This document shows, one piece after another, positions 1 through 64,000 of a stretch of 64,000 nucleotides of DNA. Position numbers and translations under genes: made by a program. The first letter of the stretch is position 1, and each line of letters opens with the position of its first letter. Source of the DNA: an uncultured virus (IMG/VR IMGVR_UViG_3300035696_000032) (lineage: Duplodnaviria > Heunggongvirae > Uroviricota > Caudoviricetes). The notes below the pieces were generated by a model. That model had not been told where the DNA came from. It did no database searches and was given only the letters and a program-made list of their open reading frames with translations. Where the stretch lies: the IMG/VR virus record IMGVR_UViG_3300035696_000032; one strand, given 5' to 3'.

Positions 1-386
1 TCCTCCTCGGAGCGGTGGGAGCCGCGGTCGGCTACTTCGCATGGGGGTTCGTCCCGATTGGCGACCTCGGCAATCTCATCGTCGGGTCGACCGGCGCCTC
101 GGGCAGTGGCCTGCCACCCGTGTGGCTACCGGCGGTCGTCAGCGACGCCATCACCATCGCAATCGGCGGGACCATCCTCGGAGTTGCGTACTACTTCCGC
201 GCCAAGCAGCGATACGTCATGCCGGTCCTCGCCGGGGTCGGTGCCGGAATCTTGGCGAACGGCGTGGTCTCGCTCGCCGAATTGGGCTACGGACAACTTG
301 CCTCGCCGGCCCTGGAGTTCGGCCCCCACGCGCAAATCACCAACCCCAACATGGGCAACGGATACTCGCGCTCCGGGGTCGTGTGA
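1..386 (+). CDS. Membrane protein, 5'-partial
   Basis: Gly/Ala-rich hydrophobic helices; frame appears open from the window edge. Confidence 0.65.
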   Translation, partial: LLGAVGAAVGYFAWGFVPIGDLGNLIVGSTGASGSGLPPVWLPAVVSDAITIAIGGTILGVAYYFRAKQRYVMPVLAGVGAGILANGVVSLAELGYGQLASPALEFGPHAQITNPNMGNGYSRSGVV

Positions 387-412
387 GGTCTCATAAGCCG
401 AGAGCCGGGTGG
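384..412 (+). promoter_or_regulatory. Class L (putative late) promoter motif, variant copy
   Basis: AGGTCTCATAAG-N7-CCGGGTGG upstream of ATG 421. Confidence 0.6.
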
Positions 413-420
413 GGAAAGCG

Positions 421-687
421 ATGAAGGTCGTCCGAGTCCGCAGGAAGGACGGCTCCTCCTACATGGCGGAAATGGTCGCGGACAATCCCTACATCAAGCC
501 CTCCGCGATGCGACGCCACGAGTGCGCGGAGATGCGCTTGGTCAGGACGATGGAGCACCGTTGGAATCGGATTGCCGTCATGCTGAGCGCGGGCGCAATT
601 CGCCGCGCCGGCCCTGAACTCAAGGCCCTGAGGGGTGACATTCGCAGTCTGAGGGCCATGCACAAGGGGATGTTCCGATGCAGCTAG
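421..687 (+). CDS. Leader-tagged protein 1 (basic, unknown function)
   Basis: N-terminus MKVVRVRRKDGSSYMAEMVADNP. Confidence 0.8.
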   Translation: MKVVRVRRKDGSSYMAEMVADNPYIKPSAMRRHECAEMRLVRTMEHRWNRIAVMLSAGAIRRAGPELKALRGDIRSLRAMHKGMFRCS

Positions 688-878
688 TCCGCGTACGCCG
701 AAAGGATGGAACGAGCTACCTCGCGCAGGTCGTGAGCAGCAATCCGGGATACCGTGTCCAGCGGCTGGAGCACGCCGCGTTCGGGGCCGTCACGCGGAGA
801 GAGTACGCGCTGTGGCAGGTCGGCGCGGTCGGAGCAGTCGGATTGCTCTTCGGATACCTGCTGGGCAAGGGGGCATGA
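678..878 (+). CDS. Leader-tagged protein 2 with C-terminal TM helix
   Basis: MQLVRVRRKDGTSYLAQVVSSNP ... LWQVGAVGAVGLLFGYLLG. Confidence 0.8.
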   Translation: MQLVRVRRKDGTSYLAQVVSSNPGYRVQRLEHAAFGAVTRREYALWQVGAVGAVGLLFGYLLGKGA

Positions 879-879
879 A

Positions 880-1176
880 ATGCAGCTAGTACGAGTGCGC
901 CGCAAAGACGGAACGTCCTACCTCGCCGAGGTCATCGAAGAGAACCCGCGCCTCTCCTACGCGAAGCGTCAGAGGCTGCGGACGAGTTCGTTCGCGTGCC
1001 CGCTCCAGCGCAAGTACCCCATCAACGATGCCGCGCACGTTCGGAACGCGCTCGCCCGCTACCGCCAGAAGCGGACGCTGAAGTGCCCCGGAGGGCTATA
1101 CCGCATCTGTCACGCGGCCCACCGTCACGGAATCAACAGTCCAGTGTGCATCGGGGCGCACCTGCACCGCGAGTAG
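880..1176 (+). CDS. Leader-tagged protein 3, DUF6582-like domain
   Basis: MQLVRVRRKDGTSYLAEVIEENP, then FA-P-xRKYPINDAAHVRNALARY as recalled for DUF6582. Confidence 0.75.
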   Translation: MQLVRVRRKDGTSYLAEVIEENPRLSYAKRQRLRTSSFACPLQRKYPINDAAHVRNALARYRQKRTLKCPGGLYRICHAAHRHGINSPVCIGAHLHRE

Positions 1177-1192
1177 ATGGGAGGGATAGCAG

Positions 1193-2674
1193 ATGGTCCC
1201 TCCGAGAAAGTCCCCGAAACTCCTCGTTAGACCGGTACTCCGGCCGCGGCCCCAGAAGAAGAACCCCTCGGCTGCTGGGAACGTCGCCATCATCGGCGGC
1301 GTCACGGCCGCCGGAATCGGCATCGGCGTCCTCGTGTGGTACCTGACGTCGAAGCCCGGAGGCACGGCGTGCGAATCGCCGGACATGCCGATGACGACGA
1401 GCGGCATCTGCCCGTCGGGCTACGTGGCCGACCCGAGCAGCACCGGCTGCTGTATGCCATCCACGGGATGCACGTCCACGTCGCCCTGCTCTTCTACATG
1501 CCCCAACGGCACCTGTACCTCGGGCACCTGCCAAAACGGCGTCTGCTCCGGCGGTGCGTGCGGTGCCTGCTCGTCCTCCTGCCCTAACGGAACCTGCTCC
1601 CTCGCTGGGCAGACCTGCATCAACGGGAAATGCGGCTGCACGGCGTGCGGGGGTCCGAACTGCTACGACGGGCCCTGCCCCTCGGGTCAGGTCTGTCAGT
1701 CGCCCGGAATGTGCGTGACCAAGGTCAACTGCCCACCGGGCGAGGAGATGATTAACGTCTACGCGGACACCTGCCCGCCGGGCTACCCCTATCGGGACCC
1801 GAACAACCTGACCTGCTGCATGTCGACCGCGCCAAGCTGCGGCGCTTGCTCGCCGTCCTGCACGAAGGGGACGTGCACGTCGGGTACCTGCATCAGCGGA
1901 GGTGCGTGTTGTGGAAGCACCGACGATGTCTACGCCGCGGCCGGAAGCTCCTGTCCTTCGGGCACGACGCGGTACCCGGACGGCCAATACCCGGACTGCT
2001 GCACGGCCCAGTGCCTGTCGCCGAACACGGGCTTCGTCAGCGGGAAGTGCCCGAACTGCACGAAGCAGATTCCCGGCATGAACTGCTGCGAATCCGCCAT
2101 CCCGTCGGGATGCCCCAACACCGAGCCCGAGGCGTACTGCCGCACCGTGGACGACTGCACGACCGGCTACACCTGCACCAACTGCTGCTGCACGAAGGTT
2201 GTCACGGCGGCGACTCCGACCATCACGGTCTCGCCCTCGTCGTTGACCCCTTCGGGCTCAAGCTGTTCGGGCTGCTTCACCGTGAGCGTCACCGGCGCCG
2301 ACTCGGGCGACAACATCGAGGTCTACGACACGGGCGGCACGTACTGGGGCAGCACGAACGCGAACTCCAGCGGCGTGGCGAGCTTCAAGGCGTGCGTGGA
2401 CCAGCAGTACACCGCCGAGAACCTCACCTTCTACGTCAAGGACAACACCTCAGGCACGACCTCGAACCAGGTGACGGTCTCGGTCGCCGGCGGCTGCACG
2501 CTCCCCGACTCGTGCACCCAGTACGGCTGCGGGAAGGACGCCGGGTGCCCAGCGGGCTGCTCCTGCCAGACCGGTAAGGGCGGCTCGGGGACTTGCCACT
2601 CGACCTCCGGCTCGCCGTCTAACGTGAGCCCACCGGCGATGCTCGCCTACGGCTACAACGTGGTGAGGGCATGA
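1193..2674 (+). CDS. Membrane-anchored Cys-rich protein with C-terminal Ig-like domain
   Basis: Basic N-terminus ending KKNP, TM helix, dozens of Cys in CP-G-C repeats, beta-sandwich ending SNQVTVSV. Confidence 0.8.
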   Translation: MVPPRKSPKLLVRPVLRPRPQKKNPSAAGNVAIIGGVTAAGIGIGVLVWYLTSKPGGTACESPDMPMTTSGICPSGYVADPSSTGCCMPSTGCTSTSPCSSTCPNGTCTSGTCQNGVCSGGACGACSSSCPNGTCSLAGQTCINGKCGCTACGGPNCYDGPCPSGQVCQSPGMCVTKVNCPPGEEMINVYADTCPPGYPYRDPNNLTCCMSTAPSCGACSPSCTKGTCTSGTCISGGACCGSTDDVYAAAGSSCPSGTTRYPDGQYPDCCTAQCLSPNTGFVSGKCPNCTKQIPGMNCCESAIPSGCPNTEPEAYCRTVDDCTTGYTCTNCCCTKVVTAATPTITVSPSSLTPSGSSCSGCFTVSVTGADSGDNIEVYDTGGTYWGSTNANSSGVASFKACVDQQYTAENLTFYVKDNTSGTTSNQVTVSVAGGCTLPDSCTQYGCGKDAGCPAGCSCQTGKGGSGTCHSTSGSPSNVSPPAMLAYGYNVVRA

Positions 2675-3063
2675 CGCTGGTCCGTGTGGTCCGCAAGGAC
2701 GGGACGAAGTACCTGGCCGAGGTCATGGAGAACCCCGCGACGACCCACGACCATCCCCACAAGCACTGGATGATTGTGAAGGGCAAGGGGATGATTCAGT
2801 TCGAGCACAAGCACCGTCACGTTCACGCCAAGGGCTCGCTGAAGTTCCACGCCCACAAGCACACGCCCGAGCAGTTGAAGGGAATCTTCCGCGGCTCCAA
2901 GATGAACGAGCGGAGGTACCCCTACAAGGACCTCCGGGAGGATGTCGCCAAGGTCGGTGCGGCCTCCGGCTGCCCGGCGTGCAAAGAGGGGCGTCCGCAT
3001 CGCGCCGGAGAAGACTTTAGGTACCACGCTATGCCGGTCGGCATGGCGTGGGTGGGGTCGTAA
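2671..3063 (+). CDS. Leader-tagged protein 4 (His-rich, CxxC)
   Basis: MTLVRVVRKDGTKYLAEVMENP; ATGA overlap with upstream gene. Confidence 0.8.
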   Translation: MTLVRVVRKDGTKYLAEVMENPATTHDHPHKHWMIVKGKGMIQFEHKHRHVHAKGSLKFHAHKHTPEQLKGIFRGSKMNERRYPYKDLREDVAKVGAASGCPACKEGRPHRAGEDFRYHAMPVGMAWVGS

Positions 3064-3419
3064 TGCCGATTGAAGAGCCCGGATTCGTGCGCCCGATGCC
3101 GGTGAAACTTGACGCCCCGTTCCGCGAGCGGAAGATGGGGAGTCCGTGCACGTTCCCCGGCTGCCACTTCGTCTCCGTCGGCCGCGACATCGAGGAGATG
3201 AAGTACGACATGGAGATGCACTGCCGCAACATCCACTACCGTGACTCCCGCGAGAACTACCGTCTCGCACGGCGCGGTCTCATGGACCACGTCTTCCCCA
3301 CCCCCGGCACGGCCGGCGTCCCTCCGATGCTCACGCGTCGGGTCCCGCAGCCTCCGAGCTACCCGCCACCGCCCGCCGTCGAATACCTCAAGTCCATCGC
3401 ACCCAGGAAGGTAGCGTAG
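3063..3419 (+). CDS. Hypothetical protein with possible C2H2-type Zn site
   Basis: CTFPGC...HCRNIH; TAATG coupling. Confidence 0.65.
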   Translation: MPIEEPGFVRPMPVKLDAPFRERKMGSPCTFPGCHFVSVGRDIEEMKYDMEMHCRNIHYRDSRENYRLARRGLMDHVFPTPGTAGVPPMLTRRVPQPPSYPPPPAVEYLKSIAPRKVA

Positions 3420-3743
3420 GTGCAGCCCTTCACGGAGCGTGCCACGCTCATCACCGACTACGGGAACGTGACACTGGACTTCGCGCTCGACACGCTCGCC
3501 TCGTGGTCGCTGCTCCCACAGGACATCGCCGCCGAACTCAACATCCAGCCGTACCAGGAGGTCCCCATCGAGACGGCGAACGGGCCGACGATGATTCCGA
3601 TGGCGACCGTTATGGTCTCCTTCCACGGCGGTCCGGCGATGCCGGTTCAGTTCCTCCTCGTGCCCTCGACGGTGACGGCCTTGGGCCAGGACGTCATCCG
3701 AAGGTATTCTCTACTGACGCAGAATACCGTCATCGAGCAGTGA
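3420..3743 (+). CDS. Retropepsin-like aspartic protease (DTL in place of DTG)
   Basis: FALDTLASWSLLP, flap ETANG, ALGQDVI; 107 aa single domain. Confidence 0.75.
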   Translation: MQPFTERATLITDYGNVTLDFALDTLASWSLLPQDIAAELNIQPYQEVPIETANGPTMIPMATVMVSFHGGPAMPVQFLLVPSTVTALGQDVIRRYSLLTQNTVIEQ

Positions 3744-3744
3744 C

Positions 3745-3927
3745 ATGAGCTTCACGCTGCACTTCCCCGGTCAGTCGTCCAACGCGCAGCAACGGTTCAA
3801 CATCTGCCTCGACTGCGAGAACGCGATTGTCTACCCCGCCGGGCAGTTGCAGTGCCACATCTGCAAGTGCTGGATGAACCTCAAAACGCGGATGCCGAAC
3901 CAGCACTGCCCCATCGGGAAGTGGTGA
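3745..3927 (+). CDS. Small Cys-rich protein (DUF6171-like)
   Basis: RxxICxxC...CxxCxC-M-LKT...CPxGKW. Confidence 0.7.
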   Translation: MSFTLHFPGQSSNAQQRFNICLDCENAIVYPAGQLQCHICKCWMNLKTRMPNQHCPIGKW

Positions 3928-3936
3928 CGCTCGACT

Positions 3937-3964
3937 TAGGGCTCAAATAGGCTGAGCCGGGTGG
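3937..3964 (+). promoter_or_regulatory. Class L promoter motif
   Basis: AGGGCTCAAATA-N7-CCGGGTGG upstream of ATG 3973. Confidence 0.7.
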
Positions 3965-3972
3965 CTCTAGGG

Positions 3973-5175
3973 ATGCCCCCCGTGAAGGTAGCACCCCTCA
4001 AGGTCCGTGCCATCGCGGCAAAGTCTTCGAAGCCGAACCCCTCGTCTCGGGACCTGGCCATCGTGGTGGGCGGGCTCGGAGCCGTAGCTGTCGGGGCCAC
4101 TGTGCTCTACGTCGTCACGAAGCAGTCCTCGGGCGGCGGGTCGCCAGCCTCGCCCGTCATGCCGGGCTCGACCTCGACGCAGAACGTAGGAGTCAACCCG
4201 TCGGCCACCGTCGCGGGCCAACAGGTGCCCCAGTCGTCCGGCCCCTCGGCATGGGCCTCGACGCCCCCCGGAATCGAGCCCGTCCCAGCCGTCCAGTCCC
4301 CTCCCGCCTACGGCGGAAAGGTTGGCGCCGGCGGCCTCGAAACATGGGGTCCGTACGTGACGAAGCCGCTTCCGCAGATGATGCCGACGATTCCCCAACT
4401 CAAGGAAATCGGAACGGTCGGGCATGGCGTGTGGCCCGCGAGGGCCGCGCCCGTCATCCCAGGGACCAAGATTCCGTTGCAGTACGGTTACTGGGGTCCG
4501 CGCACCGGCTCCGGCATCGTCTCGCCCCGCGCTCCCATGCCGAGCTACGGAGCGGGCGGTGGAGGGACCGGTCAGCGAATCTACCAGTCCGGAAGGACCT
4601 ACGCCGCGCCCGCCGTCCCGTCTCGCATCGGTGACTACGGCGCTCAGTTTGGGAACATCGGAGGAAACAACATGCAGGTAGTCCTGCCCGTGATTGGCGC
4701 GCGCCCGCTCTACGCCCGACCGAAGGTCTACACCATCATGGACAACGTGACCATGACCGGGCCCGGCCCTCGCGTCGCCCAGTACGGCGCGGGCGGTACC
4801 GGCATCGCCATGCCGGTCATCGGCTCGCGTCCCCTCCCCACGCGCCCGAGGGTCTACACCATCATGGACAACGTGACGATGACGGGCCCCGGTCCGCGCG
4901 TGCGCCAGTACGGTGCGGGCGGCGGCGGTCTCGCCTTCTCCATCATGGACAACGTCACGATGACCGGTCCGGGCCCGTTGGTCCGGCAGTACGGCGCGGG
5001 CGGGAACAAAGCCTGCTGCGGCAAGGCTTTCCCGGCGCGCGAGACGGCCTTCCCCGCGATTGCTGCCGCGGGCCGTGGCGGGACCATCCGCAGTGACCGT
5101 TACCCGACGGGTGACAACGGGAACGGCCAGGACTACGGTTTCACCTACTACAAGAACCGAGTGAACATGGTGTGA
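3973..5175 (+). CDS. Membrane-anchored low-complexity protein with internal repeats
   Basis: Basic-NP-TM N-terminus; three IMDNVTMTGPGPxVxQYGAGG repeats. Confidence 0.75.
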   Translation: MPPVKVAPLKVRAIAAKSSKPNPSSRDLAIVVGGLGAVAVGATVLYVVTKQSSGGGSPASPVMPGSTSTQNVGVNPSATVAGQQVPQSSGPSAWASTPPGIEPVPAVQSPPAYGGKVGAGGLETWGPYVTKPLPQMMPTIPQLKEIGTVGHGVWPARAAPVIPGTKIPLQYGYWGPRTGSGIVSPRAPMPSYGAGGGGTGQRIYQSGRTYAAPAVPSRIGDYGAQFGNIGGNNMQVVLPVIGARPLYARPKVYTIMDNVTMTGPGPRVAQYGAGGTGIAMPVIGSRPLPTRPRVYTIMDNVTMTGPGPRVRQYGAGGGGLAFSIMDNVTMTGPGPLVRQYGAGGNKACCGKAFPARETAFPAIAAAGRGGTIRSDRYPTGDNGNGQDYGFTYYKNRVNMV

Positions 5176-5177
5176 AA

Positions 5178-5804
5178 ATGGCGACCAAACCGAAGCTGAA
5201 AATCCGCCTCCAGCCGTCGAAACTAGGCATCAAGCCGAACCCGATGGCCGCGAAGAAGAAGAAGCAGTTGGGCATCGCACTGGGGCTTGGGCTCGCCGCC
5301 GCCGCCGTCATCGGCCTCGCCTACTACCTCACTCGAAAGCAGCCCGCGAGCGGCAACGGGTCCATCGTTACCGGCACGGGCTCGCCTGGCCCGACGCTGA
5401 CCGTCAACGGTGACACGGGCCTGGCCAACGTCATGCCGGGCATCACGGTGCCCATCGCGGTGACGAACGGCAAGCCCGGCGACGCGGTCGTCATCAACTC
5501 GGCGGTCATTTCCGGCACGAACATGGGCTCGACCACGACCATCGCAGCCGGGACGTTCGACCAGAACGGGAACTTCAACGCCAGCACCATCTTCGGCCTG
5601 AACCCGAACGGGCCCGTCCCCAACCCACGTCTCCTGCTGACGTCGTCTCTGCCCGCGAACATGATGACAACGTACAACATCGTGGCCCAGGACACGTCGG
5701 CCGGCGCTTCGAGCAACACCGTCCAGGTGACGGTCTCCCTCGCTTCCTCGAACGGGCCGAAGACGAACGGGCCGAGCAGCAGAAACGGGCCGACATCGGT
5801 CTGA
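5178..5804 (+). CDS. Membrane-anchored Ig-like protein
   Basis: KPNP-basic-TM, then beta-rich domain ending SNTVQVTV. Confidence 0.75.
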   Translation: MATKPKLKIRLQPSKLGIKPNPMAAKKKKQLGIALGLGLAAAAVIGLAYYLTRKQPASGNGSIVTGTGSPGPTLTVNGDTGLANVMPGITVPIAVTNGKPGDAVVINSAVISGTNMGSTTTIAAGTFDQNGNFNASTIFGLNPNGPVPNPRLLLTSSLPANMMTTYNIVAQDTSAGASSNTVQVTVSLASSNGPKTNGPSSRNGPTSV

Positions 5805-5812
5805 GGGCCGCC

Positions 5813-6799
5813 ATGAGTGGTCCGGCCCCCGTTCGAGCCAGGGTAGCGCCCCTTCGGGTTCGACCCATCCCCGTCGTTCGGCATCGAACGAACCCGGCGG
5901 CTCCTGCCCCGGCGCCCCCCAAGAAGACGTCGGTATGGATTCCCCTCGCCATCGGCGGCGCGGTCGCCGCGGCGGCGGGCGTTGGCGTCTACTACCTCAT
6001 CAAGACCTACGGGGGAGGCGGGGGCGGCGGTGGGTGCACGAGCGATTCCCAGTGCCCTTCGGGTGAGCAGTGCTCGGGAGGCACCTGCATAAGTGCCGGC
6101 GTCGCCTGCACGAACAACAGCGAGTGCATGGCGGGAGAGACCTGCCAGAACGGCTACTGCGTCGAGGGGACGGGCTGCGCGGGAACCTGCACCTGCGCGA
6201 ACGGAGCCTCCTGCCAGAGCGACTGTGGCTGCCTCGGCTCGCAGGATTTCTCCTGCAACCAGGGTGCCTGCTACGTCCCGGTGGCAACGAGCCTCACGGC
6301 GCAGGACAGTTCCATCACGATTCCCACCACGGCGAACTACAGCTACACCGAGTGCTACTGGGTCTTCGACTGCACGAGCGCGGGGCCATGCAACTTCAGC
6401 TACCAGGGCGGCAGCGCGGCGACGAACGTCCGCGTGCTTGACCAGTACGGATTCCCGATGGCGGGCGTCCTCCTGAGCTACACGATTAACGGGCAGGCGA
6501 GCCTTTCTGAGACCTCCGGAACGACCAACTCCGACGGCTACGCTCTCGTTCCCGTGCAGATGGGCACCGTCCCGACGTCCTTCCAGAACGGAGGCAACCC
6601 GCCGTACACCAACTGCATCTCGAATCTCTGCGGCGGCAACGGGCAGGGCTCGCAGTGCTCGGAGGTGGACGGTGGTCAGGTAGGGACCATCACCGTGACC
6701 GTATCGGGGACGTCCATTCAGACTCAAATCGTCGTGGCCGCGAGCGTCGATATGTGTTGCGACAACACAGGAGTTGACAACGGGTGCTCATGTACGTGA
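5813..6799 (+). CDS. Membrane-anchored Cys-rich protein with Big-1-like domain
   Basis: RTNP, TM, CTSDSQCPSGEQC repeats, VRVLDQYGFPMAGV...TNSDGYA. Confidence 0.8.
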   Translation: MSGPAPVRARVAPLRVRPIPVVRHRTNPAAPAPAPPKKTSVWIPLAIGGAVAAAAGVGVYYLIKTYGGGGGGGGCTSDSQCPSGEQCSGGTCISAGVACTNNSECMAGETCQNGYCVEGTGCAGTCTCANGASCQSDCGCLGSQDFSCNQGACYVPVATSLTAQDSSITIPTTANYSYTECYWVFDCTSAGPCNFSYQGGSAATNVRVLDQYGFPMAGVLLSYTINGQASLSETSGTTNSDGYALVPVQMGTVPTSFQNGGNPPYTNCISNLCGGNGQGSQCSEVDGGQVGTITVTVSGTSIQTQIVVAASVDMCCDNTGVDNGCSCT

Positions 6800-7782
6800 A
6801 AGTGAGGCCGAAGAAGGTTCCGCGACTGGTGAACAACAAGGTCGTCTACGTTCCGGTCCTCCGCGTCCGTACGAACCCGGCCAAGAAGAAGACGGTGCGT
6901 CAGCGCGTTCGTGCGACGTACCAGACGGTCAAGACGAAGACCACCGCGGCAGCGCAGAAGGCGACCAAGGGCACATGGTTCGAGAAGCACGGCAAGACGG
7001 TCCTCATCGCCGCAGGGGTCGCCGCCGTGGTCGGAGTGGTCGGGGTCGTCCTCTACTACCTCGTCGGCACGGTCGCCGGGGCCCTCAACCCGCCCGCGAA
7101 CAACCCCGCGGCCTGCAACCAACTGACCAGCGAACTCGCATCCCTCTACACGCAAATCAACAACGTCAACCTCGCGGCCTACAAGGTCGGGGGTTCGTAC
7201 ACCTCCCAGCAGCAGGCGGAAATCCAGTCCCTCCAGAGCCAGGCCGCGACGGTGCAGTCGCAGATGGCCGCGGCCTGCGGACCGTCGGCTCCTACCCCGG
7301 GTCAGACCCTCGACAACACCCTGAAGGAGGTCGGCTGGGCGTTCGCTCTCTTCGCGGGTGGCCTAGCGGCCATCGGCGTCGGCGCCTTCGCTTACCGTGC
7401 CTACGTGTGGAGCAAAGTCTACTCGGCCAAGAACGGAAAGGGCAACCCGCCCGAGGACCCGGACGACGTCGAGGTCGGGGACGACTTCAGTCCCGGAGCG
7501 GCCGGGCAGGCCGGGGCTCAGGCCAAGGCCATCACGGACGTGGACAGCGGCGCGACCAGCGCCGACGACGCGAGCACGGCGCTGCGGACGATGGCTTCGG
7601 GCGACCCTGCGATTGCGAGCGCCGACAGCCTCAGCGCGTCGTTCACGGACCTCGCTGCCGCGACGAGCGAGTCCGACCTGGCGGCGACCTACTCGTCGTT
7701 CGCGGACATCTACGCGGCGACTGCGGCGGACGATGCGGAGGCGGCCGAGTCGGCCATCGACGTGATTGCGGAAGTGCACTGA
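6790..7782 (+). CDS. Two-TM protein with coiled coil and acidic tail
   Basis: Basic N-terminus with RTNP; two hydrophobic helices. Confidence 0.75.
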   Translation: MYVKVRPKKVPRLVNNKVVYVPVLRVRTNPAKKKTVRQRVRATYQTVKTKTTAAAQKATKGTWFEKHGKTVLIAAGVAAVVGVVGVVLYYLVGTVAGALNPPANNPAACNQLTSELASLYTQINNVNLAAYKVGGSYTSQQQAEIQSLQSQAATVQSQMAAACGPSAPTPGQTLDNTLKEVGWAFALFAGGLAAIGVGAFAYRAYVWSKVYSAKNGKGNPPEDPDDVEVGDDFSPGAAGQAGAQAKAITDVDSGATSADDASTALRTMASGDPAIASADSLSASFTDLAAATSESDLAATYSSFADIYAATAADDAEAAESAIDVIAEVH

Positions 7783-7798
7783 GGTGTGTTGAGGGGGT

Positions 7799-8137
7799 AT
7801 GCAGTGGCAACTCCCAATCGTCTGGCCTCCCTCCAACGAGATGCCGGTGAGCCCGCCGAGCCTTCGGCTGGTCGCCGACCTGCTCCACCTCTCGTTCGGC
7901 GCCCTCGTCGTGACGGCGGCGGCCGTGTTCTGGCCGAAACGCCCGGACGCGATACCCGCGGGCATCTTCGCGGTCTTCGCCTTCGCCACCATCAAGGACC
8001 CCATCTACGACACCATCTACGAGGGGGACACCTACGAGGCGAGCTTGCTCGACACGGCGGAGTACCTCGCGGGGGCAGCGGTTGCGGCCCTGGCCATCTA
8101 CGCGGCCCGGCAGGGGAAGCACCATGATGGACTGTAG
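7799..8137 (+). CDS. Small multi-TM protein
   Basis: Three hydrophobic segments. Confidence 0.65.
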   Translation: MQWQLPIVWPPSNEMPVSPPSLRLVADLLHLSFGALVVTAAAVFWPKRPDAIPAGIFAVFAFATIKDPIYDTIYEGDTYEASLLDTAEYLAGAAVAALAIYAARQGKHHDGL

Positions 8138-8366
8138 AGCGGAGGAAATCGTCGTCCGCCACCTGACCCTCCACCACATGGACGAGATAGAGCGCGGCGG
8201 GTGGGACGGCATCGACGCCGCGAAGGTGGCTCAGGCGGTCCGACTCCCCGAGGAACAGGTCGTGCGCGTGCTGGACGGCCTCGAAGGCCGCATCTGGCCC
8301 TATCGCCCCGTCTCGATGGACGTCTGCTACGCTCGTGTGCATCCTCAAGTAGCCGGAGGTGGGTAG
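8124..8366 (+). CDS. Small HTH-like protein
   Basis: IDAAKVAQAVRLPEEQVVRVLDGL. Confidence 0.55.
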   Translation: MMDCRAEEIVVRHLTLHHMDEIERGGWDGIDAAKVAQAVRLPEEQVVRVLDGLEGRIWPYRPVSMDVCYARVHPQVAGGG

Positions 8367-8380
8367 AGGGTCCGAGCACC

Positions 8381-8851
8381 ATGCGCGAGCAACTTCCTCC
8401 AAAGCTCAAGTCGAATCCGGTGGTGCCGATGGACTCGTACGACGACCGGCCCACGGACAAGTTCCAGACGAACGACCCCATCGCGCTTGCCATCGCCAAG
8501 TACTACTACGAGCGCGAGTGGAGCGTGAAGCCCATCATCCCCAGGGGCATCGACGACCCCGACCAACCGTACTTCGCCATCATCACCCGATTCGAGGTCG
8601 AGAAGGGCGACTACCTGACCATCCCCATCGGCTACATCCCGGGCGACCTTCCGGACAGCGAGGAGTTGCGGCGCCGGCGGTTCGACTACGGAGAGAACCG
8701 CATGGCCGGCCCCCTCGTCGGCCAGGGCGAGATTTGGATTACCCGCGCCAAGGGGCGCGGGAAGTGGGAGGCCGAGCGATGGGTCCTCTACCCCCCTAAC
8801 AGCGGCCCACGGTGGCGCAAGGCGGAGACGATTGCGTTCTCCACGGAGTGA
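8381..8851 (+). CDS. Hypothetical protein
   Basis: Operon position; N-terminal KLKSNP. Confidence 0.65.
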   Translation: MREQLPPKLKSNPVVPMDSYDDRPTDKFQTNDPIALAIAKYYYEREWSVKPIIPRGIDDPDQPYFAIITRFEVEKGDYLTIPIGYIPGDLPDSEELRRRRFDYGENRMAGPLVGQGEIWITRAKGRGKWEAERWVLYPPNSGPRWRKAETIAFSTE

Positions 8852-8853
8852 AG

Positions 8854-10464
8854 ATGGCGATTGAAGAGCCGAAATGGAAGCAGTGGTTCCAGGAGGTCCT
8901 GGACTCCACGGGCGGAACCATCGGCGGCACCGCGCTCAGCGACGCGGTGATGCAGAAGTACCAGGCCGATACCGGGTCCACCGTTGCAAGAGGAACGGTC
9001 GACTACTGGCGGTCGAGGCTCCTAGAGAGCCAGATGGTCGGAGGCACGCGTCGCTACTTCTTCCGTGGAGCCGGTGCAGTCCCTGCCACGGCCCCGTCCG
9101 CACAGACGACCACGCCGACGGTTGCGGTACAATCCCCGCCCGCGGGCCCCGAACCGGTGGCCGAGCAGACAGTTCAGGCCGAGAAGGCCGGCCCCGTCCA
9201 GGCGCCGCCGCAGGCCCCGCCCGAGCCCGAGCCGGTCCCGGACGTCCCTCCCTCCCCTCCGCTGACGCCGGAGGAGGTCGACTTCGTTCTGCCCGAAGGC
9301 GTCCGGATTGAGGAGGTCAAGAAGTACAACGGCGACGATACGCTGTTCGAGGGCTCGTACTGGATGCCCCGCGACGTCGGGAGCGACGCCTACTCCCAAA
9401 AGTGGACCGTCATCTGGAAGGCCGACCCGCGGAAGAAGGCCCATCCTTACGGCGACACCTGGGACGTCCTCATCCCGACCGAGGTGGCGACCAAGCAGTA
9501 CACCCCTCAGTTGATTGGTACCCCCTCGCCCATCGACCCGAAGGTCGGCACGGACGTGTGGCTGCTCCAGCAGATGTTCGAGCCGAAGCAGGAGCCGGGG
9601 CACCCGTTCACCGAAGGCCCCGGTCCGGTCCTGATGATGGGCCACTCGGGAACCGGGAAGACGCACTCGGTCTTCGCCGCCCTGGGCGACCCCAAGCTGG
9701 ACGCGAACAAGCGTGCGATGAACGGCGCGCGGCCCTGGGAGGCCCCTCGTGTCTACCGTGCCATCATGTCTTCGATGACGCCCGAGCAAATCATCGGGCA
9801 GTGGATTCCGAACGAGAACGCCTCGCCGGACAAGACGGGCAAGGTCCCGGCGTTCGTGTGGGTCGACGGCGTGCTGACGAAGATGGTCCGGTACGGCGGC
9901 ACGTTTATCGCGGACGAATTGAACATGACGTCGGCGGACGTCCTGGCCGCGGTCAACTCCCTCCTCGATGACCAGCACTTCCTCACGCTCACGCAGCGCA
10001 ACGGCGAAATCGTGCCGGCCCACCCAAAGTTCTGGTTCATCGGCGCGGGCAACCCGGTCGGCCCTGGCTACATCGCCGTCAAGCCGCTGAACATCGCGCT
10101 GCGGTCCCGGTTCTCGATGGTCTTCTGGTACATCTGGAACACCAAGTACGAGGAGAAGACCTACCCGCCCCACGAGATGATTGGGCAAATCCGCAACGAG
10201 TGGGTCCACCGGATGTTCGGCGACCTTCGCACCGCTTTCCTCCCCGGCCGCGTCCACTACCCCGTCTCGTCGCGCGACATGGGCCACTTCTTCAAACTCC
10301 TGAAGCTCGGCGACCGAACCGGCGCCGGCCCCTCGCCCGCGTTCATCTCCCTGGTCTACCTGTTCGAGACCATCAAGGAGCGCAACCTCGTCAAGGGCAT
10401 CATCTCGAACATCATCCCCGCGAACATCAACATCCAGTGGCCTTCGGAGTCCACGGAGGAGTAA
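8854..10464 (+). CDS. MoxR/CobS-like AAA+ ATPase
   Basis: Walker A GHSGTGKT, Walker B FIADELN, sensor AGNP, Arg finger LRSRF. Confidence 0.9.
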   Translation: MAIEEPKWKQWFQEVLDSTGGTIGGTALSDAVMQKYQADTGSTVARGTVDYWRSRLLESQMVGGTRRYFFRGAGAVPATAPSAQTTTPTVAVQSPPAGPEPVAEQTVQAEKAGPVQAPPQAPPEPEPVPDVPPSPPLTPEEVDFVLPEGVRIEEVKKYNGDDTLFEGSYWMPRDVGSDAYSQKWTVIWKADPRKKAHPYGDTWDVLIPTEVATKQYTPQLIGTPSPIDPKVGTDVWLLQQMFEPKQEPGHPFTEGPGPVLMMGHSGTGKTHSVFAALGDPKLDANKRAMNGARPWEAPRVYRAIMSSMTPEQIIGQWIPNENASPDKTGKVPAFVWVDGVLTKMVRYGGTFIADELNMTSADVLAAVNSLLDDQHFLTLTQRNGEIVPAHPKFWFIGAGNPVGPGYIAVKPLNIALRSRFSMVFWYIWNTKYEEKTYPPHEMIGQIRNEWVHRMFGDLRTAFLPGRVHYPVSSRDMGHFFKLLKLGDRTGAGPSPAFISLVYLFETIKERNLVKGIISNIIPANINIQWPSESTEE

Positions 10465-13064
10465 TGGCCCTGTCCGGGTCCGCGGCCCGGACCGTGATGC
10501 CCACGACCTCGGCCGGGCGGGTCGTCGCCGTCGCGCATCAAGTCCGCACCGACCTGGACGGGCTGCCGATGCTCCAGCACCGTCTCCAAATCGTCGCGCG
10601 CGCGCTCGGGGAGTTGGCGTTCATCATCTCGGGCCAGCAAATCCCGATGTCGCTCAAGGTCGAGCCGGAGCACGCGGACCAGCTCGCCTACACGAAGACC
10701 GAGGGGGACCGGTCGCGCGTCTTCATCAACGGCAACGAGGTCATCGCGCGGAACATCAGCGCCGATTCCTCGGGGCACGCCGTTCCCGACACCTCGGGCA
10801 TCTGGAAGATGATGGGCGGGCTCGTCTACCACGAGATGGGCCACATCATGCTCACCCCACGGTGGGTGGACGACTTCCCGGCCGCAGCCCTGGCGCTGCG
10901 CGACAACCTGGTGTCGCTGCGGACCTACCTCGAAAGCATCGCGCCGAGTGACGCGATGGAGTTCGTCTTCCTCTACTACATGATGGCCTCCTACCTGGAC
11001 GCGAGCGTCATCGACGAGGAGACGCGGAAGGCCCTTCAGCTTCAGCCCGTCATGGCGCGCCTGTCCGGACGGATGGAGGAAATCATCCACCCCTGGCTGA
11101 CGGAGCGGCTCGACTACGTGCCCGGTCCGGAGCGACTCGGAGCCGTGGAGGACTTCATCAACACGTTCGGAACCTCGCCGGAGATGGTCAAGAAGGTCGA
11201 GGACCTGGAGAAGCAAGTCGAGAAGATTCAGGCCGAGATGGACCAGAAGCAGGCGCAACTGAACACGTTCGTCGCCGCCGAGAAAGCGAAGTACGACAAG
11301 ATTCAGGCCGACATGGACAAGAAGGGCGTCTCGAAGCGCGTCGCCCGGCGCCACAGCACTCAGGAGGTCACCCTCAAGGCCGACGTGGACCTCGCCGCCC
11401 GACGCATCGTATCGCTCAACAACGAACTGAGCCAGGTCCGTTCCGACGCGGGTCACGGCGGTCAGATGGTCGAGGCGCTGAACAACGCGCGGACGCTGAA
11501 GCAGGTCAAGGGCGAGGAGTACGAGCAGCAGTCCGAGCGGGACATCATGGAGTTGTTCCAGGAGATGATGGTCAACGTCATGCGGTACGACCGGTCGAGG
11601 CCCAGCGAGGGCTGCGTGGTAAGGTACCAGCCCGCCACCACCCTGCCCCACGAGGCGGCGAAGGAGCGCATCGTCGCGCTCTTCAACGAGGTGCTGCCGA
11701 CGATGACGCTGCCCCCGAAGGTCGGCGCGGCGCAGGTCGCCAAGAACTTCGAGACGCTGCTCGAACGCGCCATCGGCGTCGCGGAGAGCCAGAGCCAGAG
11801 CGACACGGCGGGGAACAACTGGGTCATGCTCGTGCAGTCCGAGGCTCCGAACGGTAACTCGGTGATGATGCAGTTCGCCATGCAGCGCAATCTCATCGAG
11901 GACCAGCGGCTCGAAACGCAGCTATCGCAGATGCGCGCCGGGCTGCCGCGGTGGTTCACCTACAACGTGGCGAAGGTCTTCGACCCGAACTTCCGCTACG
12001 GCCTCACCGCGGGGCGCTTCTTCCTCGACCCGAAAGAGTTGAGCACGGACCAGGAGACGACCCGTGCGACGGGCCGGTCGGACGCGACGAAGCCGCCCAT
12101 CGAGGGGATGCTGGAGTGGATGGGCCCCATCGCCGCCGTCTACGTTCCGCTGACGTCCCCTCGCGGCAAGGACGAGCCGAACGACGTCGCCCTCATGGGC
12201 CACATCCAGGCGTTCTCCTACCTCGTGGAGCGCATCTTTTGGCCGACCGAGAGGGACCTGCTCGCGCCGCTCACGTCGGGCATCGAACCCGGCGACATCA
12301 TCAAAATCGACGCGCCCGTGCCGACGGGCGTCCATCACGCGAGCGACAAAGAGGCGGCCACCAAGGGCGCGAAAGAGCGCGCGCAGAAGATTGTGAAGGT
12401 CCAAATGGAGGAAAGCCCGGACCCGTTCGACGCGCAGCGGAAGGTCCTGGCCGGCCTCCTCGATGGCATGGCGCGGTGGGTACGCCGCCGCGCCGCGGTC
12501 CACTCCGTGATGGACGACCTGAACCTGCCACCGGTCGAGTTGCCCGAAACCAAGCCGCTTACCAAACCGCTCAAGCTGCCACAGGCCCCCGCCCCGCCTC
12601 CGCCCGTCGCGGTAGCTCCACCGACCGCGCCCGGCGGGCCCACCCCCTCGGGACCGGTCGCCCCCGTACCCGTGGCCCAGGCCCCGGTGATGCTTCCGGG
12701 CGTGCCGACGCTCGGCCCGAACTCCCCGCCGGCTCGGACCCTGCCGACCAACAAGCAGGCATCCAAGGACCTGGAACTTAAGGTGCTGGCGATTCCCGGG
12801 AATCAGCGTGTCCTCGTCACTGTGAACGCTGGGGCAGATGCCCCGGACAAGGGGACGACGGGGCACGTCAACATCACAGGCGCCGGAATCTCGCGCGGAG
12901 TTGACTTCTCGCTGAAGCCGGTGACCCAGAACACGTTCTACCCCATCACCGTGGACATCTACGACCTGCCGAAGGGCACGAAGTTCGAAGTCGACGTGTG
13001 GGCCACAGCCCCGGGCTACAGCCCCGGGCCCGTCAAGCACATGGAGGTGACGACCTTCTCGTGA
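10464..13064 (+). CDS. CobT-like/VWA-associated zincin metallopeptidase-domain protein
   Basis: HEMGH (HExxH) and distal NLIEDQRLE, separated by a long coiled-coil insert; follows the MoxR ATPase. Confidence 0.75.
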   Translation: MALSGSAARTVMPTTSAGRVVAVAHQVRTDLDGLPMLQHRLQIVARALGELAFIISGQQIPMSLKVEPEHADQLAYTKTEGDRSRVFINGNEVIARNISADSSGHAVPDTSGIWKMMGGLVYHEMGHIMLTPRWVDDFPAAALALRDNLVSLRTYLESIAPSDAMEFVFLYYMMASYLDASVIDEETRKALQLQPVMARLSGRMEEIIHPWLTERLDYVPGPERLGAVEDFINTFGTSPEMVKKVEDLEKQVEKIQAEMDQKQAQLNTFVAAEKAKYDKIQADMDKKGVSKRVARRHSTQEVTLKADVDLAARRIVSLNNELSQVRSDAGHGGQMVEALNNARTLKQVKGEEYEQQSERDIMELFQEMMVNVMRYDRSRPSEGCVVRYQPATTLPHEAAKERIVALFNEVLPTMTLPPKVGAAQVAKNFETLLERAIGVAESQSQSDTAGNNWVMLVQSEAPNGNSVMMQFAMQRNLIEDQRLETQLSQMRAGLPRWFTYNVAKVFDPNFRYGLTAGRFFLDPKELSTDQETTRATGRSDATKPPIEGMLEWMGPIAAVYVPLTSPRGKDEPNDVALMGHIQAFSYLVERIFWPTERDLLAPLTSGIEPGDIIKIDAPVPTGVHHASDKEAATKGAKERAQKIVKVQMEESPDPFDAQRKVLAGLLDGMARWVRRRAAVHSVMDDLNLPPVELPETKPLTKPLKLPQAPAPPPPVAVAPPTAPGGPTPSGPVAPVPVAQAPVMLPGVPTLGPNSPPARTLPTNKQASKDLELKVLAIPGNQRVLVTVNAGADAPDKGTTGHVNITGAGISRGVDFSLKPVTQNTFYPITVDIYDLPKGTKFEVDVWATAPGYSPGPVKHMEVTTFS

Positions 13065-14092
13065 CTCCCGCGACCGATGTCATGTCGCCCCGACGGCGGA
13101 AGGGCAAGAAGATGCGGGTCGCGCGCCGGGCCACACTGCCCGGCGCTCCTGCCGTGCCTACGACCCCGACTGGCGAGGAGACCGTTCCGTTCCCACTCTC
13201 CGACGAGGAGTTGGCGGAGATGGCGGCTGGCATCGGCGACCTGTTCGCCGAGCAGACCCCATTCGAGCGTGAGGTCGCGCTGGAACTGATGAAGGCGCAG
13301 GCTTCCGGGGTTCAGCCGAAGAAGCCGGCCCCAGGGGAGGAGGCCCCAGAGAAGCCCTCCGTCATCGACAACCTCAACGAGGCGCAGGGCCAGCTCGCCG
13401 CGCTCGCGCAGGGCAAGGGCTTGCACCCCATCAAGGCCATCGACGACTTCGTCCCGATTCTGGAGGAGATGATGCGCGAGAGCCCCGCTTTCGCCGCGTC
13501 CTTCCCCGCAACGCTGAAGGCCCTCCTCGTCACGAACGACGTAATCGGCCTATGGGCCTCGGCGAACTCTACGAACGACCCGCGGTACGCGGACGCGCTA
13601 AAGGACGAGGAGGACCCCGTCGGGCACCTCTTGGAAACGGCGATGAAACTCTTCCCGCCCAAGGACCCCGAGGGCATGGAAGCGGTCGTAATCGCGTGCC
13701 GGAACGCGACGCTCGACCTGTGGCCGAAGGTCGATGCACTTCCCATCAAGGAAAAGGCCATCATCGCGGCCACGCTTCTCGGTCTCGCGGGCGACCGCCC
13801 GACCCAGAAGCCGAGCGAGCAGAAGGTTCGGGACCTGATGAAAAGCATGGAGGAGCAACTCGGTAAGTACCGCTACTCGGTGATGATGACCGAGGGGACG
13901 TACATGAGCCTCCAGAAGCTCCGCGAGGTCCTCACGCGGTGGCAGTTGGAGAAGCAGGAGACCGAAGCCGCCGGCAACATCTGGAAGCCCCCGACCATCA
14001 AGAAGCTGCTCGACTTTCACGGCAAGCCGACCGGCCTGTGGCAGGTCGTGGATGAACCGCAGGTCATCCCGAAGGGAGGGAAGACACCGTAG
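13061..14092 (+). CDS. Hypothetical helical protein in the MoxR-VWA operon
   Basis: GTGA coupling; long open frame. Confidence 0.7.
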   Translation: MTPATDVMSPRRRKGKKMRVARRATLPGAPAVPTTPTGEETVPFPLSDEELAEMAAGIGDLFAEQTPFEREVALELMKAQASGVQPKKPAPGEEAPEKPSVIDNLNEAQGQLAALAQGKGLHPIKAIDDFVPILEEMMRESPAFAASFPATLKALLVTNDVIGLWASANSTNDPRYADALKDEEDPVGHLLETAMKLFPPKDPEGMEAVVIACRNATLDLWPKVDALPIKEKAIIAATLLGLAGDRPTQKPSEQKVRDLMKSMEEQLGKYRYSVMMTEGTYMSLQKLREVLTRWQLEKQETEAAGNIWKPPTIKKLLDFHGKPTGLWQVVDEPQVIPKGGKTP

Positions 14093-14093
14093 C

Positions 14094-16199
14094 ATGGTGA
14101 CCAAGGACCCCGTCGCTCGGTCATCCGCGGTCGAGATGACCAAAGCCATCAGCGAAGCCCGCCAGGAACTCGCGGCCGTCCGCGGCAAAGTGCGGAAGGA
14201 GCAGAGCGAGCAGGCCGCCATCATGCACGACCTGGGCGTGAAGGGCAAGGCGGAGCGGGTCACCGAGAAGCCCCCGGTGGGCGCTGAGGGCGAGAGCGAG
14301 GGCGAAGGTCCGATTCCCCCGCCCGACTTCCCCATCGAGGAATGGGAACCCCCGAAGCCCGAAGGCATCGAAGGGGAGAGCGAGGCCGAAAGCGAGGCCG
14401 AGGCAGAAGCGGAGGCGGAGGCAGAAGCGGAAGCCGAGGCCGAATCCGAGAGCGAGGCTGAGTCCGAGGCCGAGAGCGAAGCCGAGTCCGAGTCCGAGGC
14501 CGAGGCTGAGGGAGAGGGCGGCGAGGGCGAAGGGGAAGGCGAGGGCGAGGGCGAAGGGGAAGGCGAGGGCGAAGGCGAGGGCGAAGGGGAAGGCGAGGGC
14601 GAAGGCGAGGGCGAGGGCGAAGGCGAAGGGGAAGGCGAGGGAGAGGCAGAGGCCGAGTCCGAAGGGGAGGCAGAGGCCGAGGCCGAAGCGGAAGCCGAGG
14701 CCGAAGCGGAGGCGGAAGCCGAGGCCGAAGCTGAATCAGAGGCCGAGGCGGAAGCAGAGGCCGAGTCCGAAGCGGAGGCTGAAGCTGAGGCGGAGGCCGA
14801 GTCCGAAGCGGAGGCGGAAGCCGAGGGCGAGGGAGAGCCGCCTGGCCACGACATCCGGCGGCACAAGGGCAGGGGAGGTCAGGGGCGGAGCGGCGGCGGA
14901 AAAGGACCCAGTCGGTCAGGCGCCGGAGGCGGCGTCAAACCGACCGGCAAAGCCCCTCTCGGCGGTACGACGACCGTGGAGTCCGAGGTATGGGTATCGG
15001 ACGACGCGGTCCTTTCCCCGCTGCCCGACATCATCGCCGAGGTCGAGGCCCAATTCGGCGGCCCCAGCGATACCTGCTCAACGGCCTCGCAGTTGGGGAT
15101 TTGGCTACCCGCGCCCCCGTACTGGGACACCCACCGCCAGGAGATGGCCCGAATCCTCAACGAGGCGCTTGGTCGTCTCGCGCCCCAGGAAATCCCACGG
15201 CAGTTGTCCGGATTCCTCGACCTGCCTCGGGCCATGACCTGGGACCGGGGAAACACCCGCATCTGGAAGCGCGCCATCCCCGACCTCCGGCTCGAAGCCG
15301 GCGTGTTCGTCATCATCTCCTCCGACCTGAGCGGCTCGATGCAAAGGCCGGACGTGGGCGCCGGCGACCCCGTGGTCATGGACTACCATCCCGCCGGCAT
15401 CGACCCACAACTCGTCTCGCGCGGAGGCCGCGATTGGAGCCAACTCGGCGCTGCCCTGCGCGCCATCGGAGAGGTCGTCGAGCCGACGTGGATGGAGGGA
15501 ACCCGACGCGGCACGGCGGGGGACGACGACATCGGACAGGGCTACGCGAGCTTCTACACGGTCAACAGCCAGAGCCGACGTGAAATCCCGGCCTACGTCT
15601 CCCGCGTCCACGCGACGGCCGGGATGTCGTACGTCGTGGGCCAGGCGCTCGCGGACGTCGGCTCCGAGGTCGAACTGATTTGGTGGGGAATCGGCGACCG
15701 CAACTGGTACAACGTGGTCAAGGACCACCAGACCGTCAAGGAGAGTCAGATGTACTACCCGCTGGACATGCACTTCGGCGGCACCGGCCCGTGGCAGCCT
15801 GCCGCGTTCGCGCTCAAGCAGTTCAAGGAATCCCCGGCCCCCGGCAAGCTCTACGTCACCATCACGGACGCGGCCTGGTCCGACGTCAAGACGGACGAGA
15901 ACACGCAGAAGTACGTCGCGGCTGTCAAGGAGATGAGCAACAGCGGCGTGACGACGCTCCTGTTGGTCGTCGGCCAGGAGATGTCGGGCACCATCAAGGC
16001 GCTGAAGGAGAACAAGGAACTCGACAACTACCGGCGCGAGGATGGGTCCTACATGACCATCGACGACTTCATCCTGGGTCACGACTACGCCGCCGCGGGC
16101 AGCACGGTCGAGGCGCTCATGGAGGCCGTCCCGGACCTCATCATCGAACTCCAACGCGACCTCGTGGAGAAGGCCCTCCGCAACACGGGCATCACGTAG
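14094..16199 (+). CDS. VWA (MIDAS) protein with long acidic EG/EA tract
   Basis: IISSDLSGSM (DxSxS), GGT, VTITDA; about 150 aa of (E-G/A/S)n. Confidence 0.85.
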   Translation: MVTKDPVARSSAVEMTKAISEARQELAAVRGKVRKEQSEQAAIMHDLGVKGKAERVTEKPPVGAEGESEGEGPIPPPDFPIEEWEPPKPEGIEGESEAESEAEAEAEAEAEAEAEAESESEAESEAESEAESESEAEAEGEGGEGEGEGEGEGEGEGEGEGEGEGEGEGEGEGEGEGEGEGEGEAEAESEGEAEAEAEAEAEAEAEAEAEAEAESEAEAEAEAESEAEAEAEAEAESEAEAEAEGEGEPPGHDIRRHKGRGGQGRSGGGKGPSRSGAGGGVKPTGKAPLGGTTTVESEVWVSDDAVLSPLPDIIAEVEAQFGGPSDTCSTASQLGIWLPAPPYWDTHRQEMARILNEALGRLAPQEIPRQLSGFLDLPRAMTWDRGNTRIWKRAIPDLRLEAGVFVIISSDLSGSMQRPDVGAGDPVVMDYHPAGIDPQLVSRGGRDWSQLGAALRAIGEVVEPTWMEGTRRGTAGDDDIGQGYASFYTVNSQSRREIPAYVSRVHATAGMSYVVGQALADVGSEVELIWWGIGDRNWYNVVKDHQTVKESQMYYPLDMHFGGTGPWQPAAFALKQFKESPAPGKLYVTITDAAWSDVKTDENTQKYVAAVKEMSNSGVTTLLLVVGQEMSGTIKALKENKELDNYRREDGSYMTIDDFILGHDYAAAGSTVEALMEAVPDLIIELQRDLVEKALRNTGIT
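14370..14838 (+). repeat. Coding hexanucleotide-period repeat encoding (EA/EG/ES)n
   Basis: GAGGGC/GAGGCC/GAAGCG arrays with synonymous variation. Confidence 0.9.
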
Positions 16200-16204
16200 C
16201 CGGC

Positions 16205-16233
16205 TGAGGTCTCAAATAGCCTGGGCCGGGTGG
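16205..16233 (+). promoter_or_regulatory. Class L promoter motif
   Basis: AGGTCTCAAATA-N7-CCGGGTGG upstream of ATG 16242. Confidence 0.7.
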
Positions 16234-16241
16234 TCCCAGGG

Positions 16242-16799
16242 ATGACCATCGGTCACATGCCCTCTCCCCGGACGGGTTTCAGTTCCATCAAGAACGGCCG
16301 GGTCGTCCGCTACATCTTCTACGACAAGACCTCGGACGTCGAGAAGGCCGCCAAGGTCCTGGAGTCGCGGGGCCTGCGCGTCGCGGACCAGGGTCCCAAC
16401 TTCGTCTCTTACTACGGAACCCCGTCGAAGCGCGAGGAGAGGATGCTCGCGCGTCACGAGGACGTGACCCAGTACAACCCGCACTACCGTCAAATCGCCA
16501 CTGCCTCCTTCCGCCGCAAGTTCGAGTCCTGTGTAATGCAGGTCAAGCGGTCGGGCAGCCCGGTGAATCCCTGGGCGGTCTGCACGACCACGCTCAAAGG
16601 CTACCCGAAGCGGAACCCGGGCGGGCCGACGATATACCTCGTGGTGTTCCAGGGCTTGGCCTCCAAGGTCTTCCGAAACCGGGCGTTCCGTTCGGAGCGG
16701 TTGGCAAAGGAGGCGGCGGACCGGGCAAGGAACAAGCGGTGGAACCTCTTCTCGACGGGCGCCAGCCGCGTGCAGGTCATCCCGATGGTATTGGAGTAG
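16242..16799 (+). CDS. Basic modular protein with internal NP motifs
   Basis: QYNP, VNP, KRNP; KFESCVMQVK...NPWAVC module. Confidence 0.7.
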   Translation: MTIGHMPSPRTGFSSIKNGRVVRYIFYDKTSDVEKAAKVLESRGLRVADQGPNFVSYYGTPSKREERMLARHEDVTQYNPHYRQIATASFRRKFESCVMQVKRSGSPVNPWAVCTTTLKGYPKRNPGGPTIYLVVFQGLASKVFRNRAFRSERLAKEAADRARNKRWNLFSTGASRVQVIPMVLE

Positions 16800-16801
16800 A
16801 C

Positions 16802-17200
16802 ATGAAACTGGTACGAGTGCGACGGAAGGACGGGAGTCGCTATCTGGCCGAGGTCATCGGGCCGAATCCGCGGACGAGCGTCCGCGAGCCGAGCCTTCAG
16901 CAGCGGCTGATGGCGCTGAAGCGGGCCGGGGTCAAGGAGTACAAGGCGGACCTCCGATTCAACCCGCGGATGTCCATGAAGGGGTACGCGCGCGGGTTCA
17001 AGGTTCCCCCGGAGTACCTGGCGGCATGGCGCCGGACGCCACAGGCAATCAGGAAGGCGCTTCGTGAGATGTTCCTGCTCCGTCAGTCGCTCCTGGAAAG
17101 GGACCTTCCGTCCGATGTCAGGGACGAGATTCTGGAGGGGATGACGCGAGCGCGGCTGGCGCTGAAAGCGTACTACAAGATAGGAGGGGTCAGCGCGTGA
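16802..17200 (+). CDS. Leader-tagged protein 5
   Basis: MKLVRVRRKDGSRYLAEVIGPNP. Confidence 0.85.
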   Translation: MKLVRVRRKDGSRYLAEVIGPNPRTSVREPSLQQRLMALKRAGVKEYKADLRFNPRMSMKGYARGFKVPPEYLAAWRRTPQAIRKALREMFLLRQSLLERDLPSDVRDEILEGMTRARLALKAYYKIGGVSA

Positions 17201-17763
17201 TGAAACTCGTCCGCGTCCGCCGCAAGGACGGCACCAAGTACCTGGCGCTCCTCGTCGAGCCCAACCCGCGGCAAACGGTTCGGAAGGCGCTGCCCTATGG
17301 TCTTGTTGTCCGACGCGGCCATGTGGCGATAGGACCGGCGGAGTTTGCCCGTGCCTACTGGAACCTGAGCAACCTCGGCGACCGCCAAGAGATGGCCTCG
17401 ACTCGGGTAGCGTACGCACGGGGGGGTGCATCCTGGCATAGCAAAGAGGTGGCACGCATGGACTTCGAACGCCTCCCGGGATGGTTCAAGAAGCTCGTTC
17501 TCAAGTACGCCTACATCGCCCTCAAGGAATGGAAAGAGAACCCGCGTCACCTGAAGAACCCCATCGTCCTCCGGCGTGAAGCCGCGGGCCACCTCGACCG
17601 AGCGCGGTCGCAAATCGAGATGGCCGCGGAGGCCCTGTCCCCAGCCCGGATGGTTGTGGCGACGGGCGACCCGGAGTCGATGGAAATGGCCGGGCTCCTA
17701 CAGTACATGCGGCGGCTGGAGCGGTCGGTCGACGCCGCGGCCAGGATGCTCCGGCGCCGATGA
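17200..17763 (+). CDS. Leader-tagged protein 6
   Basis: MKLVRVRRKDGTKYLALLVEPNP. Confidence 0.85.
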   Translation: MKLVRVRRKDGTKYLALLVEPNPRQTVRKALPYGLVVRRGHVAIGPAEFARAYWNLSNLGDRQEMASTRVAYARGGASWHSKEVARMDFERLPGWFKKLVLKYAYIALKEWKENPRHLKNPIVLRREAAGHLDRARSQIEMAAEALSPARMVVATGDPESMEMAGLLQYMRRLERSVDAAARMLRRR

Positions 17764-18527
17764 AGCTCGTCCGCATCCGACGAAAGGATGGGTCGAGCTA
17801 CCTCGCACAGGTCGTCGGGAACCCGCTCGACCCCGATACCAAGCGCGCCTACGACGAAGCGCGCCAGGAAATCGGCCACGCTCGTGGTATGCTCATCAAA
17901 ATCGCGCACAACCGCACCATCGGCACGGTGATGGTGGGGCGAGCCCTTCGGGCACAGCTTCTTCTCCTGCGGGCCCAGGAAGCCCTTCGCTTACCCAGCG
18001 AGTACCGGCAGAATCCACGGGCCCCGACCCCGAAAGCGCCTCCCAGGGAGGTCCCCATCGTTCGGTGCGTCACAGAGGTCGACAAGGAAGCCTATCCCGA
18101 TTCGGACGAGGCGCGTGTCGCCGAGATTTGGTTGGCCGGTCAGAAAATCACCGGCGGTCACGGCTTCTGGGGTTCCACCGAGTTGTACCACCACAAGAAC
18201 CCCAAGGACATGGTTGGGGCTTGGACGGCAGGCTGCGGTCGCGCCGGTCTCTGCGACATCGACATCGTCCTCTATGGGGACTGGACCGACGGCCGCCACC
18301 TCGCCGACAGCATCGAGTACGACACCTCGCCGAGCGAGTTCGCCGACCGCGTCGAGAGGGCCGCCAAGGACCGTGGCAGGGCGTACATCGAGAAAGAGAA
18401 CGAGACGTATTTCGACCGCGATGAGGTCATCTACGCGGCCTACGTCTTCCTGCACGTAATCGACGACCTGCCGTTCCCCAGGGACAACGTGCGCCTCGTT
18501 CGGACGGCCGCGACCAGGTCCCCGTGA
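17760..18527 (+). CDS. Leader-tagged protein 7
   Basis: MKLVRIRRKDGSSYLAQVVGNP. Confidence 0.85.
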   Translation: MKLVRIRRKDGSSYLAQVVGNPLDPDTKRAYDEARQEIGHARGMLIKIAHNRTIGTVMVGRALRAQLLLLRAQEALRLPSEYRQNPRAPTPKAPPREVPIVRCVTEVDKEAYPDSDEARVAEIWLAGQKITGGHGFWGSTELYHHKNPKDMVGAWTAGCGRAGLCDIDIVLYGDWTDGRHLADSIEYDTSPSEFADRVERAAKDRGRAYIEKENETYFDRDEVIYAAYVFLHVIDDLPFPRDNVRLVRTAATRSP

Positions 18528-18572
18528 CCAACTTATTTATTTAGCCGACCGCCTTCCGTCGGGTAAGGTGCG

Positions 18573-18722
18573 ATGCCGCACTACGTGGTCCTCGACGAGC
18601 ACACGACCTGTTTCGTCTGTGGGAAGCCGATGCGGAAGGGGACCCGCGCGGTGACGGATGGCAAATCGTATTGGCACGACCGGCCCTGCGAAACGAAGTC
18701 GATGTCGGTGATACCAAGATGA
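18573..18722 (+). CDS. Small Zn-finger-like protein (49 aa; not in ORF track)
   Basis: CFVCGK...WHDRPC; AT-rich box near 18533 upstream; ATGA coupling downstream. Confidence 0.6.
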   Translation: MPHYVVLDEHTTCFVCGKPMRKGTRAVTDGKSYWHDRPCETKSMSVIPR

Positions 18723-18979
18723 CAGAGGAACTCGAAGCGTTGGCCGCGTTGGAACACGACCAGTGGATGGCATGGGCGAAGACGCTCCTCTCCAGCGAGC
18801 CCGGCATCTCGGCCGAGCGACGGAAGCGGTGGCAGTCCCTGATGGTCCCGTACAAGGACCTCCCCGAGGACCAGAAGGAGCACGACCGCAAGTGGGCGAG
18901 GAAGGCGCTCGTCGTCCTGGCGTCGACTCCTCGCGGGCGCGTCAACCCGGACGGCTCGGCCAAGACCGTAACGGTGTAG
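18719..18979 (+). CDS. RyR-domain-like protein
   Basis: LAALEHDQW...LMVPYKDLPEDQKEHDR. Confidence 0.7.
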   Translation: MTEELEALAALEHDQWMAWAKTLLSSEPGISAERRKRWQSLMVPYKDLPEDQKEHDRKWARKALVVLASTPRGRVNPDGSAKTVTV

Positions 18980-18983
18980 AACC

Positions 18984-20018
18984 GTGAGGCACACGCAGAC
19001 CCTCAAGGTCTGGTCCGTGGCGATGGACGGCGATATGTTCGACGTTCGGCTCGTCGAGGACTTGGACGACCCGAACCGGCAGAAGGTCCACTTCCGCTAT
19101 CCGCGCGCCGTGAACTCGAACGGCTGCCCGTTCCGTATGGGCTCGACCTGGGAGTACACGGTAGAGGAGAGCGGAGAAATCCGCGTGCGCGAGGCAACTC
19201 CGTGACCTGCGACGACCCCGCGCACCGGGCGCTCGTAAGCGAGGTCCAGGGGCTTCGGACGTTCAAGAAACGTATCGAGGCAGCATGGAAAACCGCGAAC
19301 GAAACGACCGCGAAGCGGAGGAACTTCATCATCGGTCAGAAGCTCCGGCGCCTGGTGCGCGAAGCCCTGGAGGACGCTGGCGTTCGGACTTGGGTCGACC
19401 GCCCCTGCCCCGAGTGCGGTGAGATTCATCCCGGGGGCGTGGTCATCCTCGACGACAACCCCGCCAGCCTCGCCATGTACGCGGAACTGCACCCGAAGAC
19501 GTGGAAGTCCATCGAGGACGCGCTCCCATGAAGACCAAGGCCGAGCGGTTGGAGGAGTTCGTGAGGTACCTCGCGTCCCGAGAGTGGACCGTGACGATTG
19601 CACCGCCCGCGACGACTGGCTGGGCCGACCTCCAACGAGAGGCGATGGATTTGACGCACACCGAGAGGTGCCGCTGCCACGCGCTGAAGGACATCGGCAA
19701 GCCGTGCCGGGAGTGCGGTTGGAACGGGCCATGACCGACGGCGCGAGCGCGAAGGCGCAGTTCCGGACCGCCGCGTTGCTGATGGACCAGGCCGCTCAAC
19801 ACCGCTTGGATGCACGGTTCGTCAAGATGCTCGAAGACCGGTTCGACGGGGACGCGGAGACATGGGAGCAGGATTTCGACACCCTCCCGGGGCACCTCCA
19901 GGAGTTCTTCGAGCGGTTGGGCGGCAAGATTATCGGGCTAGGGGGCCATCGGGCCAGCATCGCGTTCGCCGCAGCCTACGCGGAAGGAATCCGGATGGGT
20001 CGAGAGGGTCAGCCGTGA
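18984..20018 (+). other. Four coupled hypothetical ORFs (18984-19205, 19202-19531, 19528-19734, 19731-20018)
   Basis: 4-bp start/stop overlaps; CxxC motifs in two. Confidence 0.6.
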
Positions 20019-20023
20019 TGGAT

Positions 20024-20158
20024 GCCGGGGTAGCTCAGCTTGGCAGAGCACCTCTGAAAGGCGCCGCGGAGACGGCCATTAGGCCGCAGTACTCGGCAAC
20101 TTGGGGCCTAGGACCCAAGCAATCGGAGGGGTCAGCGGTTCAAATCCGCTCCCCGGCG
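20024..20158 (+). ncRNA. tRNA-scaffold RNA with a structured insert replacing the anticodon loop
   Basis: Acceptor GCCGGGG/CCCCGGC, D arm GCTC/GAGC, T arm AGCGG-TTCAAAT-CCGCT; about 65-nt insert. Confidence 0.75.
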
Positions 20159-20289
20159 CCCAATCAGGGTCCGCCCGCTCGTATGCCGGTCAGGTTAACC
20201 AAAGCCCTTCCGGGGGTGAGGGGAGTTCCCAAGGCGCTGGTACCGGACCAGACTCCCCGTAGGCGCCGGCCGAGACATGGACGGACAAC

Positions 20290-20368
20290 GCCGGGGGGAG
20301 GGCCCATGAATCGCGGGGGAGGGCGCCCGAGCCCGCGGGGAAGGCGGGTTCAAATCCCGCCCCCGGCT
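20290..20368 (+). ncRNA. Degenerate tRNA-like element
   Basis: Acceptor GCCGGGG/CCCCGGC and T arm GCGGG-TTCAAAT-CCCGC; no canonical D or anticodon arm. Confidence 0.5.
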
Positions 20369-20390
20369 TAGGGCGGTTGGTGAGCCCGGA

Positions 20391-20768
20391 TTGACCGAAA
20401 TCCTACCGGACCTGCATGTTGGGGACATGGCTGACGGGGCCATATGGCCCGGAGCGAAGGTATGCGTGCTGGAGGCCCCGTGCGGCCACCCAGGCTGCGA
20501 ATGGGTTCCCATCCTCTCCGTGGTCGATGGACAGCTCCGGGCGGCCCGTACGGCCCTGGATAAGGCCGCCGGGCTATACGACCGACACCACGGGCTCGGT
20601 CCGGTGCTCTTTCACTGCGGGGCGGGCATCGAGCGGTCCCCGCTCGTGGTGGCTTACATCCTCGTGACCCGCCACGGGATGACATGGGAGGCCGCCTACA
20701 GCCTACTCCGGTCGCGGCGACCACAGGTGCAGGACCGGTCGGTCTGGTTCGCGGATTCCCATGTGTGA
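20391..20768 (+). CDS. Dual-specificity (Cys-based) phosphatase
   Basis: VLFHCGAGIERS (HCxxGxxRS); AYSLLRSRRP. Confidence 0.85.
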   Translation: MTEILPDLHVGDMADGAIWPGAKVCVLEAPCGHPGCEWVPILSVVDGQLRAARTALDKAAGLYDRHHGLGPVLFHCGAGIERSPLVVAYILVTRHGMTWEAAYSLLRSRRPQVQDRSVWFADSHV

Positions 20769-20881
20769 CTGCCTCCCCGGCCTCTTCTGCGAGTGCTGGC
20801 AGGTTCCGGGCTGCGATGGGGTCTGCGGGGAAGCGATGGCCGAGAAGGCACGTCTAAATAGCGCGAAGCTATCCTCGGCTC

Positions 20882-21532
20882 GTGCGCGCGGCGGACCTCC
20901 CCGAGGTCAAGAGCCTGGATGAAGAAGCGCCCGCAGTCATCGCCGACCTGTTCAACGAACTGAAGGCGACCCTATCCCGCGCTCAGCGGGATGGCGAGGG
21001 AATCGAACTCAGCAACGCGGTCCGTCGGTTTCTCGACCGCTGCGGTCAGAAGGGTCCCCTCGTCGAGGCGCTGGACCACGCACTGTCGATGCTTCGCGTC
21101 CTGGCCGAGTACCTCGGATTCGACTGGGAGGACATGGAGGTTATCGCCAAGGAACGCGAGAGGGATGGGCTGTCGGTCCTCCCCGACCCCATCGAGCGCG
21201 TTCCCGAACTGCCGGTGTTCCCGTCCCCGCCCGTGCCGCCGTCCGCTCCGAACTGGCCCGGCCCATTCACACCGGGCACGGGGACGATTCCAATCATCAT
21301 CACAACCCAGCCGAACACGACGGGGACCATCACCATCACGACAACCCCGGCCGTCGACACGACCTGGTCCTCCGCGGTCACGAACGCGAGCGCGACGGTA
21401 TGCCTGCCACAGGGTTCCTCCTACGCGGTCTACGACGCCAACGGCAACGCGGTCCAGTTCAACGCTTGCAACGGGAGCGCCTTTACGGCGCCCACCTCGT
21501 TCTTCGTCAAGTCCCGGAAGCCCGGGAAATAG
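20882..21532 (+). CDS. Hypothetical protein
   Basis: Helical N-terminus, Pro/Thr-rich C-terminus. Confidence 0.65.
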   Translation: MRAADLPEVKSLDEEAPAVIADLFNELKATLSRAQRDGEGIELSNAVRRFLDRCGQKGPLVEALDHALSMLRVLAEYLGFDWEDMEVIAKERERDGLSVLPDPIERVPELPVFPSPPVPPSAPNWPGPFTPGTGTIPIIITTQPNTTGTITITTTPAVDTTWSSAVTNASATVCLPQGSSYAVYDANGNAVQFNACNGSAFTAPTSFFVKSRKPGK

Positions 21533-21540
21533 GCCCAACC

Positions 21541-21566
21541 TAGGGCTCAAATAGCCTCAGCCGGGT
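21541..21566 (+). promoter_or_regulatory. Class L promoter motif
   Basis: AGGGCTCAAATA-N7-CCGGGT. Confidence 0.7.
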
Positions 21567-21639
21567 TGTGTTGTCAGGTCGAAGAAACCCCGCGGCCTGC
21601 CTCCGGGCCCCGAACGATTGGTCCGGCGGGTAGGGGGCG

Positions 21640-22194
21640 ATGTACATGGCATCGAACAACAAGACCTTCAGCATCACCCTGACGAGCACGCAACTCTACT
21701 GGGCATACCTGTTCCTGGTCATCGGTGACGTTGCCCTCGCCTACGTCGCCAAGATTCTGCCGGCCAGCTACGGAGCGGACGGGCTGAGCGCGATTGCGAT
21801 TGCGTTCTTCGCAACCCTCTCGCACGACTACTCGACCGCGCACACGCCGAACGGTATCCCAACGTGGCTGGCGTACGTCATCACGACCGCTGCCGGCGCG
21901 GCAGTGGGAGCGATTGGCTACTTCACCGGCAACGGGGACATCACGACGACCGCCTTCATCGCGTGGCTCATCGTGGTGCTGTCGACCATCTCCACCGACG
22001 TCGCGGAGGACGCGGGCGAGAACCTGCCAGTCTACGCGGAGACGTACGTCACGACCTTCATCGGCGTGGCCGTCACGTTCCTGACGTGGTACTCGAACAA
22101 CACTGGCGCGACTCTGTCCGCAGTGATTGCGACCATCATCGCAATCATCGTGTCGTACTTCCACGTCTCGTCGGCGGCGAAGAAGTCGGCCTGA
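21640..22194 (+). CDS. Multi-pass membrane protein (possibly holin-like)
   Basis: About six hydrophobic helices; short basic C-tail. Confidence 0.7.
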   Translation: MYMASNNKTFSITLTSTQLYWAYLFLVIGDVALAYVAKILPASYGADGLSAIAIAFFATLSHDYSTAHTPNGIPTWLAYVITTAAGAAVGAIGYFTGNGDITTTAFIAWLIVVLSTISTDVAEDAGENLPVYAETYVTTFIGVAVTFLTWYSNNTGATLSAVIATIIAIIVSYFHVSSAAKKSA

Positions 22195-22288
22195 ACGGGC
22201 CGTGCGGCACGCTCTGGACTAACCCTTTCCCCCCTCTTCTTCCCTCACGCAGCGTTTAAGTAGACCCGATGACGTCCGGCAACTCCGA

Positions 22289-23332
22289 ATGGGGGCCAAA
22301 TCCGTTCGGACCTATACCTCGTCGTCAGACATCTTCGCCACCGGGACGACGCTTTCGATGACAAACGCGGGCACTTTGTCTGCCGCTTGTACGCACCCGT
22401 CTCAGGTGACCGACGTGCACACGTCGGAGCGGATTTGCACGGAGTGCGGTCTCGTCCTGGACTCCTCCCCGGTTGACATGCGCGGCATCAACACGTACGA
22501 CGTGATGGGCGCTCGACACGGGAGCGGTCTCTCGCACGGGCCAGCGACGCCGAGCTTCCGGTCGCTCTCCTCGCATCGCCCCATCGGATGGCAGGGCGTA
22601 CAGGGCTCCGAGAGGGTGAAGCGTCAGTGGCGCCGAGTCGCCGCCGCCGACCGGCACGACCTGGGGCATCGCTCGCGGTTCCTCGCGGGAGCCCACCAGG
22701 TCCGGTCGGTCGCGCTCGAACTCGGCTTACCCCCGCGGTCGGCCGACGAGGCGCTCAAGCTCCTCGTCCTGTGGCGCGAGTGCAAGTCGCGCCGCGTCCT
22801 CCCCAGGGTCGAGGTCACGATGGCGGCGGTCATCATCTACATCTCTCGCCGCGACCACCTTTTCATCAGCACGAGCCGAATCATCCACGCCTTCGGCCTG
22901 CGCTCTCGGTTCACCGCGCTGAAGGCGATGAACATGATGGAGCGAGACATGGGCTTCATGCCCGTCCAGCACTCGGCTCCCGAAATCATCGCTCACCTCG
23001 TCAACGAGTTCTCGCTGCCCACCGCCGTCGCGCGGGAGGCGGCAGGCTACGTCAGCGGTCCGCTTGAAGGTCCGTACATGCCCCAGGGTGTCGCGGGGGG
23101 AGCGGTCTACATGGCCGCGCGACAGCGGAACCTCACGGGCATCGGCGTTAATCAGGAGACCCTGGCACGGGCTTGCGGCGTCACGGCAGTGACCATCCGA
23201 AACCACTACCACAAGATTGCGAAAGCGAACGGCATCGACCCCGACGCGCCCGCCACACTGCACGGTCGATTCTCCGCCCCAGGGCACACTACATTCTGCC
23301 CGCAGTGGGCGGCCCTGGTCGGCGAGATGTGA
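22289..23332 (+). CDS. tfb: Transcription factor B (TFIIB family), divergent; start uncertain
   Basis: Zn ribbon C-x-H...ICTECGLVLD; two cyclin repeats; HTH QETLARACGVTAVTIRNHY; TTTAAGTA box near 22255. Confidence 0.85.
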   Translation: MGAKSVRTYTSSSDIFATGTTLSMTNAGTLSAACTHPSQVTDVHTSERICTECGLVLDSSPVDMRGINTYDVMGARHGSGLSHGPATPSFRSLSSHRPIGWQGVQGSERVKRQWRRVAAADRHDLGHRSRFLAGAHQVRSVALELGLPPRSADEALKLLVLWRECKSRRVLPRVEVTMAAVIIYISRRDHLFISTSRIIHAFGLRSRFTALKAMNMMERDMGFMPVQHSAPEIIAHLVNEFSLPTAVAREAAGYVSGPLEGPYMPQGVAGGAVYMAARQRNLTGIGVNQETLARACGVTAVTIRNHYHKIAKANGIDPDAPATLHGRFSAPGHTTFCPQWAALVGEM

Positions 23333-24075
23333 CGACGCTCCTCTTCGCGTGCAGGTACGGCGAAGAGTTCGAGAAGCAGCAGCAGCAGTCGCGCGAGTAC
23401 CTGAAGACGGTCCCGAAGGACTGGGAGGTCGTCGTGCTCGAAGGACGGGTCGAGGACCCCGGCGATTACGCGCGGGAACTGAACCGGCTCTGGTCCTGCG
23501 ATGGGGACCTCATGGTCCTGGAAGGCGACATCGTCCCAGGGCCTGGGCAGATGGAGGAGATGGTCCGTTGCACCGAGTGCTGGTGCGCGGTCGACTACGT
23601 CCTGCACCTCTGCGACCTCGAAGTCGTCCACATGGGCGACAAGGCGGTGGCGTCCATCTGCATGGAGCATGAGATGCCGTTACATTCGTACCGGACGAAG
23701 GACGAGTTCGCCACGAAGGGCTACAGCTTTCCGGAGGCGCAGTTGGAGCACGCGGACCTCGTCGGCCTGGGATGCACGAAGATGGGACCGGCCATGCGCG
23801 AGAGGATTCCTCCTCCGCGGGACGAAATCCCCTGGAACATCCTCGACGATTGGATTGCTCGCAAGGCCAACTTCTTCGGGCTGACCGCGCACATCCACTA
23901 CCCCCAGGCGCAGCATAACCATCCGCGCCACCCCGACAATCCGCACATCCCGATTCGGGTGGACGGGGTCTACTGCCCCTGCTATTCGCTCGCGGCTATG
24001 GCGGGCCCGGGCGCGGCGAAGCCCGTCGTCGTCCGACGGCGGCCTGGCGAACCCATTCGGGTGGTGCCGACATGA
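23329..24075 (+). CDS. GT-A-fold glycosyltransferase-like protein
   Basis: LMVLEGDIVP, GLGCTKM, late H-x-H. Confidence 0.6.
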   Translation: MTTLLFACRYGEEFEKQQQQSREYLKTVPKDWEVVVLEGRVEDPGDYARELNRLWSCDGDLMVLEGDIVPGPGQMEEMVRCTECWCAVDYVLHLCDLEVVHMGDKAVASICMEHEMPLHSYRTKDEFATKGYSFPEAQLEHADLVGLGCTKMGPAMRERIPPPRDEIPWNILDDWIARKANFFGLTAHIHYPQAQHNHPRHPDNPHIPIRVDGVYCPCYSLAAMAGPGAAKPVVVRRRPGEPIRVVPT

Positions 24076-24395
24076 GTCAAGGAGCGCAGGTGTTCGATTA
24101 CGGAGAGCGGGATTCGGCGAGCGGTCAGTACGAGCGGCACCCGGTGCAAATCGGGAAGAAACGGGTCCAGCCGCTCCGCGACACCTATCGGCACCTGGCC
24201 TGCGGAAAGACGACCTCCATCAACGACCCCAACATCGTCCTGACGTACGCCACCTCGCCGAGGTTCTACACCGGCACGTTCTGCGCTCCCTGCAAGTCGT
24301 ACTACAACCTGACCGAGTTCGTCTGGCTGCCGGACAATACGCCGATGAACGCGGTCTGCGGGGACCCGAAACTCGACCTGCGGCTGCGGAAGTAA
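24072..24395 (+). CDS. Zn-binding hypothetical protein
   Basis: HLACG...FCAPC. Confidence 0.65.
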   Translation: MSQGAQVFDYGERDSASGQYERHPVQIGKKRVQPLRDTYRHLACGKTTSINDPNIVLTYATSPRFYTGTFCAPCKSYYNLTEFVWLPDNTPMNAVCGDPKLDLRLRK

Positions 24396-24396
24396 C

Positions 24397-24936
24397 ATGG
24401 GAACCGCCCATGCCATCTACCCCTCCATCGAGGGGTGGATGTTTGACCAGGACCTCCTTCACCTGCGAAGGCGGTGCGCGGAGACGCGACCGATGGGCGG
24501 GCCCATCCTGGAGGTGGGCTCCTTCTGCGGGCTTTCGACCGCCATCCTGACCGAGGACGGGGCAGAGGTGACGTGCATCGACCCGTTCCTGGGCGGCGAG
24601 GACCTGCCCGAGCGGAACACGTACGAGACGTTCGAGGCCAACCTGCGGTCCCTGGGACGGTTCGAGCAGACCACGGTCCTGCGGAAGAAGTCGAAGGACG
24701 CCTTCCCGTACCTGGATGACGACCGCTTTCGATTGGTCTTCATCGACGGCTCGCACGAGTACCTGAACGTCCTCTTCGACATCCTGGAGGGCTACCGCGT
24801 GCTGAAGCCCGGCGGGTGGCTCGTTGTGGACGATTTCAACTGGGGCGAGCGCCTTCCCGTTCTCAACGCGCTCATCGCATCGGGGTATCGCTGGAACATC
24901 GTCCACGAGACCAAACTGGCGGAGATACGGAAGTGA
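24397..24936 (+). CDS. Class I SAM methyltransferase (Methyltransf_24-like)
   Basis: ILEVGSFCGLS, VFIDGSHEY, LKPGGWLVVDD. Confidence 0.9.
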   Translation: MGTAHAIYPSIEGWMFDQDLLHLRRRCAETRPMGGPILEVGSFCGLSTAILTEDGAEVTCIDPFLGGEDLPERNTYETFEANLRSLGRFEQTTVLRKKSKDAFPYLDDDRFRLVFIDGSHEYLNVLFDILEGYRVLKPGGWLVVDDFNWGERLPVLNALIASGYRWNIVHETKLAEIRK

Positions 24937-25493
24937 CGGTCAGTGTGGTCGTGCCCGCGCGCCGCGGACAGCACTTCGATACGTCCAGCCTTAAGGGATA
25001 CGACCAACTCATCATCGAGCGGGCGCCCGGTGGTGTGGCGCGCGCCCGGAACCTGGGCGCGGAGAAGGCCACCGGAGACGTCCTCGTGTTCATCGACGTG
25101 GATACCATCGCTGTCGGGGACCTCTCGAAGCTCGACCCATCCCGAGCGGATTACTGGACCGCGGAGTGGTTCACGCCTTTTGCGAAGCGCCCGTACACCA
25201 TCCTTGGCCTCTACTGGGCCAACATGATTCCACGCATCTTCCGCTACCCGTTCACCATCGGGCCGTTCATCGCGGTCACGCGAGCGGCCTTCGACGCGGT
25301 CGGTGGATTTCGCTTGGACGTCCTGTTCGAGGACCTCGACCTGGGCCTGCGACTCTGGCAGCACGACTTCCGACTCGGCTTCGCGCCCGGCGTCCGCGTG
25401 CACATCATCCGCCCCTTCCTGCTTCCCAGCAACGGGGCTCACACCGCGAGCAGTCGGGCGCGCCTCGGGCTTCGATATGCCGGTCGCAAGTGA
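24933..25493 (+). CDS. Family 2 glycosyltransferase
   Basis: VSVVVP, ARNLG, FIDVD, GGF...EDLDL. Confidence 0.9.
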   Translation: MTVSVVVPARRGQHFDTSSLKGYDQLIIERAPGGVARARNLGAEKATGDVLVFIDVDTIAVGDLSKLDPSRADYWTAEWFTPFAKRPYTILGLYWANMIPRIFRYPFTIGPFIAVTRAAFDAVGGFRLDVLFEDLDLGLRLWQHDFRLGFAPGVRVHIIRPFLLPSNGAHTASSRARLGLRYAGRK

Positions 25494-25494
25494 C

Positions 25495-25580
25495 CGGAGG
25501 GAGGGGGATTCGAACCCCCAACTTGCTTTCGCAAGACGGCGTTAGCACCGCCGCGCCGTACCGGGTTGGGCCATCCCTCC
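25495..25580 (-). tRNA. trnS: tRNA-Ser(GCT)
   Basis: Cloverleaf, long variable arm, G73; loop GT-GCT-AA (G32). Confidence 0.9.
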
Positions 25581-25584
25581 ATAG

Positions 25585-25668
25585 TGGTGGGCGCCGGATT
25601 CGAACCGACGAAGGACCTACGCCCAGGGGCTCTTGGGGCCCCCGCAGTTGCCGCTGTGCCAGCCCACC
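25585..25668 (-). tRNA. trnL: tRNA-Leu(CAA), C33
   Basis: GGGGC-CCCAAGA-GCCCC; long variable arm. Confidence 0.88.
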
Positions 25669-25677
25669 GATGAGGAG

Positions 25678-25753
25678 CGCGCCCGGCAGGATTTGAACCC
25701 GCATCGTTCCACGTTCGAAGCGTGGCGCCATGTCCAGGTTAGGCGACGGGCGC
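25678..25753 (-). tRNA. trnR: tRNA-Arg(TCG)
   Basis: CCACG-CTTCGAA-CGTGG. Confidence 0.9.
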
Positions 25754-25754
25754 A

Positions 25755-25832
25755 TGGCGGGCTCGGCGGGATTTGAACCCGCGACCTTCAGGTTCGCAAC
25801 CTGACGCGATGTCCAGGCTACGCTACGAGCCC
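25755..25832 (-). tRNA. trnR: tRNA-Arg(GCG), encoded CCA
   Basis: TCAGG-TTGCGAA-CCTGA. Confidence 0.92.
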
Positions 25833-25835
25833 AAG

Positions 25836-25923
25836 TGGTGCTGAGAGGATTTGAACCTCTACGCGGGCTGACCCCACGCCTGCTTCTAAGGCAGGTGCGA
25901 TTACCTGATTCCGCCACAGCACC
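25836..25923 (-). tRNA. trnL: tRNA-Leu(TAG)
   Basis: CCTGC-CTTAGAA-GCAGG; long variable arm. Confidence 0.9.
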
Positions 25924-26033
25924 GAACGCCCGAGGCGCCCGGTTCTTACCGTAGCCGACGCAGGAGGAGCGGGCCCAAACTACTTCGCCGACGGTCCTCG
26001 CGCGTCATCGCGGTGCCCATACACGCTTTACTA

Positions 26034-26303
26034 TTAAAATCCGCCGCTCATCAGTCCGAGCTTCGCGGCGCAGCCACACGCCACTCCGATGTGGCGCTCG
26101 ATGTAGAAGACCCAGCCGCCGTACTCGACCGAATAGGTCTCCGGCTTGAGATGGAAGACCGGTCCAGTAATCGTCATTCCGCAGTTCGCGCAGATGATGA
26201 CGCGCGGTCCGTCTGTGAGAATGACCTCGCCCAGAGCGCCCTTTTCGAAGGGCACTGTCCCCTTCGACCGGGGAATCGTTGGGTCCCAGGAGTCTTCGCC
26301 CAT
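26034..26303 (-). CDS. Small CxxC hypothetical protein within the tRNA cluster
   Basis: CANCG...ACGC. Confidence 0.55.
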   Translation of the reverse strand: MGEDSWDPTIPRSKGTVPFEKGALGEVILTDGPRVIICANCGMTITGPVFHLKPETYSVEYGGWVFYIERHIGVACGCAAKLGLMSGGF

Positions 26304-26314
26304 CCGTCGCCGCA

Positions 26315-26407
26315 TGGGCCTCCCAGGATTTGAACCCGGACCTCATCGTCTCTTGCTGTCTCCGACAGTCCCAAGCGACGGGTGCTACCAAGTTACACCA
26401 AAGGCCC
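26315..26407 (-). tRNA. trnP: tRNA-Pro(TGG) with a 20-nt BHB intron at 37/38
   Basis: CTTG/CAAG central helix with GGA and AGA bulges; intron hairpin CTGTC-GGA-GACAG. Confidence 0.92.
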
Positions 26408-26419
26408 GCGTGGTGCGGA

Positions 26420-26493
26420 TGGGGTCGGAGCGATTCGAACGCCCATTCGCGGTTCTGGAGACCGATGTCCTAGCCGAGTTAGACGACGACCCC
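26420..26493 (-). tRNA. trnW: tRNA-Trp(CCA), intronless
   Basis: TCGGT-CTCCAGA-ACCGC. Confidence 0.9.
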
Positions 26494-26508
26494 GAAGCGG
26501 ATGCTGAG

Positions 26509-26593
26509 CGGGCGCGGCAGGATTCGAACCTGCACCTTCCAGAGGAAGAGCGGTTTTCGGGACCGCCGCATTACCGGATTGTGCCACGCGCCC
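26509..26593 (-). tRNA. trnS: tRNA-Ser(CGA), C33
   Basis: GCGGT-CCCGAAA-ACCGC; long variable arm; G73. Confidence 0.88.
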
Positions 26594-26746
26594 TCGCGGC
26601 CTGAGTCGCTATCGCCATCCCGGCGATGAGCGGCCAGACCGCGACAGGGGTCGCGGTGGCTGAAGGCGCGTGAGCTTCATGGTATGTTTCCCATGCAGGG
26701 ACTAGTATTAAATCCCAGCGGCGCTCATCCACTTCAGAGGTGAAAT

Positions 26747-26819
26747 GGGCCCGTGGCGTCAACGGTAGCGCACCAGGCCCTTAACCTGCGAGGTCGGGGT
26801 TCGAATCCCCGCGGGCCCA
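26747..26819 (+). tRNA. trnK: tRNA-Lys(CTT), C33
   Basis: CCAGG-CCCTTAA-CCTGC. Confidence 0.88.
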
Positions 26820-26847
26820 TCGGAGGCTCGAAGGCTCGCATGACAAT

Positions 26848-26918
26848 CCGGCCGTGGCGGATGGGGACGCGCCCGGCTGTAGACCGGAGCCATGCAGGTT
26901 CGAATCCTGCCGGCCGGA
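26848..26918 (+). tRNA. trnY: tRNA-Tyr(GTA), archaeal/eukaryal type
   Basis: C1-G72, short variable loop, CT-GTA-GA. Confidence 0.88.
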
Positions 26919-26965
26919 CTACAGTCGGCTATCGTGAGCGGCCGAGCGGACCCGGAGATAGGTCC

Positions 26966-27039
26966 GCTCCTCTGGCGTAACCGGTAAGCGCACCTCGTTC
27001 TCGGCGAGGGGTGTGTGGGTTCGAATCCCACGGGGAGCA
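26966..27039 (+). tRNA. trnE: tRNA-Glu(CTC)
   Basis: CCTCG-TTCTCGG-CGAGG. Confidence 0.88.
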
Positions 27040-27045
27040 TCTCAT

Positions 27046-27119
27046 GGTTCCGTGGTCCAACCCGGTTAGGATGCGCGGTTGTCAGCCGCGTGGTCCGGGT
27101 TCAAATCCCGGCGGAACCG
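27046..27119 (+). tRNA. trnD: tRNA-Asp(GTC)
   Basis: CGCGG-TTGTCAG-CCGCG; G73. Confidence 0.9.
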
Positions 27120-27120
27120 C

Positions 27121-27873
27121 TCAGTGCGCGAAGCTCAGCATGTGCTTCCGCAGGTACCGCCGCACCGCGCGGACGAACGTGTCGTCGAACTGACCGCGCT
27201 TGTTGGGGTCCTGGAGGATGTCGCCGTAGAAGTCCGTCCGGTAGCCGGTGTCCTCCATCGCCTGCATGATGAGCGAGTATGGGAACATATCCCGGTCGAT
27301 GGCCTCCTTCAGGTCGCCGGTCCACCGCGTCTCGTCCGTGCCAGGGTCCCAGGAGACGTCGATGAGCTTTCGCCGCAGCAGCTTCAGGTAGTGCTCGATG
27401 GACTCGGAGATGGCAGTGTCCTCGGGCTTTTCACCGCCAGGGCGCGCGTTGAGGACCTTACCGGCGTAGTCGAGCGCGAGCCCCTCGTCGAACGGGAACC
27501 TCTGCCCATCCGTCGCGGTGTAGAGCCAGGGGCCGCCGACCCCCCGACCGGTCGTGCTGATGCTGCCGCCGATGTGGGCGAGGCGGAGCCCCAGCTCGAT
27601 GCGGTCGCGGGTCGTCATCGTGTGCCAGCCCCCGGTCCGCAGTACGAGTTTGTCGGGATAGTAGTGGACCACGTCCGTCTGGTGAAGGATGAGGCTGACG
27701 CTGCCATCCCCTTCCTGGACGAGGTAGGTGTTCCGGTCGACCTTCTTCCGACCCTTGCGACCGTGCAGTAGGAGTGTCTCCACCTGCTGCGGAAGGGGAT
27801 TGGACTTCGGGAGGACCCACGCCAGGTACGCCGAGCCGTCGCGGCGGCGCACGCGGACGAGGTTCTGCCACAC
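27121..27873 (-). CDS. Leader-tagged protein 8
   Basis: MWQNLVRVRRRDGSAYLAWVLPKSNP, then a domain with LRTGGWHTMTTRDRI. Confidence 0.8.
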   Translation of the reverse strand: MWQNLVRVRRRDGSAYLAWVLPKSNPLPQQVETLLLHGRKGRKKVDRNTYLVQEGDGSVSLILHQTDVVHYYPDKLVLRTGGWHTMTTRDRIELGLRLAHIGGSISTTGRGVGGPWLYTATDGQRFPFDEGLALDYAGKVLNARPGGEKPEDTAISESIEHYLKLLRRKLIDVSWDPGTDETRWTGDLKEAIDRDMFPYSLIMQAMEDTGYRTDFYGDILQDPNKRGQFDDTFVRAVRRYLRKHMLSFAH

Positions 27874-27890
27874 GGCTTAGCCCGTGCCGG

Positions 27891-28793
27891 TCATCCGGGA
27901 GTTGCGATATAAGACGTGGCTCGGGGCGAACCGGTCCAAACAACGCGGTCAAAGTTCGTGGCGTATATCTGCATGAGGACGTCCGTGTCCAGCGCCAGCC
28001 CGTTCAGTCGAAGGCCATCGAACCGGTAGTGCTCGCGCTCCATCATCCGCCGGTAGGTCCCCGACACCCACGCGAGCCACGCCGCGGTCTTGTACTCCGC
28101 CATCGTCACGACCATGTCGGTGCCGAAGAGGATGCGGTCGGCGTACTTCGTGAGCACCTCGCGGAAGGCTCGCGGCCTCTTCGAGATGCGGCGGAGCCCA
28201 TCGCGCAGGAAGTCAATCTGCCCCAGGCTCACGTCGGTGTAGAGCCCTGGGTTGTTGTCCATGAACTCCTGGAAGCGGACGAGGTTGGAGGTCGAGAGGC
28301 AGAAGTGCGGACAGATGACCTTCATCCTGGGGAAGGCCGACAGGACCCGGCGGAACTCCTCGCCGTACTTCCCGCAGTTGACGTGAAAGAGGACCGGGAT
28401 TCCCTCCTTCTCGCAGAGGTCGTAGACGCCGAGCATCGACGGGCAATCGAGGGGCGTCTCGCCGTGAAAGTTCGAGTGGCCGCCGTACAGCTTGAGGCCA
28501 CTGGCGCCCTTCCTGAGGTAGCCGCGCAATCGCTCGACGTTGTCCGTGTCGGCCGGGTCCAGGGTCGGGAAGGCGAGGAACCGCAGCGGCCACCGCCTCG
28601 CAATCTCCAGGACTACCTCGTTGTAGTGGGTCTCGCGCTCGAACCCCGACCGGTCGAGCATGATGGTCGCCTCGGGGCTGCCGACGGCGACGCTCGCGTT
28701 GACCCCGACCGCCTCCATCGCCTCCAGGTACTTCGGCACGCAGGCGACCGATTGGAAGTGTTCGTGGACGTTGACGATGCCCTGCGGTCTCAT
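27891..28793 (-). CDS. Amidohydrolase-family (TIM-barrel) metallohydrolase
   Basis: VNVHEH, GLKLY, VLFH, ICPHF, ILFGTD. Confidence 0.88.
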   Translation of the reverse strand: MRPQGIVNVHEHFQSVACVPKYLEAMEAVGVNASVAVGSPEATIMLDRSGFERETHYNEVVLEIARRWPLRFLAFPTLDPADTDNVERLRGYLRKGASGLKLYGGHSNFHGETPLDCPSMLGVYDLCEKEGIPVLFHVNCGKYGEEFRRVLSAFPRMKVICPHFCLSTSNLVRFQEFMDNNPGLYTDVSLGQIDFLRDGLRRISKRPRAFREVLTKYADRILFGTDMVVTMAEYKTAAWLAWVSGTYRRMMEREHYRFDGLRLNGLALDTDVLMQIYATNFDRVVWTGSPRATSYIATPG

Positions 28794-28829
28794 CGGAACC
28801 GCTAAATCCCAGGTACTTCATGGATTTAC

Positions 28830-28926
28830 GATGTCCGCTCGTTCGGTCGAGTCGCCCGGCGTACGGCCGGTGGTACCCCGCTACCCCGGCGGGGAGATGG
28901 AAGGCCCCCTCGAACGGGTGGACATC
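28830..28926 (+). ncRNA. Putative structured RNA upstream of a tRNA cluster
   Basis: 16-bp closing stem with two G-U pairs enclosing two hairpins. Confidence 0.45.
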
Positions 28927-28967
28927 CCAATTCTCGGTGACCCCGGGCCCTTTACCAAACCGTAGAC

Positions 28968-29040
28968 GCTCCCTGAGTCTGTTGGTAGAGGATGCACCGC
29001 CTTCGACGGTGCGGGCCGAGTTCGATTCTCGGAGGGAGCA
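28968..29040 (+). tRNA. trnE: tRNA-Glu(TTC), C33
   Basis: CACCG-CCTTCGA-CGGTG. Confidence 0.85.
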
Positions 29041-29046
29041 CTTCAT

Positions 29047-29118
29047 GGGTCCGTGGCGTAGTGGTCGCGCAGCCGGCCTTTAACCGGTCAGATGCGGGTT
29101 CGATTCCTGCCGGGCCCA
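29047..29118 (+). tRNA. trnK: tRNA-Lys(TTT), C33
   Basis: GCCGG-CCTTTAA-CCGGT. Confidence 0.88.
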
Positions 29119-29121
29119 TAT

Positions 29122-29192
29122 GCGGGCCTGGTTCAGTAGGAGAACGCTCCGCTGAAGACGGAGGGAGGCCGGTGCAATTCCGGCGGCCCGCA
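29122..29192 (+). tRNA. trnF: tRNA-Phe(GAA), atypical T loop
   Basis: CTCCG-CTGAAGA-CGGAG; T loop TGCAATT. Confidence 0.85.
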
Positions 29193-29194
29193 CC

Positions 29195-29371
29195 TCATCC
29201 TGTCGGCGCGCCCCATCCTGGAGCGTCGATGAGAACGCCGCAACGGGAACACCACCGCAGCGTCCCGTTGACCTCGCCGTTCTCGTCCGCGATTGGGACC
29301 CCGAGGACGGGCGGCACATGGCCGAGGAGGGCGCAAGCCAGCGACCGCAGTAGCCCGGGTCTCTTGCTCAT
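29195..29371 (-). CDS. Small Zn-binding protein (58 aa; not in ORF track)
   Basis: LACALLGH...WCSRCG. Confidence 0.6.
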   Translation of the reverse strand: MSKRPGLLRSLACALLGHVPPVLGVPIADENGEVNGTLRWCSRCGVLIDAPGWGAPTG

Positions 29372-29380
29372 GCGTTTCCT

Positions 29381-30847
29381 TCAGACCCCGTACCAGGACC
29401 AGGTCCCCGGGACAGCGGTTGCCCAGTAGATAGAGCAACCGGTGTCGAGCGTGACCTCGCCCGGGGAACTCCCGATGTCGTGGTCGACGGGCGTCGTGTC
29501 GATGATGTGCATGTCCACGCCGCCGTTCGAGTAGATGCGGACGGGGAACGGATTGTTGTTCGGGGCCGCGTTCGCCGACCCGGTTCCTGCTGGCAGGGAC
29601 GGCGTCGTGATGCCCCAACCCTGCGGATTGAATCCCTGGTTCCAAACGACGTACGCCGCGTACGCATAGTTGTTGATGGGCGCGGTGAGGTTGTGGTAGA
29701 ACTTGTTGCTGATGATTTGGAGCCCAGCGGACGCGGAGTCGATGGTGACCCCGTAACTCTGGGTCGTCGAACCGCTCGGGTGGGTCGGCAGGCCCTGGTC
29801 ATCGAATAGCTCGTTGCCGATGAGTTCGCACTGGATGGGGATGTTCAAGCCGCCGCCCGACGCGACGTGGATGCCAGCGAATCCTGGGCCAGATTGGCCG
29901 TTGTTGTAGCAGTGGTTCCCGCTGACGATAGCGTAGTCGCACTGGCGCAGGTAGATGCCATCGGTCGCCCCGGTGTTGACGTCGTTCCCGAGGATGCGGT
30001 TGTAGAACGCCGATTGGTCGAGCGAGATGCCGGCCGAGCCCAGGGTCCCCTCGATGAGGTTCCCTTCGATGAGGTTGTCCATCGACTCATAGACGAGGAC
30101 CGCGTGCGGGTACAGGCCGCCGGGCGCGCCATAGCCAGTCGTCAGGAAGGTGTTCTTCGTGACTGTGTTCCCGAACGAACCGCCCGCAATCGAGCCGTCC
30201 AACTCGAACGCGAAGACGCCGACCTGACTCATGTAGTTCCGCTCCAGGTGGCAGTACCGCATGGCTCCGGAGATGGCGGAGTTGCCGCCGTAGAACTGGT
30301 TCGCGGTGAACTCGCCGCTCTGGAGGTAGGCGGGCTGGACGTCGCGTCCGACCGCGATTCCGATGTTGTAGATGTCCTGGAAGGTGCACCGCTTGACCTT
30401 CAGGTTCGTGGTGTTCGCAGTGACGCTGACGCCGTAGTAGCCGACGTTCGCGTAGCTCGGGGTCGGCTGTAGGCCGTTGAAGCCGAGGTCGTAGATTTCG
30501 ACGTTCGGCTGACCGACCTCGAACGCGCTGAACGAGGAGGAGTCCCATGCGACGGTGGCGCCCTTGCCCAAAAACTTGACCGGCTGCGGCGGGACGACCG
30601 GAGCGGTGAACGTGTACGTCCCGGGCGTCAGGTCGACGATGGTGGCTGCGGTCGCCGCCTCCATGACGCCGTTCGTCACGGTGTAGCCATCGTCCCCCGC
30701 CCCGGGTGTGTCGGGCCCGAAGTCACAGCGGTTGTTGTCAAAGCCGGTCTGGTCAAAGCCAACCGCGGAGACCGTAACAACCGGCTTGCCGATGACCGCA
30801 GTCAGGCCGTTCAGCGTGCTTTGTGGGAACTGTGGTCGAAAACTCAT
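29381..30847 (-). CDS. Parallel beta-helix protein (putative spike/adhesin)
   Basis: Asn/Gly ladders (IEGNLI, ILGNDV, VSGNHC); paralogue of 30844-32463. Confidence 0.85.
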   Translation of the reverse strand: MSFRPQFPQSTLNGLTAVIGKPVVTVSAVGFDQTGFDNNRCDFGPDTPGAGDDGYTVTNGVMEAATAATIVDLTPGTYTFTAPVVPPQPVKFLGKGATVAWDSSSFSAFEVGQPNVEIYDLGFNGLQPTPSYANVGYYGVSVTANTTNLKVKRCTFQDIYNIGIAVGRDVQPAYLQSGEFTANQFYGGNSAISGAMRYCHLERNYMSQVGVFAFELDGSIAGGSFGNTVTKNTFLTTGYGAPGGLYPHAVLVYESMDNLIEGNLIEGTLGSAGISLDQSAFYNRILGNDVNTGATDGIYLRQCDYAIVSGNHCYNNGQSGPGFAGIHVASGGGLNIPIQCELIGNELFDDQGLPTHPSGSTTQSYGVTIDSASAGLQIISNKFYHNLTAPINNYAYAAYVVWNQGFNPQGWGITTPSLPAGTGSANAAPNNNPFPVRIYSNGGVDMHIIDTTPVDHDIGSSPGEVTLDTGCSIYWATAVPGTWSWYGV

Positions 30848-32463
30848 AGACCCTCCCACGCCCAGGTTGGAGAACCGGCGTACGTGAGCGCGATTCCGTA
30901 GGCGACCTCAAGTTCCCACCATGCCCCGATGTACCATGTATTCGTGTACGTCCGCGAGCCGCCGTACGGGTCGGTGATTTGGACCGCGCTGACCCCGCCG
31001 CCCAGACCGGTCAGCGAGACGCGGGTCTTGAACCCAAAGGAGTTGAACTGCGTCGACGCGGAGGCCGGGACCGCGGGCTGGGGAGCCGAGAATCCCTGTG
31101 GGTTCCAACCGCCGACCTGCGAGGAGAAGGAGTGAAGGCCGGTCAGCGCAACGGCCTTGGCGGCGGTGTAGTTCTGCATCTTGCCGCCGATAACCTGATT
31201 GTAGTCGCCGCCGACGGCCTCCTTGACCGCGTACCAGGTCTTGCCGGTGCTGTCGGTCTCGATGCAGTCCCGCATCGTGTTGTTCTGGCTCGACGCGCCG
31301 AAGACGTAGGCGTTGTACGAGTTCGCCGCCGCGTAGCCGCAGTTGTAGGCGACGCAGTTGGTGAGGACCGCGGTCGCGGCGTCCATGATGAAGCCGTGGT
31401 TCGCGGTGGTGTCCGCGATGCAGTCGACCAGGTGCGCGGTGTTCCCGCCCTCGATTTGGAAGCCGTTCCCACCGGTGTTGTAGGCGTGGACGTCCCTGGC
31501 GTGGACGTCCGTCCCAGTGTGGTACCATCCATGCAGCATCGGACTGCCGATGTTGACCTCGTTGAAGTCGGAGTCCCCGGTGTTGTCCACGATTCCGCTG
31601 CCGCCGACGTTCTCGATGTCGAGGTGGTCCAGGAGGAGTTCCTCGGTGTTCGACGCGCCCTCGGGATTGTTGGCCCAGACGCCGTCACCGTAAGCGTTCA
31701 GAATCTTCAGTTCCTGGAGATGCGTCCGCCAGCAGTTCCCGACCCCCGCTCCGGTCCCACCGACGTTGATGGCTGCGGTTCCACCGCTCTGATGCGTACG
31801 GGTCCCGTCGAGCGTGAGGCTGCTGACGAGCGTCTCCTCCACCGTGACCGGGATGTCAATCATGTCGCAGTTCGCACCGTCCGCCAGGCCGATGTAGGTG
31901 TAGTCAAGCCCGGAGCCCACGACCTTCTGGCCCGATGTGGTGGGGACGATTGGGTCCGAGATGGTGAAGTCGCCGGGCAGGATGAGGACCGAGTAACCGC
32001 TCGCCAGGGCCGAGTTGATTCCGTTCGTGGTGTCGCCGCTGTCGGGCCCGTACTGCGCGTAGTTGTTCTTGGGATAGCCCTGCGCGGTTCCGACCGCGGA
32101 GACGGTGTAGAACGGCGGGGCCTGAACCGTGTTCCAGGGCGGCGATGTCGCCGCCGCGCCCAACTGCGATGGCGTGAGGAAGTAGTTCCCGGTCGACGGC
32201 ACGATGAGCTTGGTCGCGCCGTTCATCAGGAGGCAGATGCCGGTGCCGTGGGCGTTCAGGTAGGCATCCGCTTCGGCCTGACCGTACGTCACGCTGTAGC
32301 CGTCAGGCCCCGGTCCGGGGCTGTCGGGCCCGAAATCGCACCGCGCGTTGTCGAATCCGGTCTGCTCGTAACCGGTCAGCGACGCGGTGACAAATGGTTT
32401 GCCGATGACGGCGGTCTGACCGGTAAGCGCGCTCTGCGGCGGAAGGGGCCGGAAGCCGCTCAT
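30844..32463 (-). CDS. Parallel beta-helix (pectate lyase-like) protein, paralogue
   Basis: Shared N-terminus GKPxVT...GFDNxRCDFGPDxPG and C-terminus NPQG...TWxWxG. Confidence 0.85.
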   Translation of the reverse strand: MSGFRPLPPQSALTGQTAVIGKPFVTASLTGYEQTGFDNARCDFGPDSPGPGPDGYSVTYGQAEADAYLNAHGTGICLLMNGATKLIVPSTGNYFLTPSQLGAAATSPPWNTVQAPPFYTVSAVGTAQGYPKNNYAQYGPDSGDTTNGINSALASGYSVLILPGDFTISDPIVPTTSGQKVVGSGLDYTYIGLADGANCDMIDIPVTVEETLVSSLTLDGTRTHQSGGTAAINVGGTGAGVGNCWRTHLQELKILNAYGDGVWANNPEGASNTEELLLDHLDIENVGGSGIVDNTGDSDFNEVNIGSPMLHGWYHTGTDVHARDVHAYNTGGNGFQIEGGNTAHLVDCIADTTANHGFIMDAATAVLTNCVAYNCGYAAANSYNAYVFGASSQNNTMRDCIETDSTGKTWYAVKEAVGGDYNQVIGGKMQNYTAAKAVALTGLHSFSSQVGGWNPQGFSAPQPAVPASASTQFNSFGFKTRVSLTGLGGGVSAVQITDPYGGSRTYTNTWYIGAWWELEVAYGIALTYAGSPTWAWEGL

Positions 32464-32472
32464 CGACCGGCT

Positions 32473-32499
32473 CACCCGGCCCTCGGTATTTGAGACCTG
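32473..32499 (-). promoter_or_regulatory. Class L promoter motif
   Basis: AGGTCTCAAATA-N7-CCGGGTG on the minus strand. Confidence 0.7.
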
Positions 32500-32518
32500 A
32501 TACGGCGGCCCGAACCAG

Positions 32519-35500
32519 TCAGACCCCGAACTGGGGCGGGCGGACGACCACGCGGTAGTAGGAGACCCCGTTAATCTCGACCACGTCGGGAACCTCGTAG
32601 GGCCGATGGAGGCTTATCGAGTCGATTTTCAGGCACAGGGTCTTGAACTTCCCCGGGGCCTCGTACTCGGCCTGAACGGCGAACGTCGGCATCTGCGAAC
32701 CCCCCGGTCGCCTACCGGGACGCTTCCTCCGCCGCGCGCGCTTCCTGAATCAGCCGCTCCTTGTCCGCGGTCCCAGCGACCGCGAGGTCCTCGATGATGC
32801 CGTTCTTCTCGGCGTGGCGAATCGTCAGCGGGTCGCCGCGACCGCCCTTTCCGGTGACGGGCCATCCCTTCTCTTCCGCGTAGGCTTTGAGTACGTTGAA
32901 GACCGGGCTAGCGGACTTGCTGGGCCCGCCTTTGGCGACGAACCACTCCTGAAACTCCTTCATGGTCGTGGCCGGGCGGTTGGTGATGAACTGCAACCAC
33001 TCGCGCCGGAGCGAGAGCGTCTTGTCGCCGGCCGACTTCTTCCAGGTGACCGGTCCGAACTTGCGCTCCGCCTCTTCCTTCGTCATGTTCTGGCGCTTGG
33101 CGGGCGGCGCGGCGCCGCTCACTGGGACCACCGCTCGCTCGGGCGTCGGCGTGAAACTCTGGTGCAGCGCCTTTGCCTCGACCGTCAGTTCCTTCGAGAG
33201 GTCGCTGAGCTTGTCGTGCGCGCGATGGAGTTTGGCGAGCGCGTTCTGCCGGTTCGTCTCGTACTCGGTCTTCAACCTCACGAGCGTGCGCTCGGCCTCG
33301 TCCTGTTCGCGCTTGGCGTAGTCTATCTGCTGCGCCAGGGCGAGGACGCGGGACTTCGGCGCGGTCTCGTTCTGCTTCTCTTGCTCGCTCACTTTCCTCC
33401 TCCGTTTCCATTCTCCTCTTCGACCAGCATCTCCTTCTTCTTGCGCGCTCGGGACTTATGCCAGGGAATCGCCATCTGAACGCACATCCCGCACATGATG
33501 GTCCCGGGCGCGGCCGGCTTCCCGCAGGTTTTGCAGACCGCTTCGGTGTGGCGTTGTTTCTTGGGAGCGCCCCGGGACCGGGCCTTCTCGTGGCCCTTGC
33601 GCTTGGTAACGGCCCGGGGCCGGGGTGGAGAGGCCGCCGCCGGAGAGACAGCGACGACCTGAGGTTCCCGGCTCCGGGTCTGGGCATCGTGATGGGTCAT
33701 GGTCACTCGACCTCCGCGGTCGAGTCCTGGGTGGGCGCGAGCCCTTCGTTCGCGGCAGCCGGGTCGGACGGGACCGGGGCGACCGGGGGTAGGGGCGGTG
33801 CGTCGATGGGGACGTGATTCGTCAGGTCCGGCTTCGGCTCCCCGGGCCGCCAGGACACTCGCGCGTCCGGTGCGCCGTCAGGGATGATGACGACCTTGAC
33901 ACCGCGAGCCTCCTCCTTGGCGATGCGCTCGGCGGTCGCCTCGGACTCGAACAGGATGATTTCGATGGCCTGCGGGACGAACGCCTGGAAGATGCCGGGC
34001 GCCCGGTAGACCTCGCCGTCTTCGAACAGCCAGTGCATGGCCCACGAGAGCGGTTCCTGACAGGCGTCGGGGTGACCCATGAAGACCCACGTCTTCCCGA
34101 CCACGAGCCCGTCCGGGATGTCGGGGATGCGCTTCGAGATTCCGAGCTTCGCAGCCTCGGCCGCGAACTCGTCCGGCGAGTAGAACTTGCGGCCGACCCA
34201 CATGAGCAGTCGCGGCTCGCCAGAGCCGGAGCAGACCGGGTCGGTCTTCTTGTCCGGGCAGCGCGGTCCGCGGTGCCGGTTGCTGGACTTGCCGTCCACC
34301 GTCCCGACCGCTCCGCGGTGGTCGCCGAGCCAGTTGCCCGGCACCCAGGTGAAACTGCGGAACTGCTTCGGCTCGAACCCGCAGCACTCACATGGAGCGA
34401 TGGGGACCGGCAGCCGGTCGCAGGAAACGCCCGGGCCCAGGGTGATGAGGTACATGCCGTGGGGCTTGCGGTATCCGCAGCCCCGCTCGACCTCGAACGT
34501 CATCTACGCCGCCCCCTGCGGGACCTCGGGCTGGGCGGCCTTCTTCGGCTTGTCCGTTATGCAGATGATTCCGCAAAGGACCAGCACGGCGCCGACGAGC
34601 ATACCGACCGTAGATGGGTCCGCGACCGTTTGGCAGGCCCACTGCGCTCCCGTGAAGATGCAGGACTGGCTCGTGGCGGTCGCGCTTGCGACGAAGTCGA
34701 TGACGCCGATGGCGCCCAACGCGATTCCGACGTACTGAACCCACGTCATCCGTACACCACCTTCCCCATCACCGCACACTGGAACCAAGCGTCCGCGTCG
34801 TCCGCGTCGTAATCCTCGGCGACGATTCGGCTCGCGCACTGCGTGTACTTGGATGCGTACATGCGGTCGAGCGCGGCGAGGATTCCGTCCTTCGTGATGG
34901 ACCCGAGCGGGCTCCGGTCCTCGATGTCCTGGACCGGGACCGTGGCGCCGTCCCATACCGCCTTGGCGATTCGGATGCTCAAGCAGTCGCCGTTCGGGCG
35001 GTCGACCAGCTTCGGTATCATCGTGATGTCGGGCAGAAAGTACCAGTAGTTCGACCCGCCTTCGAGAGCGGTCACGATTAGGCCCTCGGCCAGGTCGTAG
35101 TCCGGAACCGCGTGCACGAGCGTCATTCATCCACCTCGTACGGGAGTTCCATCTCCCATCGCTCGTCCGGGCCGAGGCGTTCGCCGGGGTCGCAGCCAAG
35201 CTCCTCCGGGGTGAGAGAGCAGATGGTCGTATCGCGGGTCTTGAGCGAGGCTCCCCACCATGCGAGCGGGAAGCCTCCCTCTCCGCCGGCGGGGTAGACC
35301 GGGAAGCCCTTCGCGTCCCGGTACTCGGTCGGCTGACCGATTCCGCCGAACGCGCCTCCGGTCTGCGGGTCGAGCCGCGCCAGGTACTCGACGAAGGTCT
35401 CCTGCGCCATCAGAACCCCCGGCACCGGCCCTTGTGGCCGGGTTCGCGGTCGCACGGTCCGTCCTTGGTCGGCTTGTTGCAGTAGACCAGGGGGACGGCC

Positions 35501-37124
35501 CTGGCGAGTTGTGCCTTGGTGGGCTTGACGGCCTTCATCCGTCCCTCCGCTGGACTGCCCGCTTGACGTCCATTTCGAACCGGTCCAGTAGTTCCATCGT
35601 CCGGCTCGTGGGCCACGGCCCGCCGATGATGCTCGCCCCGTTCAGGTACATCGTCTTGTTGTCGTACCGGCTGAGGTTGCAAATCAGCGTCATCGCGTCG
35701 CGCGCCTCTTCCTCGGTGAATCGCTCGCCGCTCGGCAGCCACCGGGTCATGCCCCGGATTCGCGGCTCGGGAATCTCGGTGGCTGCGCGGACCTCGCCGT
35801 CGGTGGCTACCCAGAGGTGGTACTCACGGCCGCTCACTGGCGCCATGCGATGACCTCCGTTCGGCGAACCTTGCGAACCCGGATTCGCCGGGTGTGCTTC
35901 CCGTCCGGGTCCGGGCCTTCCCACTCGTGACCCTTGGTCGCCAGGGCCGAGGCCATTTCGGGCGTCAGGCCCGCGACGGCCTGCCATCGGCCGTTCCGCC
36001 ACCAGCCCCGCTGACCTACCGACTTGCCCGGGACCTGCTGCCCCGGGACGAACACCTCCAGGACGTACGCCGGGCAGACCATCGTCCGGATGTAGTTGTC
36101 GTAGACCGGTCCCGGAAGGTATGCGCCGCCGGTCATCTTACTCCCTCCCGCGGAGCGCGAGGAGCGCCAGGATGACCCCGTCGATTCCGATGGCGTTGTA
36201 GCCCTGGCGGTCGAGGTTCTTCAGGACCCGCTTGGCCGCCGTCACTCGGTCTGCCCATTCCTCAGGCCGGCGCGACATGCCGCCGGGGAAGGAGCCCGCG
36301 AAGACCATCATGCCGAGCTTGGCCGCGTCGTCGGCCGTCGCGGGGAGCGTCTCGTCCTTTGCCATCCGAACCGCCATCTACTCCACCTCCTGGTGCAGAA
36401 GGTCGCACAGGGCTCGGTAGGCTTCCATGAAGTCGCCCCCTTCGTCGGAGGAGTCGTGGACCCGCTGTAGCGCCGCCCCGATTTCGGGGCGGTCGGCCTT
36501 GAGCGCCGCGAGGAACGGCTCCCACTCTTCGGTCTGGTGAAGGAGGTTGCGCCCGCCTTCCCATCCGCCGTCCTGCGTCCGTTCGGCGTTCCGCCAGGCG
36601 TAGCCCATCCCGTAGGCGATGACCTTGATGGCCCCCGCCTCGGTCCGGGTCAGGGGCGGCGTCGCGTCGTAGTCCTTGCGGCGCCGTTCGACCTCGCGGT
36701 CGCTCTCGCTGATTTCCATCCCCGTCTTCTTGCGCGCCATCTACGCCGCCTCCCGCTGGTCCTTCGGGACTCGGAAGAGTCGGCCATAGTCGCCGACTTC
36801 CCACGCTCGGAGGATGTTGGCCTTGAGGGCGGCCTTGTAAAGCTGGCGGGCTCCGTGCAGGATGTCCCGCACGTCGTCCCGCTCGCCTGCCTTGGCCGCG
36901 GCCTGCTCGATTCCCCGCAGTCGGGCGTCGTCTTCCTTGTCAGTCAGTTTCTCGGCAAGCGCCTGGACCCGCCGTGCCTGCTTGCCCAGAGCCCGGAGTT
37001 TGCGGCGGACTTCGCCGAGGTCGAAGTGCATCTCGTCGGCGTCTTCCTCAAGTTCAGTCGCCATGCCGTTCAGAGTCTCGCCGGCCGTTTCGGCCCGCTT
37101 GTTTCTCCCGCGTCGGTTGCTCAT
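32519..37124 (-). other. Operon of small hypothetical ORFs (32519-32692, 32712-33392, 33389-33706, 33703-34503, 34504-34749, 34746-35126, 35123-35410, 35410-35538, 35535-35837, 35834-36136, 36138-36377, 36378-36740, 36741-37124)
   Basis: Abutting or overlapping start-stop junctions downstream of the TATA box at 37172; several CxxC proteins. Confidence 0.7.
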
Positions 37125-37182
37125 GTTTCTCTCCTGCTCGCCCTTTCGGGCAAGAATGATATGCGCCTGAGATATATAAATA
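37125..37182 (-). promoter_or_regulatory. Class E TATA promoter with hairpin/SD leader
   Basis: TATTTATATAT; GCCC-GAAA-GGGC hairpin; AGGAGAG. Confidence 0.75.
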
Positions 37183-37188
37183 AGTATC

Positions 37189-38448
37189 TCAGGCTCGCAC
37201 CTCCACGTCAGGCTTGCGCCCCCGACCCATCAGGTAGTTTCGGACGGCCAGGGGCACGTACTGCCACTTGACGTCGAAGCCCCAGTGCATCATGCTCCCA
37301 GCGAGGTCCTTCGTCTCGGTCCACTCGGCGGGCCAGGGCTCGCCGGGTCGGCGGACCTGGTAACGGCAGGGCTTGAACTCGGGGCCCTTGCCCTCGGCCC
37401 GCACGTCGACCCGGGTGTCCGTCTCGTCCCAGTCGAAGACGGCGTAGCCGCGGCGCGTCGACTTGGTCTCGGTCAGGGCTTGGTCGGCGCAACAGACGTC
37501 ACACATTCAGACCAACCCCTTGGCCTGGGTCAGGCCGTCGAACGCCTGCCGGAGTCGGGCCATCTTGGCCTTGAAGTCCGCGTCCCACTCGGCTGCCTCC
37601 CAGTACAGGTAGGAAGACAGAATCGAGCGGACGTCCTTGGCCGCCTCCTCAAGCGCCATCGCCTTCTTGTCGACGTCCGCGGGGTCGAAGGGACACTGCT
37701 TGGTCCTGGCGTCCCGTCGGGCGTTCTCTTCCTTCTCTTCGCGCTCTTGCTGCTCGGCCTGAGTCTTGGCCTCGTGTTCGTCCCACCCGCACTTGGCCTG
37801 GTCCCGACAGACTCGGCCGACCGACGTCACTCGGCAGGGCTTCCCGCAGATGGGGCAGCCGTTGGGGTCGAGGGTGTGCCAGTCCTTGGCGTCAAAGTGG
37901 AATCGCTTGCGCTTCTCGATGGCAAAGTGATACCCGCAGGCAACGAGCTTCTTGCCTTGGTGGAAGATGTCGTCCCGAACCCAGAGAGGCTTGAACGTGC
38001 ACTTCTCGGACTGACCCCAGTGGCTCCGTCGGGGTTTGTCGAAGTCGCACGACGCGGGAATCTGCTCGGCGAGCCCCATCTACGCCACCACCTTGAGCAA
38101 GTCGACGGGGAAGGCCAGGACGTTGAGCCCGTCGGTGAACTCGCGCCGAGCCTCGACGTCGGCCTTGGCCTTGTCGGCCTTAACCTTGGTCGAAAAGACG
38201 CCCAGGACCTCGGTCGCCTCGTCGCATCGTTCGGTCAGAACCCAGGCGAGGGGGCCGCCGTCGGCCGCCGCGACAGACTCGCACTCGTGACAGACGGGCC
38301 GAGCCGGGGTCCGAACTCCCTTGTCAACCATGACGTAGACGTCGGCCGACCCACAGTCGGCACACTTGGCGAAGGTCACGTATCTCTCGGGCAGGGCGCC
38401 TCGGGCCATCTAGGCCACCCCCGCCTCGCCCGTCTCTCTCGCTTGCAT
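37189..38448 (-). other. Small Zn-finger-rich ORFs (37189-37506, 37507-38079, 38080-38409) plus a 12-codon ORF at 38410-38448
   Basis: Abutting junctions; CxxC pairs. Confidence 0.65.
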
Positions 38449-38505
38449 CTTTCTCTCCTGCGCCCTCACGGGCAAGTAAGATATGTCTCGGGAGATATAT
38501 AAATA
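38449..38505 (-). promoter_or_regulatory. Class E TATA promoter with hairpin/SD leader (paralogue of 37125-37182)
   Basis: TATTTATATAT; GCCC-GTGA-GGGC; AGGAGAG. Confidence 0.75.
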
Positions 38506-38512
38506 TACTCAC

Positions 38513-38740
38513 GAGGGGGCCCGCGCGCCTAGGCCGAGGGGGGCCTAGGCCCGCCCGGGGGCCCTCCCCCTTACCCCCTTCTAGAAGGGCGCGAGCCGTC
38601 CGACCCGCCTCCCTCGGCCGACACGGGGCCCTCGCTCGACCCGCCCCCGTCGACCCGCCCTGGGCCCAGGGCCCTCACGCCCGAGCTTGCGAGCTTGGAG
38701 CTTGCAGCTCCGAGATGAGACGACCCTGGGCCAGGGTCGG
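38513..38740. repeat. Non-coding cluster of palindromes and short direct repeats
   Basis: GCCTAGGC x2, CCCTTCTAGAAGGG, GCCCTGGGCCCAGGGC, CGACCCGCC x3, GAGCTTG x3. Confidence 0.75.
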
Positions 38741-38742
38741 CC

Positions 38743-39411
38743 TCACCAACCCTTCTCGGCCAACTCTTCGGCGATTTGGCGAGGCGTCCTCTCGGCGTAT
38801 CTTCGGAGGGTGCTCTCGGTCGTCGCCATGATTCGGGTGATGTCGGCCAGGGGGAAGCCGAACTCATCGTGCAGGAGCCTCATGCAGGTGTGACGGAATC
38901 TCTTCGGGTTCAGGTGAAGCCTCAACCCATGTCGGTCGAGGACGTCCTGCTCCAGGGCTCGTAGCATCTGATGGTAGCGGGCACGAGTGTGGGGCTTCTT
39001 CTGGTCCAGGAACTCGGGCAGCCACGGCCACAGGTTCTTTGAGATGGGCACATGGGTCACGTTGTCCCGTTTCTTCTTGACACGTCGGAAGACCAGGAGC
39101 CGGATGACCTTCCCGTCCTTGGTCGTCTCGATGATGTCCTCCGAGGTGAGCGACGGAATCCGGTGAGCCTTGACGGTCGCTATCCGGGTCCCGTCCTTCC
39201 AGCGTCCCCGTTCCTGGGCGCGGCGCCCGCACAGGTTGGAGATGTGAATCCCAGTGTAGAGGAGGACGCGCAGCAACCGACCCATGAACTCGGGGTCGTC
39301 TCCTCGGCCGACGAGCCAGGCGGTCGTCCGGTCGGCGGAGTCCAGGATGGCCGCGACTTCCTCGTCAGAGAATCCTTCGCTGGCATCGCCGTGGGGAATC
39401 GCACCTGACAC
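38743..39411 (-). CDS. Tyrosine recombinase-like protein, catalytic domain only, degenerate active site; start uncertain
   Basis: FSDEEVAAIL, LLYTGIHISNL, NPKRFRHT, IMATTESTLRRY. Confidence 0.75.
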   Translation of the reverse strand: MSGAIPHGDASEGFSDEEVAAILDSADRTTAWLVGRGDDPEFMGRLLRVLLYTGIHISNLCGRRAQERGRWKDGTRIATVKAHRIPSLTSEDIIETTKDGKVIRLLVFRRVKKKRDNVTHVPISKNLWPWLPEFLDQKKPHTRARYHQMLRALEQDVLDRHGLRLHLNPKRFRHTCMRLLHDEFGFPLADITRIMATTESTLRRYAERTPRQIAEELAEKGW

Positions 39412-39736
39412 AAATGACCTCGGAGGCTTGACTACCTGAAGGATAGTCAAATCATAAACGTGACGACGTCGCGGACCCTGCCCGGGCGGGGCGGATTCCG
39501 GGCCCAAACCATTATTTATATTGCATATGCGTGCACATATGTGCGGAGGTGAAGCGGACCGTGGGGGTGTGGGGGCGGGTGCGCGGGCGCGCGAGCGTGA
39601 GCGTGAGAGCCTGCGCGGAAACATCTGCACGGTTTGCCCTCCGACGATTCGACCGCACTGGGAAGGAACGCACTACTCGATGCGGCTCGTCAAGTTCGTA
39701 CGGGAGGGGAAGGAAGATGGCGAAGGGAAGTGAGTT

Positions 39737-42700
39737 GTGAGGGACGACGTGAAGAGTCTGCTCGTCCGCGCCGAGGCCGCACTGATGGTCGAGCACCGCG
39801 ACGCGCACCCGGTCCACGGAGACAACCTCGGGATTTTCATCGAGGGTCCGTGGAAGGGTCACGTCGCACCGCAGCCGAAGGAGTGTCGCATCTGCGCGCT
39901 GGACATGGAACTGATGGACGCCATCCACCCGGGCTGGAGGAATCCGTGACCGAGCGCGAGAAGGACGAGCGCCCGCGCTGCAAGTGCGGGATTCGGTTCG
40001 ACCCGTACGCGGACGTCGGGACGGCGCGCAACCACCCGGACAAGCCGCCGCTCAGTTCCTTCGGCGAGAACAAGACGCACTGGTACGACAAGAAGTGCGG
40101 TCGGTGCGGAGGCCCGGTCGAGTTCATGACCGAGCGCGAGCGCGCGTCATCCTCCGGCTACGATACATGGTACGAGTGCCCGAAGGACCACTGGGTGAGC
40201 GCATGACTCCGCGGACGATTGAGAACCCCCGGCTCAGGACGCTGCTGACCGAACGGGATAGGCTAGACCGCGAGATTGGCAGCATCAAGGCCGCCTGTAA
40301 GGTCCACGCGGTGAAGCGGAGCGGCGACTCTGCTTATTGCTCCAACTGCGGGGACGACCTGGGCTGGTGGTGCCCCAAATCGCCCGACCACCTTTGCCGC
40401 TATCTCCCGGGGCGTGAGGACTGCTCGCTCTGCGGCGAGCCTACGGAGCGGAAATGAACGAGGAGCAAGAGAAGGCGCACGACCTGCTGGCCCGGGCGGG
40501 CCTCTTCTACGACAACGGAAAGCCGGACGAGGCCGACCCGGACGAGACCGAGGAAGAGCGGAAGAAGAACCGGCAGACGCTCAACCAGAACGACGTGTGG
40601 TGCTGGGGGAGCGCATGGGGCGAGTACGTTCCCGACGAGAAGCTCCCCGAGTTGGCCGCACTGTTCCGCCAGTACGGATGGGCGGGCGTGCTCTACTACG
40701 TCAGCCACGCGAACGACGACATGCAGTCGGAGTTCGAAGACAACCAACGGTTCATCGACTTCGTCCGCAACGAGCAGCGGATTCGAGCGGAGGTCCCGGA
40801 CTACGACGAGCGGGCGTACAAGCAACGGTCGTACATGCTCGGGGTGCCCAGGTGCAAGAGGTGCTGGAAGCCCTTCGCGGACGGCGACAGGTACGACTTC
40901 AGGCCGTACAGCAAGCAGCCCGAGGTGGTCTGGAAGGTCTGCACCGAGTGCCACCTGAAGGCGGAGGAGAACCGTGATTGACCTCAAGCCCTCCGAGCGC
41001 CGCGAGTTCGAGGCGCTGCGCCGGGACTGGGTGAAGGGTTACGACTGCGGGGGGCGGCCCGACTGCCCGCTGATGAAGCGCATGGGCGACCTCAACCGCC
41101 GCGTCCACGAGCGCGTCGAGCGCGAGCACTGGCAGCGGGTCGGCGCCATCATGCAGTTCTTCAGCATGAAGGGGGACGAGCGGTGATGGGCTTCCCACTT
41201 CCGAAAGGGCAGACGCGCTGCCCTGGCTGCGGTGGGCCGACCGAGCGAATCGCGCAGACCAACTTCTACCGCTGCCTCAACCACCACGCGATGAAGCTCG
41301 AAGACATCAAGAAGCTCCCCGAGAAGTGGGACTCCGAAGCGGCCCAGTACCCGGGCACCTACCTCGGCGCGCACGCCGCGGCAGCGGTCCGGCTTTGTGC
41401 GAAGGAACTGCGCGAAGCGTTGGGGGTGAAGTGATGCCCGAGACGGTGCAGCGACTGGGGTACATGGACAAGCCGAAGGAGGTCCCGCTGATGCTGCGGG
41501 AACAGGTCGCGTCGGGCGAAATCGACGGCGTCTCGTACACCGTCGCCATGTCGATTCCCCCGGGGCGGACCTGGGTCGAGTTCGAGGTGGGCAAACGCAG
41601 GCTCGTGGTCGAGGCACGCCACGACCTGGCCGACCTGCTTCAGGAAGCCTACGAGCTGGTCCGGACCGAGGTGAAGGAGGGGAAGTGACCGACTGGCTAT
41701 CGCTCCTTCCGTACATCCTGGGCCTCGTGGTCGCGTTCCTCGTTGGCTTCAACCTCGCCATGTGGTGGTCCAACCGAGTGCTGCGCCGCGCGCTCGCCCA
41801 TGCCCGCGGGGAGGACCTGGTATGAGCCACTTCTACTGCGCCGGCCACGTCTCGTACGCGGTCCGGTACCTCGCCACGCCCGAGCGGCCGTACGTCGAGG
41901 TGCGGTGGCTTCCGCCCGGGCACCCCGAACGCCGTTACGGATGCGACTACCCGAACCAGGGACGCGGCAAGCCCTGCCCGCGTCGCGCGCGTTACCGCGC
42001 GCATGTGAACTGATGACCGACACACCGGAGACTGAAATCGAGCGCCGCGGCGAACTCATACGTCGGTTCCACGCCATCGTGGACTGGGACGTCCGCTCGT
42101 GCGAGAGCCAACAGGCGAAGGGCTCTCCCTGCCCGGACCCGGACACGCATGAGGTCATGGCCGAGCTTCGGGACGAGGCGGCTCCCATCGCGGCGGAGGC
42201 GGAGGCCAAGTTCCGGGGCGGACTGGTCGACGTCGACCACCCGGACCCGATGAAGGAGACGTTCCCCCTGTCGGACCTGCGGAAGCACGAACTGCACCGC
42301 GTCATCGAGCGGACGAAGACGCCCGAGGAGCAGAAGGTCTTCGAGGACGCGCTGAAGGCCCTGGACGACCTGCCCAAGACCGGCGAGGGACCGCCGTGCC
42401 CGGTCTGCGGCTACGACCCCTCCAAGTTCGAGTACTTCGACGAGATGCGCCACGGGCTCGGCTATCACGTCGAGCACGCACACCGAAGGATACAGGAGAA
42501 ATGAAATGGTGAAAGTGGTCCTGAGACCGAGGGAACCGAGCGCGACCGTAGCCGACGAGGGGTCCTACTGCGACGCGCCCTGCGGGTGCCGGGCCGGGGC
42601 GAGGAGCAGTCCCGCCACGGGCCAACCGCGGGCCGAGTTCTGGTTCGATTCGTCGAAGTGCAGATACTTTAACTTCCCCGGTCCGAGGGAGATGGACATG

Positions 42701-42982
42701 ATGCCCCCAGGCATGGCCGAGCCTCCCCGCGGTCCGCTGGAGAGGCTCTTCGGAGAGCCCGGGCCCGACGTCGGCCAGGGCTCACTGAAGATGGGCATCT
42801 ACCTGAAGCAGGAGGTCGCCGACAGGGTCCGGCAGGAGGCCGCGGCCCTGGGCCAGCCGGTGGGCGTCGTCATCCGCAAAGCGGTCGAGCGGGCGTTCCC
42901 GGGCGTCGCCGTGGAGCCACCCGTCCTCGAAGAGGGCCGCGGCGAGCACATCGGCCGGCGGAAGTACCGCAAGAAGCGATGA
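39737..42982 (+). other. Operon of small hypothetical ORFs (39737-39949, 39946-40206, 40203-40457, 40454-40981, 40974-41186, 41183-41434, 41434-41688, 41685-41825, 41822-42013, 42013-42504, 42506-42982)
   Basis: ATGA/GTGA overlaps; many CxxC motifs; last ORF has an RHH-like segment. Confidence 0.7.
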
Positions 42983-43305
42983 GAGGCGCCGGCGGGATTC
43001 AGCGGACAGTGATGCTTCCGCTGCCCTACTGGCAGACCTTGCAGTACTTCCAGGGGCAACTCAACCTGTCCGAGTTCATCCGGCGAGCATGGTACGAGGA
43101 CCGCCACTCGATGCGGCGCGACTGGCCGACCGGGATGACCTCGGCGAACGTCCCGCTCAAGCGGACGACGGTGTCGCTCGACCGCGGGACCGCCGACGAC
43201 ATGGATGCGGTCCGGAACGCGATGCCGGGGTTCAACTTCTCGCGGTGGGTCGCGCGGGCGCTCACCGAGAGGATGCGCGAGCAGTTCCCGAACCTCGGCT
43301 ACTAG
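42979..43305 (+). CDS. Tandem ribbon-helix-helix-like DNA-binding protein
   Basis: NLSEFIRRA...TTVSLD...FNFSRWVARAL; paralogue of 62367-62738. Confidence 0.7.
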   Translation: MRGAGGIQRTVMLPLPYWQTLQYFQGQLNLSEFIRRAWYEDRHSMRRDWPTGMTSANVPLKRTTVSLDRGTADDMDAVRNAMPGFNFSRWVARALTERMREQFPNLGY

Positions 43306-43320
43306 TATCCTCTTGGGATA

Positions 43321-43599
43321 CTACTCCACCATCGCGCGGAGCCACATCGCGCGACGCTTCCGCCACCCCTTCATCTTCGCGTACTCGGCGGCGGTGCAGC
43401 ACCACCGGCCGTGCGCGCCGTTGGACTTGCGGTAGTGACCGACCGGCGTGGTCGTCCACCGCAGCACCGCGAATCCCACAACCTGGCGGCGGTACGGGTT
43501 GAAGTCGGCCGGCATCGTACGGTAGAGGTACGGCCATAGCTGCACGCAGTACCGGTGCCGCGCGATGCGCTGCGCCTGGCGGAGGCGACGCCCGAACAT
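43321..43599 (-). CDS. Basic hypothetical protein
   Basis: ATG abutting an upstream TAG; Arg-rich. Confidence 0.5.
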   Translation of the reverse strand: MFGRRLRQAQRIARHRYCVQLWPYLYRTMPADFNPYRRQVVGFAVLRWTTTPVGHYRKSNGAHGRWCCTAAEYAKMKGWRKRRAMWLRAMVE

Positions 43600-43831
43600 C
43601 TACGGGCGCACCTCCCGACCCTTGTGGTTACGCCGGCAGGGGGCCTTGGGGTTCGGGTGGCCCTTCGGGTTCCGGTACTTCACGTACCGGTTCAGTCGGG
43701 AACAGAACGTCTTGTAGTGCCTTCGCGCGCCGCTCGTTTGTCCTCACCTACGGGTTATCGTTTCGATAACCGCGTAGGTTCGCGGGCTTGCGCCATGCAG
43801 CGACTCTATTCGACTCCTGGGATATAGAGCT

Positions 43832-43948
43832 TCAGGGGTAGAGGTAGGCGACCGCAATCAGCAGCACGCCCGCGATGCCGAGCGCGAAGAGGACGTAGCG
43901 GTCGCGCCGGCGCGTCGCCGGGTTGGGGACCATCCATCGGCTGGTCAT
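43832..43948 (-). CDS. Small NP-basic-TM peptide (38 aa)
   Basis: VPNPATRRRDR followed by a TM helix; ATGA coupling. Confidence 0.6.
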   Translation of the reverse strand: MTSRWMVPNPATRRRDRYVLFALGIAGVLLIAVAYLYP

Positions 43949-44223
43949 AGCATGACGAAGAGGAGGCCGATGAGGATTCCAATCACGTAGAACGTGAAGT
44001 CCTGGACGCCCTCGGGCCAGAACGGTTGGTCCTGTTCGTGGACCGGGTCCCAGAACGCTTCCTTGACGAGCACGACGATGAGCAGGGCCGCGATGGCGGC
44101 CACGAACCACGTCATCCCGTACGGGTGAAAGACACGGTAGTAGACCGCGACCAGGAAGCCGAACCCGATGGCGCCGTGGACCTCCTGCGCGAGGAGTTCG
44201 GGGTCCAGCGGGTTCCACTTCAT
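43945..44223 (-). CDS. Three-TM membrane protein
   Basis: Hydrophobic helices; KEAFWD. Confidence 0.7.
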   Translation of the reverse strand: MKWNPLDPELLAQEVHGAIGFGFLVAVYYRVFHPYGMTWFVAAIAALLIVVLVKEAFWDPVHEQDQPFWPEGVQDFTFYVIGILIGLLFVML

Positions 44224-44828
44224 CACTTCGACACCGTCAGGTCGATGGGGTAGGTCCCGGGCCAGTACGGAACGCCCAGCAGGACGTCGACCGTGATGGT
44301 CTCAGGCGTGGAGCAGTCGCGGTCGGAGAGCAGGACCCAGGGCGCGTTGACCGTGATGTCGTACTGCGGGCAGCACTTGGTCACGTTGACAGTCACGAGG
44401 ACCCAGGTCACCGTCCCGACCGGGAGCGAGTAGTTCTCGGGAATCGGCACGGTCGCGTTGACGCCGAGCGTGGCGTTCGTGTAGTTCACGAAGATGCCCG
44501 TCACGTTGACCACCGGGATGAGTTCGATGATGGTCGTGTTGACGTAGACCGTGCTGTTGCGGTAGACCGTGTTGGTCGTGTTGTCCCAGTGCGTCGTGTT
44601 GACCCAGACCGTGGTGTTGTGCCAAATCGGCGTCGTCGTGTTGACCGTCGTGTTGCGATAGACGGTCGAGTTGTGCTGGATGGTCTGATTGTCCCAAACC
44701 GTGTTCACGGTGTTCGTCTGGTGTGTGCCCGGGTTCGCGTAAGCATACGTTCCGATGCCCCCGAGAATCAGGGCGGCAATCACACCTGCGGCGAGAGCGT
44801 AATCCTTGAAGCGACTGAGAGACGCCAT
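44223..44828 (-). CDS. Signal-anchored putative glycoprotein
   Basis: N-terminal TM helix; 15 N-x-T/S sequons in 201 aa. Confidence 0.8.
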   Translation of the reverse strand: MASLSRFKDYALAAGVIAALILGGIGTYAYANPGTHQTNTVNTVWDNQTIQHNSTVYRNTTVNTTTPIWHNTTVWVNTTHWDNTTNTVYRNSTVYVNTTIIELIPVVNVTGIFVNYTNATLGVNATVPIPENYSLPVGTVTWVLVTVNVTKCCPQYDITVNAPWVLLSDRDCSTPETITVDVLLGVPYWPGTYPIDLTVSK

Positions 44829-45007
44829 CGGCCGGCGCTACCCACCTCTCGCTATAAGAGCGTGGGGGCGGGCACAGCTTCGGAGGAGCCGCCCCGCGGA
44901 GCCCATCCTCCTCTCGGTCCGCTCGACTCGGCTTGGAGCTACTAGTCGAACCTACCTTTGTTGCCTTGCGGACCGCGGCCGTGCCTACTCGACCATCGGC
45001 CCGGTGA

Positions 45008-45018
45008 TATTTATATAT
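45008..45018 (+). promoter_or_regulatory. Class E TATA box of the aRF1 gene
   Basis: TATTTATATAT; GGAGG before ATG 45055. Confidence 0.75.
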
Positions 45019-45054
45019 TGCGAGGGCCATCCTGAATCGGGAGGCACAGGAACG

Positions 45055-46182
45055 ATGAGTTCAGAGCCGAATCGGCAGGGCTCCGCCAAAGGGCCCGGGA
45101 TGCCTCCCGACGCCACGGACGCCCGCGGTCGCATCTGACTCCGCCGCCTCCTCCACGACCTTGAGTCGGAGGAGGGACGGGCGACCGAACTGGTCTCGCT
45201 TGTCCTGCCGCCCACGCGCAACATCCTCGACGCGCAGAAGCGTATCGCCGACGAACTGACCCAGGCGGCGAACATCAAGAGCCGCACCACGCGGATGGGC
45301 GTCCTTGACTCCCTCCAGAAGGTCCTCTCGACCCTGCGTCAGTACCGCTTTACTCCCTCGAACGGCCTCGCCGTCTACGCGAGCCCCGAATCGGTCCGTG
45401 TCGTGGAGCCGTCCGAGCCATTCCTTCGGGAGGTCTACTTCTGCGGTCCGAAGTTCATGCTCGACCCGCTGCGCGAGCAGTTGGAGGATAAGGCACAGTA
45501 CGCTCTCATCGTCCTCGACCGGAAGGAGGTCACGCTCGGGCTCCTCCGCGGCTCGCGGGTCATCGAGTTGGACTCGAAGGAGAGCCACGTCCCGCCGAAG
45601 CACGACGCGGGAGGCCAGTCCCAGCACCGGTGGGAACGGCAGACGGAGCAGGCGGCGCACGAGTTCTTCGTGAAAATCGGGGACATGGCGAACCGCTCGT
45701 TCCTCGACCAGGTCGACAGGCTGGACGGGGTGCTCATCGGCGGACCCGGGGACACAAAGCGTCAGTGGGCGGAAGGTGAGTTTATGGACTACCGCCTGGT
45801 CCGGAAGGTTCTCCGCCCGCTCGTGGACGTCAGCTACACCAACGAGTTCGGGCTCCAGGAGTTGGTCCGCTCCGCGGGAGACCTTCTCGCACATTTGTCA
45901 CTACAAAAGGACCAAATCGTAGTGACGAAGTTCGCAGATGCGGTGCGCCAGGGGCTGGCCGAGTACGGCCATGCTGAGGTGCTGCGGGCCCTCGAAGAGC
46001 GGCGCGCGAGCGCGCTCGTCCTCTACGAAGGCGTCGACTCCCGATTCCACGACGTGGTGGATGTCGCCGTGGGCCAGGGCGTGCCGGTGCACCTCCTCGC
46101 TGAGGAGGGCGCGTCGGGCGCGGAGTTCCTGAAGGGCTTCGGGGGCCTCGGCGTTATCCTTCGCTATCGGCCAACCGCTTGA
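45055..46182 (+). CDS. prf1: Peptide chain release factor aRF1/eRF1 with in-frame TGA at 45136-45138
   Basis: GRATELVSL, NIKS, YFCGPKF (YxCxxxF), GGQS, FGGLGVILRY; NIKS lies upstream of the ORF-track start at 45295. Confidence 0.9.
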
Positions 46183-46360
46183 GGACTTCCTCGACCTTGT
46201 CCAGGGCCTCCAGGATTTTCGCCCGGTCGATGTCCTCGGGGTGGTTACGGATGTAGCGCGCGATGTTCCGCAGCAGGTGGATGACCCGCAGCAGGATTTG
46301 CCGGTCGGACTCCGGCCCGGCTTCCAGCGTCACGGTCACGACGTTGGACGCGACGGCCAT
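46154..46360 (-). CDS. Small protein: SNVVTVT strand plus helical tail
   Basis: MAVASNVVTVTLE. Confidence 0.65.
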   Translation of the reverse strand: MAVASNVVTVTLEAGPESDRQILLRVIHLLRNIARYIRNHPEDIDRAKILEALDKVEEVLKRLADSEG

Positions 46361-46369
46361 CGGCCGAGC

Positions 46370-46657
46370 CTAGTTCGTGACCTGATAGGCAATCGAAATC
46401 GCCGTGGTCGTGGTGTTGGCCGCGACTGTTTCCGTGAAAGCCGCCGCTCCGCCAGTCGAAGTGGTGCTGTCAATCTGAGCGCCGTTCGCCAGTAGGTTGA
46501 GGGTCGTCCCATCGGGGAGGTTGGTCGTCACTAGGATGGTGACGGCACCGCCCGTGTACGGGAGCGTGAGCGGGGTCGCGGTGATGGCGATGGTGAACGG
46601 GGCCGCTGCTTCTGTCACCGTCACGACGTTGCTGAGGACTGAGCCAGGGGCTGCCAT
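46370..46657 (-). CDS. Small Ig-like module protein
   Basis: SNVVTVT...TTNLPDGTTLNL...VTN; resembles the C-terminus of 46692-47831. Confidence 0.75.
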   Translation of the reverse strand: MAAPGSVLSNVVTVTEAAAPFTIAITATPLTLPYTGGAVTILVTTNLPDGTTLNLLANGAQIDSTTSTGGAAAFTETVAANTTTTAISIAYQVTN

Positions 46658-46667
46658 ACGCCCCTCC

Positions 46668-46695
46668 CACCCGGTCTCCGGGATTTAAGCCCTAG
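46668..46695 (-). promoter_or_regulatory. Class L promoter motif
   Basis: AGGGCTTAAATC-N7-CCGGGTG. Confidence 0.7.
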
Positions 46696-47831
46696 TTCGT
46701 GACCACGACGGGGATGTCGACCGTACTTTGCGCCGTGCTGGCGGGAATGGTCACGGCGAACAGGGCAACTCCCTCGGACACGGTCGCGGTCCCGCTCTGG
46801 ACGCCGTTCACCAGGACGTTCAGGGTCGTCCCGTCGGGGAGGTTGGTGGTCGCTGTGACCACGACTTCGCCGCCCGTAGGTCCGACTGTGCGCGGCCTCA
46901 GCCGGATGCGGATGCTTGACGTCCCGCCGGTGGTGGGCGTCTCCTTGACGTAGGCCGTGTTCGAGACGACAGAGGCCGGGGGTGTGATGGGGGGCGTAGG
47001 CCCCGGCGTCGGTGTGGGGGTCGGCGTGGGTGTGGGCGCCGGCGGTGTGACGACCGGCGGGGCGGAGCCAATCGCCGCGAGGTCGGCCTGGAGTTGGGCC
47101 ATGTTGAACCCCTCGATGGACGTGCCCTGCGCGCTCAGCCAGTCGGGCGAGAGGATGGCGTACGCCTCGTCCGCGTAGGCGTAGAAGAAGGCCCAGGACA
47201 TCGCCTTCACCGTGCCCCATGTGATGACGTAGACGTTGTTCGCGTCGTAGCCGACGATGGGGACGCAGTGGCCGTTGTCCGGGTCGGGCGGGTTCGCAGC
47301 GAAGCCTCCGGCGGGGACCGCGGTCCAGTCCACGTCGAGGAGGTTCCCGTCCGGCGGATTGACCGCGTAGTCGGGGAGGGCGAGGCCGATGTAGCAGCCG
47401 CCGAAGATGGCGACGGCGTCCTGGACCTCGGTCTGATTGCTGACAGTGACGGAAGCGTACGCACCAATCTTGTCCGGCGTGGTCGTGGTCGGGATGCCCG
47501 TGTTCTGCCAGTACTGGAGGACCGTCAGCATGTCCGCGCCTTGGTCCACGCCACCGTCCACGACGTTGTACGCCGCGAGGATGTCGGCATCGGGGATGAT
47601 TTCCGGCGTCCCGTCGGCCTGCTGTGTCCACTGTTCGACAAGGTGGCCCGCAGCGGCGCAGGTGCAGTCGCCGTAGGTGTCGTTCCCCATCATGGGCCAT
47701 GTCGAGACCGCCGTGTAGTACGTGACCGTCGCGGGCGGAGAAGGAAGGGCCGCGGTGAGGTACTTTCCGAACTTCAGGGTCCGCTTGTCGAGGCGGGGTG
47801 GCTTCTTGCCCAGGCGGAACTTCGGTGGCAT
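46692..47831 (-). CDS. Papain-like cysteine peptidase with PT linker and Ig-like module
   Basis: NDTYGDCTCAA (Cys), GHCVPIVGYD (His), ITWG. Confidence 0.8.
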   Translation of the reverse strand: MPPKFRLGKKPPRLDKRTLKFGKYLTAALPSPPATVTYYTAVSTWPMMGNDTYGDCTCAAAGHLVEQWTQQADGTPEIIPDADILAAYNVVDGGVDQGADMLTVLQYWQNTGIPTTTTPDKIGAYASVTVSNQTEVQDAVAIFGGCYIGLALPDYAVNPPDGNLLDVDWTAVPAGGFAANPPDPDNGHCVPIVGYDANNVYVITWGTVKAMSWAFFYAYADEAYAILSPDWLSAQGTSIEGFNMAQLQADLAAIGSAPPVVTPPAPTPTPTPTPTPGPTPPITPPASVVSNTAYVKETPTTGGTSSIRIRLRPRTVGPTGGEVVVTATTNLPDGTTLNVLVNGVQSGTATVSEGVALFAVTIPASTAQSTVDIPVVVTN

Positions 47832-47838
47832 GACCCAG

Positions 47839-47866
47839 CCACCCGGTTCGGCGGATTTAAGCCCTG
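47839..47866 (-). promoter_or_regulatory. Class L promoter motif
   Basis: AGGGCTTAAATC-N7-CCGGGTGG. Confidence 0.7.
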
Positions 47867-47869
47867 GTC

Positions 47870-48685
47870 TCAGACCCAACTGAACAGCCACTTGATGAAG
47901 CGGACGATGGCAGCCCACCAGGACTCGGCCGGACTCTCGGTGACCGCTGAGAGGTCGGACTGAAGTTGGGCGAGGTCGACGCCGGAGGGCGCTTCGCCCT
48001 GAGCGAGCCAATCCGTGTCGATGAGCGCGTACGCTTCGTCACAGTACGTCGTAACGAACGCCCAGGTCGCCTGATACCGTGCTCCCCAGGAGATGACCGT
48101 GACCCCGTTCGCGTCGTAGGCGACGACCGGGACCGCATGTCCGCCCCAGGAGCCGGGAGCCCCGTTGCCCGTGGCCCCACCGGGTGGAACCGTCCATGTC
48201 GTCTGGCCCTGGGCCGACAACGGCATCTGGAGCCCGAGGTAGGTGTTGCCGAAGATGTCCGTGGCCGTCTCGACCATCTGTTGGTCGACCTCGACCTCCG
48301 CGTAGGCGTTGAGCGTGTCGCCGCCGACGCCGTTCTGACGCCAGTAGTTCAGGACGTCGAGGACGACCGCTCCGTCGTCGTTCGCGCCCGTCGTGGGGTT
48401 GTAGCCGCTGACCGCCTCGTAGAACGACAGGATGGTCGAGTCGGGCAGGATGACCGGTGCCGCCTCGGTGTCGGACGTCCACTCCTGGATGCAGTGCCCG
48501 ACGGCCGCGCAGGTGCAGTCGCCAAGCGTGTCGTTGAGCATCGCGCCGAGCGGTCCCATCTTCTCGGACCAGTCGACGGAAGCCGGGGGCGCGGGCAAAG
48601 CCTCGGGCTTCAGGTACTTCTTCAGTTGGAGTGTTCGCGGGTCTACGCGCTTCGGTTTCTTGCCGAGCTTGAACTTGCCGACCAC
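47870..48685 (-). CDS. Papain-like cysteine peptidase, paralogue with amphipathic C-terminal helix
   Basis: NDTLGDCTCAA, GGHAVPVVAYD, ISWG; WWAAIVRFIKWLF; AGGGCTTAAATC near 48706-48718. Confidence 0.8.
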   Translation of the reverse strand: MVGKFKLGKKPKRVDPRTLQLKKYLKPEALPAPPASVDWSEKMGPLGAMLNDTLGDCTCAAVGHCIQEWTSDTEAAPVILPDSTILSFYEAVSGYNPTTGANDDGAVVLDVLNYWRQNGVGGDTLNAYAEVEVDQQMVETATDIFGNTYLGLQMPLSAQGQTTWTVPPGGATGNGAPGSWGGHAVPVVAYDANGVTVISWGARYQATWAFVTTYCDEAYALIDTDWLAQGEAPSGVDLAQLQSDLSAVTESPAESWWAAIVRFIKWLFSWV

Positions 48686-48799
48686 GCCCGGTGAGCGGAC
48701 CCTATGGATTTAAGCCCTCGTGCGGTCATGGGTGGACGATGGCGTTCCGCCGTTCCGACCCCGGCCAACAGCGCGGCCTTCAGCATAGCTGCTGAACAT

Positions 48800-48876
48800 A
48801 GCCCCGTTGGCTAATCGGAAAGGCTACCTCGTTCTGGCCGAGGATTGTGGGGGTTCGAATCCTCCCGGGGCTACCA
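48800..48876 (+). tRNA. trnQ: tRNA-Gln(CTG), encoded CCA
   Basis: A1-U72; CCTCG-TTCTGGC-CGAGG. Confidence 0.9.
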
Positions 48877-48878
48877 GC

Positions 48879-48950
48879 AGCCCCGGGGAGAGACGGCAAT
48901 CTCGGCACTCCTTGAAAGTGCAGAACTCGGTTCGACTCCGGGCGGGGCTA
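48879..48950 (+). tRNA. trnQ: tRNA-Gln(TTG), C33
   Basis: A1-U72; GCACT-CCTTGAA-AGTGC. Confidence 0.85.
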
Positions 48951-48968
48951 TGGAGAACCCATTCGCGT

Positions 48969-49040
48969 GGCCTCCGTAGTGTAGCGGGTGCACAGCGGTC
49001 TGTGAAGCCGCGGGGCCGAGTTCAACCCTCGGCGGAGGCC
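48969..49040 (+). tRNA. trnH: tRNA-His(GTG)
   Basis: Encoded G-1, C73, CT-GTG-AA. Confidence 0.88.
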
Positions 49041-49042
49041 CC

Positions 49043-49462
49043 TCAACCGAAGAGCGCGGACAACCCGCTGACCATTTCGTTCTCGGCGCGGAGGCGCTTG
49101 ACGATGCGGTCGATGAGCGCATCGCGCTCCATGTTGTCCTCCTCCTGACCGACCTGGATGAGGTCCTCCCATTCGTAGCCGAGTTCCCGGGCCAGCGACT
49201 GGAGCGCGTCCACCCATCCGCGACGGTAGGCTGCCAACCGCTGGTAGGTCTTCGGGTCGGCGCCGGGCCCAGGTCCGAGCGGGTCTTCGTAGACCGCGGG
49301 AACCTCCTGCGGGACGCGGATGTTCGCCTCCGTCACCATGTAAATCTTCTCGGGGAGTACGACTTCGAGCGGCAGGTCGACCGCGGCCTTGGGCGGCTTC
49401 ATCTCCTCCGGATTCGGGCGGACGGGCGGTGGGTGCTTCAGTCGAACCTTGGGGAAGCTCAT
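49043..49462 (-). CDS. Hypothetical protein with basic-NP N-terminus
   Basis: MSFPKVRLKHPPPVRPNP; LARELGYEWED. Confidence 0.7.
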   Translation of the reverse strand: MSFPKVRLKHPPPVRPNPEEMKPPKAAVDLPLEVVLPEKIYMVTEANIRVPQEVPAVYEDPLGPGPGADPKTYQRLAAYRRGWVDALQSLARELGYEWEDLIQVGQEEDNMERDALIDRIVKRLRAENEMVSGLSALFG

Positions 49463-49599
49463 ATCAGGCCCCTCCACCCACGAGCGAGGAATTAAGAACT
49501 AGTGCGAGCGTGGGTGGGGTAATGGCGCACGCACGGCAGGAGGCCGCAGCAGCAGTAGCCGAACTCGGTCCCACGAATCGGGGACCGGGCGTCGGGCGT

Positions 49600-49671
49600 G
49601 GGCCTGTGCGGTAATCGGAAACCTCCGGAGCCCGCAACTCCGAATTGCGCGTTCAACTCGCGCCAGGTCCA
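49600..49671 (+). tRNA. trnA: tRNA-Ala(CGC), C33
   Basis: G3:U70; CGGAG-CCCGCAA-CTCCG. Confidence 0.82.
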
Positions 49672-49682
49672 TTCACTCCGAC

Positions 49683-49754
49683 AGCCCGGTGGTGTAACGG
49701 CGAGCATGGGAACCCTACAAGTTCTCGGCGGGGGTTCGACTCCCTCTCGGGCTA
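49683..49754 (+). tRNA. trnV: tRNA-Val(TAC), C33
   Basis: GGAAC-CCTACAA-GTTCT; unusual A1-U72. Confidence 0.82.
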
Positions 49755-49755
49755 T

Positions 49756-49829
49756 GCGGACGTGGTGTCAATCCGGCAGCACGACGGCCTTCCAAGCCGA
49801 CGGTCTGGGTTCAAATCCCGGCGTCCGCA
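49756..49829 (+). tRNA. trnG: tRNA-Gly(TCC)
   Basis: ACGGC-CTTCCAA-GCCGA. Confidence 0.9.
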
Positions 49830-49839
49830 CCTCACATTT

Positions 49840-49911
49840 GCCGCGGAAGCTGAACGGCTAAGCGCCCGGCTGTTAACCGGAGGTTCGCAGGTTCGACTCC
49901 TGCCCGCGGCG
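49840..49911 (+). tRNA. trnN: tRNA-Asn(GTT)
   Basis: CCCGG-CTGTTAA-CCGGA; G73. Confidence 0.88.
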
Positions 49912-50075
49912 TTTGAGCGGGGGAAGCGGACGGATTTCGTACTCGTCCGGAGGGAACGTGAGCATCTTCAGGAGCGCGACGACCTCCGCCGCCCGTCGGC
50001 GAGTGAATGGCCCCAGCGCGTACGACCCATCGAGTCCAGGGCGGCGGACGATGACCTCGAACTTCGGACGTTCAG

Positions 50076-50146
50076 TGCGCCCGGCGAGAGTTGAACTCGC
50101 TCTGCCACGTTGGCAACGTGGCGTCATGCCGGTAGACCACGGGCGC
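50076..50146 (-). tRNA. trnG: tRNA-Gly(GCC)
   Basis: CCACG-TTGCCAA-CGTGG. Confidence 0.9.
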
Positions 50147-50152
50147 GTCGAA

Positions 50153-50227
50153 CGCCCTCGGTGAGATTCGAACTCACGACGCACCGCTTAGAAGGCGGCT
50201 CCTTTGTCCAGGCTAAGGTACGAGGGC
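50153..50227 (-). tRNA. trnR: tRNA-Arg(TCT)
   Basis: GCCGC-CTTCTAA-GCGGT. Confidence 0.9.
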
Positions 50228-50282
50228 ATCGCCGGCGTGTCGACCGACTTTCCCTCGTCTCCTCGTGAGCGCCATCGGCGGA

Positions 50283-50353
50283 TAGCGGAACCAGGAATCG
50301 AACCTGGGCTCCCGGCTTATGAGGCCGGCCCACGACCTTCGTGGTATCCCGCT
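50283..50353 (-). tRNA. trnM: tRNA-Met(CAT), initiator-like acceptor stem
   Basis: AGCGGGA/TTCCGCT (A1-U72); CCGGC-CTCATAA-GCCGG. Confidence 0.85.
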
Positions 50354-50405
50354 GCTCACGGGATGCACCCGCAGATATTTGAACCTGCGCGATTACTAGG
50401 AACTC

Positions 50406-50478
50406 GGGCTCCTGGCGCAATCGGAAACGCACCCGCTTGGCATGTGGGAGATTCCGGGTTCGAGTCCCGGGGGGTCCA
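50406..50478 (+). tRNA. trnA: tRNA-Ala(GGC)
   Basis: G3:U70; TT-GGC-AT. Confidence 0.9.
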
Positions 50479-51315
50479 CTAGGGCATCAAACGCTTCCTG
50501 GCGAGGAGGCGTTGCGCTTCCTTGGGAGACCGGGTGGGCAGACCCAGACGTTGAAACGCGCAGGTCAGGCCGGTCGCCGACAATCCATGCCGCGCTGCGA
50601 CTCGCTTGAGACTGTCGCCCGATTCAACATAGTCCCGGTGGGCAGACTCCACAGCCGCCCTGTCCGTAACGTTGAGCCCGCCTCCCGCGCGGTTATTTTC
50701 GCTGGGCTTGGCCCTAGACGACCGTACGAGATTCCACGTCTGCTGTGCGCTCAGCCCGAGAGTGCGGCCGGCTGCTGCCTTCGTCCTTCCCGCTTCAACC
50801 ATCCTCCAGAACTGTTCCCTCACCGCGGGTCGAACGCGCCGACGAGTTTCGTACCGGTTCCGTACGACCCCGGCCGCGTGAGCCAGTTTGTTGACGGCGC
50901 TGGGGCTAATGCCCAGTCGTCGTCCGGTGGCCTCTACGGACAGTCCATGTCTGTAGAACGATACGGCGGATGAAGCAGTCCATTCATCGAGTTCGAGGCT
51001 CTCTCCGTGCCCACGGATTCGAAGGCCGGCACGTCTGAAGCTCTTCAGGATTCCGGCCAGCGACATCCCGTACTTGCGGCCAACTGCTTCGGCGGAGAGA
51101 CGGTCGTTGATGTACTCCGCGTGGGCCTGACGAAGCTCCCGGTTGGAGAGTTTCCTTTTCGGCTTATGGCTTGGCAGTCCTGCCCGATGGACCCAGAGGA
51201 GAACGGTAGACTTGGGAAGCTGTAATGTGATTCCAACCTGCTTCGCCGTGTTGCCCTTCGAATACAGGTCCAACGCCTTTTGATGGATGGCGGGGGGGTA
51301 GCTATCCCAGGTCAT
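50479..51315 (-). CDS. Multi-HTH DNA-binding protein
   Basis: About five HTH-like units, e.g. SLKRVAARHGLSATGL. Confidence 0.75.
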   Translation of the reverse strand: MTWDSYPPAIHQKALDLYSKGNTAKQVGITLQLPKSTVLLWVHRAGLPSHKPKRKLSNRELRQAHAEYINDRLSAEAVGRKYGMSLAGILKSFRRAGLRIRGHGESLELDEWTASSAVSFYRHGLSVEATGRRLGISPSAVNKLAHAAGVVRNRYETRRRVRPAVREQFWRMVEAGRTKAAAGRTLGLSAQQTWNLVRSSRAKPSENNRAGGGLNVTDRAAVESAHRDYVESGDSLKRVAARHGLSATGLTCAFQRLGLPTRSPKEAQRLLARKRLMP

Positions 51316-51323
51316 CGCAACGC

Positions 51324-52406
51324 CTACCGCTGGAACGGCTTCCCCGGTTTGACCTCGTTCTTGACGATGGGGACGTGGTCCCACCGCTCCTCGCTCTGGA
51401 CGTGGCCCTCGCGGACGTACTTAGCTATGGCGTTGACGCGCCATGTTTCTCCGCTGTTGGAGTTACGACTTTCGTAACCCTCGTGCATCCCGAACACGTA
51501 CGGGTACGCGAGGCGGACGACGATTCCCTCGTGGCCGCGCTTGATGACGTCGTTGGCGAGGCGGAAGAGCCGGACGCGGAGCGCATCCTCGTTCGGGTAC
51601 TCCTTCCCGTACTCCAGGACCGGGACCGTCGGGAAGCCGATGAGCTTCGCGGCCTGCACGACGTGCGGCCAGGAGCCGAACATCTGCTCCTTCTGGTCGT
51701 AGACGCCAAAGACCATGAACAGCGAGTCGAGCTGGAGCTTCCCGGTGTAGTGGATGGAGTGCCGCGCGTAGAGGTTCTCTCCGAAGATTTGGACGCCCTC
51801 GGGGATTTGCTTAGCGAACCCGGCGTGTGCCGCCTTCAGCCAGTCGAACGAGGCGTGGTCCGCGGAGTGTCCGTTCCGCGCCGCGACCAGGTCGCGCGTC
51901 AGGAGCGTGTTGCCGCCGTCCATCTTGATGGTGATGCAGAGCGGCTGGTGGACGAACGGCTTCAGGTCGGGGAGGTTGATGTCGTTCTCCTCCACGCCCG
52001 GGCTCATGGGGAGGTACGGCGTGGAGGGGTACTTCACGCGCTCCCGGTTCGGCTGCTTGAGCACGACGCCCCACTTGTCGTACCGTTGGGCCGGGTCCCA
52101 TCCGGACGGCAGGACGACGTCCTCGATTTCGGCCCAGTAGCGGAGGACGTCGGGTTGAAGCGTGCAGGTTTCCGCCCCCCATAGGTGGTGGAACGGACAG
52201 AGGGTGGCGCCGTTCTCGACGAAGTAACCGGCCTCCTCGCCCGCGGCGGTCCAGAGCCGTCGCTCGATGATGTGGTGAGCGACGACCTCGACCTCGTGGC
52301 CTGCCTCGACCTCCTGGGCGTACCCGCAGCCCGGGACGACGCAGGTCTTGTCATCGCGTTCGAAGACCGCCTCGCGGAACTCCTCGCGCGTCAGGAGTGT
52401 CGGCAT
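51324..52406 (-). CDS. HNH-like domain fused to an ATP-dependent RNA ligase
   Basis: FERDDKTCVVPGC, AHHII, NGATLC; KYPSTPYLP, KMDGGN (KxDG), FGEN, EGIVVR, AKYV. Confidence 0.85.
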   Translation of the reverse strand: MPTLLTREEFREAVFERDDKTCVVPGCGYAQEVEAGHEVEVVAHHIIERRLWTAAGEEAGYFVENGATLCPFHHLWGAETCTLQPDVLRYWAEIEDVVLPSGWDPAQRYDKWGVVLKQPNRERVKYPSTPYLPMSPGVEENDINLPDLKPFVHQPLCITIKMDGGNTLLTRDLVAARNGHSADHASFDWLKAAHAGFAKQIPEGVQIFGENLYARHSIHYTGKLQLDSLFMVFGVYDQKEQMFGSWPHVVQAAKLIGFPTVPVLEYGKEYPNEDALRVRLFRLANDVIKRGHEGIVVRLAYPYVFGMHEGYESRNSNSGETWRVNAIAKYVREGHVQSEERWDHVPIVKNEVKPGKPFQR

Positions 52407-52524
52407 CTTTCCTCAATCGAGCAGCCGAACGGGGAGGGCTCGACCCCTCCGCGACCCAAGAGGGTGTCGAGCCCCTCAGAGGCTGCTTTCATAGCCGCCC
52501 GGCAGAGACGATTAGGTCTCTCCG

Positions 52525-52535
52525 ATATATAAATA
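52525..52535 (-). promoter_or_regulatory. Class E TATA box of the ligase operon
   Basis: TATTTATATAT. Confidence 0.7.
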
Positions 52536-52538
52536 TAG

Positions 52539-52609
52539 AGCCACCGGCAGGAGTTGAACCCGCATCCCCAACTTACCATGCTGGGATTCGTCCGCCGAAC
52601 TGCGGTGGC
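52539..52609 (-). tRNA. trnT: tRNA-Thr(GGT)
   Basis: CCAGC-ATGGTAA-GTTGG (A32); U73. Confidence 0.85.
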
Positions 52610-52616
52610 ATGTGAG

Positions 52617-52687
52617 AGCCCCAGGAGGGAGTTGAACCCTCTTGGACGATTTTGCGGACCGTCGCGTATCCGACCTGCCCCTGGGGC
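52617..52687 (-). tRNA. trnC: tRNA-Cys(GCA), C33
   Basis: ACGGT-CCGCAAA-ATCGT; U73. Confidence 0.82.
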
Positions 52688-52688
52688 A

Positions 52689-52759
52689 AGCCGCTAGAGG
52701 GAGTCGAACCCCCGCTCGGACTTTACGAAAGTCCTGGACTGCCGTTATCCTACAGCGGC
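52689..52759 (-). tRNA. trnT: tRNA-Thr(CGT)
   Basis: GGACT-TTCGTAA-AGTCC. Confidence 0.88.
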
Positions 52760-52760
52760 A

Positions 52761-52835
52761 TGGAGCCGCTCGTCGGATTTGAACCGGCATCCCCGATTTA
52801 CAAGACCGGGATTCTGCGGATTGAACTAGAGCGGC
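52761..52835 (-). tRNA. trnT: tRNA-Thr(TGT), encoded CCA
   Basis: CCGGT-CTTGTAA-ATCGG. Confidence 0.88.
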
Positions 52836-52940
52836 AGGGGCGAATGGTCTACCGACCCGGTGTGCCGGGACAGGTAGTACATCGCGTTCGCCCGAACCGC
52901 ATGGCGAATCCGCTACGCGCGTCCCGGGATTTAATGGGTG

Positions 52941-53717
52941 CTACCCTTCGGTCGGCTCCTGCCGGAACCCGAACATCGTCTCGGGGGAGTAGCCGTAGTA
53001 GGAGAGCGGGTTCGTGTTGGTCGTGCCGGCGACGACTGGCGGGCCCATGATGCTCACGCCCATCATCTGAACGACGCCATTCGCTGCGCCCTCGTTCGAG
53101 GTGCCGTTGTAGGCCATCCTCCCGGGAATTGGGTTCGGGTCGTACGCGACAACGAGGTCGTAAAAACCGTTCGCATCCGTGTCCATCACCTCGGTCCCGC
53201 CGGTGAGCGGTGGAGAGAGGGTCTGAGCGCCGGGCAGGAACGCGGCACTGTCGCCGGCAACAGCGAAGACGAAGGCGAGTTCGCCGCCCTGGGTAATGCC
53301 GAGGTCGCACGGGCCGATGGCCTGGACAGCGCCGGTCCCCGTCATCCTTGTGGAAAGGGCAAACGCATCGAGGGAGGGGGTGACGGTCCCGCTGAGGGCG
53401 GCGGCGGACACGATGCCCGTGAAGTTCAGCGCACCCATCGTCACGGTGACGTTGAGACTGCCCCCGGGGCACTGGACGTTGTCGCAGTAGTACGCGAAGA
53501 GGCAGACGGTGCTGGTGCCCTGTTGGATGTTGCTTCCGTCGATGCGCGTGTAGACGTTGGGCGGCGATTGGTCGTCCGTGACCGCGCTCGGGCCGATGCC
53601 TCCGGTCGCGTCGCCGCCGACGAAGACGTAGACCGACTCCCCGGTGGTGCAGGTGATGTCAACGCTTGTCGTTCCGGTGTCACTCGACCCAACGGCCCAA
53701 TTTGTTATGGTCGGCAT
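52941..53717 (-). CDS. Beta-rich putative virion structural protein
   Basis: Thr/Gly/Val-rich; last gene of the class L operon starting at 59258. Confidence 0.7.
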   Translation of the reverse strand: MPTITNWAVGSSDTGTTSVDITCTTGESVYVFVGGDATGGIGPSAVTDDQSPPNVYTRIDGSNIQQGTSTVCLFAYYCDNVQCPGGSLNVTVTMGALNFTGIVSAAALSGTVTPSLDAFALSTRMTGTGAVQAIGPCDLGITQGGELAFVFAVAGDSAAFLPGAQTLSPPLTGGTEVMDTDANGFYDLVVAYDPNPIPGRMAYNGTSNEGAANGVVQMMGVSIMGPPVVAGTTNTNPLSYYGYSPETMFGFRQEPTEG

Positions 53718-53732
53718 CAGGGCTCCGTCGGC

Positions 53733-56381
53733 CTACCATCCGGCTCCGGTCTGATAAGACCTGCGCCGCTTCAGCGCGACCTTCGGAAGGGCTTGCCGAG
53801 CCCGCCGGCCCCGCGGGCGGCGCTTCTTCCGTGGGTTCGTCCTGGGAGGGAGTGGCCGCGGCGCAGGGCCCTCAGGTGGCTGCGGGCGAGGGCGCGGCCC
53901 GAAGTTCCAGCGCGAGGCGGCCCACAGGATTCCGATGGTGGCCGCGGCGCCAACGGCGACACCCGCGAGCGCAATCGCCCACGTCGGGATGGCCGTTCCG
54001 CTGACGGCTGGCATGGCCGTGGGCGGCTCGGCGAACGCGATGGCCTCGGAGACCGCCTGCTCGGGGGGTTGGACCAGGATGTACGCCGGCGGGTAGTTCC
54101 GCTTGACGTAGGAGCGTTCCATGTTGCCGATGGTCTGGTCGAAGTACGCCTGGGTCTCGGCGGGCCACCGGTCGTACTGGTAGGGGTAGTAGCCACCGCC
54201 TCCACCGCCTCCGCCCGAGGGTCGGGGCGGGTTCACGACGACGAGCGTCGCGGTCTCTCCGACCGTGCCCTGCACAGCGGGCCGGACGGAGACCACGAGA
54301 TTCGCCGCGTCGAGGATGGCCTCCGCGCCGGCGATTCCGCTGGCGACCTTCAGACTCGCAACCTCATCCACGGCCTCCGTGCCGGTGACGAAGTGACCGG
54401 TCTGGACGATGCCCGACTCGAAGATGGTGCCGGAGCCGGAGACCGGGCCGGAGACCGTCAGGCCGACGACCTCGGCGATGCGGCCGTAGGCGGTGGCCGC
54501 GCCGTATGCGACGGCGCGCCCGAACTCCGTGACGAACTCGGAGACCTTCGGATACTCGGAGACGATGAGTTCGAAGGTCTCGGAGACGGCCTCCGTGCCG
54601 GTGGCGACCGCCCCGGCAAAGGCGGTGCCGGTTTCCTGGACCTCCTCGGCCCCCGTGACGGGGATGACTACTTGGGAGGTTGCGACCTCGGCGACCGCCT
54701 CGGCGCCTGTCGGGCGGGACGGGACGAAGACGACCCCCGCCTCGCCGACGATTTCCAGTACGGGCAGGCCGATGCTGGTCGTGATGACACCGTGTACGTT
54801 GACCGCTTCTTCGCCGACCGGTTTGAACCCGGCGCCGGCCACGCCCGTCTCGTAGACGGTCTCGGTCCCCTGGACGGCCTGAGAGTAGACGATGCTGAAC
54901 GTCTCCTGGACCTGCTCGGTGCCGGTCGGCTTCTCCGATACCACCACGTAGGACGTCTCAGTGATGGCCTCCGCCCCGGTGACTACCTCCGAGGTGACCG
55001 AGACACCGACCTCGGCGACGTGCTCGGCTCCCGTCGGCTTCTCCGACGTGACCGAGACCCCGGTCTCGGAGACCTGCTCCGTTCCGGTCGGCTTCTCCGA
55101 GGTGACGGAGACGCCGGATTCCGCGACATGCTCCGCACCGGAAACGACCGACGTGCCGATGGCAACGCCGGTCTCAGAAACCTGCTCCGCGCCGGTGGGC
55201 TTCTCCGACGTGACGGAGACCCCGGTCTCGGAGACCTGCTCGGTCCCGGTGACCGGGTTCTTGCCGATAGCCGCGCCGGCCTCAGCGACGTGCTCCGCAC
55301 CGGCGACAACCTCCGACGTGACGGAGACGCCGGTCTCGGCTACGTGCTCTGCGCCAGTAGGGGCCTCGGAGGTGACCGAAACGCCGACCTCCGCGACGTG
55401 CTCAGCACCCGTCGGTTTCTCCGACGTGACGGAGACACCCGTCTCCGCGATGTGTTCCGCGCCGGTGGGCTTCTCCGACGTCACCGAGACGCCCGTTTCG
55501 GCGACGTGCTCCGCGCCGGTGGGCGCCTCCGACGTAACCGAGACCCCCACCTCGGCGACGTGTTCCGCGCCAGTGGGCTTCTCCGACGTGACGGAGACGC
55601 CGGTCTCGGCTACGTGCTCTGCGCCAGTAGGGGCCTCGGAGGTGACCGAAACGCCGACCTCCGCGACGTGCTCAGCACCCGTCGGTTTCTCCGACGTGAC
55701 GGAGACACCCGTCTCCGCGATGTGTTCCGCGCCGGTGGGCTTCTCCGACGTCACCGAGACGCCCGTTTCGGCGACGTGCTCCGCGCCGGTGGGCGCCTCC
55801 GACGTAACCGAGACCCCCACCTCGGCGACGTGTTCCGCGCCAGTGGGCTTCTCCGACGTGACGGAGACGCCGGTCTCGGCTACGTGCTCTGCGCCAGTAG
55901 GGGCCTCGGAGGTGACCGAAACGCCGACCTCCGCGACGTGCTCAGCACCCGTCGGTTTCTCCGACGTGACAGAGACTCCCGTTTCGGCGACGTGTTCCGC
56001 GCCGGTGGGCTTCTCCGACGTGACCGAAACGCCGGCCTCGGCTACGTGCTCCGCGCCGACGACTACCTCAGAGGTGACGGATACGCCGGATTCAGCAACG
56101 TGCTCGGCGCCAGTGGGCTTCTCCGACGTGACCGAGACGCCGGCCTCGGCTACGTGCTCCGCGCCGGTGGGCTTCTCGGACGTGACCGAAACGCCGGTTT
56201 CGCTGACGAGTTCGACGCCGGTAGGTTTCTCGGAGACGACGAGGCTGTAGGTCTCGGCGATTAGCTCGGTGCCGACCCCACGGGCCCCCGCGTAGGCGAC
56301 TCCGACCTCGGCTACGAACTCCGCGCCGCTGACGAAGTACTCATAGCCGGTGAGGTCCCAGATTTTCCACGCATCCGCCAT
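53733..56381 (-). CDS. Repetitive stalk/fibre protein with C-terminal TM anchor and NP-basic tail
   Basis: More than 20 copies of the 18-aa unit GAEHVAETGVSVTSEKPT; TM helix, then RTNPRKKRR. Confidence 0.85.
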   Translation of the reverse strand: MADAWKIWDLTGYEYFVSGAEFVAEVGVAYAGARGVGTELIAETYSLVVSEKPTGVELVSETGVSVTSEKPTGAEHVAEAGVSVTSEKPTGAEHVAESGVSVTSEVVVGAEHVAEAGVSVTSEKPTGAEHVAETGVSVTSEKPTGAEHVAEVGVSVTSEAPTGAEHVAETGVSVTSEKPTGAEHVAEVGVSVTSEAPTGAEHVAETGVSVTSEKPTGAEHIAETGVSVTSEKPTGAEHVAEVGVSVTSEAPTGAEHVAETGVSVTSEKPTGAEHVAEVGVSVTSEAPTGAEHVAETGVSVTSEKPTGAEHIAETGVSVTSEKPTGAEHVAEVGVSVTSEAPTGAEHVAETGVSVTSEVVAGAEHVAEAGAAIGKNPVTGTEQVSETGVSVTSEKPTGAEQVSETGVAIGTSVVSGAEHVAESGVSVTSEKPTGTEQVSETGVSVTSEKPTGAEHVAEVGVSVTSEVVTGAEAITETSYVVVSEKPTGTEQVQETFSIVYSQAVQGTETVYETGVAGAGFKPVGEEAVNVHGVITTSIGLPVLEIVGEAGVVFVPSRPTGAEAVAEVATSQVVIPVTGAEEVQETGTAFAGAVATGTEAVSETFELIVSEYPKVSEFVTEFGRAVAYGAATAYGRIAEVVGLTVSGPVSGSGTIFESGIVQTGHFVTGTEAVDEVASLKVASGIAGAEAILDAANLVVSVRPAVQGTVGETATLVVVNPPRPSGGGGGGGGYYPYQYDRWPAETQAYFDQTIGNMERSYVKRNYPPAYILVQPPEQAVSEAIAFAEPPTAMPAVSGTAIPTWAIALAGVAVGAAATIGILWAASRWNFGPRPRPQPPEGPAPRPLPPRTNPRKKRRPRGRRARQALPKVALKRRRSYQTGAGW
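55311..55970 (-). repeat. Higher-order 270-bp tandem repeat (5 x 54 bp), about 2.4 apparently identical copies
   Basis: Same sequence starts at 55321, 55591 and 55861. Confidence 0.9.
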
Positions 56382-56401
56382 CGGAGTCTACCTCCGAGGC
56401 G

Positions 56402-56635
56402 CTAATGTGTGGCGGCCGGGGGTGGCTCGACCGTCGGGGCGAGCGTGGTGGAGGTCCGTCCGACGTGGGTCGCCACGCCCTGGAGCACCGCCTTGAGCTG
56501 GTCGAGCGCGAAGGTCAACTCCTCGGAGGAGAAGTCGCCGCGGACGGCGAAACGGTAGCGGCCGGGGCCGAGCTTCGTGAAGACGACCGTCTGCGTCCGT
56601 TGGATGTCGCCCTCTGGTATCTCGCGCTCCGCCAT
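56402..56635 (-). CDS. Small hypothetical protein
   Basis: MAEREIPEG...; operon position. Confidence 0.6.
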   Translation of the reverse strand: MAEREIPEGDIQRTQTVVFTKLGPGRYRFAVRGDFSSEELTFALDQLKAVLQGVATHVGRTSTTLAPTVEPPPAATH

Positions 56636-56640
56636 GTTGC

Positions 56641-57303
56641 TCACCCGGGGAAGATGGAGATGGGTAGCTCTTCCCACGTAAAAGACCCGAAGACGGTGAC
56701 CGCCGTGGTGACCGCGACCATCCCGACGCCCGTTCCGGGCTCCAGGATGATGGAGCCATCGAGCGCCTTCGTCGCGTTGTCCTGAAGCTCCGTCTCGTTG
56801 GTCGTGATGCCCAGGTAGGACTGCACTCCCCGGATGATGGGGGCCGTCGCCGTTCCGGGGTTCGCGCCCGTGGTCAGCGTCAGTCCCGCGTAGGCAGCGC
56901 ACTTCGAGGCGTTCGACGAGCCCTGGATGTTGGGCTGGACCTTCGAGGCGTAGGTCACCACCGCCGTGCCGAACGTAGGGGTTGTCGTGATTTCGAACAG
57001 GACGATGAGGGCGGCGGCGGCTGGCATCGCGTTCGCCGTGGCCGTGACCTCCAGGACCGATGCGATGACGGCGGACCCCGGCGGATTCCAGAGCGCGAGC
57101 CCGGTGTACGTCGTGGTGGACGCCAGCGATAACGCCGTCGCGGCCTGATGGGCGACGTTGAAGAGACGGTTGTTGTAGTTCGTGGTGAACTGCATCCCGT
57201 GGTCGTTGACGTAGATGATGCCGCCCTGCTGGTCGAGACGGAACGCACCGGGCGAACCGATGCCAAGCTGTTGTTCGCCAACGACGCCCTCGACCAGCAC
57301 CAT
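56641..57303 (-). CDS. Beta-sandwich putative structural protein, paralogue A
   Basis: LWNPPGS...GSIILEPG...FTWEEL; closely similar to 57316-57975. Confidence 0.8.
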   Translation of the reverse strand: MVLVEGVVGEQQLGIGSPGAFRLDQQGGIIYVNDHGMQFTTNYNNRLFNVAHQAATALSLASTTTYTGLALWNPPGSAVIASVLEVTATANAMPAAAALIVLFEITTTPTFGTAVVTYASKVQPNIQGSSNASKCAAYAGLTLTTGANPGTATAPIIRGVQSYLGITTNETELQDNATKALDGSIILEPGTGVGMVAVTTAVTVFGSFTWEELPISIFPG

Positions 57304-57315
57304 GTCTCGTCCTCC

Positions 57316-57975
57316 CTATCCGGGGTAGATGGAGAGGGGCAGTTCTTCCCAGGTGAACGACCCGATGACGGTGATGGCGGTGGTGGCGGCGACGATGCCG
57401 ACGCCCGTGCCGGGTTCGAGGATGATGCTGCCCTCGATGGCCTTCGTCACGACGCCCTGGATGGAGGTGGCGTCCGTGGTCACGCCGAGGTAGGACGCGA
57501 GCGCCCGGATGATGGGCGCGGTGGCAGCGTCGGGGGCCGCCGCCAGGGTGAGGGCCGTGTAGCCAGCGCACTTCGAGGCGTTGGACGAGCCCTGGATGGA
57601 CGGCTGCACCTTCGCGGCGTAGGTGACCTGCGCCGTGGTGAACGCGGAGGGGGTGCTCGTGATTTCGAAGAGCAGGATGGCGGCCGCCGCCGTGGGCAGC
57701 GTCGCCACGTTGACCGTGCACTCGTCGACGGACGCGATGACCGCGGACCCCGGGGGATTCCAGAGCGCGAGCCCGGTGTACGTCGTCGCGCCGATGAGGG
57801 TCAGCGCCTGCACGGACTGGTTCGCCACCGTGTAGAGACGGTTGTTGTAGTTGCCGGTGAAGCGCCATCCGTGGTCGTTCGCGGCCACGACGCCGCCCTG
57901 CTGGTCCATACGGGCCGCGCCCGGAGAACCGATGCCCAGTTGCTGCTCACCAACGACGCCTTCCGCTAGAACCAT
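57316..57975 (-). CDS. Beta-sandwich putative structural protein, paralogue B
   Basis: Tandem duplicate of 56641-57303. Confidence 0.8.
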   Translation of the reverse strand: MVLAEGVVGEQQLGIGSPGAARMDQQGGVVAANDHGWRFTGNYNNRLYTVANQSVQALTLIGATTYTGLALWNPPGSAVIASVDECTVNVATLPTAAAAILLFEITSTPSAFTTAQVTYAAKVQPSIQGSSNASKCAGYTALTLAAAPDAATAPIIRALASYLGVTTDATSIQGVVTKAIEGSIILEPGTGVGIVAATTAITVIGSFTWEELPLSIYPG

Positions 57976-57986
57976 CTTTCACCACC

Positions 57987-58343
57987 TCACCGTCGAATGG
58001 ACGTCCCGGTCCGGAGATACTCCCGGGCCTTTTGAACCTTGACCACATCCTCTGTGTAACGTCGGTCGAACTGCGTGAGGAAAATCTCCTCCTGCATCGC
58101 CCGCTGCTGGTACGGGTCGACGTGAAGCTCGCCCAGGTTGCTGACGTAGGCGAGGTTGTTCGGCGCGTTCGGGTCGCCGAGGTGAACGACCTCGGCCTCC
58201 TCGTAGTTGTAGGCGCCCACGACAGGGTCGAAGATAATCCACAGCCGCGTTCGCATCTTCTTGCCGGTGGAGTCCGGCGGAAGACCGATGTAGTCTTCCT
58301 CGGAGCCCGGGAACAGTTGCTGGAAGTCCGGATTGTAAGCCAT
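57987..58343 (-). CDS. Hypothetical structural-operon protein
   Basis: IGLPPDSTGKKMR; operon position. Confidence 0.7.
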   Translation of the reverse strand: MAYNPDFQQLFPGSEEDYIGLPPDSTGKKMRTRLWIIFDPVVGAYNYEEAEVVHLGDPNAPNNLAYVSNLGELHVDPYQQRAMQEEIFLTQFDRRYTEDVVKVQKAREYLRTGTSIRR

Positions 58344-58344
58344 C

Positions 58345-58647
58345 TCACCAGGTCACCAGGAAGACGCGCGCGGGAGAGCAGTAGCAACGCACCGGGGCGT
58401 CGCCGTGCTCCGTCGAGCCGATGATGGAGATGGTGTCCGAGCACTTCGGGCAGTCGGCAGTGATGCGCCAAATCGCCTTGCCCTTCATGGAGCCGTCCTC
58501 GGTCTGGGTCGCGGCGACCGCCGTCCCCGCGACCTTCGTCCACGCGAACTTCCGTCCGGTGGCGCCGTCGACTGGGGCGGGGGCCGAACCGGTCCACGCT
58601 TCGGGGGGGAGGCTCGGGGCTTCTGCGGGGATGGCCTTGTGCGGCAT
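58345..58647 (-). CDS. Small Zn-ribbon-like protein
   Basis: CPKC...CYC. Confidence 0.6.
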   Translation of the reverse strand: MPHKAIPAEAPSLPPEAWTGSAPAPVDGATGRKFAWTKVAGTAVAATQTEDGSMKGKAIWRITADCPKCSDTISIIGSTEHGDAPVRCYCSPARVFLVTW

Positions 58648-58649
58648 GT

Positions 58650-59258
58650 TCAGCTCCAGGTGTAGGTGAGGGTCGCCGCGGCGGTTCCGCTCGCGGAGAC
58701 GGCCTGACCCGTGAAGACGTCGTGGGTGATGGCGAAGGTCGAGTTGCTCGCCATGCCCGCCGTCGTCGTGATGTAGAGGGCAAGCTCGGTGATGGTGACG
58801 GTTCCGGCCGTGGTGTTGTTCCAGGTCGCGGTGACGGTGAACGTACCGCTCGCGCCGCCCGCGACGATGGCCGTGACGGAGGCGCCGACCGGGTTGGTGG
58901 CGCCGCCGGCCGACGTGCCGATGACGTAGTCGGACCACGTCGCCGCGGTGCCGTTCGTGCCGAACGCGATGGCCGGGGTGCCCGCGAGGACCTGCGCGGT
59001 CTGCGCGTGCGACGCCCCGCTCGTGTCCTTGAAGGACAGCCCGGAGACGTTGAGCTGGCTGACGACAAAGAACTGCGCCGACTGGAGCAGCGTCATGTCG
59101 CACTCCTTGTCGAACGTGCTCGTGACCTTACCGTCCGCGTCACGGCACACGAGGTTCAGATGGGCACTCACGTTCCCCTTTGCAGCCAGGCTGGGCCCGG
59201 GCGAAACAACGGCCCTCTCCCCCGCTCCCCCGCCGGGCGTATCAACAGCCGACGACAT
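58650..59258 (-). CDS. Putative virion/tail-like structural protein
   Basis: IAFGTNGTAATWSD...TITELAL pattern recalled from phage minor structural proteins. Confidence 0.7.
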   Translation of the reverse strand: MSSAVDTPGGGAGERAVVSPGPSLAAKGNVSAHLNLVCRDADGKVTSTFDKECDMTLLQSAQFFVVSQLNVSGLSFKDTSGASHAQTAQVLAGTPAIAFGTNGTAATWSDYVIGTSAGGATNPVGASVTAIVAGGASGTFTVTATWNNTTAGTVTITELALYITTTAGMASNSTFAITHDVFTGQAVSASGTAAATLTYTWS

Positions 59259-59267
59259 CGTCTCCTC

Positions 59268-59295
59268 CACCCGGTTGACGCTATTTGAGCCCTAG
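59268..59295 (-). promoter_or_regulatory. Class L promoter motif
   Basis: AGGGCTCAAATA-N7-CCGGGTGG. Confidence 0.7.
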
Positions 59296-59308
59296 GTCGA
59301 TGGAGAGG

Positions 59309-59379
59309 TAGGCCCGGGGAGAGTCGAACCCCCTTCTCCAATTTATCAGAATGGTGTCCTGCCGTTAGACGACGGGCCC
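59309..59379 (-). tRNA. trnI: tRNA-Ile(GAT)
   Basis: CCATT-CTGATAA-ATTGG. Confidence 0.85.
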
Positions 59380-59392
59380 GTTGCGATGCGAA

Positions 59393-59466
59393 TGGGCGCG
59401 GCGAGAATCGAACTCGCGTCTACGTCAGCTTATAAGGCTGGAGCAAGACCACTATGCGACGCGCCC
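59393..59466 (-). tRNA. trnI: tRNA-Ile(TAT)
   Basis: CCAGC-CTTATAA-GCTGA. Confidence 0.85.
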
Positions 59467-59533
59467 GCTCGGCCGAATCAGCGGACCGTCGCGTATGCGG
59501 GGCGTCACGAGGGGATGAACGGGCTCCCGCTAC

Positions 59534-60229
59534 TTAACGGTCGCGGAGCCGCACGACCCGTCGGGTGCGCCGCCCCATGAACGAACGGTCCTCGACCTGG
59601 GTCACGAGGTAGCCCGCCTTGCTGAACGAGATGACCTCGCCCTCGCCGATGTACTGGGAGAGGATGGAGACGTTCGTGCCGTAGCGGGTCGAGCAGATGA
59701 GCGTGGTCTCGCCCATGACGGCCTTCTCCGAGGCGCTCCAGGAGACCGGGCGCTCGCACTTCAACGTCCGGCCGGCCTTCGTGTCGAGGAAGCGCGGCTG
59801 CTCCCGGTAGATGAGCATCGGCTCGTCGCGCTCGAAGGTCGCAAGTTGCATGACGGCGGGCTTGAGGTCGGCGGGGAGCTTGTTGAACTTCCCATGCTGG
59901 AACCAGGTCGGCTGCATCGCGTCGACCAACGGGACGAGGTTGTAACGGACCCACTGCTCCTTGATTTGCGGCCGAAGTCCCTGGAGGAGAAACGAGCGGA
60001 GCCCGGAGTAGCCCTCCTGGAAGGGCATGTCCATCTCGTGCTGCTGCGCCTCCTCGATGGTCGTCCCGGCCTTCGCGTACTGTTCCTTCAGCTTCGGGTC
60101 CATCTCGGCGAGCTTGCGGAAGCCCTCCTGCGTCTGCTGATGGAACTCCTGGAAGCGTTCGTCGGCGACCTCGTTGACGCGGCGCGAGAGGGCGTCGATG
60201 ACGAGGACCTGCTGGGGAGTCAGCCGCAC
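59534..60229 (-). CDS. Hypothetical protein
   Basis: 231-aa ORF; degenerate class L-like motif near 60245-60263. Confidence 0.65.
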   Translation of the reverse strand: MRLTPQQVLVIDALSRRVNEVADERFQEFHQQTQEGFRKLAEMDPKLKEQYAKAGTTIEEAQQHEMDMPFQEGYSGLRSFLLQGLRPQIKEQWVRYNLVPLVDAMQPTWFQHGKFNKLPADLKPAVMQLATFERDEPMLIYREQPRFLDTKAGRTLKCERPVSWSASEKAVMGETTLICSTRYGTNVSILSQYIGEGEVISFSKAGYLVTQVEDRSFMGRRTRRVVRLRDR

Positions 60230-60277
60230 CCTGAGGCCAGGAGGCCCGGACTATTCAAGACCCGCGCCGCCGCGACC

Positions 60278-60288
60278 TATTTATATAT
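60278..60288 (+). promoter_or_regulatory. Class E TATA box
   Basis: TATTTATATAT about 20 nt before ATG 60309, consistent with a leaderless transcript. Confidence 0.7.
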
Positions 60289-60308
60289 CACGCTACCTGA
60301 GCCTAATC

Positions 60309-60764
60309 ATGGAGGCTGCCGCGGTCCCGGCCATCACCCGGTTCCGTGGTGACTACCACTTTCTCTCGAACTTCTACGAGGCGGACGTGCCGTACGGTGG
60401 GAAGCTCTACCCGACGGCCGAGCACGCCTACCAGGCCGCCAAGACCGGCGACCCCGAGGTGAAGGAGGCCATCCGGAGGGCCAAGACGCCGGGCGAGGCG
60501 AAGCGGATGGGGCGGCGCGCGGCGCGGCGGCTTGACTGGCTCGAAGTCCGACGGTCCATTATGTACGCCGTCGTGCAGGCGAAGTTCCTCCGCCATGCCG
60601 ACCTGCGCCAGAAGCTGCTCGACACCGGGGATGCCGTGCTCATCGAGGGCAACGACTGGGGCGACAGGTACTGGGGCATGGTCGAGAACGAGGCGGGCAC
60701 CTTGAAAGGGGAAAACCACCTCGGTCAGATTCTCATGCGGGTTCGAGCGGAGTTGCGACGATGA
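60309..60764 (+). CDS. NADAR (YbiA-like) protein
   Basis: FLSNFY, TAEHAYQAAK, AKRMGR, LIEGNDWGDRYWG, GENHLGQILM. Confidence 0.92.
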   Translation: MEAAAVPAITRFRGDYHFLSNFYEADVPYGGKLYPTAEHAYQAAKTGDPEVKEAIRRAKTPGEAKRMGRRAARRLDWLEVRRSIMYAVVQAKFLRHADLRQKLLDTGDAVLIEGNDWGDRYWGMVENEAGTLKGENHLGQILMRVRAELRR

Positions 60765-61342
60765 AGCCGTGGACGAAGAAGCAGCAGCGCGAGTACGGTC
60801 TGAAAATCCTGTGGGACGAGCATCGGAGGCTCCTCTCCGCCTACCTGTGGGCCCACCGGTACTTCGAGAGCCGCGGCGACGACCCGAACACCTACATGGT
60901 CCCGAAGGACGGCTCGCTCGACCCGATGCGGACTGCCAAGAGCGCCATCCAGGCGCAACTCAGCGAGAACGCCACCGCGCTCTACAAGGCGATGGGCCTG
61001 AAGGACGAGGGTCGGCAGTGCCGATACTGCCTCGTCCGCCCGGCCACCCACTTTTACGCCGGGCACTTCCTCGGTCCCCGCTACGGGGAGATGGGCCAGT
61101 CCGGCTGCGCCGACCCCGCCTGCGACAAGACCTGCGACGTGTGGGGCGGCAGCATCGGCTACGCTCGGCGCCATCCGTACTACTGGGTCACGGAGACGAG
61201 CAAGCACGGGAAGCGCCGGTACCAGCAGGCCGACCGGGAGAAGGCCGAACTCCTCGTGGACGGCAAGTGGGTCCGTGGCAAGTGGAACCCCGACGTGGTC
61301 GAGAAGGGCGTCCACATGGGCGGCCGTTGGGAGCCCGCGTAG
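60761..61342 (+). CDS. Hypothetical protein (Cys motifs)
   Basis: ATGA coupling to NADAR. Confidence 0.7.
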   Translation: MKPWTKKQQREYGLKILWDEHRRLLSAYLWAHRYFESRGDDPNTYMVPKDGSLDPMRTAKSAIQAQLSENATALYKAMGLKDEGRQCRYCLVRPATHFYAGHFLGPRYGEMGQSGCADPACDKTCDVWGGSIGYARRHPYYWVTETSKHGKRRYQQADREKAELLVDGKWVRGKWNPDVVEKGVHMGGRWEPA

Positions 61343-61345
61343 GCA

Positions 61346-61356
61346 TATTTATATAT
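61346..61356 (+). promoter_or_regulatory. Class E TATA box
   Basis: TATTTATATAT; GGAGG before ATG 61387. Confidence 0.7.
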
Positions 61357-61386
61357 GTCAGAACCCATGTCCAATATGGAGGAACC

Positions 61387-62341
61387 ATGAGCATCCCCAC
61401 ACCCCCGGCTCCCGGGCCGCAGGGCCCTGGTCACGAGTGCTTCGACTGCGGGTCTTCTTGCAAGACCTGCTGGCGACTCACGAGCGATAATCAGTGGGTC
61501 CACAAGGGCGACCCGTGGACGTGCCGCTGCCCTGCCTGTCCGATTTCTCGGTCGCCCATTCCGAACGAACTGCCCCCTCCGGTCCAGTGACCATGCGCGT
61601 GCGGCGCGTCGGCCTTCTGAGGAAGCAGGACCCGGCCCTGCGGAAGCCCTCGCCGGCTTCCCTTCGGACGGACCGCCTCATGGAACGACTCCACGCCGCG
61701 AAGGCGAAGGACTTCATCTGGAAGGAGACGTGGCAGGAGTTCGCGCGGCTCTCGAACAACGAGCCCGACATCTACGGGCGACGCATCTTCACCCCGCTCG
61801 CCACCGACAAGGCGGCCTACGTCGCCAAGGTCTGCCACCGCGCGTACCTCCGCGGCGTGCTTCCGATGGGCCGCTCCTGGTCGTATCTCTCGGGGGCCAT
61901 CCGTATGATATTTCACGAACTGGAGCAGAGTCCATGAAACTCCCTCCCCGCCCCCGCAAGGGAACGAAGTGCCGCAGCCACAAGTGCCGGCGGCCTGCGA
62001 CGGAGTTCGACTACCTCGGGCACCTCGTCCGCGGCTACAAGAAGCTCCCGAAGCGCCGGATGATGGCCTGGGAGCGCCTGCCGTACTGCACCGTCCACGG
62101 CCTCGCCAACCGGTTCGGCCTTGACGCCTACAAGTGCCCGAGCCGAGAGTGCCTTCGGAACCGGTTGGTCGCCGCCGGGGGCTGGCTCAACTCGCGGACG
62201 CACCCGGAGGACCTCTACGTCTACATCCCCGCCGAGGCCACGCTGGTCGAGCCGCCGACGGTCGAGGAAGGTCCGAAGCCCATCCCACCGGCGAAGGTCC
62301 ACTGCCCCTGGTGCGGCACGCTGATGCGCGAGGTGCGCTGA
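61387..62341 (+). other. Three hypothetical ORFs (61387-61590 Cys-rich, 61593-61937, 61934-62341 Zn-finger)
   Basis: Close coupling; CxxC motifs. Confidence 0.65.
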
Positions 62342-62366
62342 CCCACTATTTATTTAAGGTGAAACC

Positions 62367-62738
62367 ATGACCGATGCGATGAAGACCCCGGCCAAGCCTC
62401 CCCGCCCTAAGAAGCAGAACTCCGCGCCCCGGCTGATTCAGCTTCCGGAGGACGTCTCGAAGTGGCTGGGGAAGCACCCCGACTTCAACCTCTCAGAGTT
62501 CGTTCGTGAGGAATGGCGCCGATGGAACTCGGACGGCCGCACGGACTGGCCGGTCGGCCAGCACCGCGGTCGACTTCCCGACGGCGTACCTCGGCCCGTC
62601 CGCGTCGTGACGACCGTCGCACTCGACCCGGCCATCGTCCACCAAATCGACCGGCTGCGGAAGCGGAAGCCGAGCTTCAACATGAGCGCCTGGGTCGAGC
62701 AGATTATCCGGGAGAAGGTCGGCCTCCCGGCCTCGTGA
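62367..62738 (+). CDS. Tandem RHH-like DNA-binding protein
   Basis: FNLSEFVREE...TTVALD...FNMSAWVEQII; paralogue of 42979-43305. Confidence 0.7.
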   Translation: MTDAMKTPAKPPRPKKQNSAPRLIQLPEDVSKWLGKHPDFNLSEFVREEWRRWNSDGRTDWPVGQHRGRLPDGVPRPVRVVTTVALDPAIVHQIDRLRKRKPSFNMSAWVEQIIREKVGLPAS

Positions 62739-63109
62739 CGCTCAGGACGCGCTGGCTCCGCGTGGAGGGTGGCGTGACGAAGGCGCTTCCCCGCCTGGAC
62801 AAGATGGCGTTGGCCCGTGAGGAGCAGGCCCATCGTGACCTCGAAGCCAAGGTCAAGTGGCGGTACTGGGTCTTCATCGAGGGCGGGCTACCGGTCCCGG
62901 TCTCCGAGGGCTACTGCCCGATGTGCAAGGTCTACGTTTTTCGCTATTGGCATAATCCCGGCCATGAGCATATCTACCAGTGGCCGAACGAGACGACCAA
63001 AAAGGGCAAGCGCATCGTGGTCACGATGGGCGACCTCCCCGTCGAGTACGAGCCGATGACCTACGTCGAGATGCTGGAGCGCGTGGTTCAAGACCATCCG
63101 CCGGAATAG
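62735..63109 (+). CDS. Hypothetical protein (CxxC...H..H)
   Basis: GTGA coupling. Confidence 0.6.
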   Translation: MTLRTRWLRVEGGVTKALPRLDKMALAREEQAHRDLEAKVKWRYWVFIEGGLPVPVSEGYCPMCKVYVFRYWHNPGHEHIYQWPNETTKKGKRIVVTMGDLPVEYEPMTYVEMLERVVQDHPPE

Positions 63110-63115
63110 GGGAAC

Positions 63116-64000
63116 GTGCCCGCCCTCCTCGGACAGTGGAACGTCTCCGGGGCCTTCGGTACTGTCCTTCTCAACGTCACCGTCGCCATCGACGACTCGG
63201 TGAACCCGCACAAGGTCGGTGTCGGCTTTCAGTGGGAGCCGCGCGAGAGTGAGGACGGGCGTCGCCTCGTCTCCGGCTCGAACGGTCTCATCGACACGCT
63301 CCGCGTCTCCACGGACCTGCCCGACGGGCCGCTCACCTACGAGGCGAAGACAGGGCGACACTGGTTCCCCTGGACGGAGGTGCACCGCGCGGGCTTCTGG
63401 CGGTGGCTCCAGGAGTGGGTCGGGCGCGGGCTTTCGTCGATGCAGGTCGCCGTGCTCGTGCGCGAGTTGAATCAGTTCCCTCCTCTCTTCATCATCCCCT
63501 CGGTGACGCGCGTGCCGCAGGCCATCGGCTCCATCCCCGCGGGCTCGCTCATCCAACTCAGCAACGTGGAGCACTGCTCGGAGCGCATCTGGGAGCAGCT
63601 TCGGCAGGTCCCTGGCGTATTCGTCCTGACGGCGAGCGGGACACCGCAGCCCATCACGAGCAACTGGGTCGAGACGTTCATCGAGCGACGCGGCCTGAAG
63701 CCGAGCCCGGCGTTCGTCTCGGCCATCCATGTCGACGCCGTGGCTCGGCTCTTCCCAGAAATCAAGGCTCAGCAGCAGCAAATCCGGCGAGACATCGGCC
63801 TCGACTATCCGATGTACCCGCCGCAGGCGTTCCCGCTCCCGGGGCGCGACCCGTTCACGCGGCAGCACTTCCAACTCTACCCGTACCAGGCTGGCGGCGT
63901 CTCGAAGTTCCTGGCGATGCGCCGTCTCGTTTTGAACATGGAAATGGGACTCGGGAAGACGATGGCGGGCCTGGCGGCGGCCGAGACCCTCTTCGCGCAG
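63116..64000 (+). CDS. SNF2-family helicase/ATPase, 3'-partial (not in ORF track)
   Basis: Frame runs to the window end; Q motif LYPYQ and motif I EMGLGKT. Confidence 0.8.
   Translation, partial: MPALLGQWNVSGAFGTVLLNVTVAIDDSVNPHKVGVGFQWEPRESEDGRRLVSGSNGLIDTLRVSTDLPDGPLTYEAKTGRHWFPWTEVHRAGFWRWLQEWVGRGLSSMQVAVLVRELNQFPPLFIIPSVTRVPQAIGSIPAGSLIQLSNVEHCSERIWEQLRQVPGVFVLTASGTPQPITSNWVETFIERRGLKPSPAFVSAIHVDAVARLFPEIKAQQQQIRRDIGLDYPMYPPQAFPLPGRDPFTRQHFQLYPYQAGGVSKFLAMRRLVLNMEMGLGKTMAGLAAAETLFAQ

Follow-up and report, generated by a model that had tools for sequence, protein, structure and literature searches.

The gene for an archaeal class-I release factor (aRF1) in a virus-like element is interrupted near its start by an in-frame TGA that is real, conserved, and located inside the coding sequence. 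The reading we favor, to which we assign a probability of roughly 60%, is that programmed readthrough of the resulting UGA gates aRF1 synthesis and is sensitive to release-factor activity. The element is represented here by a stretch of 64,000 nucleotides (hereafter "the window"; 65.7% GC), which is part of a 98,235-bp metagenome contig (L001). The window carries 32 tRNA genes covering all 20 amino acids, along with genes for a TFIIB-like protein, beta-helix proteins, an RNA ligase, a NADAR protein, and a methyltransferase, and its search for a capsid or terminase gene gave no match. We infer that the element is viral from PHROG matches and from an IMG/VR contig (L077) on which an aRF1 gene whose product is 45% identical lies beside 14 tRNA genes. 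The nearest cellular aRF1s, at 35 to 43% identity, are a weak hint that Thermoplasmata are the host group.

The arrangement at the 5′ end of the gene was described in an earlier note on this DNA, and the sequence bears out each of its elements. A TATA-like sequence and a GGAGG precede an ATG, from which 27 sense codons lead to a TGA in the context ATC TGA CTC, and the same frame then continues for 347 codons (LRRLLHDLESEEGRATELVSL...NIKS...GGQ...) to a terminator TGA (Table 1). Of the two ATG codons in the interval from the promoter to the stop, 45055 and 45100, neither is out of frame; the second went unmentioned in the earlier note. The promoter-like element, TTTATATA, is present in six copies in the window, wherein shuffled sequences yield an expectation of 0.01. 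No internal Shine-Dalgarno sequence is found upstream of the recoding site. It had also been claimed that no ATG, GTG, or TTG separates the stop from NIKS. Indeed, the first such codon in frame is the ATG at 45295, downstream of NIKS, and thus the stop-recognition domain can be complete only if the UGA is decoded.

Table 1. Features of the interrupted aRF1 gene and a candidate decoder tRNA, by position in the window
Feature	Position	Strand	Remarks
TATA-box-like promoter element TTTATATA of the aRF1 gene	45010..45017	+	flanking 17 nt identical in L003
GGAGG, possible Shine-Dalgarno sequence, 10 nt before ATG 45055	45040..45044	+	within a ~75-nt insertion missing from L003
Leader MSSEPNRQGSAKGPGMPPDATDARGRI, 27 sense codons opening at ATG 45055-57, second in-frame ATG at 45100	45055..45135	+	last 7 codons align with the entire L003 leader
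In-frame TGA, codon 28, proposed readthrough site, AUC UGA CUC	45136..45138	+	4/4 runs; same column in L002/L003
52 codons from the stop to the first canonical start; rest of helix alpha-1, strand beta-1, NIKS (45271-82)	45139..45294	+	dN/dS 0.165 vs L003
Candidate hairpin CCUCCUCC (45147-54) / GGAGGAGG (45168-75)	45147..45175	+	starts 8 nt past the stop; paired bases identical in L003
aRF1 body, 347 codons and terminator TGA 46180-82	45139..46182	+	YFCGPKF 45436-56, GGQ 45610-18; Pfam eRF1_1/2/3
tRNA-Trp(CCA), U27-C43 mismatch, 4-bp anticodon stem; candidate UGA decoder	26420..26493	-	6/31 window tRNAs also unpaired at 27:43

By homology, the gene encodes a streamlined but complete aRF1, putative in activity. 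The region after the stop matches the Pfam families PF03463 (eRF1_1; E = 4e-6), PF03464 (eRF1_2; E = 7e-35), and PF03465 (eRF1_3; E = 5e-9), and a sequence search of the PDB returned the aRF1 structures 4af1 (E = 3e-52) and 3agk (E = 4e-51). The motifs ANIKS, YFCGPKF (of the form YxCxxxF), and GGQ are all intact. We take NIKS, YxCxxxF, and GGQ to be the stop-recognition and catalytic motifs of aRF1/eRF1 class-I release factors. An AlphaFold model of the readthrough product, with the TGA rendered as Trp and folded with 19 relatives, has a mean pLDDT of 88.3. Residues 1 to 21 are disordered in this model, helix alpha-1 comprises residues 20 to 38, and residue 28, which corresponds to the stop, is inside this helix. 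Foldseek placed the model closest to aRF1 4af1 (TM 0.84, E = 2e-34), with Pelota/Dom34 appearing only at ~1e-14, and the modeled product has the aRF1 fold rather than the Pelota/Dom34 fold. A scan of IMG/VR with the window protein returned nothing, and a phage collection searched by DNA and by protein gave no match. The reference genomes, scanned with an alignment of the family (A1), yielded only the cellular Thermoplasmata aRF1s, which served as controls.

The internal stop is not a product of assembly. Contigs covering it were available from 4/4 sequencing runs, namely X1, possibly the source sample itself, and three from other samples (X3, X4, and X5), with zero differing letters among them, a finding that rules out assembly error and confirms the codon as the earlier note had read it. 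Among the runs listed as containing the stretch, none was of RNA. Both of the closest proteins in the database are called as 5′-truncated, P0002 at 295 aa (71% identity) and P0003 at 308 aa (68%). In the DNA of the P0002 genotype (L002/L003), the gene reads ATG GAC GCT GCG TCT CGC TTG TGA CTC CGC CGC…, wherein a 7-codon leader is followed by a stop at the same column as that of the window. Identity between the window and L003 genes is 77% at the DNA level and 74% at the protein level, and dS is 0.65. Because L002 and L003 are identical over the aRF1 gene, conservation at the DNA level refers to one other genotype. The support lent by P0003 (91.8-kb contig) and P0112 (44-kb contig) consists of truncated gene calls. 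A cluster look-up yielded no longer versions of these two proteins, an IMG/VR scan with P0112 returned nothing, and a reference-genome scan with P0003 likewise returned nothing.

The two interrupted genes differ in how they begin. L003 carries the same TATA element, centered ~27 nt before its ATG, and this spacing suggests that its mRNA is leaderless. Its ATG is positioned at the start site of intact relatives, and its N-terminus is collinear with that of intact P0004 (M-D-A-A-S-R-L-*-L-R-R versus M-E-D-V-E-R-L-M-L-K-R). Relative to L003, the window has gained the ~75-nt insertion, which carries GGAGG and new in-frame ATG codons, whereas the L003 ATG aligns with an ACG (45115-17) in the window. 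Intact relatives differ from one another in the amino acid at the stop column (M, T, A, Q, E, S, or G; never Cys), which suggests that no special residue is required there. The gene on L077, a closer relative, is intact, and thus the stop is not required for the family as a whole.

Uninterrupted starts are the rule among the control loci. A canonical start is present 5 to 18 codons upstream of the first-helix column, with no stop between, in 59 of the 61 aRF1 loci from metagenomes, the exceptions being L036, which is cut by a contig end, and L064. Thermoplasmata genomes gave 79 normal loci out of 80, with one at a contig edge. For the pooled cellular aRF1 controls, 138/141 are normal, two are cut by contig ends, and the third is L064. 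The interrupted start is specific to viral aRF1 genes.

Three more virus-like contigs (L064, L084, and L091) carry differing 5′ interruptions of aRF1. The L064 gene consists of an ATG, 44 codons, AAT TGA CAG, and the aRF1 body; past the stop, the first canonical start is a TTG in strand beta-1. Many members of its clade, some of them on contigs of 126 to 220 kb, are called from starts just past the stop column. The L064 contig (127.9 kb, 38% GC) also encodes a TnpB-type transposase, kinases, a PurZ-like enzyme, and scattered tRNAs, and a tRNA-Trp(CCA) gene is located ~770 nt upstream of the aRF1 ATG. In L084, an IMG/VR contig of 76.6 kb, GGTG precedes ATG ACC ATT AAC AAC TAC TGT CTT TAG, and the aRF1 body (333 aa) continues in the +1 frame. 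Its site, UGU CUU UAG CAC, is identical at 12/12 nt to the second stop of the mimivirid L093. In PMC3521657, frameshifting at CUU UAG C is demonstrated experimentally in Mimivirus and likened to the RF2 site CUU UGA C. Relatives of L084 at 76 to 85% identity are called truncated, and those at 55 to 63% identity are intact, with short N-termini. The third contig, L091 (61 kb, with 21 tRNA genes just upstream), has an in-frame ATA TAG CCA between NIKS and YxCxxxF. IMG/VR scans returned nothing for the L064 protein and its own contig only for the L084 protein.

As positive controls, mimivirid readthrough stops already in the literature were recovered by the same screen in L090 and L093, where the sites read UGA CUA as compared to UGA CUC in the window and L003. 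Loci guessed to be Marseillevirus-like, GVMAG loci, L077, L086, and L087 were found intact. Recoding of virus-borne class-I release-factor genes thus appears to be recurrent. This recurrence makes the regulatory reading much more credible than it would be from the window alone, and we regard that interpretation as plausible and considerably strengthened by the comparative evidence.

Of the explanations that dispense with readthrough, one holds that the segment before the stop is a leader peptide (uORF) and that aRF1 synthesis begins past the stop, either by reinitiation or from a non-canonical start codon. The third residue past the stop is already aligned to profile position 2 of Pfam eRF1_1, where the match begins, and thus a protein begun there would retain the entire Pfam domain. 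In addition, the L089 and L091 homologues begin at strand beta-1, which suggests that helix alpha-1 is not always needed, and the leaders differ in length, at 27 codons in the window versus 7 in L003. However, no canonical start lies in frame before 45295, and the sole CTG in this interval, codon 18 past the stop, corresponds to CTC in L003. The model also places the residues preceding the stop in a helix, and they align with those of intact relatives (R-L/I at −2 and −1). Moreover, the L003 ATG occupies the start position of those relatives, and both upstream ATGs of the window are in frame with the aRF1 body. Leader-peptide control of this kind is therefore unlikely.

A different explanation is that UGA is decoded as sense by a dedicated system, either in a host with reassigned or ambiguous UGA or by a suppressor tRNA encoded elsewhere in the genome; in one variant, the viral aRF1 restores termination at UGA. 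Release factors and numerous tRNAs are common in phages with recoded stops. The L064 TGA-C falls at a column occupied by Trp in three full-length relatives (P0258, P0260, and P0265; ENW-Q.Y), and the ~34 kb of the 98-kb contig that lie outside the window could hold a suppressor tRNA. Codon usage in the window argues otherwise. Among 78 rough, GC3-based gene calls, the terminators are TGA in 48, TAG in 23, and TAA in 7. Several of these TGAs are located at ATGA/GTGA start/stop overlaps, and the aRF1 gene itself is terminated by TGA. Where a strong coding signal extends for at least 60 codons on both sides of a stop triplet, there is 1 TGA versus 5 TAG, and hence no excess of coding-flanked TGAs. 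The UCA anticodon is present in 0/32 of the window tRNAs (64 kb of the 98-kb contig), and the window lacks the pattern of a genome-wide UGA reassignment (code 4/25-like). With TGA as the main terminator and no UCA-anticodon tRNA in the window, a changed genetic code is unlikely. In L064, similarly, TGA terminates 6/29 rough ORFs, one of them at an ATGA overlap. We consider sense decoding by a dedicated system to be quite improbable.

The same counts bear on the claim in the earlier note that UGA-C is a leaky context, which does not hold as a distinguishing feature here. The base that most commonly follows a terminator TGA in the window is C (19/48), and TGA CTC terminates one other gene call. 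The tetranucleotide alone therefore cannot make the internal stop special, and genuine stops in the window do not avoid this weak-termination context. L064 differs from the window in this respect, as C follows none of its genuine TGA stops (0/6).

We next consider whether the functional product could be the 295-aa protein that begins at ATG 45295 and lacks NIKS, perhaps as a decoy or a ribosome-binding factor, or whether the gene is simply decaying. Gene callers did yield a 295-aa protein both for the window and for P0002. The pattern of substitution between the window and L003 points elsewhere. The whole gene has a dN/dS of 0.283 at a dS of 0.65 (P = 2e-13). In the 52 codons that separate the stop from ATG 45295, there are 11 synonymous and 6 non-synonymous changes, and thus 6/17 changes are non-synonymous versus a share of 73.5% under neutrality (P = 1e-3). 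With a dN/dS of 0.165 versus 0.286 for the remainder of the gene, this segment is the more strongly constrained of the two by purifying selection. Such selection indicates that the NIKS-bearing segment is translated and argues against the 295-aa protein as the sole product made. The persistence of the stop over a dS of 0.65, along with purifying selection, rules out a recent pseudogene, in keeping with the view of the earlier note that the gene is not a pseudogene, and NIKS, YxCxxxF, and GGQ are all preserved. We judge a NIKS-less product or a decaying gene to be very unlikely. The longest run of identity with L003, 38 nt, directly follows the stop, although this is suggestive only; a 36/36 match such as that past the stop loses significance when every window position is counted (~1.3 expected).

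Selenocysteine insertion, for which UGA is the codon, is exceedingly improbable, given that the stop column is variable and never Cys in intact relatives, that an Rfam scan of the window recovered tRNAs only, the gathering score being reached by neither a SECIS nor a tRNA-Sec family, and that the likely host group is not known to use selenocysteine.

According to the programmed readthrough reading, translation would begin at ATG 45055 or 45100, or, in L003, at an ATG with which a leaderless mRNA probably begins. A few codons on, the ribosome would reach the UGA, where most ribosomes would terminate and release a short peptide, and a fraction would insert an amino acid via a near-cognate tRNA and proceed to full-length aRF1. 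The most likely insertion would be Trp from tRNA-Trp(CCA), and the element encodes one with a 4-bp anticodon stem. Competition between aRF1, both host and viral, and the tRNA would decide between these two fates. Because the UGA is contested by aRF1 itself, aRF1 output would be inverse to termination activity, wherein more activity would give less aRF1 and less activity would give more. This would constitute a built-in negative feedback, as with RF2 and Mimivirus. The feedback proposed in the earlier note, wherein viral aRF1 would be made only at times of weak termination, is a prediction from this architecture. We infer the readthrough, the inserted residue, and the regulation of expression from sequence comparison.

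The near-cognate tRNAs proposed in the earlier note, Trp(CCA), Cys(GCA), and Arg(TCG), are all encoded in the window, but nothing singles them out statistically. The U27-C43 mismatch of the window tRNA-Trp(CCA) leaves an anticodon stem of 4 bp. According to PMC13092985, tRNA-Trp species with a 4-bp anticodon stem give higher UGA readthrough in Blastocrithidia and Condylostoma, and in E. coli when engineered. In Blastocrithidia and Condylostoma the top anticodon-stem pair is an unpinned C-U (PMC13092985), and the same pair is a pyrimidine-pyrimidine mismatch, U-C, in the window tRNA. Blastocrithidia and Condylostoma reassign UGA genome-wide or in a context-dependent manner, whereas TGA remains the main terminator of the window. 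An unpaired 27:43 occurs in 6/31 window tRNAs analyzed, that is, in five besides tRNA-Trp, and is thus not specific to it. The L064 tRNA-Trp has a 5-bp anticodon stem.

An odd 'tggg' tRNA (26315-26407) was considered as a suppressor and rejected, as it is by eye a tRNA-Pro(UGG) with an intron of ~17 nt after position 37. The hairpin just past the stop is a candidate stimulator of readthrough. The first two substitutions past the stop relative to L003 fall in an unpaired bulge and just beyond the helix. However, its folding energy does not differ significantly from that of shuffled sequences (z = −0.85, −1.99, and −0.03), and the paired bases are invariant in L003, with no covariation available. 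A frameshift in the window gene is unnecessary, as homology stays in the zero frame.

Autoregulation of RF2 by recoding is the textbook case in bacteria. There, as in the window, a release factor's own gene is interrupted early and in frame by a stop that the factor itself recognizes (CUU UGA C in prfB), an arrangement that makes expression inverse to termination activity. Unlike the window gene, RF2 synthesis needs a change of frame, and RF2 and aRF1 belong to unrelated protein families. The CUU UAG C of L084 is the analogue of the bacterial RF2 +1 shift site. To our knowledge, the one viral parallel to RF2 recoding is in eukaryotic giant viruses.

That parallel is close. Mimivirus R726 and Megavirus mg280, as described in PMC3521657, share with the window a virus-borne gene of eRF1/aRF1 type and an in-frame UGA-C in the N-domain upstream of NIKS. 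A CUN Leu codon follows the stop in each case (UGA CUA there, UGA CUC in the window). PMC3521657 proposes tRNA-Trp as the decoder and autoregulation as the purpose, as we do for the window. The giant viruses differ in having a eukaryotic host and large, AT-rich genomes, and in combining readthrough with a +1 frameshift, two recoding events of which the window would use only the first. The window stop is ~22 codons nearer the N-terminus than that of Mimivirus, in helix alpha-1. UGA-C is rare at genuine stops in Mimivirus (PMC3521657), whereas it is the commonest TGA context in the window. Readthrough in the Mimivirus case is demonstrated experimentally in E. coli (PMC3521657), whereas that in the window is predicted from sequence.

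Plant eRF1-1 offers a further likeness. According to PMC5397192, readthrough at the stop of its own mRNA responds to release-factor level and sets expression. The plant stop is the natural terminator and acts through 3′-UTR-induced mRNA decay (NMD) (PMC5397192), whereas the stop at codon 8 (L003) or 28 (window) would gate protein synthesis itself.

The expectation in the earlier note that such a gene had not been described for an archaeal virus is upheld by the literature searched, which yielded no report of an archaeal virus with an aRF1 gene. The available part of a review of archaeal recoding (PMC8211752) contains neither 'aRF1' nor 'near-cognate', and a survey of archaeal tailed viruses (PMC8651126), in its accessible portion, lists HGTV-1 with 36 tRNAs and describes no viral release factor. 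According to PMC8037382, Sec, Pyl, and a −1 frameshift are the only firmly established cases of recoding in archaea. Near-cognate UGA readthrough would thus be a new type of event in archaea. The window gene would represent a known principle, that of RF2 and Mimivirus, in a new setting of archaeal virus-like elements and the archaeal translation apparatus.

A broader proposal, which we advance tentatively and consider doubtful, is that large, tRNA-rich archaeal viruses carry a self-contained circuit for tuning termination, made up of a recoding-gated aRF1 and their own tRNA-Trp as decoder, here with an unpinned 4-bp stem. Its sites would be lineage-specific (UGA readthrough, UGA at a Trp codon, and an RF2-like +1 shift) and would have at least three independent origins. 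Such a circuit might sense and reset the host balance between termination and readthrough, for example after host translation shut-off or tRNA-targeting defense, and would be the first programmed near-cognate readthrough in archaeal translation. Irrespective of this proposal, the logic of RF2, if borne out in virus-borne aRF1 genes of archaea, would represent strong convergence on one regulatory principle, given at least three different realizations in separate lineages. It would also offer a compact, testable cassette of promoter, 7-codon leader, UGA, and ~40 nt downstream, and it draws attention to an undescribed group of archaeal virus-like elements whose tRNA genes serve all 20 amino acids and which also encode a termination factor.

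In three virus-like contigs, the gene for aRF1, the archaeal class-I release factor, is interrupted in differing ways. The aRF1 gene of contig L084 requires a +1 frameshift at codon 9, and its shift site, UGU CUU UAG CAC, is the same as the mimivirid frameshift site (the second stop of L093) at 12 of 12 nucleotides and resembles the site of RF2, the bacterial release factor that is autoregulated by a +1 shift. Truncated gene calls are found in close relatives of L084 as well. On contig L064, an in-frame TGA-C stands at an alignment column that is Trp in three full-length relatives. A tRNA-Trp(CCA) gene lies ~770 nt upstream, and many long-contig members of this clade have a called start just 3′ of the TGA/Trp column.

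The gene on contig L091 carries an in-frame TAG-C, with NIKS on one side and the YxCxxxF motif on the other, an arrangement that could reflect readthrough, TAG recoding or gene decay. Directly upstream are 21 tRNA genes. Some virus-borne aRF1 homologues, those of L091 and contig L089, do not have helix α1 and begin right at strand β1 (MKI[T/S]L…).

Locations of features on the contigs and in the window.
Feature	Location	Strand	Details
aRF1 gene	L084:2476-3502		IMG/VR contig, 76.6 kb
aRF1 gene	L064:9839-11053		metagenome contig, 127.9 kb, 38% GC
Two-domain aRF1-like gene	L091:2492-3150		IMG/VR contig, 61.3 kb
TFIIB-like protein	window 22289-23332	+	weak matches: zinc ribbon and cyclin repeat
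tRNA gene clusters	window 25494-29194, 48800-52835, 59307-59466		
TTTATATA copies	window 37173, 38496, 45010, 52526, 60280, 61348		
Two adjacent paralogous genes	window 46692-48011, 47870-48685	-	match phrog_19005 (function unknown)
RNA ligase gene	window 51324-52406	-	Pfam RNA_ligase, phrog_24030

In the window, TTTATATA occurs six times (0.01 expected) and probably represents a promoter class of the element. The TFIIB-like protein could be the element's own transcription initiation factor. The phrog_19005 paralogues lie directly downstream of the window aRF1 gene on the opposite strand.

The 32 tRNA genes of the window, in three clusters, represent all 20 amino acids and include tRNA-Ile(UAU). 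The window and L002, a contig whose aRF1 protein is 74% identical, have these genes arranged alike, as Gln-Gln-His … Ala-Val-Gly-Asn … Gly-Arg … Thr-Cys-Thr-Thr. tRNA clusters flank the RNA ligase gene, whose product may act in tRNA repair or splicing. At 26315-26407 (-), where ARAGORN called a four-base anticodon, ‘tggg’, the sequence reads by eye as a tRNA-Pro(UGG) with an intron of ~17 nt after position 37, which thus appears to be a virus-borne tRNA with an archaeal-type intron.
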